This document shows positions 1-64,000 of a stretch of 64,000 nucleotides of DNA, piece by piece (positions within the stretch are counted from its first letter, which is position 1; the number at the start of each line of letters is the position of its first letter). The position numbers were made by a program, and so were the translations under genes. This DNA is from an uncultured bacterium (GTDB lineage Bacteria; Desulfobacterota_D; UBA1144; Nemesobacterales; UBA2774). Location: positions 320,001 to 384,000 of the forward strand of contig CAVPJU010000006.1 of the NCBI GenBank assembly GCA_963705505.1, read 5' to 3'. Below the pieces are notes generated by a model. It saw nothing but the letters and a program-made list of their open reading frames with translations. It had not been told where the DNA came from and ran no database searches.

Positions 1-705
1 GTTGGATTCGAGCGCGCCGTTCATCAGACGGCCAATGGCTATCCTCCCGACGTAATTATCATAATCGAGGTTCGTAACCAAGAATTGAGTAACACTTCCG
101 TCCCCAATCTCGGGACCCGGGATTGCGGAAATTATCGTGTCGAATAGCGGTATGAGGTTATTCGAGTCCTCTCCCAGGTCGTACCGGGCGGAGCCGATCT
201 TGGCGTTCGTATAAATAATCGGGAATTCTATCTGCTCCTCGTTCGCATCGAGCTCGATAAAGAGGTCGTAAACCTCGTTTATCACCTCACCCGGGCGGGC
301 GTCGCTCCTGTCTATCTTGTTAATTACGAGTATTATGGGGAGTTTTTTCTGGAGCGCCTTTTTTACGACGAAACGGGTCTGCGGCAGCGGCCCTTCGCTC
401 GCGTCTACCAGAAGGAGGGCGCCGTCCACCATGTTGAGACTCCTCTCCACCTCGCCCCCGAAGTCGGCATGTCCCGGCGTATCCACTATATTTATCTTTA
501 TACCCTTATAGAAGATCGCGGTGTTCTTTGCCATTATCGTTATGCCGCGCTCCTTTTCGAGGTCCATCGAGTCCATAATTCTCTCCTCGACGACCTGGTT
601 CTCACGGAATACCCCGCTCTGCTTGAGCATTGCATCGACGAGCGTCGTCTTTCCGTGATCGACGTGCGCTATGATGGCAATGTTCCTTATATTTTCGTTT
701 CTCAT
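1..705 (-). CDS. typA: Translational GTPase TypA/BipA, N-terminal part (runs off window start)
   Basis: Manual translation from CAT at 703-705: [62 protein letters not shown]...[17 protein letters not shown]. Absent from the ORF track because no stop lies in the window. Confidence 0.95.
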
Positions 706-1154
706 AAATATCTGTTCTCTCTCCCCAATAAATTGACCGCTTAAAGCTGTTAGCCGTTAAATATACACTACCGTGCGGGATATTCAGGAAATTCGGAAAA
801 TCCGCTTATCCGAAGGGCGGATTTATCGATTCTTATCCGTGGCCGGATTCAAGGGAATTTGGCTGCTATCCCTTTATAACATCTATATATTCATCTATTG
901 CGTAATGTTCAATATCGCTTTTGATTTCAATAAATACCTCTCAGGAGAATTTGTCCAGTCGTTCGGGTTGGTTACAGACGATAAATATCCTGCTCTAATC
1001 TAATTTACTCTCCGTATAAGTAAATGAGCGGGTTTTTGTCACTGGATTGGCGGGTATTTAGCGTGATGTCTAAAGTTTAGCAATTAATTATGTTATAATG
1101 GGTTCAAAATACTGAACAAATGACATCGAATTACCCGCGAAGCCGATACAATCC

Positions 1155-1772
1155 ATGGACCCCGCCGCACCATCAATAAGTTCGTATGCTGCAAAAGAGC
1201 AGCATGAATTACGGGATTTAATTTCCCGGATTTCTCATGGAAGCGAAGATGCCATGAGAGCATTTTACAAGCAAACTGTAGGCCTGGTGTATGGTATGGC
1301 TTACAGGATAATTTCTAACGCTCACGAAGCCGAAGAGGTGGCGCTCGAGGTTTTTATGCAGGTTTGGAAGAATGCTTCGAATTACAATTCCGAGCTCAGC
1401 GAGCCGCTAACGTGGCTTCTTATGATTACGAAGAGGCGTGCGATAGACAGAAAAAGAAATATTTCAAAAAAATTGATAACCGAAGAAGCATTTGACGAGA
1501 ACCTTGCGATATCCGAGAAGAGCGCGGAAGTTTCATATATCGCCAGGGAAAAAAGAGAAATTGTCCGGAGCGCTCTCGAGCAGCTCACCTCGAAACAGAG
1601 GCGTGTGATCGAGCTGTCTTACTATTACCAGATGAGTCACAGCGAGATAGCAGAGCAGGTAAATATACCCATCGGATCGGTCAAGAGCACGATCAGGGTT
1701 GCACTGGTGAAACTGAGAAATATAATAAAGAAGCTCGACAGGAAAAAAGACCATGGCTCGAAAATACACTAG
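1155..1772 (+). CDS. ECF RNA polymerase sigma factor (SigK/RpoE-like)
   Basis: Sigma region 2 (AEEVALEVFMQVW...WLLMITKRRAIDRKR) and region 4 (LTSKQRRVIELSYY..MSHSEIAEQVNIPIGSVKS); overlaps the downstream anti-sigma gene. Confidence 0.9.
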   Translation: MDPAAPSISSYAAKEQHELRDLISRISHGSEDAMRAFYKQTVGLVYGMAYRIISNAHEAEEVALEVFMQVWKNASNYNSELSEPLTWLLMITKRRAIDRKRNISKKLITEEAFDENLAISEKSAEVSYIAREKREIVRSALEQLTSKQRRVIELSYYYQMSHSEIAEQVNIPIGSVKSTIRVALVKLRNIIKKLDRKKDHGSKIH

Positions 1773-2337
1773 AGAAGAAATCCGGGATCTCGCTGCATCG
1801 TATGCCCTCGGGAACCTGAGCGACGCAGAAAAAAAAGAATTCGAGGAGCTGCTCCGCCAAAGGGACGGGACAATCGAAAGAGACCTGAAATCATTTGCCG
1901 AAATCGTCGAATACCTGCTCTACCATGCCGAACCGCTGAAAGAGCCGGATGGCCTGGAGAAGCGGTTATTCGCACAAATTAAAAAGGAAGGAAGTAAGAA
2001 GAAAAAAGACGAGGGGTTTCTATACGTACGTAGAAATGAGGGCGAGTGGGTTGAGATTATGAAAGGAGTAAAGGTGAAGAATCTTTACAAGGATCCCGGG
2101 AAGAATTACTCCACCCTCCTTGTAAAAATGGACCCCGGAGCTACTTTCCCGGACCACGTCCATACCGACACCGAAGAGTGTTACATCATCGAGGGCGACC
2201 TGAAAATGGGCGGAGAGGTTTTCGGGAAAGGGGATTATATCAGAGCGGAAGCGCACAGCACTCACGAAAGCATTTCTACCGAGAAGGGCTGCTTTCTCCT
2301 GATATCGGCTTCGGAAGAAAACGAAATGTTGTTATAA
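1753..2337 (+). CDS. Anti-sigma factor with N-terminal ASD-like helix and C-terminal ChrR-like cupin
   Basis: LAASYALGNLS anti-sigma start; cupin FPDHVHTDTEECYIIEGD...GDYIRAEAHSTH; 20-bp overlap with the sigma gene. Confidence 0.8.
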   Translation: MARKYTREEIRDLAASYALGNLSDAEKKEFEELLRQRDGTIERDLKSFAEIVEYLLYHAEPLKEPDGLEKRLFAQIKKEGSKKKKDEGFLYVRRNEGEWVEIMKGVKVKNLYKDPGKNYSTLLVKMDPGATFPDHVHTDTEECYIIEGDLKMGGEVFGKGDYIRAEAHSTHESISTEKGCFLLISASEENEMLL

Positions 2338-2459
2338 AAGAATCGATATTTCCACGACCCCGTACCGTATCCCGCCGCTATCCGACTATACTGAAATTGT
2401 TGCGTCCGGCGCGTAATAATATTCTCCATCCGCCTTTTCTCAATCCGGGCTTTTCCTTG

Positions 2460-2487
2460 TGATCCGATCCCGGAGCTCAACCGTATA
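2460..2487 (+). promoter_or_regulatory. Putative ECF promoter TGATCC-N16-CGTATA
   Basis: TGATCC 2460-2465, 16-nt spacer, CGTATA 2482-2487; resembles the RpoE-ChrR (ECF11)-type consensus. Confidence 0.6.
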
Positions 2488-2678
2488 ACTTATTGGAAAG
2501 TATTCCGGTCCGCGGGTACGGCAGTCGTTAAAAAACCCTTTGATTTTGCCCCGCCGGTATTTCAATCTACTACAAGCGTAATCCGCTTTTTATCAATATA
2601 TTACATATCTATCATATAACATATATCGTCCTGATCCGCGACATGACACATGCATTTTGTAAATTATGTTCCCCGGAG

Positions 2679-2706
2679 AGATCCAAAAAATGATACCCCC
2701 CGTATA
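2679..2706 (+). promoter_or_regulatory. Putative ECF promoter AGATCC-N16-CGTATA upstream of the fasciclin gene
   Basis: AGATCC 2679-2684, 16-nt spacer, CGTATA 2701-2706, followed by SD AAGGAGG and ATG 2743. Confidence 0.65.
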
Positions 2707-2742
2707 AATATTCAAATTCAAAAATTTTAAGGAGGTGCTGAA

Positions 2743-3312
2743 ATGCACAAGGTTATAAAAAATTATTTAATACTGCCGGTCGCGGCAGTTATTTTTTCAG
2801 TAGTAGGATTAACCGCGTTTGCCGACACGACAGTAATGGTCGGCGGTGAGGCCATGTATCCTACAAAGGATATAGTAGATAATGCGGTTAACTCCAAGGA
2901 TCATACGACGCTCGTGGCGGCGGTAAAGGCTGCGGGACTCGTAGAGACGCTCAAAGGGCCGGGCCCGTTTACCGTATTCGCTCCGACCAATGACGCGTTC
3001 GAAGACCTTCCCGACGGAACAGTCGAGATGCTGCTCAAGCCGGAGAATAAGGACGCTTTGACAAAAGTGCTCACTTATCATGTCGTTCCGGGCCGTCTCA
3101 CTTTCGATGCGCTTGTTGAACAGATAAACGCGGGCAACGGCAAGGCTCAGCTGAAAACAGTAAGCGGCGGCATGCTGACCGTATGGATGAACGGACCGCA
3201 CAACATCCTTATCAAGGACGAGAAGGGCGACGTAGCAAATATATCGACTTACGATGTAATTCAGTCAAACGGAGTTATCCAGGTTATAGATACTGTTCTT
3301 CTGCCGAATTAA
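2743..3312 (+). CDS. Secreted fasciclin (FAS1, MPT70/MPT83-like) protein
   Basis: Signal peptide; TTLVAAVKAAGLVETLKGPGPFTVFAPTNDAF, VLTYHVVPG and SNGVIQVIDTVLLP are FAS1 H1/YH/H2 motifs. Confidence 0.92.
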   Translation: MHKVIKNYLILPVAAVIFSVVGLTAFADTTVMVGGEAMYPTKDIVDNAVNSKDHTTLVAAVKAAGLVETLKGPGPFTVFAPTNDAFEDLPDGTVEMLLKPENKDALTKVLTYHVVPGRLTFDALVEQINAGNGKAQLKTVSGGMLTVWMNGPHNILIKDEKGDVANISTYDVIQSNGVIQVIDTVLLPN

Positions 3313-3331
3313 GCTGATTTCAACGACGACA

Positions 3332-3367
3332 AGGGCGCTCTCATAAACAGAGGAGCGCCCTGATTTT
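3332..3367 (+). terminator. Hairpin, putative intrinsic terminator after the fasciclin gene
   Basis: AGGGCGCTC (3332-3340) / GAGCGCCCT (3353-3361), followed by a short T run. Confidence 0.55.
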
Positions 3368-3488
3368 ATAGAGCCCGCCGAAGCGCTATACCCGACCCTC
3401 CGAAAGATAACTTCGGGACGAAAGTTTTAAGCAAGATACTAACTAAAGTCTAATTGTAAATTCATCGATTTGATTATATTCTAATGGA

Positions 3489-3908
3489 GTGGAAAACGGT
3501 CATTCCAATAACAGGGAAATAAAGTTAGGCCAGCTCACCAAGAGTGCGGAAAGTTCAATCAATGTATTGAGGCGTTCCACAAGAATCCCTTATTATAAGA
3601 AACTTAAATACGGGCTCCTTAACGGAAAAGGCAGGGACGGCGAAGACCTGTTCAGGTTTAACGGATTCACGTTTAATATCTCCGAACACGGAATCGGTAT
3701 GGAAGGCAGCAAAGGGTTCCCCCCCAATTTCAAAATCGAAGCAAGCTTATTCACGGGAGAACAAACGATTAGGTTCGAAGGTACAATCAAATGGCTCTAC
3801 CATTCAAACTCCGAGAAATGGTACATGGGTATTGAGGTTACGAGCCGAATAAATGATATCAGAGAAATTTATTCTATTCTTGCCCAGACGAACGACCTCG
3901 GGCTGTAG
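3489..3908 (+). CDS. PilZ-domain protein (probable c-di-GMP receptor)
   Basis: RRSTR (RxxxR) and NISEHG (D/NxSxxG) motifs; C-terminal GTIKW...MGIE strands. Confidence 0.75.
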   Translation: MENGHSNNREIKLGQLTKSAESSINVLRRSTRIPYYKKLKYGLLNGKGRDGEDLFRFNGFTFNISEHGIGMEGSKGFPPNFKIEASLFTGEQTIRFEGTIKWLYHSNSEKWYMGIEVTSRINDIREIYSILAQTNDLGL

Positions 3909-3936
3909 TTCCGGATACTAAACTTACGAGCAGGCT

Positions 3937-5667
3937 TTAACCGCCTGACGTTATCCTTTCCTTTATAGCGCTGAATTTGGATTTAAGCTCATTTACCCTT
4001 ATCCTGGAATCCGATAACTTTTGTTTTTCCATCTTATAAAAATTCCTTAAAGGCGCAAGCGAGTCCGTGACCTGAATTTCTATCCCGCTGAAATCCCTCT
4101 CGAGCTGAGAGCTTACGCTCGATATCATCTCTTCAATAAGCGCATCCACCTTCTGGTTGAATTCCCTGATCGCGTCTCTTCTCTTTTTGGGGAGAATCGC
4201 AAAGGCCGTGGCCATCACGGCGATAGTCGCGAGAATGCCCGTAATGTCCACGACGAGCGATGAAAATGCGGAAACCACGGCGGCCCCGATCGCGAGCGAA
4301 CCCACCTGAACACCAAGCACAGAGGCCACAGCGCCCCTTGCCGAATCGACGAGATTCCCGCCGAGAGTCGCAGGGTCTATCGCTTTTCTCTTTGTCTCGA
4401 GCTCGCTCCTTACGGTATCTACGAGCCTTGTCCTGTCGTAAATAAACCCGGTACCGGCACCCGAAGACTCGGGCCTTATCGATTTGTTATAAAATTCGAT
4501 ACTGCTGTCCAAAAGACTCCGCGCAGATTTTTCGGTCCATATGACCATCGCATCGAGGTCCTTTTCAAGCTCGGCCACAGTCTGACGGGAAACCCGGTAC
4601 TCGAACTCTTTTGCAATTTTCTGCTTGCTCATGAGCTTAAGGATGTTGCCGAATCTTATAAGCTCGTCGATGTACTCCATCCCTCTCGTCTTGAATTCGA
4701 GCAGCCTGCTTCTTATCCTCTCCGTAAACTGAGCGGAATTCTCGACTATCTCTTCCTTCATCGATTCCAGTTTCTTCTCGAACTCCCCGAGCCTCTGCAT
4801 ATCTTCGGAAATTTTGTCGATGTGCCCGTCGAGGGATCTATCGGTTTCGGCGCAAAGGCTGATCGCAAATTCCGAAGTTCCCCTTATCTTCATCCTTATA
4901 CGCTCTTCCTCGCTAAGCGTGTTGAAAATATATTCCTCGAGCCTTCCGAAACCGCTCCTCGAATATAACGAGGTATCGGAAGCAGTCCTTCCTTCCCAGG
5001 CGAGTTTCGCGGAGACCGGGATCAGGAGCGGCTTTATCCCGAACGAACGCTCGAGCTCCCCTTCGGTGTGCCGTATCAGAGTCTCAAGCTCTTTATCGTC
5101 ATGAGCGATATCGATCTTGTTTAAAAGGAAAACGATATTTTTTAGCCAGCCCTCTTTTATAAATTTAATAAGCTTCGCTTCGCTCCCCGTTACCGCGCGC
5201 TCGGCGCCGATCGTAAAAAACACAATGTCCGCTTTCGGTATATAATCCTGGGTGAGCCGCTCGTGCTGTTCTATGGTAACGTTCGTGCCGGGAGTGTCCA
5301 CTATATAAAGCCCCCTAAGCCTTTCCTGGGGAACGGAAATTATACGGCATCCCTTCTCAACATTTACCCCGCCGCTCTCACCGTATTTTATTACCGTTAT
5401 CTCGTCCGTCGTAGGCGTGATGCCTTTCGGCAGCGTTTCCTGCCCCAGAAGAGCGTTTATGATGGAGGACTTTCCCGTGCTGAACTCTCCGATAAAGACG
5501 AGCGAGAAGAGATTGTCCATACTCTCCTGAACCGACCTCAACCTGCTTTCGAGCTCAGTGCTCGACAGTTCTTTTATCTCGGCAAGGAGCGACTGCAGGA
5601 GGAGCTTCTCTTCGAGTATGATTTTCGAGTATTTTTCGTCCAGTATCTGCATACTTAAGAAGTACAT
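3937..5667 (-). CDS. Bacterial dynamin-like GTPase (FZL/mitofusin-like)
   Basis: G1 GEFSTGKS, G2 TPTT, G3 DTPG, G4 NKID; long helical stalk; hydrophobic paddle/TM hairpin near the C-terminus. Confidence 0.85.
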   Translation of the reverse strand: MYFLSMQILDEKYSKIILEEKLLLQSLLAEIKELSSTELESRLRSVQESMDNLFSLVFIGEFSTGKSSIINALLGQETLPKGITPTTDEITVIKYGESGGVNVEKGCRIISVPQERLRGLYIVDTPGTNVTIEQHERLTQDYIPKADIVFFTIGAERAVTGSEAKLIKFIKEGWLKNIVFLLNKIDIAHDDKELETLIRHTEGELERSFGIKPLLIPVSAKLAWEGRTASDTSLYSRSGFGRLEEYIFNTLSEEERIRMKIRGTSEFAISLCAETDRSLDGHIDKISEDMQRLGEFEKKLESMKEEIVENSAQFTERIRSRLLEFKTRGMEYIDELIRFGNILKLMSKQKIAKEFEYRVSRQTVAELEKDLDAMVIWTEKSARSLLDSSIEFYNKSIRPESSGAGTGFIYDRTRLVDTVRSELETKRKAIDPATLGGNLVDSARGAVASVLGVQVGSLAIGAAVVSAFSSLVVDITGILATIAVMATAFAILPKKRRDAIREFNQKVDALIEEMISSVSSQLERDFSGIEIQVTDSLAPLRNFYKMEKQKLSDSRIRVNELKSKFSAIKERITSGG

Positions 5668-5811
5668 GAATTATAACCAAGAAAGTTGATTATGAGTATT
5701 TTGAGACGCGATATGATACATCCGGCCGCTATTAGACTCGTACAATACGTATAAGCTTGTAACAGGCATTGTGAGCAGTAAACTGACTGATATAGAGCTG
5801 ATTGTGCGATA

Positions 5812-8043
5812 TTGAGGGAAATTGTGGAAACAAAAAGCCTAAGAAATCCGGCGTTGGTTCTTATTACTGGTATGGTATATGTATCGGTAGTATTTTTTAC
5901 ATTGTGTATCGGGGGGAGCTCGGGAGCCGAGCCTCCTGATAATAAAAATATGCCTAAACAGAACAGGCTTAAGAACGAAAAGAGTCCGTACCTGCTCCAG
6001 CACGCAGACAACCCCGTTGACTGGTACCCATGGGGGGAGGAGGCATTCGAAAAGGCCGCCAGGGAGGATAAGCCCATACTCCTTTCGATAGGGTACTCGA
6101 CCTGTCACTGGTGCCACGTAATGGAGCACGAATCGTTCGAGGACCCGGAAGTCGCAAAGCTGATGAACGACACGTTCGTCTCGATTAAAGTAGACCGTGA
6201 AGAAAGGCCCGACATAGACAACATATACATGACGGTGTGTCAGCTGCTCTCGAAAGGGGGATGCGGATGGCCCCTCAATATAATCATGACCCCCGACAAG
6301 AAGCCCTTTTTCGCAGCTACGTATATTCCGAAGGAAACGCGCTTCGGCCGCATAGGCATGGTCGAGCTCGTACCCAGGATTAAAGAGGTATGGGAAAAAC
6401 AGAGGGAAGAAGTCTTGAAATCCGCAGACAGCATCACAGCCGCGATCAAGAAGGCAACCGATGTTTCACATGACATTCAGGGCAGTGACCTGACTCAGTC
6501 CGCTCTGACTGTGGGATTCAATCAGCTCCTCAGCAGGTTCGACGAAACGAACGGAGGCTTCGGGACAGCGCCCAAATTCCCAACTGCCCACAACCTTCTT
6601 TTCCTGCTCAGGTACTGGAAACGAACGGGGGACGGGCAGCCGCTCTTGATGGTGGAAAAAACCCTCGACGGTATGCGGAAGGGCGGCGTGTACGACCATG
6701 TAGGTTTCGGCTTTCACCGTTACTCCACGGACCCCAAATGGTTTCTCCCTCACTTCGAAAAAATGCTCTACGACCAGGCGATGCTGGCTCTGGTTTTTAC
6801 GGAGACTTATCAGGCCACCGGAAAAAAAGAATATGAAGATACGGCGCGTCAAATCTTTACGTATGTAACCAGGGATATGACAGCCCCGGAAGGGGGATTT
6901 TATTCCGCTGAAGACGCCGACAGCGAAGGGGTTGAGGGTAAGTTCTACGTGTGGACTGAGGAAGAGATAAAGCGGGTACTGGGAAAGGACGAAGCGGAGC
7001 TGATAATCACAACGTACAATGTCGATAAATCCGGGAACTTCAGCGAAGAAGCCTCGGGAGAGAAATCGGGCTCCAACATCCTCTATCTAAGGAAACCGCT
7101 TGCGGAACTCGCTCCTTCTTTCGGAATGAGCGCTTCAGAATTCGAGAGCAGAATAGACAACGCAAGGAAAAAACTTTTCGCAGTCAGGGAAAAAAGGGTT
7201 CATCCTCATAAGGACGACAAGATACTGACGGACTGGAACGGGCTGATGATAGCGGCGCTTTCAAAGGGCGCGAGCGTCTTCAATGAACCCCTCTATGCGG
7301 AGGCGGCGCGACATGCCGCGGACTTCATCCTCGATAAAATGATAGACGGCGAGGGACGCCTCCTCCACCGTTTTAGAGACGGCGAAGCCGGGATCAGAGG
7401 AAGCATCGACGACTATTCCTTCTTTATCTGGGGCCTTCTCGAGCTCTACGAGTGCACGTTCGATGTAAAATATTTGAAAACGGCCCTCGATCTTCAAAGC
7501 GAAATGACAGAACTGTTCTGGGACGATAAAAACGGCGGATTCTATTTTACATCGAATGACGCCGAAGAACTCTTAGTGCGTCATAAAGAGATCTACGACG
7601 GCGCAATTCCGTCCGGCAACTCAGTAGCTATGCTGAACCTTCTCAGATTAGGAAGGATAACGGGAAACCCCTCGTATGAGGATATGGCGGCAAAGCTCGC
7701 GAGAGCGTTTTCGCAAACAGTGGAGCAGGCTCCGATGGCTTATACACAGCTCCTCTCGAGTCTCGATTTCGCAATAGGTCCGTCTTATGAAGTCGTCGTA
7801 GTCGGAGATCCCGCCTCAAAGGGCACAAAAGAAATGCTGACCGCGCTCAGAAAACAATACACTCCTAACAAAGTATTATTATTCAAATCAATCGATGATA
7901 AGTCCGATATCGCTACTATCGCGGAATTCACAAAAGGGCAATCGTCGATCGGAGGAAAGGCGACTGCTTACGTTTGTCTTAATCATATATGCAAACTTCC
8001 CACTACTGACTTAAACAAAACGCTTGAGCTCCTCACTCAATGA
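5812..8043 (+). CDS. YyaL/SPATA20-like thioredoxin-domain protein (DUF255 plus six-hairpin fold)
   Basis: [74 protein letters not shown]; start codon uncertain. Confidence 0.92.
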
Positions 8044-8287
8044 GTGTCCCAAACGTATCATATGAAATATTTCGCTGACGGTACTGTTATTGATTTTTCT
8101 ATTTTCCGGGTGTAAAAATTATTTCGAATAACAGATGTTGCTTTTCAATTAGTCTGTCTTATAATTTTTATTTTTCTGCTGATTGCGCTCATAGCAGATT
8201 GTAATAAAATTTTTATTTCAAGCTTGAAGCATCGAAAAAAGTCTGTGTTATAGTATTAATTAAGTTCATGTTGGGGAGGTGAGAGCA

Positions 8288-8464
8288 ATGGAGGAAAAGA
8301 GAATGGGCAAAAGAGGTAAGAGAAAAATAAAAGACCTCGTCGATATGCTCGAAGACCCGGAAAATTCCGGATACATAGGCGGAGACTACGAGGACATGAT
8401 GGAGCTCCTCGAACAGGAGCTGGCCGAATCGGAAGAAGACGAAGATCAGGAAGAAAAGGAATGA
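8288..8464 (+). CDS. Small hypothetical protein, basic N-terminus and very acidic C-terminus (58 aa)
   Basis: Extended -10-like TGtTATAGT at 8246-8254, SD GGAGGTGA at 8275-8282, ATG 8288; overlaps the mnmG 3' end by 19 bp. Confidence 0.6.
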   Translation: MEEKRMGKRGKRKIKDLVDMLEDPENSGYIGGDYEDMMELLEQELAESEEDEDQEEKE

Positions 8465-10374
8465 GAGCCTTCTTCTTTTTCAAACACACCCTTTTTCAAA
8501 TAAACCATAAGCACAGAAATAGCAGCAGGGGTAATGCCCGATATCCTGCTCGCCTGCCCTAAAGATCCCGGACGAACATTTGACAGCTTTTGTACTATCT
8601 CTTTCGATAAGCCGGGAATCCCGTCGTAAGAAAATTCCAGAGGTATGGACAAATTTTCGAGCTTCTTGAATTTGTCGATCAGCTCGGCCTGCCTCTTAAT
8701 ATAGCCCTCATACTTAACTTCCATTTCAATCTGCGTGATGTAATCCTCGCTGACGGGCGCCATTTTCCCGCTGCCTCCAATTAATCCGAGCTCTCCGTAC
8801 GTGATCTCGGGCCTCCTCAGAATCTCCTTAAGCGACTGTGGCTTTTTCAGCGGGGAAGAGCCGAGTCTCGATAACATTTCATTAACTCCCGCGTTGGGCA
8901 TAATCTTGATGTTCTCCAGCCTGAGTAGCTCCCGGGCGATGGTCTTCTTCTTTTCATAAAATTTCTCGTACATTTCTTCGCTTAATAATCCGATCCTGTA
9001 CCCCGCCTCTCCCAGCCTGATGTCCGCATTATCCTCTCTCAGGACGAGACGGTATTCGGCCCTCGAGGTAAACATCCTGTAGGGCTCGTCCACTCCTTTT
9101 GTTACGAGATCGTCGATCAATATCCCGATATACGCCTGGGAGCGGTCAAGGACGAGAGGGCCTTCCCCTTTCACCCGGAGCGCAGCGTTTATACCGGCCA
9201 TTAGTCCCTGACTCCCGGCTTCCTCATATCCCGTTGTACCGTTGATCTGACCCGCGAAGTACAGGTTATCGACGAGCTTTGTTTCAAGCGTCGGCTTTAG
9301 CTGTATAGGGTCAACGAAGTCGTACTCGACCGCGTAGCCGGGCCTCATGATTTCGACATCCGAAAGACCGTCGATAGTCCTCACGAGCTCATACTGGACT
9401 TCGAGAGGAAGACTCGTCGAGACGCCGTTCGGATATATTTCATACGTTTGCGTCCCCTCCGGCTCGAGAAAGATCTGGTGCCTTTCCTTGTCGCGGAACT
9501 TAACCACTTTATCTTCGATCGAGGGGCAGTACCTGGGTCCTATGCCTTTTATTTCGCCTGAGTATAAGGGCGACTTGTGGAGATTATTCATTATTACCCT
9601 GTGCGTCCTTTCATTCGTATACGTGATATAGCAGGGCATCTGCTCCCTTTTGACGGAACTGTTAGAGAATGAAAATGGCTTGGGATTCTCGTCCCCCGGC
9701 TGGGGCTCGAGTATCTCCCATTTAATAGTCCTGCCGTCCAGTCTCGGGGGCGTCCCTGTCTTAAGCCTCCCTACCCTGAACCCGAGGCTTCCGAAAGAAT
9801 CCGAAATGCCGATCGCCGCCGCTTCCCCGGCGCGTCCCGAGGAGATCTTCGCTCCCCCAATGTGAATCAGTCCATTTGGAAATGTTCCGGGCGTCACGAC
9901 AACGGCATCGGAGAAAAAATGCTCGCCTAGAGTTGTTTTCACACCGAGGACCCTGCCGTTCCCGACGAGAAAACCTTCGGCCATCCTCTGCTTGATATCG
10001 AGGTTCTTCCGAGCCTCGAGTGTGCTTTTCATGTAGGCTCTATATGCCTGCCTGTCGGCCTGTATCCTGGTCGCCTGGACGGCAGCCCCTTTGCTGGTAT
10101 TCAGTCTCCTGAACTGGATCGCGGCATGGTCGGCCGCTTTACCCATTTCGCCTCCGAGAGCGTCTATTTCCTTTACGAGGTGCCCCTTGCCGACGCCCCC
10201 GATCGACGGGTTGCACGACATGAGCCCTATCGTATCAATATTCGCCGTAAGGACGAGGGTCCGGCACCCCATTCTGGAAGCGGCCAGCGCAGCCTCGCAC
10301 CCGGCATGGCCGGCGCCTATCACTATCACATCGTAGCTCTTCGGATAATTTATGCTCAATACCGGGACTCCCAT
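8446..10374 (-). CDS. mnmG: tRNA uridine 5-carboxymethylaminomethyl modification enzyme MnmG/GidA
   Basis: GAGHAGCEAA, MSCNPSIGG, GPRYCPSIEDK, FAGQINGTTGYEEA, EPYRMFTSRAEYRL. Confidence 0.97.
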   Translation of the reverse strand: MGVPVLSINYPKSYDVIVIGAGHAGCEAALAASRMGCRTLVLTANIDTIGLMSCNPSIGGVGKGHLVKEIDALGGEMGKAADHAAIQFRRLNTSKGAAVQATRIQADRQAYRAYMKSTLEARKNLDIKQRMAEGFLVGNGRVLGVKTTLGEHFFSDAVVVTPGTFPNGLIHIGGAKISSGRAGEAAAIGISDSFGSLGFRVGRLKTGTPPRLDGRTIKWEILEPQPGDENPKPFSFSNSSVKREQMPCYITYTNERTHRVIMNNLHKSPLYSGEIKGIGPRYCPSIEDKVVKFRDKERHQIFLEPEGTQTYEIYPNGVSTSLPLEVQYELVRTIDGLSDVEIMRPGYAVEYDFVDPIQLKPTLETKLVDNLYFAGQINGTTGYEEAGSQGLMAGINAALRVKGEGPLVLDRSQAYIGILIDDLVTKGVDEPYRMFTSRAEYRLVLREDNADIRLGEAGYRIGLLSEEMYEKFYEKKKTIARELLRLENIKIMPNAGVNEMLSRLGSSPLKKPQSLKEILRRPEITYGELGLIGGSGKMAPVSEDYITQIEMEVKYEGYIKRQAELIDKFKKLENLSIPLEFSYDGIPGLSKEIVQKLSNVRPGSLGQASRISGITPAAISVLMVYLKKGVFEKEEGSHSFSS

Positions 10375-10455
10375 ATATAAATCAGTAAGAAATGTAAATA
10401 CTTAAATCGACCGCGTCAATTATTTAGCTCCCGCTTTGGATTATGAGCGGCATAG

Positions 10456-10824
10456 ATGGTAAAATGGTTTCCCATTCTTAAAAGGGGAGTTGACGCCGAA
10501 GTGTCCAGGACAAAAGAGATATTCGACAAAGTGGAGAGGAAGCTCAAAGAGAGGCCGGATGATTTCACGGAAGTGGGAGCCGTTTACAAATTCGTCATAA
10601 ACGGTCCCGAAGGAGGGACGTGGATAATCGACCTCAGAAAAGAGAGCCTCGGGATAAGAGAGGCCGACGAAGACGCCCAGTGCACTATTCAAACCAAAGA
10701 TGAGCATTTCATAGACCTCTTCACAGGCAAGCTCGGTGCGGAAAACGCGCTGCTCTCGGGAAAAATAAAGTTCTCGGGAGACGTGTTTCTGGCAATGAGG
10801 TTCGCAGATTTATTAAAGAAGTAA
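10456..10824 (+). CDS. SCP2 sterol/lipid-binding domain protein
   Basis: YKFVINGPEGGTWIIDL...AQCTI...FIDLFTGKL..ENALLSGKIKFSGD pattern. Confidence 0.85.
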   Translation: MVKWFPILKRGVDAEVSRTKEIFDKVERKLKERPDDFTEVGAVYKFVINGPEGGTWIIDLRKESLGIREADEDAQCTIQTKDEHFIDLFTGKLGAENALLSGKIKFSGDVFLAMRFADLLKK

Positions 10825-11166
10825 GCGGAGTGCGCTCACAGGGGCCCGATTTTTGAGTTCATTTATTCCAGTCTCAGCCGAAAGCGAATTAAATGCATTT
10901 ACAGGCCATTCAGTATGATTCACACACCCGAGAGAATTTTCATCGAAGAATGTACTGCGGACATCCGCCGAGTATGAAAATCACATCGCGTTTAAGCTCC
11001 GTCCCGGTCGTTATGGTCGAGGACTGCAAGAGGTCCGAAGGGAAAAATAACCGAGGCTTCATCGACGCTCCCTCGCCCGGATCCGATTTCATATAACGGA
11101 TTTAAACCCTAAAAGTCCGGAACAGCATATTTAAAAGAAAGATTGACGGACCGGCGCCGATTAATT

Positions 11167-12042
11167 TTAATAACCGTAACTCTTGAGACGGTCGGCTATC
11201 ACTGCTGAATAAGCTGTAAGCTCGGGGTCTTTAAGGAATGCGTAACCCCTCGATTTATTGACCTGGCCGGCGGATTTCTCAATCTCGCCCTTATGAGCTA
11301 CGAGACCGCAAAAGTCGTATAAGGTCTTCAATACGTCATTGGGATTCTCTAAAAAATCCTCGTATTTGATTTCCATACCGCGCGCTCCGAGCTCCGCCAC
11401 ACGCTCCCTCGCCTCTTTCATATACTCCTCCCATAACATAAGCCCTTCATCCAGGGAGGCGCCCCTCAAATCTACGAACACCCTCCTGCCGCCTATGAAT
11501 TTCCGCATCAGGTAGAACCAGTAAAGGGGTTTTAGCCGGGCGTGTTTATCCCTGAGCCTCGAAAGCCCTCTTGCTCTCCGGGTCCTCAAGCTGTTGATTA
11601 TGTCCAGCGGATGACGAAAGATATGGATGACCTTCGCATCCGGGAAGATATCGAGCCAGAAAGGCAGGGTAAACGTATTCCGCGGGTCCTTCCATCCCCA
11701 GGGGATATCGAGCCTGGCCGGAGTCCGGTAACGGATATACTTCCTCAATCCGAGAAATGATATAACACGAGGCGTTCTCATAGCGTATTTTACGAAATCG
11801 CCGAACAGAGACCTCGCTTCCTTATCCCGGAGAAGGTATTTAATCGTGCCCGGATTTTCGAGACCCCCGCTGCACTGTGTCAGAAGCCAGTCGTTCAAAT
11901 CGCGGAAGAATATAGCTTCATGGTTATCGGTCACTCTTTTCCCGACGAATAGGCCGAGCTCGTCGAGCATTCGGGTAAGCATGCTTGTGCCGGAACGGCT
12001 CATTCCGATTATTATTACCGGGGGGCGGACGTTCATTTCCAA
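11167..12042 (-). CDS. Sulfotransferase family protein
   Basis: PAPS-binding GMSRSGTS, WGWKDPR, IHIFRHPLDIINS, KYEDFLENP. Confidence 0.88.
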   Translation of the reverse strand: MEMNVRPPVIIIGMSRSGTSMLTRMLDELGLFVGKRVTDNHEAIFFRDLNDWLLTQCSGGLENPGTIKYLLRDKEARSLFGDFVKYAMRTPRVISFLGLRKYIRYRTPARLDIPWGWKDPRNTFTLPFWLDIFPDAKVIHIFRHPLDIINSLRTRRARGLSRLRDKHARLKPLYWFYLMRKFIGGRRVFVDLRGASLDEGLMLWEEYMKEARERVAELGARGMEIKYEDFLENPNDVLKTLYDFCGLVAHKGEIEKSAGQVNKSRGYAFLKDPELTAYSAVIADRLKSYGY

Positions 12043-12173
12043 ACTGAAATTATACTATATATCGCGGAATAACAATGCCCGTTGTCAGAATAGTTGAAAT
12101 GACCGGATGAATTCCAGAAAAGCGCGGATGTTTAGAACCGACTTTACTAAACGACACACATGTGTCCGGGGAA

Positions 12174-13376
12174 TTAGCGGGCGAGGAAGCTTCTCAGTAT
12201 CTCACCCATTTCCGAAGTGGCGAGTTTTTCAAGAGCCCTTTTCTCTATTTGTCTTATACGCTCGCGGGTGAGGTCGAACCTTCTTCCGATCTCGTCAAGC
12301 GTATACGTGGAGTCCTGATCGATTCCGAACCTGAGCCTTATTATCTCTTCCTCTCTCGGAGTGAGGACGTTAAGCGCGTCCCTGATTTCATGTGTCAGAG
12401 CCGAGCTGGCCATTACCGAATCCGGTGCGGGGGAGTTGTCGTCCGAGATAAAATCGAGCAGGGTCGTTTTCTCGCCGTCGAGTATTGGTGTATCGAGACG
12501 TGCGGCGTCATTCGTGGACTCGAGGATCCTCTTCACTCCCTCGACTGAAATTCCGGCGACTTCGGCTACTTCTTCGGGCATCGGCTTTCTGCCCAGCTCC
12601 TTATGGAGCATGGAGCTAATTCTGTAAACCTTGCTTGCCTGCTCGAGTACGTATACGGGAACCCTGATAGTCCTCGTCTGATCGAGCAGAGCCCTGGAAA
12701 TGGCCTGATGTATCCACCAGGATGCATACGTGGAGAATTTGTAACCCTTGGTATGATCGAACCTCTCTACCGCGCGCATCAGACCCACGTTCCCTTCCTG
12801 AATCAGGTCGGTCAGAGGGAGACCGCGGCCCATATACCTTTTCGATATGCTGACCACGAGCCTGAGGTTGGCCTTCACGAACCTTTCCTTCAAGTCAAGT
12901 GCGCGCTCCGAATATACCTTTACGAACGCCATGAGGCTTTCGATTCTCTTGGTCAGCTCTTTTACACCGATAGATCCATTGCCGGTCTTTTTCTTACCTG
13001 TAAACCCTTCCACTTTCTTCGAGAGTTTCTGTATGTGAGAAGTCAGCTCCCTTGACTTGGATTCGCACTTCTTAATCTGCGCGGAAACCTCTATTTCCTC
13101 TTTCGCTGTCAATAGGGATTCAACCGCCATATCCTTGAAATAGACGTATAGAAGCCTGAACTGCTCGTCCGGAGTCCATTCTTCTTCCTGGTCCTCAACG
13201 GAAGTATTGTCTTCGAGCTCAAAGCCGAAATCCGATTCTTCGCTTTCTATTATCACATCATCTCTGAAGCCGAGAGAAGAAAACGATTCATCATCCTGCT
13301 CGTGAAAATTTTCGATGCTTTCGATTTCCGGACCTACGTGCTCAACTTCTCTGAATTTAGCCGATTTCATTCTCAC
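12174..13376 (-). CDS. RpoD/SigA-family (group 2-like) sigma factor
   Basis: ANLRLVVSISKRY.GRGL...DLIQEGNVGLMRAVERFD..KGYKFSTYASWWIHQAI; region 4 TLDEIGRRFDLTRERIRQIE; no recognisable region 1.1. Confidence 0.88.
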   Translation of the reverse strand: MRMKSAKFREVEHVGPEIESIENFHEQDDESFSSLGFRDDVIIESEESDFGFELEDNTSVEDQEEEWTPDEQFRLLYVYFKDMAVESLLTAKEEIEVSAQIKKCESKSRELTSHIQKLSKKVEGFTGKKKTGNGSIGVKELTKRIESLMAFVKVYSERALDLKERFVKANLRLVVSISKRYMGRGLPLTDLIQEGNVGLMRAVERFDHTKGYKFSTYASWWIHQAISRALLDQTRTIRVPVYVLEQASKVYRISSMLHKELGRKPMPEEVAEVAGISVEGVKRILESTNDAARLDTPILDGEKTTLLDFISDDNSPAPDSVMASSALTHEIRDALNVLTPREEEIIRLRFGIDQDSTYTLDEIGRRFDLTRERIRQIEKRALEKLATSEMGEILRSFLAR

Positions 13377-13446
13377 ACCTTTCCCACACCTTTTAATTAT
13401 TTTGAATTGTAATGCTATTTTAAGCTGATAACGCCCTAACTATATT

Positions 13447-13475
13447 AATATACGGTTTGAAGGATTCATTGTCAA
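13447..13475 (-). promoter_or_regulatory. Putative sigma70 promoter for the RpoD-like gene
   Basis: Minus-strand TTGACA-N17-TATATT. Confidence 0.6.
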
Positions 13476-13607
13476 GTGAATTCTTCGCAAATGCAAAATT
13501 CCAGATATCGTATATATTTGGCAATGATTCAGGGCAGTAACAATATCAAACTATAATCAATATACGCAGAAGCTAACAAAATATCAAGGTCCCCGTTAAT
13601 AATGAAA

Positions 13608-14414
13608 TCACTCACCTGTTTTTTCGCTTTTCTCCCAAGATTCGTTAAAGACGGTTTTCTTTCCGAGGGTTTCGACATAAGCTTCCTTACCCTCGCTCCT
13701 TTTAAATATAGCTGATTGGCTCCAGGCCTGCTCGATGCTGCTGTATTTCCCGATTTTAACCAGGTTCCAGGTCTCTCCCCTGGAATTTTCGACCTGAACC
13801 GTATAGGCATTAAATCCCTTGCTGCGATATTCATTTACGGCCTTCTCAGCGTCGGCCTTATCGGCGAATGCCCCTACCTGAAGCGTATATCTGCCTTTTC
13901 CCGTTTGCTCGGTTTGACTTGTTTCAGCTTTTGCCGCGTCGGGAGACGTATTTCCGGGCTCAGCGGGAGCCGTCTCTTCCCCTATTTTAGACTCCCCGGA
14001 CATCTGATTGGGATCAATGGAAGTAAGACCGGAATCAGCTTTTTTCTCATTGCTATTCTCACTGACGGAAAGAACGGGCTCTGCTGAAGTTAACTCTTCC
14101 GATATCTGCTTCTCTTCCGTAAATACAGCCTGCTCATCAGGAGATGTGTTTTTTTCGCCGACCGGAACTTCATCCTTATACACAAAAGACTCGGTGCTTT
14201 TTTCATATTTCACAGGGCTCCGGTCGATTGTGCTTTCCTTTGTTACCTGCGGGGGCTCACTGCCGATGAGACCCAGGTCATCGATCTTGGTCCCGACATA
14301 GACACCTACAAAGAAGACTACGAGGAACGTAAGAAAAGACCAGAATCCCCCGCCGAGGCCGCGTCTTCTTCTCCCCGAATCAGCTAACATAAGTTTTGGT
14401 TTAAGCTCTCTCAT
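13608..14414 (-). CDS. SPOR-domain membrane protein (FtsN/DedD-like)
   Basis: N-terminal TM (FWSFLTFLVVFFVGVYVG), disordered acidic linker, SPOR domain YTLQVGAF...WNLVKIG. Start moved to ATG 14414 because the longer ORF overlaps the tRNA. Confidence 0.85.
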   Translation of the reverse strand: MRELKPKLMLADSGRRRRGLGGGFWSFLTFLVVFFVGVYVGTKIDDLGLIGSEPPQVTKESTIDRSPVKYEKSTESFVYKDEVPVGEKNTSPDEQAVFTEEKQISEELTSAEPVLSVSENSNEKKADSGLTSIDPNQMSGESKIGEETAPAEPGNTSPDAAKAETSQTEQTGKGRYTLQVGAFADKADAEKAVNEYRSKGFNAYTVQVENSRGETWNLVKIGKYSSIEQAWSQSAIFKRSEGKEAYVETLGKKTVFNESWEKSEKTGE

Positions 14415-14435
14415 ATTGAACTCGCTCACATTTCG

Positions 14436-14520
14436 TGCCGAAGGGGGGATTTGAACCCCCACGAGCTAGCGCCCACTGGATCCTGAATCCAGCGCGTCTA
14501 CCAAGTTCCGCCACTTCGGC
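14436..14520 (-). tRNA. tRNA-Leu (anticodon CAG), CCA not encoded
   Basis: Minus strand GCCGAAGTGGCGGAACTTGGTAGACGCGCTGGATTCAGGATCCAGTGGGCGCTAGCTCGTGGGGGTTCAAATCCCCCCTTCGGCA: acceptor stem GCCGAAG/CTTCGGC, anticodon arm CTGGA-TTCAGGA-TCCAG, long variable arm, T-loop TTCAAAT. Confidence 0.96.
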
Positions 14521-14669
14521 GATTTAAGGCTTGAATGACCCTTGACCCGTTAAGTCGTAAGCTTATCATACATAATCACTGCCCGCTAGGGTTTTTCAAA
14601 GGAATTTACTCGCACTACCCCTATAACATTAGTTTTTTCAAAGAGTCCGAGCCCGGCAGCGGCTTCTTC

Positions 14670-14696
14670 GGAGGGGGGTTTCAAACCCCTCCCCAC
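14670..14696. repeat. Isolated REP-like palindrome
   Basis: GGAGGGGGGTTTCAAACCCCTCCCCAC hairpin resembling GTAG-type REP elements with a GGGTTT(C/G)AAACCC core; only one copy seen. Confidence 0.3.
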
Positions 14697-14751
14697 GCAT
14701 AAAGTTGTACAATCGGTCCGGGGCATATGTAATTTTCTGCCGAATACCGAG

Positions 14752-15186
14752 TCAGATGCTTCCCCAGGACACTATTCTCTCCGGGACGATTTTGATGACC
14801 GGCAGTCCCGCCTTATCGAGCTTCATTTTTTTGTATTGAGGGTACTTTACACAGAGGATGCCGAGTGAACTCTGATACTCGTCGCCGCTCCGGATCACCT
14901 CCGCAAAACCGTAAACTATGAGGTAGTAAAGCTTCTTCCAGTCCTCGCAGTACTTATCCATAACAAGCGATACGCGGGGGTTCAACAGTATGTTCCTGAT
15001 CCGCTTCAATTCCCCCGCAGGGACTTTCTTGGGCTTTTTATCTATGGGAGTAAATATAAAGCGGCCGTCATAGGCGAAACAGACAGGGACAACGAGGGGC
15101 CTGCCGGACTCGTCCGCTGTCGCCATCCTGGCAACCCTGCTCGAGAGGATTATGCTCCTTTCGTTCTCGGTCGGTATTGCTATCAA
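14752..15186 (-). CDS. PPOX-class flavin/F420-binding oxidoreductase (Rv0121/TIGR03668-like)
   Basis: RVARMATADESGRPLVVPVCFA...IDKKPK....LKRIRNILLNPRVSLVMDKY.EDW..L...KYPQY. Confidence 0.8.
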   Translation of the reverse strand: MIAIPTENERSIILSSRVARMATADESGRPLVVPVCFAYDGRFIFTPIDKKPKKVPAGELKRIRNILLNPRVSLVMDKYCEDWKKLYYLIVYGFAEVIRSGDEYQSSLGILCVKYPQYKKMKLDKAGLPVIKIVPERIVSWGSI

Positions 15187-15295
15187 GCTTCCTTTTCCGG
15201 GGCAGCGGCCTGAACTTGAATTATCATTTATCTATTTTATAATACCTTGTTTTTCGTTTCGAATATCGCGTTTTTATATTTTCATGTGAGATCAA

Positions 15296-16237
15296 ATGGA
15301 CAATGCAAAGATTTTTTGCGGGACTTCGAACGTTCCGTTGGCAAAAGCTATATGCAAATACCTTGACGTCCCCCTCGGAAAAGCCGAGGTCAGGAGATTC
15401 AGCGACGGGGAGTTGTTCACCGAAATTTCAGAAAGCGTGCGCGGCTCTCACGTATTCGTGATCCAATCCACGTGTCCGCCGACAAACGAGCACATCATGG
15501 AGCTACTGATTCTGACCGATGCCCTGAAAAGGGCGTCCGCAAGGGTAATTACCGCCGTGATCCCTTACTACGGCTATGCAAGGCAGGACAGAAAAGTCCA
15601 GCCGAGGGCCCCTATCTCCGCTAAGCTGGTTGCGGACCTGATCACCACCGCCGGCATAAGCAGAGTGGTTACGGTGGACCTCCATGCCGGGCAGATTCAG
15701 GGGTTTTTCAACATCCCCGTAGACCATGTTTACGCGACACCCGTATTCATCGATTATATCAAGAAGAGATTCAACAAAGAAGACATGGTTATCGTTTCTC
15801 CGGACGCCGGGGGAATGGAGAGAGCGAGGTCCTACGCGAAAATACTAGATTCCGGACTCGCAATGACGGACAAAAGACGCCCCAATCCGAACGAGGCGGA
15901 GATCATGAACGTAATAGGCGACGTCGAAGGGAAAGAGGTAATCCTGGTCGACGATCTCGTGGATACAGCGGGGACTGCCATACAGGCGAGCAAGGCTCTA
16001 ATGAGGGAAGGGGCAAAAAGCGTTACCCTTTGCAGCACACACGGGGTGCTTTCCGGCAATGCAATCGAAAAAATAAAGCAGTCCGACCTCGAGGAAATAA
16101 TAATTACGGATACCATCGCCCCGTCGGAGCAAGCCGTCGCCTGCGATAAAATCAAGGTGATAACTATTTCCAACCTTTTGGGTGAGGCAATAAAAAGAAT
16201 TTCAACGGGCGAGTCGATCAGCAGCCTGTTCAGCTAA
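15296..16237 (+). CDS. prs: Ribose-phosphate pyrophosphokinase
   Basis: FSDGE, PYYGYARQDRK, DLHAGQIQGFF, VSPDAGG, LVDDLVDTAGT. Confidence 0.97.
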   Translation: MDNAKIFCGTSNVPLAKAICKYLDVPLGKAEVRRFSDGELFTEISESVRGSHVFVIQSTCPPTNEHIMELLILTDALKRASARVITAVIPYYGYARQDRKVQPRAPISAKLVADLITTAGISRVVTVDLHAGQIQGFFNIPVDHVYATPVFIDYIKKRFNKEDMVIVSPDAGGMERARSYAKILDSGLAMTDKRRPNPNEAEIMNVIGDVEGKEVILVDDLVDTAGTAIQASKALMREGAKSVTLCSTHGVLSGNAIEKIKQSDLEEIIITDTIAPSEQAVACDKIKVITISNLLGEAIKRISTGESISSLFS

Positions 16238-16258
16238 AACAAGAGTAAGGAGCATAAA

Positions 16259-16915
16259 ATGGCACAGAACACTTTGGAAGTATCGATAAGGAAGAGACCC
16301 GGAAAAAGCGGGGCAAGAGAAATCAGAAAAGGGGGAGGCATACCGGCGATACTTTACGGAAAAGGCACAGAGCCGACACCGTTAGTCGTAAATCCGGCGG
16401 CATTGAAGCAGGCGCTCTCGACTGAAGCAGGAGAAAACACGCTCCTCGAAATTACCTTCAATGACGGTTCGCAGGAAATCAAGAAGCTTTCTCTCCTGCG
16501 CGAAATTCAATACGATTTCCTCACGAGCAAGCCCATACACTTCGATTTCCAGGCCCTCGACATCAACAAAAAGATAACCGTAGACGTCCCTGTCAAGATC
16601 GTCGGAAAGTCAAAAGGCGTCAAAGAAGGCGGCATACTGGAAGAAATACTGCGCGAGATACCGGTCGAATGTCTGCCGAAAGACATTCCGAATTCATTCG
16701 AGATAGACGTAACGGATCTGGACATCGGCCATTCCATACACGTGAGCGCACTCAAGGGCTCGGACAACTTTAACATCCTGAAAGACGACGAAGAAACGAT
16801 AGTGACGATTTTAGCGCCGAAGATGGAAGTTGAAGCGCCTGCGCCAGCGGCGGTAGAGGGAGTAGCGGAAAAGGCGGCTGAAGGCGAAGAGAAAGAGGAA
16901 GGCAGTGAAGAGTAG
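16259..16915 (+). CDS. rplY: 50S ribosomal protein bL25/Ctc
   Basis: GKSGAREIR...IPAILYG, HFDF, GVKEGG, IDVTDLDIGHSIHV; canonical prs-rplY-pth order. Confidence 0.95.
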   Translation: MAQNTLEVSIRKRPGKSGAREIRKGGGIPAILYGKGTEPTPLVVNPAALKQALSTEAGENTLLEITFNDGSQEIKKLSLLREIQYDFLTSKPIHFDFQALDINKKITVDVPVKIVGKSKGVKEGGILEEILREIPVECLPKDIPNSFEIDVTDLDIGHSIHVSALKGSDNFNILKDDEETIVTILAPKMEVEAPAPAAVEGVAEKAAEGEEKEEGSEE

Positions 16916-16924
16916 TCAGGGAAA

Positions 16925-17527
16925 ATGATATTGGTAGCGGGACTGGGAAATCCCGGAAGTGAATATGCTTCTACGAAGCATAACCTCGGGTATTTGACCG
17001 TGGATGAAATAGGTAAAAGGGTTGGAGTCGATTTAAAGAAGAAAAAGTTCAACGGAGTATTCGGAGAAGGGTCTTTTAACAACGACAAACTGCTTCTTCT
17101 CAAACCGGAGACGTATATGAACCGGAGCGGAGAATCGGTTTCCAGTGCAGTAAACTTCTATCATATACCCACCGAAAATATAATAGTCGTGCACGATGAG
17201 CTCGACCTGCCGACAGGAACAGTAAGGATTAAGGCCGGGGGAGGGAGCGCCGGCCATAAAGGCGTTGTATCCATAATCGGAGAGCTGGGAAGCGGGGATT
17301 TCGTACGAATAAGGATAGGAATCGGAAAACCCCGATCGAAATCCGGCACCGTCAGCCACGTGCTGTCTCAGTTTAAAAAGGAAGAAAACAAAATCGTACA
17401 GGAATCCGTTTTGAGAGCGGCCGACGCGGTCTTGGAAATCATTCGGCATGGACTGGGAGAGGCAATGAACAAATTCAACGCAAGGGCGGAAGACGAAGAT
17501 AACGCCGGTCAGACAAATGACCTATAA
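16925..17527 (+). CDS. pth: Peptidyl-tRNA hydrolase
   Basis: GLGNPG, HNLG, KPETYMNRSG, VVHDELDL, GGSAGHKG, RIRIGIG. Confidence 0.96.
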   Translation: MILVAGLGNPGSEYASTKHNLGYLTVDEIGKRVGVDLKKKKFNGVFGEGSFNNDKLLLLKPETYMNRSGESVSSAVNFYHIPTENIIVVHDELDLPTGTVRIKAGGGSAGHKGVVSIIGELGSGDFVRIRIGIGKPRSKSGTVSHVLSQFKKEENKIVQESVLRAADAVLEIIRHGLGEAMNKFNARAEDEDNAGQTNDL

Positions 17528-17547
17528 ATTAGAGGAGGCGTCATAAA

Positions 17548-19590
17548 ATGGGAGAAGTAATAGCAGCTCTCTTCGGAACCATATTGGGACTAGCCGTGCT
17601 GGCATACGCCTTTTTGGTGTACCGCGAGATAAAATCCTTTCCCGCAGGAAACGACAAGATGAAGGAAATCTCCGCGGCAATATCCGAGGGAGCGATGGTA
17701 TTTCTAAGCCGTGAATACAGGATAATCGGGATATTCGTAATTATAGTTTTCATACTGCTTGCCATTTTTATCGGCCGGAATACCGCGATCGCATATGTGG
17801 GCGGGGCCGTGTGCTCTCTGACCGCCGGATTTTTCGGAATGAAGGCGGCGACGAAAGCCAACGTAAGGACAGCCCACGCTGCGGCTGCGGAAGGACAGGG
17901 GAAAGCGCTAATAGTAGCTTTTAAGGGCGGTAACGTAATGGGCCTTTCGGTAGCGGGTATAGGGCTCCTCGGCCTCTCGATTGCGTTTGCTTTGGGTATA
18001 GGGCTTCCGTCGAACCCGCAGGACGCAGCGGGTCTCGCGCTCTTTGCTCATAGGTTCGGAGCGATAATCGGCGGTTTTGCCCTGGGCGCAAGCTCTGTCG
18101 CGCTCTTTGCCAGGATAGGCGGAGGCATCTTTACAAAGGGGGCCGATGTCGGCGCCGACCTCGTGGGTAAGGTCGAAGCGGGGATTCCGGAGGACGACCC
18201 CAGAAACCCGGCCACCATTGCCGACGACGTCGGAGACAACGTCGGGGATGTAGCGGGTATGGGAGCAGACCTCTTCGAGTCCTATGTGGGCGCCGTGGTT
18301 GCGACAATCATCATCGCCGCCAGCTACGGTAAAAACGAAATCGCTCTGATGGCAATACCAATAATTCTTATAGCAATAGGAAGTTTCTCATCAATAATAG
18401 GCGCCAAAAGCGTTGAATGGATGAAAGACCTTGAGCCGCAGATTGTCCTGAGGCGGGCGACCTTCTACACCGGAGGCATCTACCTTGCCGCTTCTTTGGT
18501 CGTGCTCCTCATTGTCGGTCTTGTCGACGGTATAGGGGGCTACATAATTTGGATTTGGCTGGCTTCGGTACTGGGACTCCTCGCCGGTATCGCAATCGGA
18601 CTGCTCACGGAATATTACACCTCCGGCTCGCCTGTCAGAAAAATCGCGGAGGCTTCCCAGACGGGTGCCGCAACTAACATAATCCAGGGTATTTCAGTCG
18701 GCATGATAAGCACCACGCTACCCGTTATCGCAATCGCGATCGCGATCGGTCTCTCGTACTCTTTCGCCGGACTATACGGGATAGGCATTGCATCCGTGAG
18801 TATGCTGGCCACGATAGGAATAACGATGTCCGTCGACGCATACGGTCCTGTCGCGGATAACGCAGGCGGCATCACGGAAATGTCCGGACTCGGTCACGAC
18901 GTGAGAAAAATTACAGACAAGCTCGATTCGCTCGGAAAGACGACGGCCGCTACCGGAAAAGGGTTCGCCATCGGTTCCGCGGCGCTCACCGCACTCGCAC
19001 TTTTCGCCGCATTCACAAAGGCCGTCGGGCTCGAGTCGATAGACCTCACGAAAAGTCATGTAGTCACCGGCATGCTCCTTGGCGGCACCGTGCCGTTTCT
19101 TCTCGCGGCACTTACGATGGGCGCCGTAGGAAGAACGGCTCAAAAGATGGTTGAAGAGGTGAGAAGGCAGTTCCGTGAGATCACGGGACTTCTCCAGGGG
19201 GAGGCAAAGCCCGATTACGCCTCATGCATAGGGATAAGCACCGATGCGGCGCTCAGGGAAATGGTTGTTCCGGGTGTAATTGCCATTATCGCCCCGATTG
19301 CCATCGGCTTCATTCTCGGCGCGGAGGGTCTCGGGGGGTTCCTGGCGGGATCAATCGTGACCGGAGTAGTGCTCGCGCTTATGATGGCTAATTCGGGAGG
19401 GGCATGGGACAACGCGAGGAAATATATCGAAGAAGGCAACCTCGGAGGAAAAGGGTCGGAAGCCCACAAAGCGGCAGTCGTCGGCGACACCGTAGGCGAT
19501 CCGTTTAAGGATACATCGGGGCCGGCCATGAATATCCTGATAAAGCTCATGTCGATAGTTGCGGTCGTTATTGCCCCGCTTTTGATTTAA
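17548..19590 (+). CDS. hppA: Membrane-bound ion-translocating pyrophosphatase (Na+-PPase-like gate, atypical active-site residues)
   Basis: [68 protein letters not shown]; many TM helices. Confidence 0.93.
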
Positions 19591-19694
19591 GTGAATAACC
19601 GGGGCTTGGGTATCTATTTTTTCAATTATTCCGGCCAGGTTACAAGAAATATTCACAATTCGGATTTTACAGGTACAATATTCCAGTTAAAAAT

Positions 19695-19755
19695 CTGTCG
19701 CTTCGGGGTGGCAAACAAGTCATAGACCCGGGGCCGCATAGACCGAGACAGGAGG
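19695..19755 (+). promoter_or_regulatory. S6:S18 ribosomal protein leader RNA (putative)
   Basis: Outer stem CTGTC..TCGG / CCGA-GACAG abutting SD GGAGG, with an internal CCGC; directly 5' of rpsF. Confidence 0.6.
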
Positions 19756-19765
19756 TTAGTGAAAT

Positions 19766-20155
19766 ATGGCGATCAAGCCAAACTATTACGAGACACTTTA
19801 TGTGGTGAGACCCGATATAAAGGACGAAGAGCTGGCTAAGATACAGCAGAGGCTCAATGAAACCTTGGCGGCTTATGAAGGCGAGATCATTAAGTCCGAT
19901 AAATGGGCTCAAAGGGAGCTCGCGTACGAGATAAAGAATTACACGAGGGGCGTGTATTACATTATTGTGTTTAGAGCGCTTCCGGGAGCAGTGGCGGAGC
20001 TGGAAAGACATCTGAGGTTCTATAACAGCGATGTCCTCAGGTTCATGACCGTAACAATAAGCGAAAACGCCGCAAAGAGAGAGAAACCCGCCCCGGAAGT
20101 CAAAAACCAGAATGAGCCTGCCGAAACGCCGGTCCAGGCCGAAGGAGAAAACTAA
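19766..20155 (+). CDS. rpsF: 30S ribosomal protein bS6
   Basis: [31 protein letters not shown]...DVLRFM. Confidence 0.96.
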
Positions 20156-20391
20156 TGGAATCACCTCGCGACAAAAAATATTTTGCAAAAAAGAAGGTAT
20201 GCAGGTTCTGCGCCGAATCGATTGAAATGGATTATAAGAATGCCGATCTCCTGTCAAGATATATAACGGACAGGAAAAAAATCGTTCCCAGAAGGAACTC
20301 CGGGCTCTGCGCGGGCTGCCAGAGAGAGCTGGCATCCGCAATAAAAAGAGCGCGCTTCATGGCTCTGCTGCCCTTTACCGTTCTCCATTAA
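20155..20391 (+). CDS. rpsR: 30S ribosomal protein bS18 (zinc-ribbon, C+ form)
   Basis: [40 protein letters not shown]. Confidence 0.96.
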
Positions 20392-20459
20392 TTGAAGAGA
20401 AAGCGGTTTTAGATATTCGTCACAGCGGTTTTATTGGAAAGTCTGGAGGTATAAGAACT

Positions 20460-20909
20460 ATGAAAGTGATATTTACTTCGGATGTCGAGGCAATTGGGAA
20501 GCAGGGGGAGATAAAGGACGTTAAGGACGGCCTGGCCAGAAACTTCCTTCTTCCCAAGAAGCTCGCTATAACGGCAACCCCGGGCAATATCAAAATCTGG
20601 GAGCAAAAAAGCGTTGCCATCAGGAAAAAGGAAGACAAGATAAAAGGGGACGCGCAAAAATTTGCGTCCAGACTAAACGGAATCGAAATTAAAATTCCGG
20701 TAAAAGTCGGCGAAGAAGAAAAAATATTCGGCTCGGTCACTTCCCAAAGCATTTCAGACGCACTGGGCGGACTCGGATACGAAGTCTCGAGAAAGCAAAT
20801 CGACCTTGAAAGCCCGATAAAAACACTCGGGACGCACGAGGTAACTATAAAGCTCTATCACGACGTAAACGCAGTTATCAAGGTTGAGGTCGTGGAAGAA
20901 GGTCAATAG
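20460..20909 (+). CDS. rplI: 50S ribosomal protein bL9
   Basis: [45 protein letters not shown]. Confidence 0.96.
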
Positions 20910-20987
20910 TTAAATACCTTCCCTTGCCGGGCAAGTAGACTTCAGCAGGGTTTCAGCTTACACGACCGGGCGCAGACAGCCGGATCA

Positions 20988-21743
20988 TCACTTCTGCTTT
21001 AAAATATCCTGATATGTTATTTTCTCGTAACCTGCGGGAGGCTGAAACTCGCTCTGGGGTATATCCTGTTTTTTCACGCTTACGATCTCTTCAACGAAGA
21101 CCTTATCGCTGTCGGGAGAGTGGTAAACCGCTTTCATCGTATAACCGCCTTCGTTGATTTCCTTAAATATCTTATATTCGTCATCAGATATCGAGGCGGA
21201 GCCGCCGACATTCTGACTCATTCCTTTTAGGTCGCTCATTAGCTTCGACATCTTGTCGAGATCAATCTCTTGATAGAATACAGGATCATTGCTAACCCAA
21301 TACTCGGACTGGAGCTTACCGTTTTCGTAGATTTCATACTTCTTGGAGTTGTAACCGGCGATACTGGCCGATTCGTCCGTTTTTTTCAGAGTTACCTTAC
21401 GGTTTACATCCGTGTCGGTTTTATTTTCGGACATTACTGATCCCATATATTTTATATATTCTTCTCTGTTGAGGAATATATAGAGTTTCTTTTCATGATT
21501 TACATACATTATATCTCCGGAATTTAAATCCATTATAACTGTAGGAGGAAAGGGTCCGCCGTTCTGAATTTGCTTCGATTTGTTATTCTGAAGGTAAATA
21601 GTAACAGATTGCTTATTCGAATCACCCTGCTGATAATCCACCTGCTCCATGACGAGACCCGCGTGCGCGATTTTCTCCAAACCGACGCTCGCAAAAAGGG
21701 CCGTGAACACCAACATATATAGAACCTTTACCTGCATTCGCAT
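20988..21743 (-). CDS. Secreted DUF4412-like protein
   Basis: Signal peptide (AHA); IAGYNSKKYEI...EYWV and IPQSEFQPPAGY motifs. Confidence 0.65.
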   Translation of the reverse strand: MRMQVKVLYMLVFTALFASVGLEKIAHAGLVMEQVDYQQGDSNKQSVTIYLQNNKSKQIQNGGPFPPTVIMDLNSGDIMYVNHEKKLYIFLNREEYIKYMGSVMSENKTDTDVNRKVTLKKTDESASIAGYNSKKYEIYENGKLQSEYWVSNDPVFYQEIDLDKMSKLMSDLKGMSQNVGGSASISDDEYKIFKEINEGGYTMKAVYHSPDSDKVFVEEIVSVKKQDIPQSEFQPPAGYEKITYQDILKQK

Positions 21744-21956
21744 TCAATTTACCTCCGGGAAAATTCTAAATATATACCCTCCAAAAACACAAATTATAAG
21801 ATAACCTATTATTTCGGCAATCGCCACAGACCCGCCTCTCCGGGCTGCGTTTCCGGCCCCCTATCGTGTATAATAGTTTCTATTGACGCTCCCAGATTCT
21901 GTGATAGAGTAAACGGGTCTAAAGAGCCACTGCAATATTACGGAGGTACACATTTT

Positions 21957-22772
21957 ATGGCTGAATTTAAAATCAAGTTCGCGCCCGTCGGCGAAAAAGA
22001 GGTTACGAAGGCTATCGTCGAGGGTTTTGCGAACGAATTCAACGAATATATATCGAGTGACGTGATTGTTGTGGGCGCAGGTCCGAGCGGCTTGGTGGCG
22101 GCCAAGGATATCGCGAAGCAGAAATATAAAGTCCTCCTGGTCGAGAGAATGAACTATCTCGGCGGCGGGTTCTGGATAGGGGGCTACCTGATGAACAAGG
22201 TCACAGTCAGAGAGCCGGGAAATCAGGTGTTAGATGAGATAGAAGTGCCTTACGAAGAGGTCCAGAAGGGACTCTACGTCGCGGACGGACCGTATGCTTG
22301 CTCCAAGCTCATAGCTATGACATGCGAAGCAGGCGCAAAAATAAGGAATATGACGATGTTCGACGACCTCGTGTACAGGGAGAACGGCAGGGTAGCCGGA
22401 ATCGTTATTAACTGGACTCCCGTAGCCAACATGCCTAAGGAAATCACCTGCCTCGACCCGATAGCCATCGAATCGAAGCTCGTAATAGACGCCACGGGGC
22501 ATGACGCTTACTGCGTATCGAGGCTCGCTCAGCAGGGGCTCTACAAGAAACTGCCGGGTCACGGCTCGATGTGGGTGGAAAAGTCAGAAGACGCCCTCGT
22601 TGAATATACGGGGGAAGTTCATCCGGGACTCATCGCGTGCGGAATGTCGGTAAATTCCATTTTCGGTCTCCCGAGAATGGGACCCACCTTCGGCGGAATG
22701 CTCCTTTCGGGCAAGAAAGCTGCCCAGGTCGCGATCGACATACTAAAGAAACAGGAACAGGCAAGGGCTTAA
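21957..22772 (+). CDS. thi4: Thiazole synthase Thi4 (Cys type)
   Basis: DVIVVGAGPSGL, LGGGFWIGG, INWTPV...TCLDP, DATGHD, PRMGPTFGGMLLSG. Confidence 0.93.
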   Translation: MAEFKIKFAPVGEKEVTKAIVEGFANEFNEYISSDVIVVGAGPSGLVAAKDIAKQKYKVLLVERMNYLGGGFWIGGYLMNKVTVREPGNQVLDEIEVPYEEVQKGLYVADGPYACSKLIAMTCEAGAKIRNMTMFDDLVYRENGRVAGIVINWTPVANMPKEITCLDPIAIESKLVIDATGHDAYCVSRLAQQGLYKKLPGHGSMWVEKSEDALVEYTGEVHPGLIACGMSVNSIFGLPRMGPTFGGMLLSGKKAAQVAIDILKKQEQARA

Positions 22773-22784
22773 ACAGAATATAAA

Positions 22785-22809
22785 GAGGGGAAGACAGGCT
22801 CTTTCCCTC
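22785..22809. terminator. Hairpin between convergent thi4 and the downstream gene
   Basis: GAGGGGAAGA / TCTTTCCCTC inverted repeat with one G-U pair. Confidence 0.45.
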
Positions 22810-22815
22810 ATCTTA

Positions 22816-23610
22816 TCATCCCCGATTGATTTCCGCAAAAGCTCGAACGCACTTTTCGCAGAGGTTCCCTTCATATTGAATTCTCAATACCTCTTCCTGC
22901 CAGTGGGAATTATATAAACAGCATTCCGGGTCATCACAGAACTCATTCCCCGTTAATTCGTAATTGACCGCCTGAAGGGCATAAGAGCATAGAATAGAAG
23001 ACGTCTTTGGATCGCCGCATTCGATAAATCTCCCTTTGTACATCCGGTCAAGCTCCTCCGTATCCCTTCCGCTTCTGATTAAGCCGCCTTTGATAAAGTA
23101 GTACTCCCTCGGCCTGGCCGGAGCCTCCACGAGCCCGGAAGTCGAAATGAGCGAAGGGCTTCCTGCCAGGATCACCCTGGCATGGTATCGCCTCATATCG
23201 AATGTGCCGAATAAACGTCCCGTGAAAATCATGTGCAGGAAACCTCTCCCCGCCTCTCCGGGAGCCTTTTGAGAGAGGGCATTGTGCAGGATCCTCTGGA
23301 TCCAGAGCCCGTCATAGAATTCCCCCCTCACGTCTTCGAGACCCGACATCTTCCTCAGCTCAGAATTCGTCTCCACGGATTCGGGGGGGCGGATCTCATC
23401 GAGCGGGCTCTCTATATCTTTAATTTTTGATGCGGCCAGGAGCTCCGCTGTGCGGTGCAAGCCGTCGTCTGTATGATCCAGAAACGAAAAGAGGCCGCCC
23501 CGGATTTCAGTCCGGATCCCGAACCTCTCCAGACGCTCGGCTATTACTTCTGTGTTTAGTGATTCGGACGGGTAATCGGTATATATAAATACGGTCAGAC
23601 TTCGGTCCAT
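22816..23610 (-). CDS. Hypothetical protein, archaeal-type putative metallopeptidase (DUF6775-like)
   Basis: YDG, RYHARVIL.G.PSLISTSGLVEAPARPREYY, YALQA, FCDDPECCLYNSHWQEE...LCEKC; family recalled from memory, not searched. Confidence 0.6.
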   Translation of the reverse strand: MDRSLTVFIYTDYPSESLNTEVIAERLERFGIRTEIRGGLFSFLDHTDDGLHRTAELLAASKIKDIESPLDEIRPPESVETNSELRKMSGLEDVRGEFYDGLWIQRILHNALSQKAPGEAGRGFLHMIFTGRLFGTFDMRRYHARVILAGSPSLISTSGLVEAPARPREYYFIKGGLIRSGRDTEELDRMYKGRFIECGDPKTSSILCSYALQAVNYELTGNEFCDDPECCLYNSHWQEEVLRIQYEGNLCEKCVRAFAEINRG

Positions 23611-23652
23611 AAGGGAATCGTTGCAACCAATGGAAAGTATGAATTTTCAATT

Positions 23653-24117
23653 TTATGGTGAAATTTCGGCAATGAGCTCTACTTCCACGGGGGCGTTCAT
23701 GGGAAGCTCGGCCACTCCCACAGCCGCGCGCGCATGGCGTCCGGCTTCACCGAAGACCTGATACAGTAGGTCCGACGCGCCGTTTATCACATTCGCCTGA
23801 TTGTGAAAGCCCGGCGCGCTTGCGACGTAGCCCGTCACCTTAACGATCTTTTTTACCCTGCCAAGACCCCCTAACTCCTTACTCATAACGGCGAGCGCAT
23901 TGACGGAAGACACCCTCGCCGCCTGCATACCCTCTTCAACCGATACGTCTGAGCCGACCTTCCCCTCAAATAAAAGCCGTCCTCCCGATAACGGAAGCTG
24001 ACCCGAAACAAAAATAAGACTCCCTGATACAGAAGCAGGCTTATAAGACCCGAGAGGTGTGGGGACGTCGGGTATCTGAATGCCGAGCTCGCTCAGGCGT
24101 TCTTCAACCTTTCCCAT
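23653..24117 (-). CDS. RidA/YjgF family protein
   Basis: FVSGQLP, NGASDLL..VFGEAGRHARAAVGVAELPMNAPVEVE; start at MGKVEE. Confidence 0.92.
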   Translation of the reverse strand: MGKVEERLSELGIQIPDVPTPLGSYKPASVSGSLIFVSGQLPLSGGRLLFEGKVGSDVSVEEGMQAARVSSVNALAVMSKELGGLGRVKKIVKVTGYVASAPGFHNQANVINGASDLLYQVFGEAGRHARAAVGVAELPMNAPVEVELIAEISP

Positions 24118-25534
24118 TTTCCCCTTCGAATTTGAGAGCGACGTAAATCGTATTCGATCCGCGCTGAATGAGGAACAGGACATTCTGTCCCGGGCTTATC
24201 GAATCCATAGATTTTTTATAATTATCGATGTTGGCGATCTTATTCTTGTTTATCTCCATTATGACGTCTCCGGGCTCGAGTCCCGCATTCTCGGCAGTAC
24301 TTCCGGGCTCGACATTGGTGATTATGACGCCTTCCCTGATATCCGTCTGGAACATCCTCTGCACCTGCGGCGAAATTTCCTGAACAACCAAACCTAACCC
24401 CTGTTCGACCGCTTTACCCGTTAACTTTCTCGAACTCTCGGCGACTTCCTCCGGGAGCTCCCCGAGTTTTATATTAAGGGTCTTTGTCTCGCCGTTTCTG
24501 AGTACCTTTAATTGAGTGCTCGTCCCGGGTGCATATGAAGCGACGGACTTCGGAAGTTCCTGCATGTCCTGTATTGCATTACCGTTAAACTCGACGATAA
24601 TATCGCCCCTCTGAACGCCCGCCTTCTCGGCAGGGCCTCCCGGCGTAACGTCGGCTACAAGGGCGCCCTGGTGATTCTGGAGATTAATGCTCTCGGCGAT
24701 CTCGGGCGTAATCTGCTGCACATAAACGCCGATCCAGCCGCGGACCACCTTTCCGCTGTCACGGAGCTGGGCAACGACAACCTTCGCCATATTGATGGGT
24801 ATGGCGAAGCCTATGCCCTGCCCGCCGGCTATTATCGCGGTATTCACCCCTATGACCTCACCGTTAAAGTTAAACAGCGGGCCGCCGCTGTTCCCGGGGT
24901 TGATTGCGGCATCGGTCTGAATAAAGTCGTCATACGAACCGAGCCCGAGCGACCTTCCCTTTGCGCTTATAATTCCTGCCGTTACGGTATTTCCCAGCCC
25001 GAACGGGTTCCCGATCGCGAGCACCCAGTCGCCTATCTCGAGCCCGTCGGAATTGCCGAACCTGACAGCGGGTAATTTTCTCTTGGGATCTATCTTGAGG
25101 AGAGCAAGATCGGTCTTAGGGTCGGTCCCCACCACCTCTGCGTGATATACTTCTCCGTTCTCAAGTATCACCTTTATGTCCGTGGCCCTTTCAACAACAT
25201 GGTTGTTGGTAATAATGTATCCGTCTTCACTGAAGATGAACCCCGATCCCAGTCCCCTGCCCTTAAACTCCCTCTCGGGCGAGTCCCCGAAGAACTTATC
25301 GAAGAAATCGTTGAACTGGTCGTTTTCTTTGCCCTCGAACGGGGATTCATACGAGAAACTCCTTCCCTTGGATACGCTGGTAGTGCTTATGTTTACGACC
25401 GACGGGGTCAATTTTTTCACGAGCGGGGCCAGGGAATTAAAACCGTACTGCTGGGCCTGGGCCGTCTGATAAAACACCCCGATAGCTATGAGAAAAAATG
25501 TGGAAATTATCGATATTCTTGCCAACCTTACCAT
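24104..25534 (-). CDS. degP: DegP/HtrA (DegQ-like) periplasmic serine protease with two PDZ domains
   Basis: GLGSGFI, TNNHVV, DLALLK, QTDAAINPGNSGGPL, two PDZ domains; signal peptide; SD GGAGG before ATG 25534. Confidence 0.93.
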   Translation of the reverse strand: MVRLARISIISTFFLIAIGVFYQTAQAQQYGFNSLAPLVKKLTPSVVNISTTSVSKGRSFSYESPFEGKENDQFNDFFDKFFGDSPEREFKGRGLGSGFIFSEDGYIITNNHVVERATDIKVILENGEVYHAEVVGTDPKTDLALLKIDPKRKLPAVRFGNSDGLEIGDWVLAIGNPFGLGNTVTAGIISAKGRSLGLGSYDDFIQTDAAINPGNSGGPLFNFNGEVIGVNTAIIAGGQGIGFAIPINMAKVVVAQLRDSGKVVRGWIGVYVQQITPEIAESINLQNHQGALVADVTPGGPAEKAGVQRGDIIVEFNGNAIQDMQELPKSVASYAPGTSTQLKVLRNGETKTLNIKLGELPEEVAESSRKLTGKAVEQGLGLVVQEISPQVQRMFQTDIREGVIITNVEPGSTAENAGLEPGDVIMEINKNKIANIDNYKKSMDSISPGQNVLFLIQRGSNTIYVALKFEGENGKG

Positions 25535-25621
25535 TGCTCGAACTACCTCCGAATTAAACAATTGATTTTTTATTGGGTTAAATGAATCTTTCACGCCGAT
25601 ACCACCGGATATCTAAATTAT

Positions 25622-25647
25622 AAGATGTAATACACAAGATGTAATAC
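25622..25647. promoter_or_regulatory. Perfect 12-bp direct repeat upstream of degP
   Basis: AAGATGTAATAC-AC-AAGATGTAATAC. Confidence 0.5.
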
Positions 25648-25755
25648 TTCGTATAAAATACAAGTAAAATTATAACTGACGATTTGATTTCGTGTAGTAA
25701 AAATTGTCGGACAGGGCACCAAAAAAACCAAATATATAAGGGTAGTTAAGCCGAT

Positions 25756-26946
25756 TTATATGGGCTCTTTAAGCATTGTGTCCCAGTATTTGACGTGAAG
25801 CCTGTTTGAGTAAAAACGCATGACGAAATTTCTTATGTAAGACAGCATGCGGCTGTCGGCAAAAGCGACCCTTCCCATCATGCGCGATTGATCCTGAATC
25901 TTGTTAACACGCGGACGCCTTCTCAACTCATAACTTTCAAGAGCGTGGACGATATATTGGGAGTCGGTCCTGGACAGCTCGTCCGCAAGAACGGCCGCCG
26001 ACTCAATTGCCATAGACACCCCGCCGCCGGCAGTGGGCAATACGGCATGCGCGGAGTCTCCTACCAGGACGACCCTTCCCTTGTACCATTTATCCATTCT
26101 CAAGTCGTTGTAATCGTCATGGTAGATCTGACTCGGGTCGTTGAGCTCGGCCAATATGTCAGGCACGATGCCGCCAAAATCCTTGAAATGCTCTTCTATG
26201 CGGCTCACCCTTTCCTCGACCGGGTCCGGCACGCTCTTCGGGCTTCTTATGCTCGTAAACACGGACAGGCGGTCTCTCGTAGGCCAGATGCCTAAAAACT
26301 TTCCCGTACCCCAGTACTCGGCAATATGAGCCTTTTTCAGCAGGCTCGACTTGACCCAGAAGCTCCAGCCCTTCATGCCGCTGTATGTCAGAGGCACATG
26401 GCCGAATACCATATTGCGGGTCTTCGAACGAACGCCGTCACATCCGACTACCAGGTCGAACGCCTCTTCCTTTCCGTCGCTGAAAGTAACATATACCTCG
26501 TCCCCGGTCTGATGAATCTTTTCAACCGTGGTATTCATGCGAATGGTGTCGGGGTCAACGGCCTCCCTCAGAACATTTATCAGCTCGGGTCTGTATATGC
26601 TGATCATGGGACCGTATTTTTCGGTTACCGTTTGAACAGAATACGAGCGAAGCATCTCGCCTCTTTCATTCCAGACATTGTATGTGGAAAACGGGAGCCC
26701 GGCATCGAGCAATTTGCGGTAAAGACCGAGCCCTTTTAAGATTCGGCTTCCGGAAGGCCAGAGCACGATGATATACCCCACGTTCCCGTATTCAAGAATT
26801 TGCTCGGCAACAGTCGGTCTGAACCCTCTTTGACGGAGAAGGCCCGCAAGCGTCAGTCCCGATATCCCGCCGCCGACGATAAGGATACGCATCTCGGGCC
26901 CGTACCGGACAGGCAGGCTGTATTTTTCTGGATCCGCTAGCTTCAT
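25756..26946 (-). CDS. FAD-dependent monooxygenase (UbiH/aromatic hydroxylase-like)
   Basis: GGGISG, DLVVGCDGVRS, VVLVGDSAHAVLPTAGGG.SMAIESA; start uncertain. Confidence 0.88.
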   Translation of the reverse strand: MKLADPEKYSLPVRYGPEMRILIVGGGISGLTLAGLLRQRGFRPTVAEQILEYGNVGYIIVLWPSGSRILKGLGLYRKLLDAGLPFSTYNVWNERGEMLRSYSVQTVTEKYGPMISIYRPELINVLREAVDPDTIRMNTTVEKIHQTGDEVYVTFSDGKEEAFDLVVGCDGVRSKTRNMVFGHVPLTYSGMKGWSFWVKSSLLKKAHIAEYWGTGKFLGIWPTRDRLSVFTSIRSPKSVPDPVEERVSRIEEHFKDFGGIVPDILAELNDPSQIYHDDYNDLRMDKWYKGRVVLVGDSAHAVLPTAGGGVSMAIESAAVLADELSRTDSQYIVHALESYELRRRPRVNKIQDQSRMMGRVAFADSRMLSYIRNFVMRFYSNRLHVKYWDTMLKEPI

Positions 26947-27107
26947 TTTTTTATTGCCGGATATTTTTTGAAACAACATCAAAAATATATCAATATAGAG
27001 GAAATAGCAAAACCTTTTATACAAGTTAGTATACCCGGCGAAAACCGGGGTATATGAATAACAAACAATCGATTAAATAAGGAAGCCGACAATTATTTTA
27101 GTCGGGC

Positions 27108-27545
27108 TCAGTACTGAGGCGCTTCCCCTGAAGTTTCCCCGCATATCTCAAGCTCGAGTCCATCGGGGTCGAGGAAGTGGTAAGCCTTAATTTTGCCGTC
27201 CTCACTCATTTTTTCTTCGATGAAATTAACGCCCCTTTCCCTGAGCAGCCCGCTTGCCTTTTCAATGTCGTCCACAAAAAAGGCGATATGATTCACCCCC
27301 TCTACGGAGTCACCCGCAACGCGGCGCCGTCCATTATCCTCCGCAAGCGCGAGGATCGCCTTCTTATCCGTTCCGATAAAAGTTTTTTTCCGGCCCCCTT
27401 CCGGACGGCCGTCCTTTATCAGTTTCAATCCCAGAACGTTGGTATAAAATTCAATCGCCCGATCCATATCGCTTACTATAACGGCGATATGGTCGAGGCC
27501 CTTTATGAGCATCTTCCCGCCGATAATATTACGTATCCACTCCAT
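27108..27545 (-). CDS. VOC/glyoxalase family protein
   Basis: LDHIAVIVSDMDRAIEFYTNVLGL, NHIAF.V, FLDPDGLELE; true start may be 27512. Confidence 0.88.
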   Translation of the reverse strand: MEWIRNIIGGKMLIKGLDHIAVIVSDMDRAIEFYTNVLGLKLIKDGRPEGGRKKTFIGTDKKAILALAEDNGRRRVAGDSVEGVNHIAFFVDDIEKASGLLRERGVNFIEEKMSEDGKIKAYHFLDPDGLELEICGETSGEAPQY

Positions 27546-27572
27546 ATGCCAGCTTCCCCGCGATTTACAGGC

Positions 27573-28814
27573 TTAACCGACCCTTAATCTCTTTATCAAT
27601 ATCCATCCCACCGCCGCAACGACGATAACTATAAAGGCAGCCATAATCAAGTAGCTTCTCGTGACCGTGAACAGCAAATTAGGCTTCACCTCAATCACTT
27701 TCTGGAACAGAGGATATTCCTTCGACATTTCGTTGTAGTCCGCGTCTTCCGCCATGATCTCGATCGATAGAAGGAGCGACTGAAACCCGCTCTTCGAGGG
27801 AGCTACCTTCCACTTCCATGTCGATGTCGAATTCTCCGTCACCTGCTTGGTCATTCCGGTATCCTCCGCGGGAAATACCTCCTCCACTCCGTCCGTTTCG
27901 GTAACCGGCCGTATGTCGAATCCGCGCCCTTTTAAGCTCAGGCCGATGTTCTGCCCCAACCTGACTTTATCGAATCCCTGGGCACTCATGCCGTTCAGAG
28001 CGTCGGACAAGCCCTTTAAAAAAGAATACGACAGCTCAACCTCGACGTCGTATGACTCTCCTATGCTCATTTCCCTGGGAGCGTCGAATACAATCCGTCC
28101 CGGCGCAAGTTTCCTCATGGAATTCTCGATCGCCTTCTCCAGATCAGGCGGAGGCGCCGACAATTCTACGACAGCCGGAGCCAGGGGTTCCTGAGCCGGC
28201 TCGTCCTGAGCCGTATTTTCCGCGGCAACTCCCCGCGGGGCCTGTCCCTCCGGTTCTGATGCAGGAGCGGGAGACACCTCGGGAACATGGGTGGAAGGCG
28301 GCGGTGTCGAAGGAGGGCTTTCCGCATGGGAGGATTCGAGAACGATGTGCACCCTCCTGTTTCGCTTGAGGGATTCCTCGTCAATGCCGCTATCGAATTT
28401 ATCCGTCTTGCCGTTCCCCCGGGCTTTTACCCTCCCGGGCCCGATACCCTGGCTGATATAGAATTTCCTTACAGCCTCCGCTCTCAGTCTCGACAAGTTA
28501 AGATTATATTGCTCCTCTCCGGTTATATCCGAATACCCCTCGATAACAACTATAAGACCGGGGTCATTCTTTAATAAAGTCACGTTCTCCTTCAGTTTGG
28601 ATTCGTCTTCAGGCGGGACACCGTGCTCATTCAGGTTAAAGAAAACATCCGTCGTGTCCTGCAAATTTTGCGCGGACGCGGCCGGGATGAACTCATTCGG
28701 CTCCGTCATGAGGGGGCTGAGGTACGAGGATATCAATATAAGTATAAGTACGCGGAACCCCCTGCCGCCGCCCGATTTTATAGTTCGACCCATCCTCCGC
28801 CTCGGCTGGACCAT
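27573..28814 (-). CDS. OmpA-like peptidoglycan-binding protein with Pro-rich linker, beta-rich domain and C-terminal TM anchor
   Basis: IEGYSD..G.EQYNLNLSRLRAEAV...NRRV; PPSTPPP linker; C-terminal hydrophobic helix plus KRLR. Confidence 0.8.
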   Translation of the reverse strand: MVQPRRRMGRTIKSGGGRGFRVLILILISSYLSPLMTEPNEFIPAASAQNLQDTTDVFFNLNEHGVPPEDESKLKENVTLLKNDPGLIVVIEGYSDITGEEQYNLNLSRLRAEAVRKFYISQGIGPGRVKARGNGKTDKFDSGIDEESLKRNRRVHIVLESSHAESPPSTPPPSTHVPEVSPAPASEPEGQAPRGVAAENTAQDEPAQEPLAPAVVELSAPPPDLEKAIENSMRKLAPGRIVFDAPREMSIGESYDVEVELSYSFLKGLSDALNGMSAQGFDKVRLGQNIGLSLKGRGFDIRPVTETDGVEEVFPAEDTGMTKQVTENSTSTWKWKVAPSKSGFQSLLLSIEIMAEDADYNEMSKEYPLFQKVIEVKPNLLFTVTRSYLIMAAFIVIVVAAVGWILIKRLRVG

Positions 28815-29107
28815 TTAATGAACAGGAACAGCTAAATTGATAATTACCATTATCTCACTTTAATCAATCCATTGTCAATAAGGACGGCGGCGTATCGATA
28901 CCCTGCCTGTATAAGATAACGGGAAAAGGCGCACGCATGAGCGTTCCTTCCTCAAAGAGCGGCTTAAGCGATTTCAGCGGGGGGACACATGGATGCGTAC
29001 TGTATCAGGCCTATTAAAATAAAAACGGTTTTCGGCTCAGGTGTTATACTAATTTCAGGGCTGACTCAGGGCAAGAATGCAGGATTTATTGAAGCGGCTT
29101 GATACGA

Positions 29108-30262
29108 ATGAGTAAAGACTATCGATTGACGGTATATGACTCCATTTCAGATATAGACAGGAGCCTGTACAACGAGATTATAGACGGGGAAAATCCCTTC
29201 CTGGAGTATGAATTCCTCGAAGCAATGGAGAGATCCGGCTGCGTCGGTCCGCACACCGCATGGAAACCCAGACACATAATACTAAACGACGCCGACAGGA
29301 TTGCCGGAGCGATTACCGCCTATGTGAAGCTTGACTCGTACGGCGAATATATATTCGACTGGGAATGGGCAAGGGCATTCGAGAACGCGAGACTCGCGTA
29401 CTATCCCAAGATGGTCGTCGCAATCCCGTTTACCCCCGCGACCGGAATGCGCATTTCCGTACACCCCGACTACCCATTCGAAGAATGCGCCGGAATGATG
29501 GTCGAGCGTTTGAAAGACCTGTGCGCCGAGGAGGAATGCTCCTCGATCCATTTTCTCTTCTTAACGGATAAAGAGCGCGTCTTTCTGGAAAAGGCGGGTT
29601 TCCTTACGAGAATCACCCACCAGTACCACTGGAAAAACAGGAATTACGGCTCCTTCGAGGATTTTCTTTCCGACATACGGTCGGGCAGGAAAAAACAGAT
29701 AAGGAAAGAAAGAAAATCACTAGAGGAGGAAGGGCTCGATATACGAATTATCGAGAAGGACGACATTCAAAGCGGGCATATCGACGCAATCTGGGAGTTC
29801 TACACTGACACTCATTCGAGAAAATGGGGGAGCGCTTATCTGAACAGGGAATTTTTCGATCTCATGTTCGAGAACTACAGGCACCGACTCGTGCTCGTCA
29901 TGGCGGATAACGGCAAGAGGTGGGTCGGAGGAACTTTCAACATCGTGAAGAACAACAGGCTCTTCGGACGTTACTGGGGGACAATTCACAACTATAAAAA
30001 TCTCCATTTCGAATGTTGTTTCTACAGATTAATAGATTATTCTATAAGAAACGGGATCGATATTTTTGAGGCGGGCGCGCAGGGCGAGCATAAATTTTTA
30101 AGGGGCTTTGCGGCTGTTCCTACTTACAGCTCGCACCTGTTTCCGCACGAGGGCGCTAGCAGCGCCATAAGCAAGTATCTGATAAGAGAAAGGAGGTACA
30201 CGGAAAATCTTATCACGCAGTACAACACGCAGTCACCTCTTAAATATCTCCACGGTGAGTAG
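29108..30262 (+). CDS. DUF482 / FemAB-like GNAT-fold protein
   Basis: NPFLEYEFL, YVKLDSYGEYIFDWEWA, YYPKMVVAIPFTPATG, QYHW.N..Y.SFEDFL, LFGRYWG, LHFECCFY, FEAGAQGEHK..RGF. Confidence 0.9.
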   Translation: MSKDYRLTVYDSISDIDRSLYNEIIDGENPFLEYEFLEAMERSGCVGPHTAWKPRHIILNDADRIAGAITAYVKLDSYGEYIFDWEWARAFENARLAYYPKMVVAIPFTPATGMRISVHPDYPFEECAGMMVERLKDLCAEEECSSIHFLFLTDKERVFLEKAGFLTRITHQYHWKNRNYGSFEDFLSDIRSGRKKQIRKERKSLEEEGLDIRIIEKDDIQSGHIDAIWEFYTDTHSRKWGSAYLNREFFDLMFENYRHRLVLVMADNGKRWVGGTFNIVKNNRLFGRYWGTIHNYKNLHFECCFYRLIDYSIRNGIDIFEAGAQGEHKFLRGFAAVPTYSSHLFPHEGASSAISKYLIRERRYTENLITQYNTQSPLKYLHGE

Positions 30263-30381
30263 ACAAGAAATGTTCTATACTTAAATTAATTCAGGCGGGC
30301 AATGATGGGAGAAAAAGGGTCGGGAGCTCCAGCTACCGAGATCAGTTACAATAAGCACCGAATGATCCGAGGCGGATAGTG

Positions 30382-30723
30382 ATGGAAGACGGCAAAATAT
30401 TTCGGGGAGATCTGGAAGGAGACCTTCTTGAAGAAGAAAGGGCCAGACTTAAGAGGCCCGACATGTACAGAATAGTGCTTCTGAACGATGATTTCACTCC
30501 GAGGGAGTTTGTAGTATGGGTTTTGATGAGAGTCTTTTTCAAGGGACAGGATGAATCCACAAGAATAATGCTCGAAGCACATACCTCCGGCCAAAGCATG
30601 GTGGGGGTATATACATACGACGTAGCGACTACAAAAATCGTACAGGTGGACAAGCTGGCCAAACAATACGAACACCCTTTGAAATGCATACTTGAGGTAG
30701 AGACGGGCGGTGAGGAAGAATGA
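30382..30723 (+). CDS. clpS: ATP-dependent Clp protease adaptor ClpS
   Basis: YRIVLLNDDFTPREFVV, IMLEAHTSG, YTYDVATTK, HPLKC; overlaps the clpA start. Confidence 0.95.
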   Translation: MEDGKIFRGDLEGDLLEEERARLKRPDMYRIVLLNDDFTPREFVVWVLMRVFFKGQDESTRIMLEAHTSGQSMVGVYTYDVATTKIVQVDKLAKQYEHPLKCILEVETGGEEE

Positions 30724-32960
30724 CACTATCAAAAGAACTGGAAGAGACGCTCAAGAGAGCGTATGAGCAGGCGAAGGTCAGAAGGCATGAGTTCATCACG
30801 CTCGAGCACATCCTTTTCGAGCTGACTTACGATCCGGACGCCTCGGAAGTCCTCGCGGGCTGCGGTGTGGACCTCGACGGTCTGAGGTCTACGCTCGAGG
30901 ATTTCTTCGAGGAGAACATGCCGCCTATAGATTCCGAATACCTGGCCGACCCTCAGTATTCGGCGGGCAGCCAGTTCGTGCTCAGGCTTGCGGCAATGCA
31001 TGCGGAATCCGCAGACAAATCGCAGATCAACGGGGGAAACATCCTCGTCGCGATGTTCAGGGTCGACGAGTCTCACGCAGTATATCTCTTGACGGAGCAG
31101 GGTGTAAACCGCTATGACATAGTACGGTATATATCGCACGGACGCTCTAAATACGGACAGCAGGAAAAATCGACCAGCATAGCAAAGACGGACACCCAGA
31201 CCGAACAGAGATCCAAAGACCCCCTCGGGGAGTTCTGCACCAATCTGGTGAGGAAGGCCCGGGACGGGAAGCTCGACCCTCTGATCGGACGCGAATCGGA
31301 GATAGACCGCACCATTCATATACTGGCGAGAAGAAGAAAGAATAACCCTATATTCGTCGGCGAGGCGGGCGTCGGAAAGACGGCAATAGCAGAAGGGCTC
31401 GCGCTCAGGATCGCACGGAGCGAGGTCCCGAAGGCGCTCGAGAACACGGGTATTTATGCGCTCGATATGGGCTCCCTCACCGCGGGCACGCGCTACAGGG
31501 GAGATTTCGAGGAAAGGCTGAAAGCGATAATCGACAGTGTAAGAGGGGATGAGAAAAAGATTCTTTTCATCGACGAAATCCATACCGTAATAGGCGCAGG
31601 CGCCGTCTCGGGAGGCACTCTCGACGCGTCCAATATGCTCAAGCCCGCGTTGTCAAACGGCGAGATACGCTGCATCGGCACCACGACACTCAAGGAATAC
31701 AGGAGCGTATTCGAGAAGGACCACGCGCTCGCGAGGAGGTTCCAGAGGATCGACGTATACGAGCCGAGCCAGGAGGAGTGCGTCAAGATACTACTCGGCC
31801 TTAAGAAATACTACGAGGATTTTCATAGCGTTAAATATTCCACACCCGCGCTTAAAGCCGCGGTCGAGCTCTCCGCAAAATACATGAACGACAGGAGGCT
31901 CCCCGACAAGGCCATAGACCTGATAGACGAAGCGGGGGCGGAGGTCAAGCTCAGAAACTCCGGAGCCGCCATAAGGCAGGTCACGGTCAAGGACATAGAG
32001 GCGCTAGTCTCGAAGATAGCGAAGATACCCACACGCACGGTCAAGGTCGACGACAGGAACAGGCTCATGACACTCGCGGATGACCTCAAGAAGGTCATAT
32101 ACGGCCAGGACGAAGCCGTAGACAAGCTGGTCACGGCGATCCAGATGTCGCGCTCGGGGCTGAGCGAGCCCATGAAGCCCGTCGGCAGCTTCATGTTCGC
32201 CGGGCCCACGGGAGTCGGGAAAACGGAGCTCGCAAAACAGCTTGCCGAAGCCCTGGGAATTGAGTTCATTCGGTTCGACATGAGCGAGTACATGGAGAAA
32301 CACACCGTTTCCCGCCTTATCGGGTCACCGCCCGGATACGTCGGATACGAGGAGGGCGGACAGCTTACGGAAGCGGTTCATCAGAAACCCCACGCGGTGC
32401 TCCTGCTCGACGAGATCGAGAAGGCCCACGAGGATATCTTTAACGTGCTTTTACAGGTGATGGACCATGCGACTCTCACCGACTCGAACGGGAGAAAAGT
32501 GGATTTCAGGCAGATAGTCCTCATCCTTACCACGAACACCGGGTCGAGGGAGAGCGGCCAGAGGACGGTCGGATTCGAGAAGGACGAATTTGAGGACAAG
32601 AGCGTGCAGGCGATAGAGAGGTACTTCAGCCCGGAATTCAGGAACAGGCTCAACGGAGTGCTCCATTTCAATTCACTCTCCAAAGAAGTCGTCGAGAAGA
32701 TCGTGGACAAAATGGTAGGGCAGCTCGCCGAGAGGTTGAAAGCCAAGAAGGTGACGGTCGAGCTCACACCCGAAGCGAGGACATATATCGCGGAGAAGGG
32801 CTACGACAAACAACTCGGCGCAAGGCCTATACAGCGGCTTATAGACAGCGAGATCACTCAGAATCTCACTCACGAGATACTGTTCGGGAAACTTTCCACG
32901 GGCGGCGGGAGCGTGAGGATCGTAGTGAACGGGGACAAGCTCGGGTTCGAGTTCGGATAA
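30720..32960 (+). CDS. clpA: ATP-dependent Clp protease ATP-binding subunit ClpA
   Basis: Two AAA+ modules (GEAGVGKT, FIDEIH; GPTGVGKT, RFDMSEYME, LLLDEIEKAH); no M-domain; VGF loop; follows clpS. Confidence 0.95.
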   Translation: MTLSKELEETLKRAYEQAKVRRHEFITLEHILFELTYDPDASEVLAGCGVDLDGLRSTLEDFFEENMPPIDSEYLADPQYSAGSQFVLRLAAMHAESADKSQINGGNILVAMFRVDESHAVYLLTEQGVNRYDIVRYISHGRSKYGQQEKSTSIAKTDTQTEQRSKDPLGEFCTNLVRKARDGKLDPLIGRESEIDRTIHILARRRKNNPIFVGEAGVGKTAIAEGLALRIARSEVPKALENTGIYALDMGSLTAGTRYRGDFEERLKAIIDSVRGDEKKILFIDEIHTVIGAGAVSGGTLDASNMLKPALSNGEIRCIGTTTLKEYRSVFEKDHALARRFQRIDVYEPSQEECVKILLGLKKYYEDFHSVKYSTPALKAAVELSAKYMNDRRLPDKAIDLIDEAGAEVKLRNSGAAIRQVTVKDIEALVSKIAKIPTRTVKVDDRNRLMTLADDLKKVIYGQDEAVDKLVTAIQMSRSGLSEPMKPVGSFMFAGPTGVGKTELAKQLAEALGIEFIRFDMSEYMEKHTVSRLIGSPPGYVGYEEGGQLTEAVHQKPHAVLLLDEIEKAHEDIFNVLLQVMDHATLTDSNGRKVDFRQIVLILTTNTGSRESGQRTVGFEKDEFEDKSVQAIERYFSPEFRNRLNGVLHFNSLSKEVVEKIVDKMVGQLAERLKAKKVTVELTPEARTYIAEKGYDKQLGARPIQRLIDSEITQNLTHEILFGKLSTGGGSVRIVVNGDKLGFEFG

Positions 32961-33055
32961 AATAATAAGTGAATCAGTTCGATTTCGGCCTTATATTTCA
33001 ATCCGGAATCGTAGCAGCTCGTTACATCAAATTCAAAACCGAGGAGAGTAAACTC

Positions 33056-33421
33056 ATGTTCAGCTCGTACTCATTTTCAAGGCAAATCAGCTCTCTGATC
33101 CTTCTATTTTTATTATGTTTCTCACTATACGGCGCAAATTCCTTCTCCATGGAAAGCCCAATTATAATTGCCCAGGGCGAAACCAAATCGAGCGGCAATG
33201 CAATGCTGAGTGCGATTGAAAGCGGCTCTGACTTCAAGGGCATGACCAAAAAACAGGTAATAGATTCATACGGAGAGCCCTTCAGCAAAGATACTAACCC
33301 CGTAAAGGGCAGGTACGATGAAAAATGGACTTACAGCTGCGAGACTCACAACGGACTCACATATGACTGTGTGCTTCTCTATTTCATGGCAGACCATGTT
33401 GTGGATGTCGAATCTTTCTAG
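33056..33421 (+). CDS. Secreted hypothetical protein with SmpA/BamE-like motif
   Basis: SD GAGGAG; signal peptide; GMTKKQVIDSYGEP...EKWTY...LYF pattern. Confidence 0.6.
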   Translation: MFSSYSFSRQISSLILLFLLCFSLYGANSFSMESPIIIAQGETKSSGNAMLSAIESGSDFKGMTKKQVIDSYGEPFSKDTNPVKGRYDEKWTYSCETHNGLTYDCVLLYFMADHVVDVESF

Positions 33422-33430
33422 GCAACGGGA

Positions 33431-33985
33431 GTGAAAATGAAAAAATGTCCAAAGTGCGGTAAAGAACTTAAACTGAAGGTCCTCGGGTCGATAGACGTCG
33501 ATGAATGCGAGTCATGCAAGGGTGTCTGGCTCGACGTGGGAGAATTAGGCAAAGCAGAGGAAGCCGCCGACCCCAACATCAACTGGCTCGATTTCGAGAT
33601 TTGGAAACACCCGGAAAAATTCAAATCGAAAGAAACGGACCTCAAGTGTCCGTCCTGCGCGTCCAACACAATCAGTATCGAGTACGGACATACCGGAGTC
33701 GAGATCAACTACTGCCCCGGCTGCCGGGGAATATGGCTCGAAAAGGACGAATTGCCCAAGATCATAGAGTCCCTCGAAGACGAAATATCGAAAAAAACCT
33801 TCTCCGATTACCTCCACGAAAGTATCCGCGAAGCCAAAGAAGTCGTGACCGGGCATGAGTCGCTGATGTCGGAATGGAAGGACTTCTCCTCGATACTGAG
33901 ACTGATGCAGTACAGGTTATTCGTCGAGAAACCGAAGTTAATCGAGACCCTGACCGACATCAATACGCTGAATCCCTTTAAGTAG
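33431..33985 (+). CDS. Double zinc-ribbon (zf-TFIIB-like) protein
   Basis: CPKC...CESCKGVWLD.GE and CPSC...CPGCRGIWLEK.E repeats. Confidence 0.8.
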   Translation: MKMKKCPKCGKELKLKVLGSIDVDECESCKGVWLDVGELGKAEEAADPNINWLDFEIWKHPEKFKSKETDLKCPSCASNTISIEYGHTGVEINYCPGCRGIWLEKDELPKIIESLEDEISKKTFSDYLHESIREAKEVVTGHESLMSEWKDFSSILRLMQYRLFVEKPKLIETLTDINTLNPFK

Positions 33986-34065
33986 AGGGCATCATTAACG
34001 GAGCACGAGCCCGGACCACCTGGAGATTTAAATATTACAAAGGCCGATAAATGAAAATAAGTCCG

Positions 34066-34536
34066 TCAGAAGGCCTGGTCCAGAATAAGCGATATTTCAT
34101 CGGAGCCGGTTTCCCCGGTCCTGTCGTAGACAGCCTCACCTTTACTGTTCATGACCGTTACGTGGGGGATATAACCCCTGTAATAGCGGTCCCTGAGCTC
34201 TTTTTGTTCTTTTGATAATGCAGTATCCAGATCGATAACTATGAAATCCACCTTGCCCTTATATTTCTCGTAAAGCTCGACTGTCCTCCTGGCCTGCCTC
34301 TTCGAGTTATAACACTCCCTCTGATAAAAGATAATATAAGCCGGAGTCCCGTTTCTGAGAATCCCGTTAGAAAAATCATCGCCTGTGATGAGAGGGCCGT
34401 CATTCGAATCGCTCGTATAGTCGAGCCTGGGATTGAGCTTCAGATTTGTCGCCGCAAAAGAGAACGGCGAAGCGCCTAAAAGCATATAGACCAGGAATCC
34501 GGCAGCAATCATTTGTCCGCGGAATTTATTAATCAT
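34066..34536 (-). CDS. Secreted thioredoxin-fold-like protein (single Cys)
   Basis: Signal peptide; IIFYQRECYNS, LYEKYKGKVDFIVIDLD, IPHVTVMNSKG (cis-Pro-like loop). Confidence 0.6.
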   Translation of the reverse strand: MINKFRGQMIAAGFLVYMLLGASPFSFAATNLKLNPRLDYTSDSNDGPLITGDDFSNGILRNGTPAYIIFYQRECYNSKRQARRTVELYEKYKGKVDFIVIDLDTALSKEQKELRDRYYRGYIPHVTVMNSKGEAVYDRTGETGSDEISLILDQAF

Positions 34537-34575
34537 TTCATATAACCCCGTTATACAATCAGGACATCATGACAT

Positions 34576-34604
34576 TATACGGAATTAAATCGTACCCGGT
34601 TTCA
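34576..34604 (-). promoter_or_regulatory. Putative ECF promoter TGAAAC-N17-CGTATA
   Basis: Minus-strand TGAAAC (34604-34599) and CGTATA (34581-34576), 40 nt upstream of ATG 34536. Confidence 0.5.
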
Positions 34605-34743
34605 TTTTTAAAACACGAGAAAATACAGGAAATCTAAATTTATCCTTTATAATAAAGTAAAATAAACAGATCGTTACATCATTCTATGAATTTGTTTGAA
34701 TCCTGCTCATCGTCAATCACTATGGAAGGAAGGAAAAGACCAG

Positions 34744-35367
34744 ATGAATGACTCAAAGTCCCGCATAGCTTCCAACATAAAGGACAAGGACCTGATCAAC
34801 GTAAGGAGGCAGGAGCTTGTGAATGCCGCCGTCGAGCTTTTCGTGAAAAAGGGGTTCCACAAAACCACAGTCCGCGAGATAGCGAAAGAGTTCGGCATGA
34901 GCATGGGGGCGCTCTACGATTATATCAGGACAAAAGAGGACATCTTATTTCTTGTCTGCGACCACATTCACAAAAGCGTCAGCGAAAAATTACAGAGCGC
35001 GCTCGTAGGCAAAAAGGACGCCAGGGAGAACCTGAAAAATGCGATACGCGATTACTTCACTATCATAGACGAGATACAGGACTACTCGCTCCTCTTGTAT
35101 CAGGAAACTAAATCGCTTAACCGTACGGACAGGAATTACATACTTTCGGCTGAAAAAGAACTGGTCGCGATCTTCGAGGATATAATTACCCACGGCATCA
35201 GAGAAAAAATATTCAAGATCGACAGGAGCACCGCAAAGATAGTGGCTGAAAACATAATGGTTGAGGGGCAGATGTGGGCGTTCAGGCGCTGGTCGATCCA
35301 AAAGAGCTACACCCTTAAAAACTATATCAAAATCCAGACGGACCTCATTTTAAGGTCGATTACATAA
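34744..35367 (+). CDS. TetR/AcrR family transcriptional regulator
   Basis: RRQELVNAAVELFVKKGFHKTTVREIAKEFGMSMGALYDYIRTKEDIL helix-turn-helix. Confidence 0.93.
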   Translation: MNDSKSRIASNIKDKDLINVRRQELVNAAVELFVKKGFHKTTVREIAKEFGMSMGALYDYIRTKEDILFLVCDHIHKSVSEKLQSALVGKKDARENLKNAIRDYFTIIDEIQDYSLLLYQETKSLNRTDRNYILSAEKELVAIFEDIITHGIREKIFKIDRSTAKIVAENIMVEGQMWAFRRWSIQKSYTLKNYIKIQTDLILRSIT

Positions 35368-35372
35368 ACCCC

Positions 35373-35427
35373 TTGACATTAAACCCGAAAGTTCTTAGAA
35401 TTGTGATAAGCGAGCGAGCGCTCGGTT
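35373..35427 (+). promoter_or_regulatory. Sigma70 promoter plus palindromic operator for the acyl-CoA dehydrogenase gene
   Basis: TTGACA(35373)-N17-TAGAAT(35396); imperfect palindrome AAGCGAGC-GAGC-GCTCGGTT at 35408-35427. Confidence 0.65.
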
Positions 35428-35457
35428 GGTAATCGTCAATGGGGAGGTATGGTTATT

Positions 35458-36607
<1,150 letters not shown>

Positions 36608-36609
<2 letters not shown>

Positions 36610-36643
36610 AAAAAGAAGCCCTTAAAATCGAAAGGGCTTCTTT
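36608..36643. terminator. Bidirectional intrinsic terminator (stronger on the minus strand)
   Basis: AAAGAAGCCCTT / AAGGGCTTCTTT stem; the A7 run on + gives a U-tract on the minus strand. Confidence 0.8.
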
Positions 36644-36703
36644 CCCTCAAGGAGGATGGTATAGGATGTGCTGGTCAATTCAAATATGTACTTACTGCTT
36701 CTA
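36608..36703 (-). ncRNA. Candidate small regulatory RNA
   Basis: ECF-like promoter GAATCC-N17-GTCTAA (36737-36709), C/U-rich anti-SD segment CCATCCTCCTT, strong terminator; no ORF. Confidence 0.4.
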
Positions 36704-36851
36704 ACATATTAGACACATTTTATCGCGGGATGGATTCAGGTAATTTTTCGGTATTCGATGCCCGTCAGTGTTAGTCTGCAGACGCCCGGCAATCGCATAT
36801 ATTTTCAAGTAAGACGGGAGATTAGAAGAGTCTCCTCCGCTTCATTCCCTA

Positions 36852-37370
36852 TCAGTTCTCTTTCCTGGTGACGGACTGCGCCCAGCCCTGATATACCTTT
36901 ACGATCACCCGGTCGCCGACCTTAATATCCTTTAATTTATCGTTCGAAGAAGCGATATTGAAGACGGTTTTGTCCGACATTTTAACGCTGATAAGACTGT
37001 CCGTCGCCCCCTCCTGAATGAATACGACTTCGCCCGGAACCCACTGGACGCCGCTATCCTTTTTTTCGGGCCCCGGAGTCTGCGGCGTCTGTTCCTCCGC
37101 TATATTTATGATTCGCGCCCACCCCTCGACAATCTGCACCGTTACGACATCCCCTATCTGAACTCCGTTGAGCAGGGAGGATTTGGAAGGAACACTGAAG
37201 AGTTCGCCGTCGGTCAGCTTCAAGCTGAGCAGCCCTGATCCCTCTTTCTCGACTATGGACACTACCTCTCCCGTTACCCACTGCGGAGAGCCGTTCGCAT
37301 GGGCAGCAATTACTTTTACAGAACCCAAAACCGATAACGCAATCATCAGGCAGATAATTTTTCTCGACAT
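36852..37370 (-). CDS. Secreted hypothetical protein with two tandem beta-barrel-like repeats
   Basis: Signal peptide (AHA); repeats QWVTGEVV...IGDVVTV.IVEGWA and QWVPGEVV...VGDRVIV.VYQGWA. Confidence 0.7.
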   Translation of the reverse strand: MSRKIICLMIALSVLGSVKVIAAHANGSPQWVTGEVVSIVEKEGSGLLSLKLTDGELFSVPSKSSLLNGVQIGDVVTVQIVEGWARIINIAEEQTPQTPGPEKKDSGVQWVPGEVVFIQEGATDSLISVKMSDKTVFNIASSNDKLKDIKVGDRVIVKVYQGWAQSVTRKEN

Positions 37371-37706
37371 CGTGAATCCTCCGTGAAACACCGGTCCATT
37401 CGCTCAGAATTTATTAGTCAGTCCCTTTATAAAGTGTAATTTTTATACTGCATTTATACAACTTTATTTATGCAGCCTTAATATGAGCACCTATTCTTGC
37501 TATACTATCTAATCCATATCCGGTAAAGAGGTCTCGCGGATGTTAATGTACAAGAAAGCGAGCTGGTGGTTCTGGCGCGTAATAGCGGTCTTCATTACGG
37601 CCGGGGACATCGGGTGGAGTTCCGGATTTTATGCAGCGACCATTTTATCAGCCGTGAAGCTGATACATTTCTTCATAAAAGAAGGGGCTTCAAGGGGACA
37701 TGCCTG

Positions 37707-38072
37707 ATGCCGAAATTTATAGAAAAACCGACTATTATAGAGGCTGCGGGGAATAAGCCGAAAAAGATAGAGGAGTACGCCGGAAGGGTGAACACAGGCC
37801 AGACTGCCGTCAGCGTTGCCCGCATGACATCGCCCGAGGGCTGGAGGGAGCCCGGACAGCGCCCGGACTTTGAGGAAATTACGATAGTCCTTGAAGGAAC
37901 GCTCGTAGTCGATCACGAAAGAGGCTCTCTCGAAGTCGGAGCGGGGCAGGCCGTCGTTGCCAATCCCGGAGAATGGGTCAGGTACAGCACCCCTAAGCCG
38001 GGCGGGGCGAAGTATATAGCAATATGTATCCCCGCTTTTTCACCCGGAACGGTGAACCGCGACCAGGAATAA
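37707..38072 (+). CDS. Cupin domain protein (EutQ-like)
   Basis: AAGNKPKKIEEYAGRVN, GWREPGQRPDFEE, PGEWVRYSTP, C.PAFSP.TV.R. Confidence 0.85.
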   Translation: MPKFIEKPTIIEAAGNKPKKIEEYAGRVNTGQTAVSVARMTSPEGWREPGQRPDFEEITIVLEGTLVVDHERGSLEVGAGQAVVANPGEWVRYSTPKPGGAKYIAICIPAFSPGTVNRDQE

Positions 38073-38089
38073 AAAACTAAGGAATCCAA

Positions 38090-38671
38090 ATGATAAACAG
38101 ATGCGGGTGGTCCATTTCGGACCCTTTGATGATTGATTATCACGATACTGAGTGGGGCGTCCCGGTTCACGACGACCGCAAGCATTTCGAAATGATTGTC
38201 CTCGACGGAGCGCAGGCGGGGCTCAGCTGGCAGACCGTCCTGAGAAAAAGGGAGTCCTACCGCGAGGCATTCGATAATTTCGATCCGAAGAAAGTAGCAC
38301 GGTATAACGATAAAAAAATCCGGGAGCTTCTGAACAATCCCGGCATAATCAGAAACCGGCTGAAAGTAAACTCCGCAGTAGTGAACGCAAAGGCATTCCT
38401 CGACGTGACGGATGAGTTCGGCTCGTTCGATAAGTATATATGGCAGTTCGTAGGCCACCGTACCATACACAACGAATGGAAGAGCTTGAAAGAACTGCCC
38501 GCGAAGACGTCCGTGTCAGACACCATGAGCAAAGACCTTAAAAAAAGAGGGTTCAACTTCGTCGGCTCCACCATATGCTACGCATACATGCAGGCGGCCG
38601 GCATGGTGAACGATCACACTACAGAATGTTTCAGACATAAAGAGCTGAGACGCATGCCCCCGAATAAATAA
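38090..38671 (+). CDS. tag: DNA-3-methyladenine glycosylase I
   Basis: RCGW, YHDTEWG, QAGLSW.TVL.KR, IIRNRLK, GF.FVGSTICYAYMQAAGMVNDH..C. Confidence 0.95.
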   Translation: MINRCGWSISDPLMIDYHDTEWGVPVHDDRKHFEMIVLDGAQAGLSWQTVLRKRESYREAFDNFDPKKVARYNDKKIRELLNNPGIIRNRLKVNSAVVNAKAFLDVTDEFGSFDKYIWQFVGHRTIHNEWKSLKELPAKTSVSDTMSKDLKKRGFNFVGSTICYAYMQAAGMVNDHTTECFRHKELRRMPPNK

Positions 38672-39267
38672 TGACTCAAAATTTTCTAGACAAGGTGGTA
38701 TTCCGTCCCGCGAGAAAGGACGAATGCAGGACTATCGCGCGGCTCTACAGCATCTCCTCGGACGGATTGGCGGACTACATCTGGACGACGCTCGCGAAGC
38801 CGGGAGAGGATATTCTCGATGTGGGGGCAAGGCGGTACTCGAATGAGGACCTCTTATTCAGCTATAACAATTGCGTGATCGCAGAGCACGATGGTGAGAT
38901 TATAGGTATGCTCGTTGCATTCCCAATGTACGTTCCCGAGGACCCTGGTGCTGTACGTGAGACCGACCCGGTTTTAGTGCCCTTCACTGTACTGGAGAAA
39001 GACAAGAGCTACTACATCATGGGGGTTGCAGTCTTTCCCGAGCATAGAGGGAAAGGGGTTGGCACGAAATTTTTGGAAATTGCGGAACGGAAAGCGGTTG
39101 AAAATAACCTCCCCCAAATAAGCCTGATAGTATTCGATCAGAATGTGGGGGCTAAAAAACTTTACGAGCGTCACGGATTTTATGAAATCATGCGCGAACC
39201 TGTACTCCCGCATGAGCTTATTCACCATACGGGCTACGCGCTGCTTATGGTTAAGGACGTTAAATAA
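38671..39267 (+). CDS. GNAT family N-acetyltransferase
   Basis: VAVFPEHRGKGVGT acetyl-CoA motif; NVGAKKLYERHGF. Confidence 0.9.
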   Translation: MTQNFLDKVVFRPARKDECRTIARLYSISSDGLADYIWTTLAKPGEDILDVGARRYSNEDLLFSYNNCVIAEHDGEIIGMLVAFPMYVPEDPGAVRETDPVLVPFTVLEKDKSYYIMGVAVFPEHRGKGVGTKFLEIAERKAVENNLPQISLIVFDQNVGAKKLYERHGFYEIMREPVLPHELIHHTGYALLMVKDVK

Positions 39268-39331
39268 CCTACCGCGGCGATAAATCAGCGAGCAGAATCT
39301 TCGGCATCCCGAATACGGTCAATAACCGAAC

Positions 39332-40918
39332 CTAGGCGTGGTCCTGTGTCACTTTCTCTTTAGCCTTCATTATAAAAGGCTCGGAACCCCTTTTCCTTTC
39401 CTTGAAGTATGACAACAGCTGTTCGGCTTCATGAAACGGCAGGGTTACGAAAGAAAACTTATCGTGAATTTTAATGTCGTTTATTTTTTCACTTTTTATG
39501 CTGCATTTGTTCCGTATGAAATCCACCAGCTTCTTCGGCGTGAGCCTGTCCTGTTTGCCTTTTGTTACGAAGAGCCTGGTTTTACCCTTCAGGTCGACAA
39601 CCCCGTCTCCGATCTCAGTGTAACTCTTCTCGTCGAGCTCGTCCCTGAAAGTGTGCTGGAGCAGAGACGCTATTATATCCACAGGGCTCTTATTCTCCAT
39701 AAGCTCCTTCGACAGCTCGTAATACTCCGTCCCCGGTCGGGTGTTCAATAAATTTTCGAGCTCCGACTTAACCCGCTTCTTTCTGGTCTCTATGACGTCC
39801 TTTACCTGAGGGAGCTTCGCCTTCCTGATATCCGTCTTCGTCTCCCGGCTGATAAATTTAAGTTTTCTATATTCTTCAGGGGTAATAAACGTTATCGCGT
39901 TGCCTTCCTTGCCGGCGCGTCCCGTACGGCCTACCCTGTGCACATAGGACTTCGGGTCCTGGGGCAGGGCATAATTTATGACATGGGTCAGGTTCTGAAC
40001 GTCTATGCCCCTCGCGGCCACGTCCGTAGCCACGAGAATGTTGACCTGGCGCTTTTTAAACTTGTTAAGCGTCCTCTCCCTCTGGTTCTGAGACATATCG
40101 CCGTGCAGGGCGTCCGCATCGTAACCGCGCTTCATCAGCTTTCCCGCAACCTTGTCGGCATCCACCTTCGTCCTGCAAAAAATGAGACCGTAGAACTCTT
40201 CTTCCACGTCTATGATTCTGCAAAGGGCCTCGAATTTATCGGCAGCCGAAACCTCGAAATATATCTGGTCCGTCTGGCTCACTGTGAGCTGTTCCTGCTC
40301 GACCTTGAGCGTCTCGTATGTACGCATATGTTTTTTGGCGATTTGAATGACCTCGTGAGGCATGGTCGCCGAAAAAAGCATCGTACGCTTGTTATGCCCC
40401 GTGTACCCGATTATCTCCCGGACGTCATCGATAAACCCCATATCGAGCATCTCGTCAGCCTCGTCGAGAATGAGGTAAGAGATGTTATCGAGCTTGAGCG
40501 TCCCGCTCCGGAGGTGGTCGAGTATCCTTCCCGGCGTGCCCACGACGACGTCAACTCCCTTCCGGAGGCTCCTTAACTGCAAGCTCATCGACTGCCCGCC
40601 GTAAACAGGAATGATGCTGAGCTCTTTCCAGCCTTTTAACGAATTGATCTCCTCCGCCACCTGAATTGCTAACTCCCTCGTAGGCGCGAGGACGAGCGCC
40701 TGGACTGTCCTCGACTTTTCCTGAAGCAGCTCGATCAGAGGAATCCCGAACGCCGCCGTTTTGCCGGTCCCGGTCTGGGCCTGGGCGACTATATCGTCAT
40801 CCCCCTCCATAACAACCGGAATAACCAGCTCCTGGATCTTTGTCGGCATTTCATAGCCCTTTTTAGTAAGGACGTCGAGCGTCCTTTCCGATAAACCAAA
40901 ACTTTCAAATGATTTCAT
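39332..40918 (-). CDS. DEAD-box RNA helicase with DbpA-type C-terminal RNA-binding domain (DeaD/CshA-like)
   Basis: AQTGTGKT, PTRELA, DEAD, SAT, ARGID, HRVGRTGRAG. Confidence 0.95.
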   Translation of the reverse strand: MKSFESFGLSERTLDVLTKKGYEMPTKIQELVIPVVMEGDDDIVAQAQTGTGKTAAFGIPLIELLQEKSRTVQALVLAPTRELAIQVAEEINSLKGWKELSIIPVYGGQSMSLQLRSLRKGVDVVVGTPGRILDHLRSGTLKLDNISYLILDEADEMLDMGFIDDVREIIGYTGHNKRTMLFSATMPHEVIQIAKKHMRTYETLKVEQEQLTVSQTDQIYFEVSAADKFEALCRIIDVEEEFYGLIFCRTKVDADKVAGKLMKRGYDADALHGDMSQNQRERTLNKFKKRQVNILVATDVAARGIDVQNLTHVINYALPQDPKSYVHRVGRTGRAGKEGNAITFITPEEYRKLKFISRETKTDIRKAKLPQVKDVIETRKKRVKSELENLLNTRPGTEYYELSKELMENKSPVDIIASLLQHTFRDELDEKSYTEIGDGVVDLKGKTRLFVTKGKQDRLTPKKLVDFIRNKCSIKSEKINDIKIHDKFSFVTLPFHEAEQLLSYFKERKRGSEPFIMKAKEKVTQDHA

Positions 40919-41277
40919 ACAGTAATCCTCTCCCTTATTACATTTCTCCTATTAAGGAATAAGACCCAATCAAGCATCAAGAATCGTTTTTGGAATTGTT
41001 GAATAATTGACTAAGTATTTTCTCGTGTTAGTAGATGTCATTATTATACCTTAAAAATATAAGTTGCACTATTACCCCGATTTTTTACCCGGCCTTTCCG
41101 ATTTTTTTGCATAATATCATCGACAAGTGACCTCAACAGACTTCGAAGTTTCATGAAGCTATAAACGAGGAAGTAGTACCAGTTAAGATTTTCACCGTTC
41201 GGGCCATCGCTTAATTAAAACCGGGAACATAACACAGTGCGATAGACGACCAGCGTAGTTCATCCAAACTCCCGAAT

Positions 41278-41324
41278 TTGACAGTTCATTCTTACGCACT
41301 TATAATTGAGAATCTTTCTCAATT
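41278..41324 (+). promoter_or_regulatory. Consensus sigma70 promoter overlapped by a Fur/Zur-family operator
   Basis: TTGACA(41278-83)-N17-TATAAT(41301-06); palindrome AATTGAGAA-TCT-TTCTCAATT at 41304-41324. Confidence 0.85.
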
Positions 41325-41354
41325 GCAATATAGCACGGGCAAGGACAATTAATC

Positions 41355-41798
41355 ATGAAAACAAAATCCGGCAGATCAGAAAATTCAGAGAGTTTAAAGG
41401 CTATTTTTCACGCAAAAAGACTCAAATGCACGCCTCAGAGGTTAGCCGTGCTGAAAGTACTCAAGGAAAGCGGGGCTTACCTCTCGATAAATATGCTCGA
41501 CAAGAAGGTGAAGGAGATCCTTCCCGGAACAGGGCTTGCGACTGTGTACAGGGCGCTCGAAACGCTCGAAGAGTTAAACCTGGTAGTCAAGGTGCACCTC
41601 GAGGACGGGTGTCACAGCTACGCGGTCGCGCCCGAGGGGCACCGGCACCCGATAGTCTGCACGGAGTGCAACAAGGTCATCGAATTCGCGGAATGCCCGC
41701 TTGATAAGTTGTCCGAGAAGCTCTCGAAAGACACGGGCATCCTCATACAAAACCATTTCCTCCAGTTATTCGGGAAATGCAGGGAATGCCAGACTTAA
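41355..41798 (+). CDS. Fur-family metalloregulator, probably Zur
   Basis: TPQRLAVL, GLATVYRALETL, GHRHPIVCTECNKVIEF..CP, C-terminal CREC; heads a metal-uptake cluster. Confidence 0.85.
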   Translation: MKTKSGRSENSESLKAIFHAKRLKCTPQRLAVLKVLKESGAYLSINMLDKKVKEILPGTGLATVYRALETLEELNLVVKVHLEDGCHSYAVAPEGHRHPIVCTECNKVIEFAECPLDKLSEKLSKDTGILIQNHFLQLFGKCRECQT

Positions 41799-41813
41799 GA
41801 AGGGGATATATAC

Positions 41814-42525
41814 ATGTCTCATATGCACATACCGGATGGAGTGCTTCCGATGTGGATCGTAACAGCGGGCTGGATAGCGACAGCCCTGGTACTGGCATTC
41901 TGCATCAGGAGGGTGAGCTCGATCGAGCTCAGGCGGAAGATACCGCTAGTCGGCATAATCTCAGCGCTCATGATAGTGGGCATGTCTCTCGAGATCGTAC
42001 CGATCGGATACCACGTAAACCTGAGCGTAATAGCGGGTATCGTTCTCGGCCCGGCCCTGGCTTTTATCTCGGTATTCATAGTGAACCTGATAATCTCGAT
42101 GTTCGGCCACGGGGGCGTTACGGTCGTCGGGCTCAACACCCTGGTCATAGGGGCCGAAGCGGTACTGGGCTATTACTTATTTCAATTATTCAGGTCGGTT
42201 ATAGGGGAAAAACCACTCGGCTGGGAATCCTCGCTCGCCGCCTTCCTGAGTCTTTTATTAAGCACATCCCTGATGCTGGGAATCGTATACCTATCTCATG
42301 TGAGCCCGGCAAAAATCGAGGACATCGGTCATCTGTTATCGGGAACGGGCAATAGCATAAGCGGAAATCAGGTCTGCGGACGACGGAATTAATTTCTCCA
42401 GGTTCGCCAAAACAGTCTTTATATTGGCCCCGCTGGGGTGGGTACTAGAGGCCGCGATAACGGGACTCGTCATCAAGTATGTATCCCGCGTTAGGCCCGA
42501 CCTGGTCGTGCAAGAGCGGGCATAG
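41814..42525 (+). CDS. ECF transporter S component NikM/CbiM (one +1 frameshift near 42370 as assembled)
   Basis: MSHMHIPDG start, GYHVNL, GHGGVTVVGLN; the shifted frame continues ..LGWVLEAAITGLVIKYVSRVRPDLV to TAG 42523-42525. Confidence 0.85.
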
Positions 42526-42535
42526 GAGCGTATTC

Positions 42536-43361
42536 ATGGACGTTTCGGCAATTGATTATTACGCAAACCACGGAGCGAGCTTCCTGCACAAGGCCCGCGC
42601 CGTATCAAAGATTCTGTTTGCGGGGCTCGTTATCGCATCAGTCGTAATCACAAGCGACTTCTATCTCCTGCTCGCGATTTATCTATCACTTTTATCATTA
42701 GTTATATGGACGAGGCTCCCCGTGCTTAAGATAATCACTATTGCAGCATATCCCGCGTTATTCGCGCTGATATTCGCGGCCGCGACCTGGAACGGGAGCT
42801 GGGTACGCGCGGGCGTGATAATTTTGAAAGGCCCTGGACGCGGCGCTGGGAATGGTAATTCTCATAGTTACCACCCCTTATCCGGAGGTATTTTCATGTA
42901 TAAGACCCGTACTGCCGGGGATCATCTCCGAAGGACTTCTGCTCACATACAGGTCGCTTTTCATACTCCTCGAGCTCACCGACAACCTCGTCAGGGGCCT
43001 CAGGGTCAGGGGCGGACTCACACGCGGGAGATATATTAAAAACGTCGTTAATTTCTCCTCGGGAATCGGCCTATTGCTGGTAAGGGGGCTCGACATGTCG
43101 GAAAAGTTCTACGGAGTGCTGAGCGTCAGAGGGTACAGCGGAAAGATATCGGGAAGGGAGAGGGGAGAAAAGACAGGGGTGAACGACTTCACTGCTTTTT
43201 TAATAGGCGTAATAATATTTTCAGCAGCGTTATGGATACGAACCGATAGGGAAACGTCCGAATACGAAAGCTACTTCCTGGCCTTCTCCATAATCGCGCT
43301 TCTTACATCGTCGGCATATTTCTTACTTCCGAAACTCGGGGTGGAAGCTTGGAAGAAATAG
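42536..43361 (+). CDS. ECF transporter T component CbiQ/NikQ (one +1 frameshift near 42828 as assembled)
   Basis: MDVSAID....SFLHKARAVSK start; after the shift ALDAALGMVILIVTTPY..LLTYRSLF..RVRGG..SVRGY. Confidence 0.85.
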
Positions 43362-44206
43362 TAAAGGTCAGAGACGTTAATTTTAAATACCCTGACGGGA
43401 CGGCTCTCAAATTCGACGGGCACGATTTCACCGTCAGGAAAGGGGAGCGCGTCGTAATGCTGGGGCCCAACGGGAGCGGAAAATCCACACTCCTGTCCCT
43501 CCTCCTCGGGCTCCTTAAACCTGTGGACGGCGAGATCGAGGTGCTTGGCGTAAGCCCCTCGAATGATTACGAAAAGATAAGGGAGAAGATCGGGGCGCTG
43601 CTTCAGAACGTAGACCTCCAGATCATAGCGCCCAGGGTGTGGGACGACGTCTCGTTCTCTCCCAGGAATTACGGCTACAAAGAAGAAGAAACCGCGAAGC
43701 TCGTGGACGATATACTGAAAAAGCTCGACATAGAGCATCTTAAGGATAAAGTCCCGCACTATCTGAGCGGAGGAGAAAAAACCAAGGTCGGGCTTGCGGG
43801 AGCGCTCGTAATCAAACCCGAGCTCCTCATACTGGACGAGCCGTTTGAGCACATCGACCCCGCCTGCAGGACGGAGCTGATCAAGTTATTAAATAAGGTG
43901 AATAAAGAAAACGGGACGGCTATAATTTTATCGACTCACAACATGAATACAGTCCCCTTGATCGCGGACACGGTTTACCTGATTGCGGAGGGCGGAAAGA
44001 TCGTGGGGAAAGGGACTCCGAAGGAAATATTTTCTCAGGTCGAGACCCTTTCCAAATGTCATATCGAGCCCCCGGTACTGGGAGAGCTATTCTCTGAGCT
44101 GAAAAAACTCGGGGTCGATATGGACGTCTCGCTTACGGTCGATGAAGCTGCTTGTACAATAGCAAACGCAATGGTATTATCGAAAAATAAAACGGGCCTC
44201 GGATGA
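43349..44206 (+). CDS. ECF transporter ATPase CbiO/NikO
   Basis: GPNGSGKST, LQNVDLQI, LSGGEK, LILDEPF, STH. Confidence 0.9.
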   Translation: MEEIVKVRDVNFKYPDGTALKFDGHDFTVRKGERVVMLGPNGSGKSTLLSLLLGLLKPVDGEIEVLGVSPSNDYEKIREKIGALLQNVDLQIIAPRVWDDVSFSPRNYGYKEEETAKLVDDILKKLDIEHLKDKVPHYLSGGEKTKVGLAGALVIKPELLILDEPFEHIDPACRTELIKLLNKVNKENGTAIILSTHNMNTVPLIADTVYLIAEGGKIVGKGTPKEIFSQVETLSKCHIEPPVLGELFSELKKLGVDMDVSLTVDEAACTIANAMVLSKNKTGLG

Positions 44207-44542
44207 AACCGATAAGAGATATTAACAAAAGCAGGCGTATCGAAATTTCTTATCCCCTTCCTGGGAGTACTCCTCGTTTTCTCGATCAGCTTACATAATC
44301 ACAAGATAAGCCTGAGCCCGGACTCTCACGTAACAATCACTGCCGCGTCGCATACGGCGAGTCATTCCGTGGACGGATGCTCCGCCTGTCTGCTTCACGG
44401 AAATATCAAGCTCACAGTTACGGAAACCGTCTTCAGTCTTATAGACGCCGGGCGATCAATTTCATTCAGCGAGAACGAACATTTAAATCCTTATACGTTT
44501 TTAAAACAAAATATCCCTTCCCGTTCACCTCCGGCGGTCTAA
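44203..44542 (+). CDS. DUF2946-like (CruR/CutF-type) leader protein with CxxC and C-terminal RSPP; apparent +1 frameshift near 44217
   Basis: Open frame 44219-44542: ILTKAGVSKFLIPFLGVLLVFSISLHNHKISLSPDSHVTITAASHTASHSVDGCSACLLHG...NIPSRSPPAV*. ATG 44203 overlaps the cbiO stop (ATGA) but is one base out of frame. Confidence 0.75.
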
Positions 44543-44692
44543 GCCGATAATCGTCATTCCGGCCCCCGGAGCCGCATTTTCAGCACACTAATTTCTTCAA
44601 GCCCCGAGTTATAGTACGCACTCATCAATTGGGACTATATCGCGGCATGTCCGACACATCCCGGATCCAAATCCGTCCGGGACTGACCGTGC

Positions 44693-44757
44693 GTCTCCTC
44701 CGGAAAGGCGATATCGAATCCGCTTCGATCATCTAACTACATTTTCGGAGGTGAGAT
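44693..44757 (+). promoter_or_regulatory. Putative anti-SD stem sequestering the RBS of the outer-membrane protein gene
   Basis: GTCTCCTCCGGAAA (44693-44706) can pair with TTTTCGGAGGTGAGAT (44742-44757) with a 2-nt bulge and G-U pairs. Confidence 0.55.
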
Positions 44758-46143
44758 ATGAATTACGCAAGAATTATTGCGATATTGATAATTTCTTTTA
44801 TTGCTTCCTCCCCGTTTTTATACAACGATGCGTTCGGGCAGGAGAGCGATGACGTTAAGAACGAAATAAAAGAGCTTAAACAGATGATGGAGAAAATGCA
44901 GCAAAGAATCACCGACCTCGAGGAAAAGAACAGGGTCCTCGAGCAGCAGGCGAAAGAGAAAGTGAAAGAGAATGTCGTCGTAAAAGAGGAGACACAAATA
45001 ATTCCGGCAGCGCCTCCGCCCCAGCAGGAGAGCTTTTTAAGCAAAGTGGCTCAAACGCTAAACCCCGATATTAGCGTTATAGGTATTTTTGCTGCGGCTT
45101 GGTACTCCCGGAACGATCCGTACGTTTTTGCCGAGGACGACCCGCAAAATACCGGAGTAAATTTACAGGAGCTGGAATTGGCTTTCCAAAGTATTGTCGA
45201 TCCGTATTTCAGGTTCGACACATTCATCTCATTAAAGCAGGATAGTGTGGAGGTAGAGGAAGCGTACGGGACCTCGCTATTCAGCATGCCTCTGAATACG
45301 CAGTTCAGGATGGGGCGTATGAGGGCGAAATTCGGAAGGATTAACCAGATACATACGCACGCCCAGAACTTCGTCACCCTCCCGCTAGTCGCTGCTGAGT
45401 TCCTGGGCGAGCATCTGAACCCGACGAGCATAGAGACCGATTTCCTCATCCCCGTGCCCTGGTTCATGGAGCTGAGCGCTTTGGGCGGCAGCCCCGATGT
45501 CGAGACCCCGACGTTTGCCACGGATGAGGCTAACGCGAATAACCTGGCCTACCTGCTCTACGTCTTTCACCTCGCTAATTTCTTCGAAGTGAGCGACTCT
45601 CTCGGAGTAAACCTCGGAGCTTCATTCGCCACGGGCAGCAACGGAACGGGCCCTAAGGAACGCTCGAACCTCTACGGAGCCGACCTCTACGCTAAATACA
45701 GACCGCTCAGAAACAGCCCGTATACGGAACTCAAGCTCCAGTCGGAGTTCATGTGGAGGCAGGCGGACACGCCTGAAGAGAAGCTCGAGGACTACGGATT
45801 TTATGCGGAGGGAATCTACAGGTTCGCAAAGAGATGGAACACGGGAATGAGATTCGATCTGACCGATACGAACACCCCCGTCGCAGGCGTCCAAGACGGC
45901 GTTGAACTCGTATCCGCGGACTCTGCTGACCTCGTCAGCAGCAGAGCGATCAATCCGGGAGAGACATTAGGATTACCGGGGAGGGCGTATCGCATATCGC
46001 CCATGCTGACCTTCAGCCCGAGCGAATTCTCACAATTCAGGCTAGAGTACGATTACCTGAACCAGAACTATGCAGGAAACCAGCACGCTATCTTCCTGCA
46101 GTTCCAGTACGCGATAGGGGCTCACGGGGCGCATCCTTATTAA
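44758..46143 (+). CDS. Outer-membrane beta-barrel protein of the 'zinc-regulated OM receptor' type
   Basis: Signal peptide, coiled coil, LNPDISVIG, NLQELELAF...DPYF, EEAY, FGRINQIHTH, FSPSEFSQFRLEY, C-terminal LQFQYAIGAHGAHPY. Confidence 0.8.
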   Translation: MNYARIIAILIISFIASSPFLYNDAFGQESDDVKNEIKELKQMMEKMQQRITDLEEKNRVLEQQAKEKVKENVVVKEETQIIPAAPPPQQESFLSKVAQTLNPDISVIGIFAAAWYSRNDPYVFAEDDPQNTGVNLQELELAFQSIVDPYFRFDTFISLKQDSVEVEEAYGTSLFSMPLNTQFRMGRMRAKFGRINQIHTHAQNFVTLPLVAAEFLGEHLNPTSIETDFLIPVPWFMELSALGGSPDVETPTFATDEANANNLAYLLYVFHLANFFEVSDSLGVNLGASFATGSNGTGPKERSNLYGADLYAKYRPLRNSPYTELKLQSEFMWRQADTPEEKLEDYGFYAEGIYRFAKRWNTGMRFDLTDTNTPVAGVQDGVELVSADSADLVSSRAINPGETLGLPGRAYRISPMLTFSPSEFSQFRLEYDYLNQNYAGNQHAIFLQFQYAIGAHGAHPY

Positions 46144-46169
46144 TCAAATTTGCTCAGGAGGAAATGAAT

Positions 46170-47153
46170 ATGAAACGGTATAACATTCTTCACTGCTTCA
46201 CGGTATTCATTACTTTCGTCCTCATCTCCATTTTCTTCTACACTGGGGATGCATCGGCGAAGGTACATATAGTCGCTTCGCTCCCCGACCTTGGGGCAAT
46301 CGCGCAGGAAATAGGGGGTGACAAGGTCGATGTGGTAACCCTGGCCAAGGGGTACCAGGACCCGCACTTTGTGGACGCAAAGCCCACATACGTGACGAAG
46401 CTTAACAGGGCGGACCTTCTCATCTACAACGGACTCGATCTCGAGATCGGCTGGCTGCCCCCTCTGATCACAGGGTCCAGGAACTCCAAGATCACGTCCA
46501 CGGACGCCCTCGGACGTCTCGACGCTTCCGCCTATATCCCACAGGTGCTTGAAGTACCGACTACGCAGATCGACAGATCGATGGGAGACATACATCCGAA
46601 AGGCAATCCGCATTACCTCCTCGACCCGAGGAACGGTATTCCCATTGCCGCCGGGATAACGGCGAGATTAAAGGAGATCGACCCGGAAAACGCCTCTTAT
46701 TACGAGGAGAATTACAAAAAATTTGCCGATAACCTGAATGCAGAAAATAAAGCAATGGGACGAGGAGCTCGCTCCTTATAAAGGAACGGAGATCGTTTCT
46801 TATCACAAAAACCTCAATATCTTTCGGAGTGGGTCGGATTTAAGGAAGTGGGATTATAGAGCCGAAGCCAGGCATACCTGCCGTCGCCGTCCCACGTCGC
46901 CGACCTGATCAAACAAATGAAAGCGACGGACGTGAAGCTCGTTATTGCTTCAAACTATTATCCCCAAAAAACCGGTTCGCTCATCGCTGATCAGACAGGC
47001 GCTGTGTTCCTATCCATACCCACAAGCGTAGGGGGGCAGGACGGGATTAATACATACTTCGACCTGTTCGATGTGATCGTGGACGATATAACCTCGGCAT
47101 TGAAGAATAAAACGGGATCGACGAATCATTCGGCCTCGAAGGCGGGTGGATAG
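46170..47153 (+). CDS. Zn/Mn ABC transporter substrate-binding protein (ZnuA-like); four indels at ~46743-46880 as assembled
   Basis: QDPHF, NGLDLEIGWL, GDIHPKGNPHYLLDP, DPEN..YY..N; pieces KIKQWDEELAPYKGTEIVSYHK / YLSEWVGF / IEPKPGIP / PSPSHVADLI recovered in alternating frames. Confidence 0.85.
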
Positions 47154-47250
47154 TTACGCGTACCAATGTAGCCCCCTGTGCTATCTCTCCTAACCGAAAT
47201 ACTCAGGGGACTACATGGTTTATTCAATCAGAAGGACGGTCAGAAATCGG

Positions 47251-47988
47251 ATGGCAAACTTAATAAGACTCGAAGACGTGACTCTAGGATATGAGAACAG
47301 AGGAATATTGGGTCCTCTAGACCTTTCGATAGAGAGGGGCCAATTCTGGGGCATATTAGGTCAGAACGGGGGCGGAAAATCCACACTACTCAAAACTCTT
47401 CTGGGCCTGCTTCCGCCCGTTTCGGGAAACATAGAATCGGCAGAAGAAATCGTATTCGGATATGTGCCTCAGCATGAGAAATTCGACCCGATATTCCCTG
47501 TTTCGGCAGAGGAGGTCGTATCCATGGGGAGATACAGCAGGGTCTCCGCGGGAAAAAGGCTCACGAACTCAGATCGCGAAGCGGTAACGCTGTCCCTGGA
47601 AAAAGTCGGAATAAGTCATTTGAAAGACCGCACATTCAGGTCCCTCTCGGGGGGAGAGAAGCAGCGTACTCTCCTCGCCCGCGCCATATCAGGCGAGCCC
47701 GACATACTCGTCCTCGACGAGCCTACCGCGTCTGTCGATCTAAAGGGAGAGGCGCAAATCATGGAGCTCGTGCAAAAGATCAGGTCCGATGACGGGCTGA
47801 CCGTACTGATGGTGAGCCACTTTTTAAACACGGTTACCAATTACGCGGACATGATTATGTTGATCGATAAGGACAGCGGATATTTCAAGGCAGGCGGCAG
47901 AAGCGAAGTACTGACCGATGACAATTTAAGTAAATTCTTCGGACTGAGCGCCGGCTCTCAGCAGATGAAGAGTTTGAGAGAAATCTAG
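47251..47988 (+). CDS. Zn/Mn ABC transporter ATPase (ZnuC-like)
   Basis: GQNGGGKST, GYVPQ, FPVSAEEVVSMGR, LSGGEKQR, LVLDEPT, VSH. Confidence 0.9.
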   Translation: MANLIRLEDVTLGYENRGILGPLDLSIERGQFWGILGQNGGGKSTLLKTLLGLLPPVSGNIESAEEIVFGYVPQHEKFDPIFPVSAEEVVSMGRYSRVSAGKRLTNSDREAVTLSLEKVGISHLKDRTFRSLSGGEKQRTLLARAISGEPDILVLDEPTASVDLKGEAQIMELVQKIRSDDGLTVLMVSHFLNTVTNYADMIMLIDKDSGYFKAGGRSEVLTDDNLSKFFGLSAGSQQMKSLREI

Positions 47989-48010
47989 ATATGGGGACAA
48001 GGCATAATTA

Positions 48011-48864
48011 ATGGGAATATTAAAAGAATTTATAGACAGCTATTTTCTCTGGCGGGACCCGATGATAGTAGGGGCGGTTTCGGGCGCCATATGCGGCTTC
48101 CTTGGCGTGTACGTCGTGCTCAGGAGAATAATCTTCGTAAGCGCAGCGCTTACTCAAATCTCGAGCTTCGGAGTAGCCCTTTCTTTTTACCTCGAGGGGT
48201 ACAGCCTGGGAGCGCTGGCATCTTTGATACATCCCTTCATTCTGTCTATAGCCCTCACTTCGCTCGCTGCCCTCTTTTTCGCTCTCAAAAGAGACTATTC
48301 GCGCATAAGCCGGGAAGGGGTGATAGGTTTCGGGTTTTTAATCGCTTCGGGGGCGGTCGTAATACTCGGGGACAGAATAACCAAAGGCGCTCACGATATA
48401 GCGAATATCCTTTTCGGGAGCGCCGTCGTCGTTGATCCAAAGGACCTGTTAATAATTCCCGCTAGTTGCTCTCGCGGCAGCGATAATCCATGCCATTTAC
48501 TTTAAAGATTTTATATTCGTTTCGTTTCGACGAAGAATCCGCACGGTTATTCAAGTATCCGGTCAGAATGCTCAATACAGTTATGCTTATTACCATAGCC
48601 GTAGTGGCGTCCGTATCGACCAGAGCGCTTGGGGCGCTTCCGGTCTTCGCGTTCCTCGCCCTCCCGCCTCTCACTTCACTATTTCTGACGGAGAAGCTCA
48701 AGCTTGTTTTCGCGCTCTCGGTAATAGTGGGCGTATCGTCGGCAACGCTCGGTTATTTCTTCTCGTTCATACTGTCCATTCCGACAGGGGCTTCCATGGC
48801 GGTCTGCGCTTCGATCTTTTTCATCCTGGGTCTCTTGTGGCGTGAGGTTAGAATCAGGATTTAG
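48011..48864 (+). CDS. Zn/Mn ABC transporter permease (ZnuB-like); two +1 frameshifts near 48461 and 48526 as assembled
   Basis: CGFLGVYVVLRR, ILFGS, then ..IHAIYFKDFIFVSF / DEESAR.., RALGALPVFAFL.LPP, IPTGASM. Confidence 0.85.
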
Positions 48865-48865
48865 A

Positions 48866-49417
48866 ATGAGGATAAGACAAATAATGAACGCATTATTGCA
48901 GACTATGAAATGTCTCCCGCACGCAATGCCGCTGCTGCTTTCAGCGTTCCTTATATTCTCCGCGTGCAGTAAATACGGAAAAGTCGCCGAGACCCTGGAT
49001 TTTTTAAAGTTCGAAAGCTTTAACTGCGACGTGGTCAGAGTCGAAGGAAGCGGCAGTTTTTTTTGCCAGCTCCCGGACATGGACATAGAAACAATCAGGC
49101 TCATCGGAATCAGCATCCCGGCGGAGAGTGAAAACGATGCGAAGAAATATTGCGAATCGGTACTGAGCAGGGGGACGCTCGTAAAAGTAGAGCCCGATAA
49201 GGAGCTGAGGGAAAAAGAGGGAGACATTCCGGCTTACGTATTCGTTCCGGGCGGGAAAATGCTGAATGTTCTCCTTATAGAAAAGGGATATGCAAAACCG
49301 GTTACAAAAGAGCTCAATGAAAAGTATATGAATTTATTTGTCGGAGCCCAGAAAGAAGGAAAAACAGAAAAGAACGAGGCTACAGATGAAGGAGAAAAGC
49401 CGCCCTGGCTCAAGTAA
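48866..49417 (+). CDS. Thermonuclease (SNase)-fold lipoprotein with degenerate catalytic motifs
   Basis: Lipobox FSAC; VVRV..., IRLIGI.IP, AYVF..GG.MLN..LIEKGYA; start uncertain. Confidence 0.7.
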   Translation: MRIRQIMNALLQTMKCLPHAMPLLLSAFLIFSACSKYGKVAETLDFLKFESFNCDVVRVEGSGSFFCQLPDMDIETIRLIGISIPAESENDAKKYCESVLSRGTLVKVEPDKELREKEGDIPAYVFVPGGKMLNVLLIEKGYAKPVTKELNEKYMNLFVGAQKEGKTEKNEATDEGEKPPWLK

Positions 49418-49427
49418 TGAAACGGAC

Positions 49428-50099
49428 ATGCCGATATTAGAAATTACGGATCTCAAAAAAAGTTATATCTCTCCGGAAGGAGAGAGCTTATTAGTGATAG
49501 ACGTACCTCATTTCTCACTGGAAAAAGGGGAACATGCAGCCCTCATGGGAGACAGCGGTTCGGGCAAGACCACTCTTCTAAACCTTATAGCAGGAATACT
49601 GAGACCCGACAGCGGGATAATACTCCTTGCGGAGAAGGATATGTCGACTCTTTCCGAATCAGGAAGGGACAGGCTGAGGGCCGAGAACATAGGGTACATA
49701 TTTCAAACCTTTAACCTGCTTCAGGGCTATTCGGCGCTTGAGAACGTAATGCTCGGGATGATGTTCGGCAGCGGAGAGGATAAGAGTTTGGCGCATTCAC
49801 TCCTTCAAAGAGTCGGCCTCGGTGACCGGATCAATTACATGCCCGGTCAACTATCCGTCGGGCAGCAGCAGCGGGTCGCCGTAGCGAGAGCGCTGGCAAA
49901 CCGTCCCAGACTGGTCCTCGCCGACGAGCCTACGGGGAACCTCGACTTCCGGAATTCGGGCGAAGCCGTAAACCTGATCCGCGGGATATGCGGCGAGAAC
50001 GACGCCGCGCTCCTGCTCGTTAGCCACGATCAGAACGTGCTCGATAAATTCGAGCGAGTGGAGAAATTGAGTGAAATAAATCGTGCGCTGAATTATTGA
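49428..50099 (+). CDS. ABC transporter ATPase (LolD/ZrgB-like)
   Basis: GDSGSGKTT, IGYIFQTFNL, LSVGQQQRVAVARALAN, LADEPTGNLD. Confidence 0.9.
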   Translation: MPILEITDLKKSYISPEGESLLVIDVPHFSLEKGEHAALMGDSGSGKTTLLNLIAGILRPDSGIILLAEKDMSTLSESGRDRLRAENIGYIFQTFNLLQGYSALENVMLGMMFGSGEDKSLAHSLLQRVGLGDRINYMPGQLSVGQQQRVAVARALANRPRLVLADEPTGNLDFRNSGEAVNLIRGICGENDAALLLVSHDQNVLDKFERVEKLSEINRALNY

Positions 50100-50118
50100 G
50101 GCGTAAGCGGGTACTGCT

Positions 50119-51384
50119 ATGAACAAATTAAGCGGAATTTTTCTTATAGTAAGGAAGAGCCTGATCCATCATAAGCTGTCGACGGTCGTGACTGTTATCT
50201 CAGTGGCGCTCGCAGCGGGCCTCGTCATGTCCGTATTCTGCATAAGAAATCAGACCTATGATGCGTTTACGGGGGGTCCCGTCGGATTCGACGCTGTGCT
50301 CGGGGCACGCGGCAGTCAGCTGCAGCTCGTATTGAATGCGGTATTTCACCTCGAAACATCTCCCGGAAATATTCCCTGGGAAATGTATCAGGCGGTCAAA
50401 CGAAATCCGAACGTCGTGCTCGCTATCCCCTATGCGGTCGGAGACAATTACAGGGGCTGGAGGATCGTAGGGACGGACAATCAGTTATTTACGGACTTCG
50501 AATACCGTAAAGGAAAAAAATTCAAAGTCAGTCCGGGAGGCAGGCTTTTCGACCCTCAGAAAAAAGAAGCCGTCGTCGGCAGCTACGTCGCAGACAAGAC
50601 CGGCTTGAAGGTAGGCTCGAAATTCCACCCCTTCCACGGCCTGGTATTCGACGAAAGGATGCGCCACGAGGATGAGTACACAGTGGTCGGAGTCTTGGAA
50701 CCCACAAACTCACCTTCCGACAGGGTGGTCTGGATACCGATCGAGGAATTCTACCGTATGTCGGGACACGTGCTCAGGGGTGCGGGAGACGTTTACACGC
50801 CTGTCGCGGGACAAGAAATACCCGATAAAGACAAGGAAGTGAGCGCCGTAATGCTGAAGCTAAAAAATCCGCAGGCGGGGTTCTTACTCGATCAGACGAT
50901 AAACAAGCAGGGAAAAGTCGCCACTCTCGCGTGGCCGATAGGAAAAGTCATGGCAGATCTGTTCGGAAAAATAGGATGGGTGAACAATATCCTGACTCTC
51001 GTCGCATATCTCGTCGTTGTCGTTGCGGCAGGGTCCATACTGGCGAGCATATACAACACTATGAATGAAAGGAAACGGGAATTCGCGATTCTCAGGGCGC
51101 TCGGAGCGAGGAGAAATACGGTATTTACGGCGATAGTTACAGAATCGGCATCGATAGCGCTAATGGGAACTTTATTTGGGTACCTGGTCTATGGAGCAAT
51201 TTTAACCGGAGCGGCTGTGATCGTAAGGGAGCAAACGGGCGTTGCGCTCGACATATTCCAGTTTAACTGGGTGCTGATTATAAATCCGGTCGTCATGGTT
51301 CTGCTGGGCGCCGGGGCCGGGATAATCCCCGCCGTAAAAGCATACTCCACGGATGTCGCGACTAATCTAGCGCCCTCTTCCTGA
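50119..51384 (+). CDS. MacB/FtsX-family ABC permease (ZrgC-like)
   Basis: DAVLGARGSQLQLVLNAVFH, GDNYRGWRIVGT, FHPFHG..H....YTVVGVL.PT, ERKREFAILRALGA. Confidence 0.88.
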   Translation: MNKLSGIFLIVRKSLIHHKLSTVVTVISVALAAGLVMSVFCIRNQTYDAFTGGPVGFDAVLGARGSQLQLVLNAVFHLETSPGNIPWEMYQAVKRNPNVVLAIPYAVGDNYRGWRIVGTDNQLFTDFEYRKGKKFKVSPGGRLFDPQKKEAVVGSYVADKTGLKVGSKFHPFHGLVFDERMRHEDEYTVVGVLEPTNSPSDRVVWIPIEEFYRMSGHVLRGAGDVYTPVAGQEIPDKDKEVSAVMLKLKNPQAGFLLDQTINKQGKVATLAWPIGKVMADLFGKIGWVNNILTLVAYLVVVVAAGSILASIYNTMNERKREFAILRALGARRNTVFTAIVTESASIALMGTLFGYLVYGAILTGAAVIVREQTGVALDIFQFNWVLIINPVVMVLLGAGAGIIPAVKAYSTDVATNLAPSS

Positions 51385-51429
51385 GGAGAAACGATGGCTT
51401 CAGCGAATAATCTTACAGAGAGGTCAAGT

Positions 51430-51888
51430 ATGAAACAGTTAATCGCGGTATTTTTAGCTCTCTTGTTCTCGGCTTCGGCTCTAAGCGCACACGAACATCA
51501 CGCCCCGCACGGGGGGACTTTAGTCGAGTTCGGTGAGGAATTCGCGCACCTGGAGCTTGTCCTGGATCCCGGGACAGGGACCCTGACCGGCTATTCTCTC
51601 GACGGGGAAGCTGAAAATCCTGTACGCATAGAGCAGGATGATATAGAGATTCGAATCACGGCTGTAAACACGCAAGGCGTAGGAGAGGGTAAAATAATCT
51701 ATACTTTAAAATTAGAGGCTGTGCCGAACGTTCTCACGGGCGAGACACTGGGCGACACTTCCGAATTTACCGCCCAATCGGATAAATTGAAGGGTGCACA
51801 GAACTTCGACGGGGTTATTTCAGCTATAAATATTAAGGGACAAAGTTTCAAAGATGTTAAATTCAGGTTTCCAGAGGGAAATGAGTAA
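51430..51888 (+). CDS. Periplasmic His-rich putative metal-binding protein
   Basis: Signal peptide ending ALSA, then HEHHAPHGGTLVEFGEEFAHLELV. Confidence 0.7.
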   Translation: MKQLIAVFLALLFSASALSAHEHHAPHGGTLVEFGEEFAHLELVLDPGTGTLTGYSLDGEAENPVRIEQDDIEIRITAVNTQGVGEGKIIYTLKLEAVPNVLTGETLGDTSEFTAQSDKLKGAQNFDGVISAINIKGQSFKDVKFRFPEGNE

Positions 51889-51893
51889 ATCAT

Positions 51894-52445
51894 TTGAAGA
51901 GAACCGATCTCATCAGGAGCAACAAATTGAATGATAGGAAACGCATAAACTGGAACAGGATAATAACAAAAGCCCTTGTAGTCTGCAGTATTCTGTTCTT
52001 GCCCATACTCGGTATTCATTACAGACCCACCCCGAGTTTCGATTATTCCGCTGTGAATGCGCTTGAAACTGAAAACGGGGCGATAAAAGTCGACTTCGAT
52101 TTCCTGGGAGGGTTCGACTACGAAAAAGAAGAGAAAATTCCGGAAAAGGTTAAAGACCTTAACGGTAAAACGATCAAAGTGATCGGATTTATGCTGCCCA
52201 TCGATTTTGACTCGGGTGTGGTCAAGAGCTTTATGTTACTCAAGAATCAGATGGGGTGCTGCTTCGGAATAATGCCGAGGGTAAATGATTTTGTATACGT
52301 GGAAATGCCTGAAGGACAAAGTGCAAAGTATATCATGGACACTCCCCTGAGAGTCACAGGCAGGCTCGAAGTCGTCAAAGAGAACCTCGTGGGCGGACTA
52401 TATTCAATGACCGCAGACAAGGTGGAGGTCTTTAAGAATTATTGA
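51894..52445 (+). CDS. DUF3299 (ZrgD-like) OB-fold membrane protein
   Basis: LNGKTIKVIGFMLP, FMLL....GCCFG..P..N..VYV, P.RVTG.L, LYSM. Confidence 0.8.
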   Translation: MKRTDLIRSNKLNDRKRINWNRIITKALVVCSILFLPILGIHYRPTPSFDYSAVNALETENGAIKVDFDFLGGFDYEKEEKIPEKVKDLNGKTIKVIGFMLPIDFDSGVVKSFMLLKNQMGCCFGIMPRVNDFVYVEMPEGQSAKYIMDTPLRVTGRLEVVKENLVGGLYSMTADKVEVFKNY

Positions 52446-52698
52446 GTGCTTCAAGCGGGATAGACTCGTCTATAAGCAATATCGGTATTTCGTCTCTGAT
52501 CGGATAAAGGTATTTCCGGTCTTCTTTCCGTATAAGCCCCCCGTCGATCTTCTCAGAAACCCTTTGTTTTGACCTGTTCAGCAGCTCGCCCTTTTCTATA
52601 AGCAGGTTTATTCTTTCAACAATCTCGGGCTCTGCAATGACCAGGTCCTGCTTTGTTTCGGGACAGGCTATTATGTCAAGCAATTCCTTGTCTATCAT
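52432..52698 (-). CDS. Trm112/UPF0434-like protein
   Basis: MIDKELLDIIACP...YPIRDEIPILLIDE. Confidence 0.85.
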   Translation of the reverse strand: MIDKELLDIIACPETKQDLVIAEPEIVERINLLIEKGELLNRSKQRVSEKIDGGLIRKEDRKYLYPIRDEIPILLIDESIPLEALNNS

Positions 52699-52806
52699 AA
52701 TTTACCCGGGGCAGTCAATTTCGGCTAAAAAAAATTTTACTGGTATCGAGCGCCTTAATCATTAGAATACATATATGAAGATTAAATGCAAAAGGAGCAT
52801 AAAAAC

Positions 52807-53610
52807 ATGAATAAAGTTTCTCTGATTTTACTGTTTTTCGCAGCTATTCTGATCGGCTCGGCAGCCGGGACAACTGCAGCACCCGGTGCGGGGGATAATG
52901 AAATAAAGATCGAAGCCGTTCCGAACTCTCCCGCTTTCCCCGGAGCAAAGGCACGGTTCGCCTCGCTCAAAGACGGAGACGTGCTCAAAAACCCCAACGT
53001 CTCGGTCGTAGTCGATGTCGAAAATTACGTGCTCGGGGTGCAGACCGATAACGAAAGAGCGAAGGAAATAATGAATTCGAAGGAAGGACAGCACGCCCAC
53101 ATAATACTGGATAACGGCCCCTATCTGGCGGACTACACATCGGGGAAGCCTTTTAAAATTGGGGTGCTTACAGAAGGCCCCCATACATTGATAGTTTTTC
53201 CGAGCCGCTCTTATCACGAGAGTGTGAAATCGCCCGAGGCTGCCGATATAGTCAATTTCTATGTCGGTAAGAAAGAAGGGGAATTCCTTATGGATAAATC
53301 CAAGCCGGCCATCATCTACAGCAGACCCAAGGGGAAATACGAGGGAGCCGGCGCTGAGAAGGTCATGCTCGACTTTTATCTCAATAACGTCGAGCTCAGC
53401 CCCGACGGATACAAAGCGAAGTACACGGTGAGGAAAAAGGATTCGGCGGGTGAAGTTACCTCGATCATTCTTACGGATTGGACCCCCGCATTCGTGACCG
53501 GACTCACGACCGGGGATTATGTCATAACTCTTCAGCTCCTGGATAAAGACGGGAACGTCGTCGAAGGACCCTTCAACAATGTGGAAAGGGTGATCAGTGT
53601 TGTGAGGTGA
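52807..53610 (+). CDS. Secreted hypothetical protein with two beta-sandwich-like domains and His motifs
   Basis: Signal peptide; GQHAHIILDN.PY, G.HTL..FPSRSYHESVK, IIYSRPKG.Y, LDFYL.N. Confidence 0.65.
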   Translation: MNKVSLILLFFAAILIGSAAGTTAAPGAGDNEIKIEAVPNSPAFPGAKARFASLKDGDVLKNPNVSVVVDVENYVLGVQTDNERAKEIMNSKEGQHAHIILDNGPYLADYTSGKPFKIGVLTEGPHTLIVFPSRSYHESVKSPEAADIVNFYVGKKEGEFLMDKSKPAIIYSRPKGKYEGAGAEKVMLDFYLNNVELSPDGYKAKYTVRKKDSAGEVTSIILTDWTPAFVTGLTTGDYVITLQLLDKDGNVVEGPFNNVERVISVVR

Positions 53611-53901
53611 TTGAGCTGTCGATATGTGAAGCTTAATTACAGGGGAACCCGGGTTGTAGGACCATGCGCACGGCTAGTCGTTATCCCCCGTGCAACAAAA
53701 GATTGCGGCGGTGGGAGGAAGCCCGATAAATCCCGCCATACTGGAATTAGCATCGGTCTATACTGAAACCTGCTTATATCATTAATATTATTTTGTTCCG
53801 CATGTGCCGGAAATTATGTCTTTATTTTAGTGACGGGTTTACAAAATTTATTATTGTGGAATAATTAATGGCTTCCTGAAAGAAATGATGAGGTGATAGA
53901 G

Positions 53902-54141
53902 ATGTCTCAGAAATGCATGATAACCGGAAAGAGCCCCCTCGTAGGGAACAACGTTTCACATGCCAATAACAAGGTAAAACGCCGCCAGAACCCGAACCTC
54001 CAGTGGAAACACGTTTTCGTGCCGGAGCTCGACCGCAACGTGAGAATCCGGGTTTCGACGCGAGCCATAAGGACAATCAATAAAAAGGGACTTTCCGCCT
54101 TCCTCAAGGACAACGGTCTCACGCTGAAGGACCTGATTTAA
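53902..54141 (+). CDS. rpmB: 50S ribosomal protein bL28 (zinc ribbon absent)
   Basis: MSQKCMITGK...GNNVSHANNK.KRR..PNLQ...RVSTRAIRTI.K.G; SD GAGGTGA. Confidence 0.96.
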   Translation: MSQKCMITGKSPLVGNNVSHANNKVKRRQNPNLQWKHVFVPELDRNVRIRVSTRAIRTINKKGLSAFLKDNGLTLKDLI

Positions 54142-54195
54142 ATCCCGATATAAAACACTGGAATTTCCACCGGCCACGATTATATTAATTATCGT

Positions 54196-54615
54196 ATGTC
54201 TATAAATACAAGACTCAGAGAGGGCCGCTACATCTTTAGGGCAGCTCAACGGGCAAAAAATATATTGAGCGATGAGAGCACAGTGAGGGATCTCATAGGC
54301 TCGGCCTCAGCCAAAATAGAATCCGGCGGCAGCAGATTAACATCCATGAAGAACGACCTCGGGACGCTTCTCGAGCTTCTTAAAGCCTGGATAAGCGGTG
54401 ATTACAGGGAGCTGCCCTGGACGAGTTTACTGATGGTGACAGGCGCGGTTATCTATTTCGTAAACCCCTTTGACGCAATCCCCGACATTCTGCCCGCATC
54501 AGGGCTTCTCGATGACGCGGGCGTGATAGGCTTCGTACTGGCGTCCATGAAGAGCGATATCGAGAATTTCAGGAAGTGGCAATCAAACGCGATATCCCCT
54601 GACGCCTCTTTTTAA
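54196..54615 (+). CDS. YkvA/DUF1232 family membrane protein
   Basis: GDYRELPW...GAVIYFVNPFDAIPDILP..GLLDD. Confidence 0.88.
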   Translation: MSINTRLREGRYIFRAAQRAKNILSDESTVRDLIGSASAKIESGGSRLTSMKNDLGTLLELLKAWISGDYRELPWTSLLMVTGAVIYFVNPFDAIPDILPASGLLDDAGVIGFVLASMKSDIENFRKWQSNAISPDASF

Positions 54616-54640
54616 TCGAGACAGCCGGCTTACTAACCTT

Positions 54641-56596
54641 TTAACTCTCGAGATGCTCGAATTCTTCCCTGAGGTGCTGAACCACAGACTGGTCGGCAAG
54701 TGTCGTCGTATCCCCGAGAACCGTCCCTTCGGCAATGTTTCGCAGGAGCCTCCTCATTATCTTTCCGCTCCTCGTTTTAGGGAGCTCCGCCGTGAATATA
54801 ATTTCGTCGGGCCTCGCAATCGCCCCTATCTTTTTTGTCACATGCGCCCTTAATTCCTCCACGAGGTCCTTATCGAACTTGACGCTTTTCTTAAGTGTAG
54901 TGAATGCGACTATGGCCTGCCCCTTCAGCTCATCGTTCCTGCCGATCACAGCGGCCTCGGCGACAGAATGATGATCGACGAGGGCGCTCTCAACCTCCAT
55001 CGTGCTGATCCTGTGCCCCGCGACGTTCATGACGTCGTCGACCCTGCCTAGAAGCCAGAAATAACCGTCTCCGTCCCTTTTAGCGCCGTCACCCGTAAAA
55101 TAGACGCCCGGGAACCTGCTCCAATACTGGTCCACGTAGCGTTGCGGGTCGCCGTAAATGGTCCTCAGCATAGAGGGCCACGGACCCCTTATAACGAGGT
55201 AGCCCGCGCCTTCTTTAATTGACTTGCCCTTTTCGTCGACTATATCCGCCTCGATGCCCGGGAACGGCGTAGTCGCGGAGGCCGGCTTTAATTTTGTAAT
55301 TCCCGGCAGCGGCGTAATGAGTATCGACCCCGTCTCGGTCTGCCACCACGTATCGACGATAGGACATTTGCTATTGCCGATATTGATGTAATACCACATC
55401 CAGGCCTCGGGGTTTATCGGCTCCCCTACGGAGCCCAGCAGACGGAGCGAGCTCAGGTCGTATTTTTTCGGGTATTCCTCACCCCACCTCATAAAAGTCC
55501 TGATCGCGGTAGGGGCCGTATAAAAGATATTCACGCGGTATTTTTCGACAATCTCCCAGAACCTGCCTATATCCGGATAGTCGGGCGCGCCTTCGTACAT
55601 GAGAGACGTAGCGCCGTTAGCCAGGGGGCCGTAGATGATATAGCTGTGCCCCGTCACCCACCCGATGTCGGCGGTGCACCAGTAAGTATCCTCCTCCTTT
55701 AAGTCGAATACCCATTTGGTAGTGGCGTAAACGCCGACGAGATAGCCGCCTGTCGTGTGGACTACCCCCTTGGGCTTCCCCGTAGTCCCGCTAGTATAGA
55801 GCATGAAGAGCATGTCTTCGCTGTCCATCTTCTCGGGCTCGCAATAGGAAGAGGCCTTTTCCATCAGCTCATGCCACCAGAAGTCCCTCCCTTTCTTCAT
55901 TTTGATTTCGGTTTTTTCGCCTACCCTCTTCACGACGACGACCTTTTCTATGCTCGGCGTATTTTTAAGCGCTTCGTCGGAATTCACCTTGAGAGGGACT
56001 ATCCCTCCCCTTCTGTACCCGCCGTCCGATGTTATGAGCACCCTGGCCTGTGAATCGTTTATCCTGTCCCTGAGGCTCTCCGCGCTGAACCCTCCGAATA
56101 CTATGCTGTGGGGAGCGCCGATCCTCGCGCAGGCGAGCATTGCGACCGCAAGCTCGGGGATCATCGGGAGGTAAATCGTTATCCTGTCTCCTTTATTAAC
56201 GCCGAGCCCCTTGAGCACGTTCGCAAACTTGTTGACCTCCCTGTAGAGCTCCCAGTATGTGAGCGTGACGCTCTCCCCGGATTCTGACTCCCAGATTATC
56301 GCGGCCTTATTCTTTCTGGCCGTATCTATATGCCTGTCGAGACAGTTGTATGAGACGTTCAGCTTGCCGCCTGTAAACCACTTGGCATGGGGAAGCTTCC
56401 ACTTGAGGACTTTTTTCCATTTCTTATACCAGTCGAGCTCTTTCGCAAAACTCTCCCAGAATTTTTCCCTGTCGCGAGCCGCTTTCTTATAGACCGACTC
56501 GCTCATAACAGCGGCGTTCTTCCTGAATTTCTTGGCGGGTGAAAATGTGCGGCCTTCCCTGAGTAAATCCTCTATCGTTTTTTGCGCATTAGCCAT
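54641..56596 (-). CDS. acs: Acetyl-CoA synthetase
   Basis: [59 protein letters not shown]. Confidence 0.96.
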
Positions 56597-56885
56597 TCGG
56601 CGAACCCCCTTTAAGAATTACAATAGCAGTAAGATACTCAATACTAACAAAATTCGTGGGGGATTTGAACACTATTTTTTATCGGGCGAGCCGCGAGCTA
56701 TTACTCGATTGCCGGAAAACGCCGAATACGTTTATTACTCTATCTGTCGCCGGAATTTATCAGAACCTGTATTGCGTGCCGAAATTTAGATGTATCAGAT
56801 TTACAATACGGAAGATCCCCCTGTTCGCGGGGTAAGCACGGAAAAACTATTAATGTAAGGCGGACAGATAGAAAAACGAATTCCC

Positions 56886-58613
56886 CTATTTCGCCGTGTC
56901 GAAAGCGGGCGGCGGAAGGAGGGGCGGCTTTTCTTTTTTAGAAGACTCGCGCTGGAACTCCATCTCGGAGACGAGTATGCTGGGCGATACGGTGGACACG
57001 GGCACGTAACCCGATTCCGCGCCGCAGAACCCGTTGAAAACACCGTAGTCGTCGCCCGTCGCGATGATTTTATTCACTGTCACGATAGGGGTCCCGACGA
57101 TTTCGATGTCCCTTACCGGGGTCTCTTCTCCTGTCTTCGGATCGACCTTGTATAAAACGAGCGGCGTTCCTCTGAAAGCCTGGAAGTTATAGGAAGACGT
57201 ATTGGTCTCGCCCTCCTGCATGCTTTTTATAATGAGGCCGAACGGCTTATTCTGACGTTTTACCTCTTCGATCAGAAGCTCTTTCAGTTTCTCCTTCGGG
57301 TATTCCTTGGAGGACTCGATTATGGTGTTGCTCATCCTCGCCATGGGTGCCTGTCCGTAGGACGCTCTGCCGTGGCCGTTTGAATTCTGAAACCCTTTTA
57401 CCGGCGTCCTGGACAGGAGGAAGTTTTTAAGAACCCCATTTTCCACGAGCACCGTCCTCTGTCCGGGCACGCCCTGGTCATCGAACGGATAATAGCCCAT
57501 AAGGTAAGTTCCCTTAAAGCTCTTCATCGAGGGGTCGTCTATTATCGAAAGGAAGCCCGGTATTATCTTCTTCCCGACCTTTTCCTTGAAGGTCTGCCCC
57601 TCGTCGTCGTCTATCTGCCTTTCCCCTTCCAACCTGTGCCCCACCGCTTCGTGGAAGACCACTCCCGCAGCCTCGGGCTCGAGGAGAGCGGGTACGCTCA
57701 AAGGCGGGATAACTTCGGCCGCCTTCATTCTGAGGGTCTCTTCAACCATTCCCTTTATGGTCTTCTTTAATTCCTCTACGGGCGGTATATCCCCTTCGGT
57801 GACGTAGTAAAGATTCCTGTAGTTCTCGATAACCCTACCGTCGTCGGCCCTCGCCGAAACCTCGGCGTCTATCGAGTATAGAATTTCGTCCCTAAGATAT
57901 CGAGTGCCCTCGGTGTTTACGAAATAGACCGTTTCCTTCTGGGCAGAGACCGAGAGGTCGGCGTTGAGGAGATCCTTGTAATCTTTATAAATCGAAGAAA
58001 CCTCCCTCACCGTCTGCTCCCATTTCCCGGGGTCGAAGTCCAGAGTCAGCTCGGGACCGTAAAAGACGTTACTCTTTTCCCTTGTAAAGCTCCCGAAATC
58101 CTCCTCCTTTACCTGCTGCACATTTTCTGCCTTCTTATTCAGGTACTGGGCGAGCGCTTCCTTGTAAGCATAGTCTGTGACCTGCCAGAGGACGGTCCTG
58201 ATCGCATCGGGATCGTTATCCAGAGGCACGGAGGAAGCCCCGTCGAACGGAATCCCGCCCCCGGACCTGCCCTTGATGGAATTATCGAACCGGTAGTCTC
58301 CTACACGCACATCGACGAAAAGACGCCTTATCCTGGTCTTGTCGGATGTGACGATTGCACCGTACTTACCCTCTATATTGTAATAAGTGTTGTCCTTGAT
58401 CTGATAGCTGATGAAATAAGGGTTCTCGTAACCTTCGAGCTTGAGCTTTTTCTGAGACCTCGCGAGCTCATCCTTCATCGCACCGAGCACGACCATGTCG
58501 CCCCGCTGAGCCTGCTCCTGACCGGGACCCGCCGCTCGTACTCGAGGCGCAGAAATAATGAATATCAGGAATAAGATCTGTATAAGACCGTATATTTTTT
58601 GTTGTTTACTCAT
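56886..58613 (-). CDS. TldD/PmbA-family metallopeptidase with signal peptide
   Basis: FHEAVGHRLEG, DDQG, SNGHGR, RMSN, C-terminal GFCGAESG.VPV; N-terminal hydrophobic signal. Confidence 0.85.
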   Translation of the reverse strand: MSKQQKIYGLIQILFLIFIISAPRVRAAGPGQEQAQRGDMVVLGAMKDELARSQKKLKLEGYENPYFISYQIKDNTYYNIEGKYGAIVTSDKTRIRRLFVDVRVGDYRFDNSIKGRSGGGIPFDGASSVPLDNDPDAIRTVLWQVTDYAYKEALAQYLNKKAENVQQVKEEDFGSFTREKSNVFYGPELTLDFDPGKWEQTVREVSSIYKDYKDLLNADLSVSAQKETVYFVNTEGTRYLRDEILYSIDAEVSARADDGRVIENYRNLYYVTEGDIPPVEELKKTIKGMVEETLRMKAAEVIPPLSVPALLEPEAAGVVFHEAVGHRLEGERQIDDDEGQTFKEKVGKKIIPGFLSIIDDPSMKSFKGTYLMGYYPFDDQGVPGQRTVLVENGVLKNFLLSRTPVKGFQNSNGHGRASYGQAPMARMSNTIIESSKEYPKEKLKELLIEEVKRQNKPFGLIIKSMQEGETNTSSYNFQAFRGTPLVLYKVDPKTGEETPVRDIEIVGTPIVTVNKIIATGDDYGVFNGFCGAESGYVPVSTVSPSILVSEMEFQRESSKKEKPPLLPPPAFDTAK

Positions 58614-58715
58614 ACAATGAAAGGTTAGCCATGATAAGGAAGCATGTAAAGAATAGATCGCCAGGGGGCCAGTTAAAAAGGAGCGCGCAAAAACGTTGGC
58701 CCGCGAGCGCCCGGG

Positions 58716-59516
58716 CTATCTCAAATACATGAACACGATAATTACCGCGAGTATCAGGCGGTATATCACAAAGAGCGTATAGCTCTCCTTCCGGACGAAC
58801 CTGAGCAGGTACTTGATCGCAAGGTAAGAAAAAATGGCAGAAGCAAAAAAACCGGCGATAAACGGAGCGCTCGCCGCGTCGGCGTAAGAGAGGTGTCTTG
58901 ATTCGAAGATCCCCGCGCCCGCTATCAGGGGAGCAGCGAGAAGGAAGGAGAACTTAGCGGCTTCGTCCCGTTTAAAGTTCCTGAACATGGCTCCCGTGAT
59001 AGTAATCCCCGACCGCGAGACGCCGGGAATAATCGCCAGTGCCTGAGCGAGGCCGACTATTATACAGTCGGTCAGGTTCATTTCCTCAATCGATTTGAAT
59101 CTCCTCGAAAACCTGTCTGAAAAATAGAGGAGCAAGCCGAAAGCGGAAAGCGTGAACGCGATGGATAAGGGGTTGCGGAACAGTCCGGCTGCCTCTTTTT
59201 CGAAGAGGAACCCGGAAAGCGCTCCCGGAACCGTGCCTATCAGTATAAACATGCCGATCCTGCCGCTAGGCCGCCCCTCGAAGCTCCTCTCCGCCACGCT
59301 TTTCAAAAAGTCGCTTACTATAAGCATCCAGTCCCGCCAAAAAAATAAAATAATCGCAGCGAGACTCCCCACATGGAGCGCTACATCGAATGTAAGGCCC
59401 TGGTCTTTCCATGAAAAGAACCACGGGAGCAGCACGAGGTGAGCTGTGCTGCTTATCGGCAAAAACTCGGTAATCCCCTGTATCGCCCCCAGCACTATCG
59501 ACTGTATCAAGTCCAT
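58716..59516 (-). CDS. uppP: Undecaprenyl-diphosphate phosphatase
   Basis: QGITEFLPISSTAHL, DVALHVGS, AIIPGVSRSGITI, FVIYR. Confidence 0.96.
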   Translation of the reverse strand: MDLIQSIVLGAIQGITEFLPISSTAHLVLLPWFFSWKDQGLTFDVALHVGSLAAIILFFWRDWMLIVSDFLKSVAERSFEGRPSGRIGMFILIGTVPGALSGFLFEKEAAGLFRNPLSIAFTLSAFGLLLYFSDRFSRRFKSIEEMNLTDCIIVGLAQALAIIPGVSRSGITITGAMFRNFKRDEAAKFSFLLAAPLIAGAGIFESRHLSYADAASAPFIAGFFASAIFSYLAIKYLLRFVRKESYTLFVIYRLILAVIIVFMYLR

Positions 59517-62348
59517 TTAATTGATACCTGCTCTTCGGGATTTCTTTCTTCCAAGCACTTCTCTCAGGAACATTCCTGTATAGGAGCCTTCCGTCCCGGA
59601 CACCTCTTCGGGCGTCCCCCGTGCAACTATCCGGCCGCCGTTCTCACCGCCTTCGGGTCCCATATCTATAACATGATCGGCGCACTTTATCACATCGACA
59701 TTATGCTCGATCACTATAACCGTGTTCCCCATATCCGTGAGCCGCTGGAGGACCAGAAGGAGCTTCCTTACGTCGTCGAAATGAAGGCCTATCGTCGGCT
59801 CATCAAGAATATAGATGGTCCTGCCCGTCGAGCGGCGGGCGAGCTCCTTCGAAAGCTTTATCCGCTGCGCTTCGCCGCCCGATAGCGTCGTTGCGGGCTG
59901 CCCGAGTCTGATATATTCGAGTCCCACCTCCTCAAGCACATCGAGCTTCGATTTAATGTGGGGAACGTTTCCGAAAAATTCCGCGGCTTCGCTGACGGTC
60001 ATATCCAGGACCTCGGCGATGTTTTTATCGTTGTATTTGACCTCGAGGGTCTCCGTGTTGTACCTGGCGCCTCCGCACCGCTCGCACGTCACGTATACGT
60101 CGGGCAGGAAATGCATCTCTATCTTCACGACGCCGTGGCCGAGGCAGACGCTGCAGCGTCCCTCCCTGACGTTGAAGCTGAACCTTCCTGGTTTATACCC
60201 CCTCATATTGGCCTGCGGGAGCATCGAGTATAAGTCCCTTATAGGGGAGAAGATACCGGTGTAGGTGGCAGGGTTAGACCTCGGGGTCCTGCCGATAGGC
60301 GTCTGCTCGACATTTATGACCTTGTCTATATCTTCGACTCCCGAAAGCCTCTCGTACTTCCCGACCTTTTCTTTACTCCTATAGAGCTTACGGCCGAGCG
60401 CGTTATAGAGAGTATCGATCACGAGCGTGCTCTTGCCCGAACCCGATACCCCCGTGACACACGTGAAAACTCCCAGCGGGAAGGATACGTCTATATATTT
60501 CAAATTGTGCTCTGATGCTCCCTCTATCGAAATAAAGCCTCTCGGCGTCCTCCGCGCCTCCGGTATGGGAATCTTGACCTTTCCCGATAAATAGTTTCCT
60601 GTGAGGGATTCACGGTGACGAATGAGCTCGTCGATATTGCCTTCCGCCACTATCCGGCCGCCCTTTTCGCCCGCTCCCGGACCTATATCCACAATAAAAT
60701 CCGCGCTCCTTATCGTCTCTTCGTCATGCTCCACCACAATGATGGTATTGCCCCCGTCCCTGAGCGACTTGAGGGTATCTATAAGCCGCCTGTTGTCTCT
60801 CGGATGGAGCCCTATTGTGGGCTCGTCGAGCACGTACGTAATACCGGTGAGCTTCGAGCCGACCTGTGTCGCGAGCCTTATCCTCTGCGCCTCGCCGCCC
60901 GAAAGACTCGGGGCCGAGCGGTCGAGAGTGAGGTAACCGAGACCTACGTCGGATAAGAATTCCAGGCGGGAAATTATCTCCTTGAAAATCCGGTCGCCTA
61001 TCTCCCTCTCCCTCGCAGTCATATTCAGCGCACTGAAGAACGCGAGGCAGTCCTCAGAAGACATCGTGACGATTTCGTATATGGATTTATCGTCGATCAG
61101 TATGGAAAGGGCTTCTTTTCTGAGCCTCGCGCCCCCGCATTCCGGGCACTCGGCCGTGCGCATGAATTGAGAGAGCTTTTCGCGGACGGGCGGGGAATCG
61201 GTCTCTTTATACCATTCCGTGATTATCCCGGCGACGCCGGCATACGTGTCCCTGTATTTGAGGACACGGCCCCTTTTTTCCCTCTTAAACGTGATATCCT
61301 CGTCGCCTGAGCCGTAAATAAGAACCTTTTTTGCTTTTGCGGGGAGCTTCCGGAAAGGGACCGAGAGGTCGATCCCGTAGTACTCCGCAACGCTCTCGGT
61401 TAATTGCCTGAAGTAATTCGAGTTCCTCCAGGGTATTATCGCGCCGTCGTTTATGGACAGCTCTTCGTCAATGAGGAGCTCCGGGTCGCAGAACCAGGTC
61501 TCGCCCATGCCCTGACACGTCGGGCATGAGCCGTACGGGCTGTTGAATGAAAAAAGACGGGGGGAAATTTCAGGGTAACTCATACCGCAATCGGGACATG
61601 CGAATTTGTCGCTCAAACTGAGGACCCGGCCTGAGGCGGTCTCCGCCTTCGCCACTCCTCCCGAACGCTTCAATGCCAATTTCAGCGATTCTTCTATTCT
61701 ATTCCGCGTCTCCCCGGGACGGATTACGATAACGTCCACTAGGAGCTCTATCGTATGCTTTTTCTGTTTATTTAGCTTGATCTCCTCATCGAGGTCGTGG
61801 AGCTTCCCGTCTATCCTGACCCTCAGAAAACCCTCTCTCCTCAGCTCCTCGAGCTCCTTTCTGTACTCCCCCTTCCTCCCCTGCACAATCGGCGAGAAAA
61901 CCGAGACCTTCTCGCCCTCCCCGAGACCGGCAACGCGCTCCGTCATCTTCTCGAGGCTCTGGGCTGCTATCTCTATGCCGCAGTTTGAGCAGTAAGGCTT
62001 CCCCAGCCTTGCGAAGAGGAGCCTCAGAAAATCGTATATCTCCGTTATGGTGCCGACTGTAGAGCGGGGGTTCCTCTGAAAAGTCTTCTGATCGACCGAG
62101 ATCGAGGGGGAAAGCCCTTCTATAGAATCCACGTCGGGCTTACCGATCTGCTCGACGAATTGCCTCGCATAGGCGGAGAGGGATTCCATATACCTCCGCT
62201 GCCCCTCCGCAAAGAGCGTATCGAAGGCGAGGGAAGATTTCCCCGAGCCGCTGATCCCGGTTATCACCACCAGCTTTCTCCGGGGCAGCTTGAGGGAAAC
62301 GTCCTTTAAATTATGCTCTCTCGCGCCTGTGATTTTTATGAAATCCAA
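59517..62348 (-). CDS. uvrA: Excinuclease ABC subunit UvrA
   Basis: GAREHNLK, GISGSGKSSLAFDT..AEGQRRY, two LSGGEAQR signatures, zinc fingers, RTPRSNPATY. Confidence 0.97.
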   Translation of the reverse strand: MDFIKITGAREHNLKDVSLKLPRRKLVVITGISGSGKSSLAFDTLFAEGQRRYMESLSAYARQFVEQIGKPDVDSIEGLSPSISVDQKTFQRNPRSTVGTITEIYDFLRLLFARLGKPYCSNCGIEIAAQSLEKMTERVAGLGEGEKVSVFSPIVQGRKGEYRKELEELRREGFLRVRIDGKLHDLDEEIKLNKQKKHTIELLVDVIVIRPGETRNRIEESLKLALKRSGGVAKAETASGRVLSLSDKFACPDCGMSYPEISPRLFSFNSPYGSCPTCQGMGETWFCDPELLIDEELSINDGAIIPWRNSNYFRQLTESVAEYYGIDLSVPFRKLPAKAKKVLIYGSGDEDITFKREKRGRVLKYRDTYAGVAGIITEWYKETDSPPVREKLSQFMRTAECPECGGARLRKEALSILIDDKSIYEIVTMSSEDCLAFFSALNMTAREREIGDRIFKEIISRLEFLSDVGLGYLTLDRSAPSLSGGEAQRIRLATQVGSKLTGITYVLDEPTIGLHPRDNRRLIDTLKSLRDGGNTIIVVEHDEETIRSADFIVDIGPGAGEKGGRIVAEGNIDELIRHRESLTGNYLSGKVKIPIPEARRTPRGFISIEGASEHNLKYIDVSFPLGVFTCVTGVSGSGKSTLVIDTLYNALGRKLYRSKEKVGKYERLSGVEDIDKVINVEQTPIGRTPRSNPATYTGIFSPIRDLYSMLPQANMRGYKPGRFSFNVREGRCSVCLGHGVVKIEMHFLPDVYVTCERCGGARYNTETLEVKYNDKNIAEVLDMTVSEAAEFFGNVPHIKSKLDVLEEVGLEYIRLGQPATTLSGGEAQRIKLSKELARRSTGRTIYILDEPTIGLHFDDVRKLLLVLQRLTDMGNTVIVIEHNVDVIKCADHVIDMGPEGGENGGRIVARGTPEEVSGTEGSYTGMFLREVLGRKKSRRAGIN

Positions 62349-62459
62349 AGTCGTTTAAGTTTACCAGTAATTTGGAAATACGGGACAAGGTTTCGAGCCG
62401 GCCATCAAGCACAGCCCGACAAAATTAGTGCATAACCCGTACCGGATCCCCCGTTTTTG

Positions 62460-63536
62460 CTATACAAACGATTTTATTTCCCCGACCTTTTTCTTGTCGA
62501 GCTTCTGAACGACACCCATAAGGAGCTTTACCGTGTTGTCGAAGTCGTTCCTGTGAATTATCGCGTTATGGCTGTGTATGTGGCGGGTGGGGACGCCCAG
62601 CACGACCGTAGGGACACCGTGCTTATGGAGGTGGATAACGGAGCCGTCGGTCGCCCCCCCTTCCATCGTCGTGAACTGTAACGGTATCTTTAATTTTTTC
62701 GCCGTATCCACGATGAGGTCCCGCAGCTTGAGGTTGGGTATCATGCGAGCATCGTAGAGGAGGAGGGAAGGCCCCCCGTTGAGCTTCGTCGAGGACTCGT
62801 CGGGCTTGATTCCGGGTACGTCGCCGGCAATGTCCGACTCCAGTATTATCGCTATATCGGGACCGACCATTTCGACGCTCGTGCTCGCGCCCCTGACTCC
62901 GACCTCTTCCTGAACCGTGGCCACGCCGTATAATGTGTTGGGATGCTTGTCCGGGGAGAGGGACTGAAGAGCGGAGATAACCACGCCGCATCCTACCCGG
63001 TCATCGAACGCCTTAGACATATAGGTTTTCGGGTTAGCCAGAATTGAAAACTCGCTCACGGGGACGATCGGATCGCCCACGCGCACGCCTGCTTTTTCGA
63101 CCTCCTTTTCCGAAGTCGAGCCTATGTCGATGTACATATTTTTTCTCTGAAGGAGCTTCGTACGCTCGTCCTGAGAGAGGAGGTGGGGAGGCTTTGCCCC
63201 TATGACCCCGATCACATCTCCTTTATTCGTTTTGATAATCACGCGCTGACCGAGAAGAACGTGGTCCCACCACCCTCCGAGGGTGGTAAATCTTATAAAA
63301 CCGTCGGACGATATGTGCTTTACCATGAACCCGATCTCGTCCATGTGGCCCGCGAGCATCACTTTGGGCTCCGCCGAGCTTCCGGGCTTCCTGCAAATCA
63401 GGCTGCCCATGTTGTCCTTGCTTATCCCGCCGAGGGGCTTCATGTATTTCCTTATAACTTCACGTATATCCGTTTCATAACCCGGAACGCCGTGGGACTC
63501 TGTCAATTCCTTGAGAAGAATTTCGGTCTTGTCCAT
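62460..63536 (-). CDS. M42 family metallo-aminopeptidase
   Basis: HMDEIG, KAFDDR, QEEVG, GGATD, RHIHS. Confidence 0.93.
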   Translation of the reverse strand: MDKTEILLKELTESHGVPGYETDIREVIRKYMKPLGGISKDNMGSLICRKPGSSAEPKVMLAGHMDEIGFMVKHISSDGFIRFTTLGGWWDHVLLGQRVIIKTNKGDVIGVIGAKPPHLLSQDERTKLLQRKNMYIDIGSTSEKEVEKAGVRVGDPIVPVSEFSILANPKTYMSKAFDDRVGCGVVISALQSLSPDKHPNTLYGVATVQEEVGVRGASTSVEMVGPDIAIILESDIAGDVPGIKPDESSTKLNGGPSLLLYDARMIPNLKLRDLIVDTAKKLKIPLQFTTMEGGATDGSVIHLHKHGVPTVVLGVPTRHIHSHNAIIHRNDFDNTVKLLMGVVQKLDKKKVGEIKSFV

Positions 63537-63692
63537 TGAGGTAACTCCCTTGAGAATTTTTTCTATCTGAATAGTTTAATGATTTCGGGACAGATTTTAA
63601 GAATTATCACCTTTCTAATTATCCAATGTCAACAAGACCCCCTTTCACGCTTGCAAATCAACCTTTTGAAAGTACACTAGATTTTGAGCTTC

Positions 63693-64000
63693 ATGATAGA
63701 GTACGATCAGGGGATTCATCTCAGGGGCACAGACCTGTGGTTCGATTCCAGAAAGAAGGCGAAATTCTCTTTCATATCGAACGCTAATACAGGGAGGTTC
63801 GTCCCGCCCGAAAAAGTAATCGCCACACCCGAGACAATCAGGCTAATTGAAAAAAGAATAAAAAAATCTGTCACCCTCGCCTGCCCGTACAACAGACCCT
63901 TCACGCTCGGCAACGTACAAGTGGAGCTTATACCTTCGGGATACATGCTCGGCTCGGCTCAGATAGAGGTAAAAAAGGCCGGCAAGACCATCATTTACAC
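63693..64000 (+). CDS. MBL-fold/beta-CASP nuclease-like protein, N-terminal part, metal ligands absent (runs off window end)
   Basis: Manual translation: MIEYDQGIHLRGTDLWFDSRKKAKFSFISNANTGRF...IATPET..L...PYNRPFTLGNVQVELIPSGYMLGSAQI......IIYT. Confidence 0.7.
   Translation, partial: MIEYDQGIHLRGTDLWFDSRKKAKFSFISNANTGRFVPPEKVIATPETIRLIEKRIKKSVTLACPYNRPFTLGNVQVELIPSGYMLGSAQIEVKKAGKTIIY

Follow-up and report, generated by a model that had tools for sequence, protein, structure and literature searches.

A putative metal-sensing arrest leader, with predicted arrest codons complementary to the downstream ribosome-binding site, precedes an outer-membrane barrel and ZnuABC-type importer in Candidatus Dadabacteria

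Zinc uptake is thought to be under the transcriptional control of Zur, and the sensing of a metal by a nascent peptide has, to our knowledge, so far been documented for copper alone, namely by CruR and CutF. CruR (Bp2923 of Bordetella pertussis), the prototype of DUF2946 (PF11162), represents a family defined by an export signal, a CXXC motif and a RAPP motif located three residues from the end, in which the CXXC-RAPP interval, 45 residues in CruR, is conserved to within 1-2 residues, and in which more than 95% of members carry an export signal or an Nin-Cout transmembrane (TM) segment, as described by Roy et al. (PMC9426467). The cruR gene lies directly 5' of that for an outer-membrane uptake protein, a TonB-dependent transporter, within an operon for metal import that has a long intergenic region, and is reported to act via Rho; in toeprinting, the P and A sites were occupied by the two Pro codons of CruR (PMC12992588). 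The DUF2946 protein CutF of Rhodobacter capsulatus is described as being exported co-translationally and as possessing a Cys motif (CxxxC) and a C-terminal proline motif (a poly-proline tail), with a copper-induced stall that is proposed to unmask the Shine-Dalgarno sequence (SD) belonging to the next gene, encoding a copper-detoxifying oxidase, which is hidden in RNA structure (PMC9973294, bioRxiv 10.1101/2025.02.05.636593). ApdA, ApdP, SecM and the RQH family also combine a C-terminal R-x-P-P motif with an N-terminal localisation signal upstream of a regulated gene, and are without sequence similarity outside the motif, but these monitor Sec or YidC activity and are without conserved metal ligands (PMC10987492, PMC12992588). 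The RSPP variant is reported to be arrest-permissive in ApdA/ApdP and depleted from proteomes (PMC12992588), and was named as a query motif in the RQH survey of Fujiwara et al. 2024 (PMC10987492).

The DNA analysed here, a stretch of 64,000 nucleotides referred to as the window, originates from an uncultured member of Candidatus Dadabacteria, and all features described below lie on its + strand. A sigma-70-type promoter with a perfect TTGACA-17-TATAAT arrangement (41278-41306) overlaps with a palindrome of the form 9-3-9, AATTGAGAA tct TTCTCAATT (41304-41324), which is likely the operator of the Fur-family regulator. The gene for this regulator is present at 41355-41798 (Pfam FUR, E 3e-28), and is followed by cbiM, cbiQ and ATPase genes of an ECF-type metal importer (41814-44206; Pfam CbiM, CbiQ and ABC_tran), a small leader ORF, an outer-membrane barrel gene of 461 aa (44758-46143) and genes for a znuA, znuC and znuB-type ABC importer (46164-48864). 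The barrel exhibits a signal peptide and, towards its N terminus, a segment resembling a coiled coil; its Pfam matches, BBP2 and Porin_O_P, are both weak and sub-threshold, and searches of NCBIfam and of the PDB returned no match and no sequence relative, respectively. The assembly contains one-base frame breaks in cbiM (~42376) and cbiQ (~42829) as well as single-base indels in znuA (four) and znuB (two), while the intact importer orthologues of G007 match Pfam ZnuA (E 3e-51) and ABC-3 (E 2e-39), with AztC/AztA/AztB as the best NCBIfam matches, under cut-off, and Mn-type models next. The ABC importer family is right as ‘ZnuA/ABC-3 type’, its metal specificity being a prediction. The G007 orthologue of the regulator scored 91 bits against the NCBIfam model for PerR (cut-off 180), 90 against that for Fur (cut-off 220) and 43 against that for Zur (cut-off 167). 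The earlier note had spoken of a Zur/Znu operon, of which the Fur-family regulator and the ZnuA/ABC-3 importer are retained, whereas the Zur label is not, as no NCBIfam Zur cut-off was reached. Since the regulator falls below the Zur cut-offs and the ABC system can be named just ‘ZnuA/ABC-3 type’, zinc is given here as the probable metal.

The leader ORF (44203-44542), which the ORF track had missed and which the earlier note had put at ~110 aa, comprises ~112 codons after discounting an extra base near 44234-44236. Its open frame runs over 108 codons (44216-44539) to a TAA stop at 44540-44542 and translates as EILTKAGVSKFLIPFLGVLLVFSISLHNHKISLSPDSHVTITAASHTASHSVDGCSACLLHGN...IPSRSPPAV*, with a hydrophobic segment (~44246-44293), HNH (44294-44302), CSAC (44378-44389) and RSPP (44522-44533). 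Everything in the sequence description of that note is present in the window. The ATG at 44203 forms an ATGA overlap with the stop codon (TGA) of the ABC ATPase gene upstream and stands in the neighbouring frame, as had been cautioned; the open frame as assembled contains no ATG, GTG or TTG ahead of a GTG at 44369, and the window's copy is not translatable as it stands. Five relatives and a ~93% identical metagenome contig are each one base shorter than the window copy at ~44234-44236, and the frame shift is therefore real in the assembly, while in all 19 other loci of the first set of orthologous loci the leader ORF is unbroken and begins with an in-frame ATG. Reading an AAAA run as a single step also yields a plausible protein, a solution that was rejected because in the alignments the extra base falls at 44234-44236, outside the A run. 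No same-strain contig covering 44228-44309 was found among Logan contigs from four public runs, and a look-up of RNA runs gave none for this region.

A match to the leader ORF was obtained in 29 of 41 related genomes, including 23 of the 24 within the same family, and the gene is thus more than a chance open frame. The order small ORF, barrel, znuA, znuC, znuB is kept in 29/29 loci, each with a small ORF at the position where a signal-CxxC-RxPP ORF was to be sought upstream of barrel orthologues, while the neighbours further upstream vary; at one related locus (L027) a similar promoter and a half-palindrome are situated immediately 5' of the small ORF, which therefore heads the unit there. A profile search of 1.84 billion cluster representatives identified 30 clusters of the leader family. 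The only invariant residues among 32 diverse members are M1, H31, H33, C59, C62, R107, P109 and P110, and 88 of 89 distinct members retain HxH, CxxC and R-[S/A]-P-P, the last as RSPP in 68 and RAPP in 20. In the His-rich stretch, which had been offered as a source of extra ligands, HxH is invariant, while the remaining His residues are not. The distance from CxxC to the Arg residue among the 88 members is 44 residues in 76, 43 in six, 42 in five and 46 in one, and PP is followed by two residues in 74 and by three to thirteen in 14. In all aligned members, a basic N-region leads into a hydrophobic stretch that is conserved and predicted to be an export signal or TM segment, in agreement with the signal-like segment noted earlier, and the AlphaFold2 model of the leader places a helix at residues 12-30 (pLDDT 84-91; mean for the model 59).

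It is conceivable, yet in our judgement very improbable, that the leader ORF encodes a small, stable protein that binds metal and is either anchored in the membrane or periplasmic, such as a chaperone or an accessory subunit of the barrel or ZnuA, with RSPP as a structural or interaction motif in place of an arrest signal. The conserved His2Cys2 ligands, the export signal and the strict co-occurrence with the barrel would suit such a protein, but outside the seven motif residues sequence identity drifts (33-66%, and as low as 20% among distant members) while motif spacing and stop distance are fixed, the AlphaFold2 model is confident for the TM helix only, the complementarity to the SD described below outdoes synonymous recodings at the nucleotide level, and the CruR and CutF proteins themselves are reported to be unstable or undetectable.

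Membership of DUF2946 was not corroborated by profile searches, a check that the earlier note had suggested. The PF11162 profile detected none of the 45 proteins scanned, i.e., the window protein (E<=1), 20 orthologues (E<=10) and 24 distant members (E<=1), and when 41 and 120 genomes were searched in six frames, there was no hit at the leader locus and none above cut-off. Reciprocally, 45 proteins were retrieved with leader alignment A1 and 19 with A3, none of them carrying a Pfam domain; a search with a borderline DUF2946 protein of locus L034 returned only itself, and hhalign of alignment A3 against this protein aligned just the last 17 residues with a probability of 5%. In a protein atlas, a single cluster at rank 16 contained PF11162 in 12% of its members, which we regard as a lead only.

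The layout of the leader, as judged from sequence, is nevertheless that of CruR and CutF, and is not matched by the PF11162 profile: the family shares the N-terminal signal or TM segment, the CXXC motif, the RxPP motif near the end (two to three residues from the C terminus in both), a spacing of ~45 residues (44 in the leader family as compared to 45 in CruR) and a metal-gene context directly 5' of an outer-membrane protein gene, with a long intergenic region, for which the expected polarity, as in CruR, is that metal switches the importer off. Treating RSPP as a variant of RAPP, as proposed previously, agrees with its documented arrest-permissive character (PMC12992588) and with the presence of RAPP itself in 20 of the 88 members. 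The leader family differs from CruR in its invariant HxH, in preceding a porin-like barrel and ZnuABC-type importer in place of a TonB-dependent transporter, in its probable metal (zinc versus copper), in the complementarity of its arrest codons to the downstream SD as opposed to action via Rho, and in its occurrence in Candidatus Dadabacteria rather than Proteobacteria. In comparison with CutF, the stall codons themselves would mask the SD, brought close by a long-range helix, and the targets are importers. Motif and signal are also those of the RQH group; with neither sec nor yidC as the downstream gene, this relation is a resemblance in kind and not group membership. The data support the conservation, architecture and synteny of the leader as well as its complementarity to the SD, and we consider it rather probable that it constitutes a metal-sensing, ribosome-arresting regulatory leader of the CruR/CutF type that controls barrel-znuACB. 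The interpretation given in the earlier note is, overall, partly supported.

The Ser-Pro-Pro codons of the predicted arrest site, TCA CCT CCG (TCACCTCCG, 44525-44533), form an exact 9-nt reverse complement of the ribosome-binding site (RBS) of the barrel gene, CGGAGGTGA (44746-44754; start ATG 44758-44760). Pairing between these codons and the SD dominates the predicted folds in 23 of 29 loci, with an SD-core pairing probability of at least 0.57, and is not predicted in the other six. Over 20 loci, 90.5% of alignment cells are paired in this helix, as compared to 39-54% with the partner slid, and the pairing is better than 95% of synonymous recodings in 15 of the 20; the complementarity is also retained in lineages with spacers of 61-87 nt. 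Covariation in the helix did not rise above shuffles (120 of 500 and 64 of 500 reached the score) and a co-variation test of its flanks was marginal (fractions 0.04-0.05), both partners being constrained otherwise, by the peptide motif and by 16S complementarity, respectively. The first Pro codon of the PP pair is CCT in 17/20 loci and in seven of nine further loci (24/29 in total), against a CCT share among Pro codons of just 5-19% in most flanking genes, although CCT is also frequent at a nearby K-P proline (8/16), and a rare-codon effect could account for the preference instead.

The consequence of a ribosome at the arrest site was assessed in silico. Masking of the site raised the mean unpaired probability of the SD from 0.04 to 0.14, the SD remaining mostly paired, and a footprint at RSPP lowered the mean cost of opening the RBS from 12.9 to 9.8 kcal/mol across 29 loci, with a drop of at least 3 kcal/mol in 15 loci and of at most 0.5 in seven, leaving an opening cost of ~10 kcal/mol. 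A control footprint 30 nt upstream of RSPP caused no change (0/29), while a ribosome on the stop codon lowered the cost just as the arrested one did. The previously voiced caveat that the stall site lies ~150 nt from the anti-SD, and that a structural relay or Rho-type polarity would be needed, is largely removed because the SD has its exact complement in the RSPP codons, a feature that had been missed.

The spacer between leader and barrel measures 215 nt (44543-44757), as had been stated, and ranges from 61 to 215 nt across loci. Its best-supported element is a long-range helix, P1, formed by a 5' arm, ATCGTCATTCCGG (44550-44562, with weaker pairs from 44541), and a 3' arm at 44700-44712, which is significant relative to shuffles in 13/20 loci and for which the genus alignment gave 89.4% paired cells and a covariation score reached by 0/500 shuffles. 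The earlier note had instead assigned the masking of the barrel SD to a spacer anti-SD, GTCTCCTCCGGAAA (44693-44706), on which the stalled ribosome would act via a structural relay. The complementarity exists, since over 13 nt TCTCCTCCGGAAA (44694-44706) and TTTTCGGAGGTGA (44742-44754) show 85% complementarity, with a duplex energy in the window that only 2.5% of dinucleotide shuffles match or better; relative to the start codon, the best anti-SD of 14/20 loci is located at -59 to -70, and 81.5% of cells are paired in the genus alignment as compared to 25-64% when slid. The duplex, however, beats shuffles in seven of 20 loci (fraction <=0.04) and is not significant in the remaining 13, its covariation is weak, being matched by 52-55 of 500 shuffles, and in full-length folds the SD favours the RSPP codons. 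It furthermore shares 44700-44706 with the P1 3' arm (combined extent 44694-44712), and this overlap renders the two mutually exclusive in the window. The spacer anti-SD is thus less well supported than P1, and masking by it with a relay appears quite unlikely, though it could act as a back-up lock once P1 opens. A small hairpin, ATCGAA-tccgc-TTCGAT (44713-44729), is conserved within the genus and has a 3' arm that could serve as a third partner for the SD. The RNAalifold consensus of nine genus-level spacers (-13.3 kcal/mol, covariation term -0.18) was uninformative, and an Rfam search returned no family in the spacer, its two matches within 41000-49500 being located elsewhere and sub-threshold.

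The same spacer bears on transcription attenuation of the type described for CruR, in which a ribosome arrested at RSPP keeps Rho off the spacer RNA, release leads to termination before the barrel, and pairing of the SD plays a secondary or incidental part. Such a mechanism was shown for CruR, the sole characterised importer-linked member, with an intergenic region of 162 nt (PMC9426467), and the spacer lengths of the leader family, the excess of C over G in 19/20 spacers (C/G 0.93-1.48) and the lack of a + strand intrinsic terminator-like site in or near the spacer, where the best promoter-like match was 9 of 12, are all compatible with it. The C-richness is modest, however, codon:SD complementarity is kept in the lineages with the shortest spacers, and the spacers of most loci are predicted to be heavily structured, with minimum free energies of -60 to -75 kcal/mol per ~220 nt, a degree of structure that disfavours Rho loading. 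We consider this explanation unlikely, while Rho attenuation could operate alongside unmasking of the SD from the arrest codons.

For the arrest leader favoured here, we infer the following with regard to arrest, metal, polarity and RNA switch. The membrane-targeted nascent peptide would bind metal via HxH and CxxC and would arrest its own ribosome at R-S-P-P. As long as the end of the ORF is free of ribosomes, its Ser-Pro-Pro codons UCACCUCCG would pair with the barrel SD CGGAGGUGA, and the spacer, as a closed domain held by P1, would keep the RBS masked. An arrested ribosome, its P and A sites occupied by the two Pro codons, would cover the masking sequence up to the stop codon while leaving the P1 core intact, and opening of the RBS would be cheaper for as long as the arrest lasts. 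The polarity suited to an importer would be that of CruR: the metal-free peptide would stay arrested with the genes on, and binding of metal, most likely Zn at the His2Cys2 site, would free the arrest and turn the genes off. The complete form of this proposal is a zinc switch that is self-contained, in that the arrest codons double as anti-SD, the arrested ribosome uncovers the porin/ZnuABC RBS, and Zn on the translocating chain ends the arrest so that the RNA re-closes, a possibility that we put forward only tentatively.

A literature search found no paper linking nascent-chain translation arrest to zinc uptake; the supplementary family lists of the CruR and CutF studies may hold ZnuA-adjacent members. 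The terms ‘zinc’ and ‘ZnuA’ are absent from the available text of PMC9973294 and PMC12992588, as is ‘zinc’ from that of bioRxiv 10.1101/2025.02.05.636593, and among the matches listed, the papers pairing RAPP with ZnuA were all seemingly unrelated, as far as their titles and the opening of their abstracts indicate.

The exact complementarity between stall codons and SD provides a simple, testable design, in which synonymous recoding would separate the role of the peptide from that of the RNA. If true, the zinc switch would join the polarity of CruR to an SD unmasking like that of CutF, and would make up a zinc-type branch among metal-sensing arrest leaders, one not seen by current family profiles. 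An arrest-type leader before a porin and a ZnuABC-type importer would, if true, give zinc-type uptake a second layer that is post-transcriptional, and would imply that a metal-sensing leader device exists in an uncultured phylum where the DUF2946 profile does not detect it.

The small open reading frame at 44216-44539 on the forward strand (108 codons, with a TAA stop at 44540-44542) encodes, in the window frame and in this order, a hydrophobic segment (FLIPFLGVLLVFSISL), HNH, several more histidines, CSAC and a terminal PSRSPPAV. No canonical start codon is present in this frame ahead of a GTG at 44369. The ATG at 44203, which shares an ATGA with the TGA that ends the upstream ABC ATPase gene, opens the neighbouring frame, which begins MKPIRDINKSRR and terminates after 31 codons. 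When the start region was aligned with five relatives, one surplus base was located in the window at approximately 44234-44236, and a metagenome contig that is ~93% identical to the window lacks one letter at 44234. The ORF is separated from the ATG of the outer-membrane barrel gene (44758) by 215 nt. The frame, the alignment and the coordinates thus bear out the description, in the earlier note, of a hidden ORF with an off-frame ATG and a 215-nt spacer.

Six-frame searches located the small ORF in 29 of 41 related genomes, including that of the window, where it is single-copy, and in 23 of the 24 genomes of the window's family. It opens with an in-frame ATG in all nineteen other fetched loci, where it is 109-120 codons long and where this ATG overlaps or abuts the upstream ATPase stop (ATGA or TAATG). 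Among 5.8 billion proteins, a word search built on the alignment matched 45 clusters, each annotated 'hypothetical' and devoid of Pfam domains, while an HMM search of 1.84 billion representatives matched 30 clusters; records of the relatives carry the labels Candidatus Dadabacteria or Thermodesulfobacteriota. In one 130-aa protein of the representative library (P0065), the N terminus of a luciferase-like monooxygenase is fused to the final 40 residues of the leader family (...SRSPPAI); this protein is probably a chimera created during gene calling or assembly.

Frame breaks or internal stops relative to the closest contiguous relative (G007) were observed in cbiM, cbiQ, the small ORF, znuA and znuB (41814-48864), and in only one of ~47 other syntenic genes of the 64-kb window (38671-39270, an internal stop). 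DNA alignment against G007 identified nine coding single-base indels (42376, 42829, 44236, 46742, 46818, 46855, 46879, 48465 and 48524), four of which are in znuA and two in znuB, the others being in cbiM, cbiQ and the small ORF; none falls in a long homopolymer. The intact pieces of znuB retain 97-98% protein identity to G007, which speaks against prolonged neutral decay and in favour of a consensus problem confined to this strain-variable stretch. The indels stem from either such a consensus error or an inactivation of the entire operon that is very recent.

All 29 loci examined (combined sets including 20 first loci and 13 larger loci, four of the latter from genomes already counted) keep the order small ORF, barrel, znuA, znuC, znuB. 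In the window's family it is preceded by a gene for a Fur-family regulator and then by cbiM, cbiQ and the ATPase gene. In the window, a perfect (12/12) sigma-70 promoter (41278-41306, +) lies just upstream of the regulator gene and shares bases with a perfect 9-3-9 palindrome, AATTGAGAAtctTTCTCAATT (41304-41324, +), which is likely to be the operator of this regulator. Other genes stand upstream of the small ORF in four related genomes (G040, G036, G030 and G038), and in the G040 locus the ORF comes directly after a TTGACT-17-TATAAT promoter and, behind this promoter, a sequence similar to the window's operator. Since the upstream genes vary between loci, it is the barrel/znuACB unit that always accompanies the ORF, which is what a leader would be expected to show.

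As to the designation 'Zur/Znu operon', Pfam domains place the regulator in the Fur family (FUR) and the ABC system in the ZnuA/ABC-3 type, but in NCBIfam the best matches of the regulator (PerR, Fur and Zur) and of the ABC system (AztC/A/B, with Mn-type models next) are all below cut-off. The barrel protein (44758-46143) has no above-threshold family in Pfam or NCBIfam and no PDB sequence relative; it exhibits an N-terminal coiled-coil-like segment and in-frame 3-nt and 12-nt indels relative to G007. A staphylococcal-nuclease-like gene (48842-49417) overlaps the end of znuB, and follows znuB in nine of the 13 larger loci.

In the encoded leader family, motifs and spacing are fixed and the remainder drifts. 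Among 32 diverse members, identity to the first sequence is as low as 20%, and invariant residues are limited to M1, H31, H33, C59, C62, R107, P109 and P110. CxxC followed by RxPP occurs in 88 of 89 distinct members, with a gap of 44 residues in 76 members, 43 in six, 42 in five and 46 in one; HxH precedes CxxC in all 88, and PP plus two further residues form the C terminus in 74 of the 89. AlphaFold2, supplied with the 32-sequence alignment, returned a mean pLDDT of 59 and a pTM of 0.27, with confidence only for a helix at residues 12-30. The motif is RSPP in 68 of the 89 members and RAPP in 20. In PMC12992588, RSPP is described as an arrest-permissive substitution in the RAPP-like arrest peptides ApdA and ApdP, as a product of random screens and as underrepresented in proteomes, while PMC10987492 includes it among query motifs for RAPP-like upstream ORFs. 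These data agree with the proposal that RSPP is a RAPP-type variant.

Profile searches did not link the leader to DUF2946, the family of the copper-sensing leaders CruR (Bordetella pertussis) and CutF (Rhodobacter capsulatus): PF11162 gave no match to the window protein (E<=1), to 20 orthologues (E<=10) or to 24 distant members (E<=1), and six-frame searches of 41 and 120 genomes returned nothing at the leader locus and nothing over cut-off. The leader family thus has all the architectural hallmarks of DUF2946 but does not match its sequence profile, so that it is described, by analogy, as one that appears to work like CruR and CutF, and homology is not claimed. Fujiwara et al. prefer a repeated independent origin for RAPP-type peptides (PMC10987492). 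A second candidate RSPP-type leader in the same order, unrelated in sequence to the window's family, is encoded in G030 just downstream of a TonB-like gene (L034:1399-1812:-, 137 aa); it carries a signal peptide, a stretch rich in His, CFSCCCC and a terminal VRSPPAVC, and scores 21.2 bits on DUF2946 (cut-off 23.7). Comparison of the leader family with this borderline DUF2946 protein by hhalign aligned only the last 17 residues, with a probability of 5%.

Within the spacer, the element that the earlier note proposed to mask the barrel ribosome-binding site (SD), TCTCCTCCGGAAA (44694-44706), is indeed complementary to TTTTCGGAGGTGA (44742-44754). However, the best upstream partner of the SD, which in 14 of 20 loci falls between -59 and -70 relative to the start codon, beats shuffles (fraction <=0.04) in only seven and fails to do so in 13, and on a nine-sequence genus alignment the proposed element has 81.5% of cells paired with a covariation matched by 52-55 of 500 shuffles. 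It also overlaps a long-range helix, P1 (44550-44562 with 44700-44712). A region shortly before the SD pairs strongly with the first 30 nt past the stop codon; this pairing reaches significance in 13 of 20 loci (mean z -1.87), and two of the seven misses have a moved stop codon. The sequences of the P1 arms vary from genus to genus; on the genus alignment 89.4% of cells are paired (28-50% with a slid partner), both bases have changed in three pairs and none of 500 shuffles attains the covariation score, although the structure was taken from one of the aligned sequences, which biases the scoring in favour of P1. As P1 and the proposed element share 44700-44706, they are mutually exclusive.

A further partner of the SD is provided by the predicted stall codons themselves, as the reverse complement of TCA CCT CCG (44525-44533) matches CGGAGGTGA (44746-44754) at every base. 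In folds of RNA that begins ahead of RSPP and ends at the barrel start, the SD core paired with the RSPP codons at a probability of at least 0.6 in 16 of 20 loci and at least 0.57 in seven of nine further loci (23/29 in total). The 10-bp codon:SD helix has 90.5% of cells paired across the 20 loci, versus 39-54% when slid; its covariation does not exceed that of shuffles, because both sides are conserved. Furthermore, the observed duplex is stronger than 95% of synonymous recodings, sampled from each locus's own codon usage, in 15 of 20 loci, and its reach into the flanks is only marginally better than that of permuted pairs (fractions 0.0485 and 0.0375). The first proline codon is CCT in 17 of 20 and in seven of nine further loci, whereas CCT accounts for just 5-19% of proline codons in most flanking genes; a nearby K-P proline is likewise CCT in 8 of 16 cases, which runs counter to a CCT preference specific to RSPP.

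Opening the barrel start from -16 to +4 carries a computed mean cost of 12.9 kcal/mol in free RNA, 9.8 with a 28-nt footprint at the arrest site, 9.6 with a ribosome at the stop codon and 12.9 with a control footprint 30 nt upstream. Of the 29 loci, 15 show a fall of at least 3 kcal/mol with the arrest-site footprint and seven a fall of at most 0.5, while the control reaches a 3 kcal/mol fall in none. A ribosome that has come to the end of the leader is therefore predicted to unmask the barrel site, though only in part, and a quarter of the loci show no such predicted effect. Rho may also contribute, as it does in CruR, given that C outnumbers G in 19 of 20 spacers.

A bacterial ribosome covers ~15 nt on the 3' side of the first P-site base. 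With the first proline codon (44528) placed in the P site by analogy to the CruR toeprint, an arrested ribosome would extend to the stop codon and leave the core of P1 intact, which would explain the fixed arrangement of PP, two codons and a stop, followed by P1. In two loci (L006 and L020, from G002 and G004) the usual stop two codons past PP is lost and the ORF gains 10-13 codons that enter the 5' arm of P1; neither RSPP nor the RNA downstream shifts register despite this loss. CruR is reported to arrest in vitro with its two proline codons occupying the P and A sites (PMC12992588).

The metal-sensing RAPP-type leaders on record, CruR and CutF, respond to copper. RAPP/RGPP upstream ORFs have been catalogued beside TonB receptor, YcnI, PCuAC and PepSY genes (PMC12992588), and CutF-like proteins adjoining HupE/UreJ genes hinted at Ni/Co (PMC9973294); the available portions of these two papers, and of bioRxiv 10.1101/2025.02.05.636593 by word search, contain no mention of zinc or ZnuA, and a literature search found no paper combining translation arrest, zinc uptake and a nascent chain. 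Because the regulator and ABC genes fall short of the NCBIfam cut-offs, zinc is ranked only as the likeliest metal of the putative switch. The four invariant ligands suggest that metal would be sensed via a His2Cys2 site, and the importer context and CruR suggest that its binding would release the arrest, while arrest at the end of the leader would prolong the unmasked state of the barrel site.
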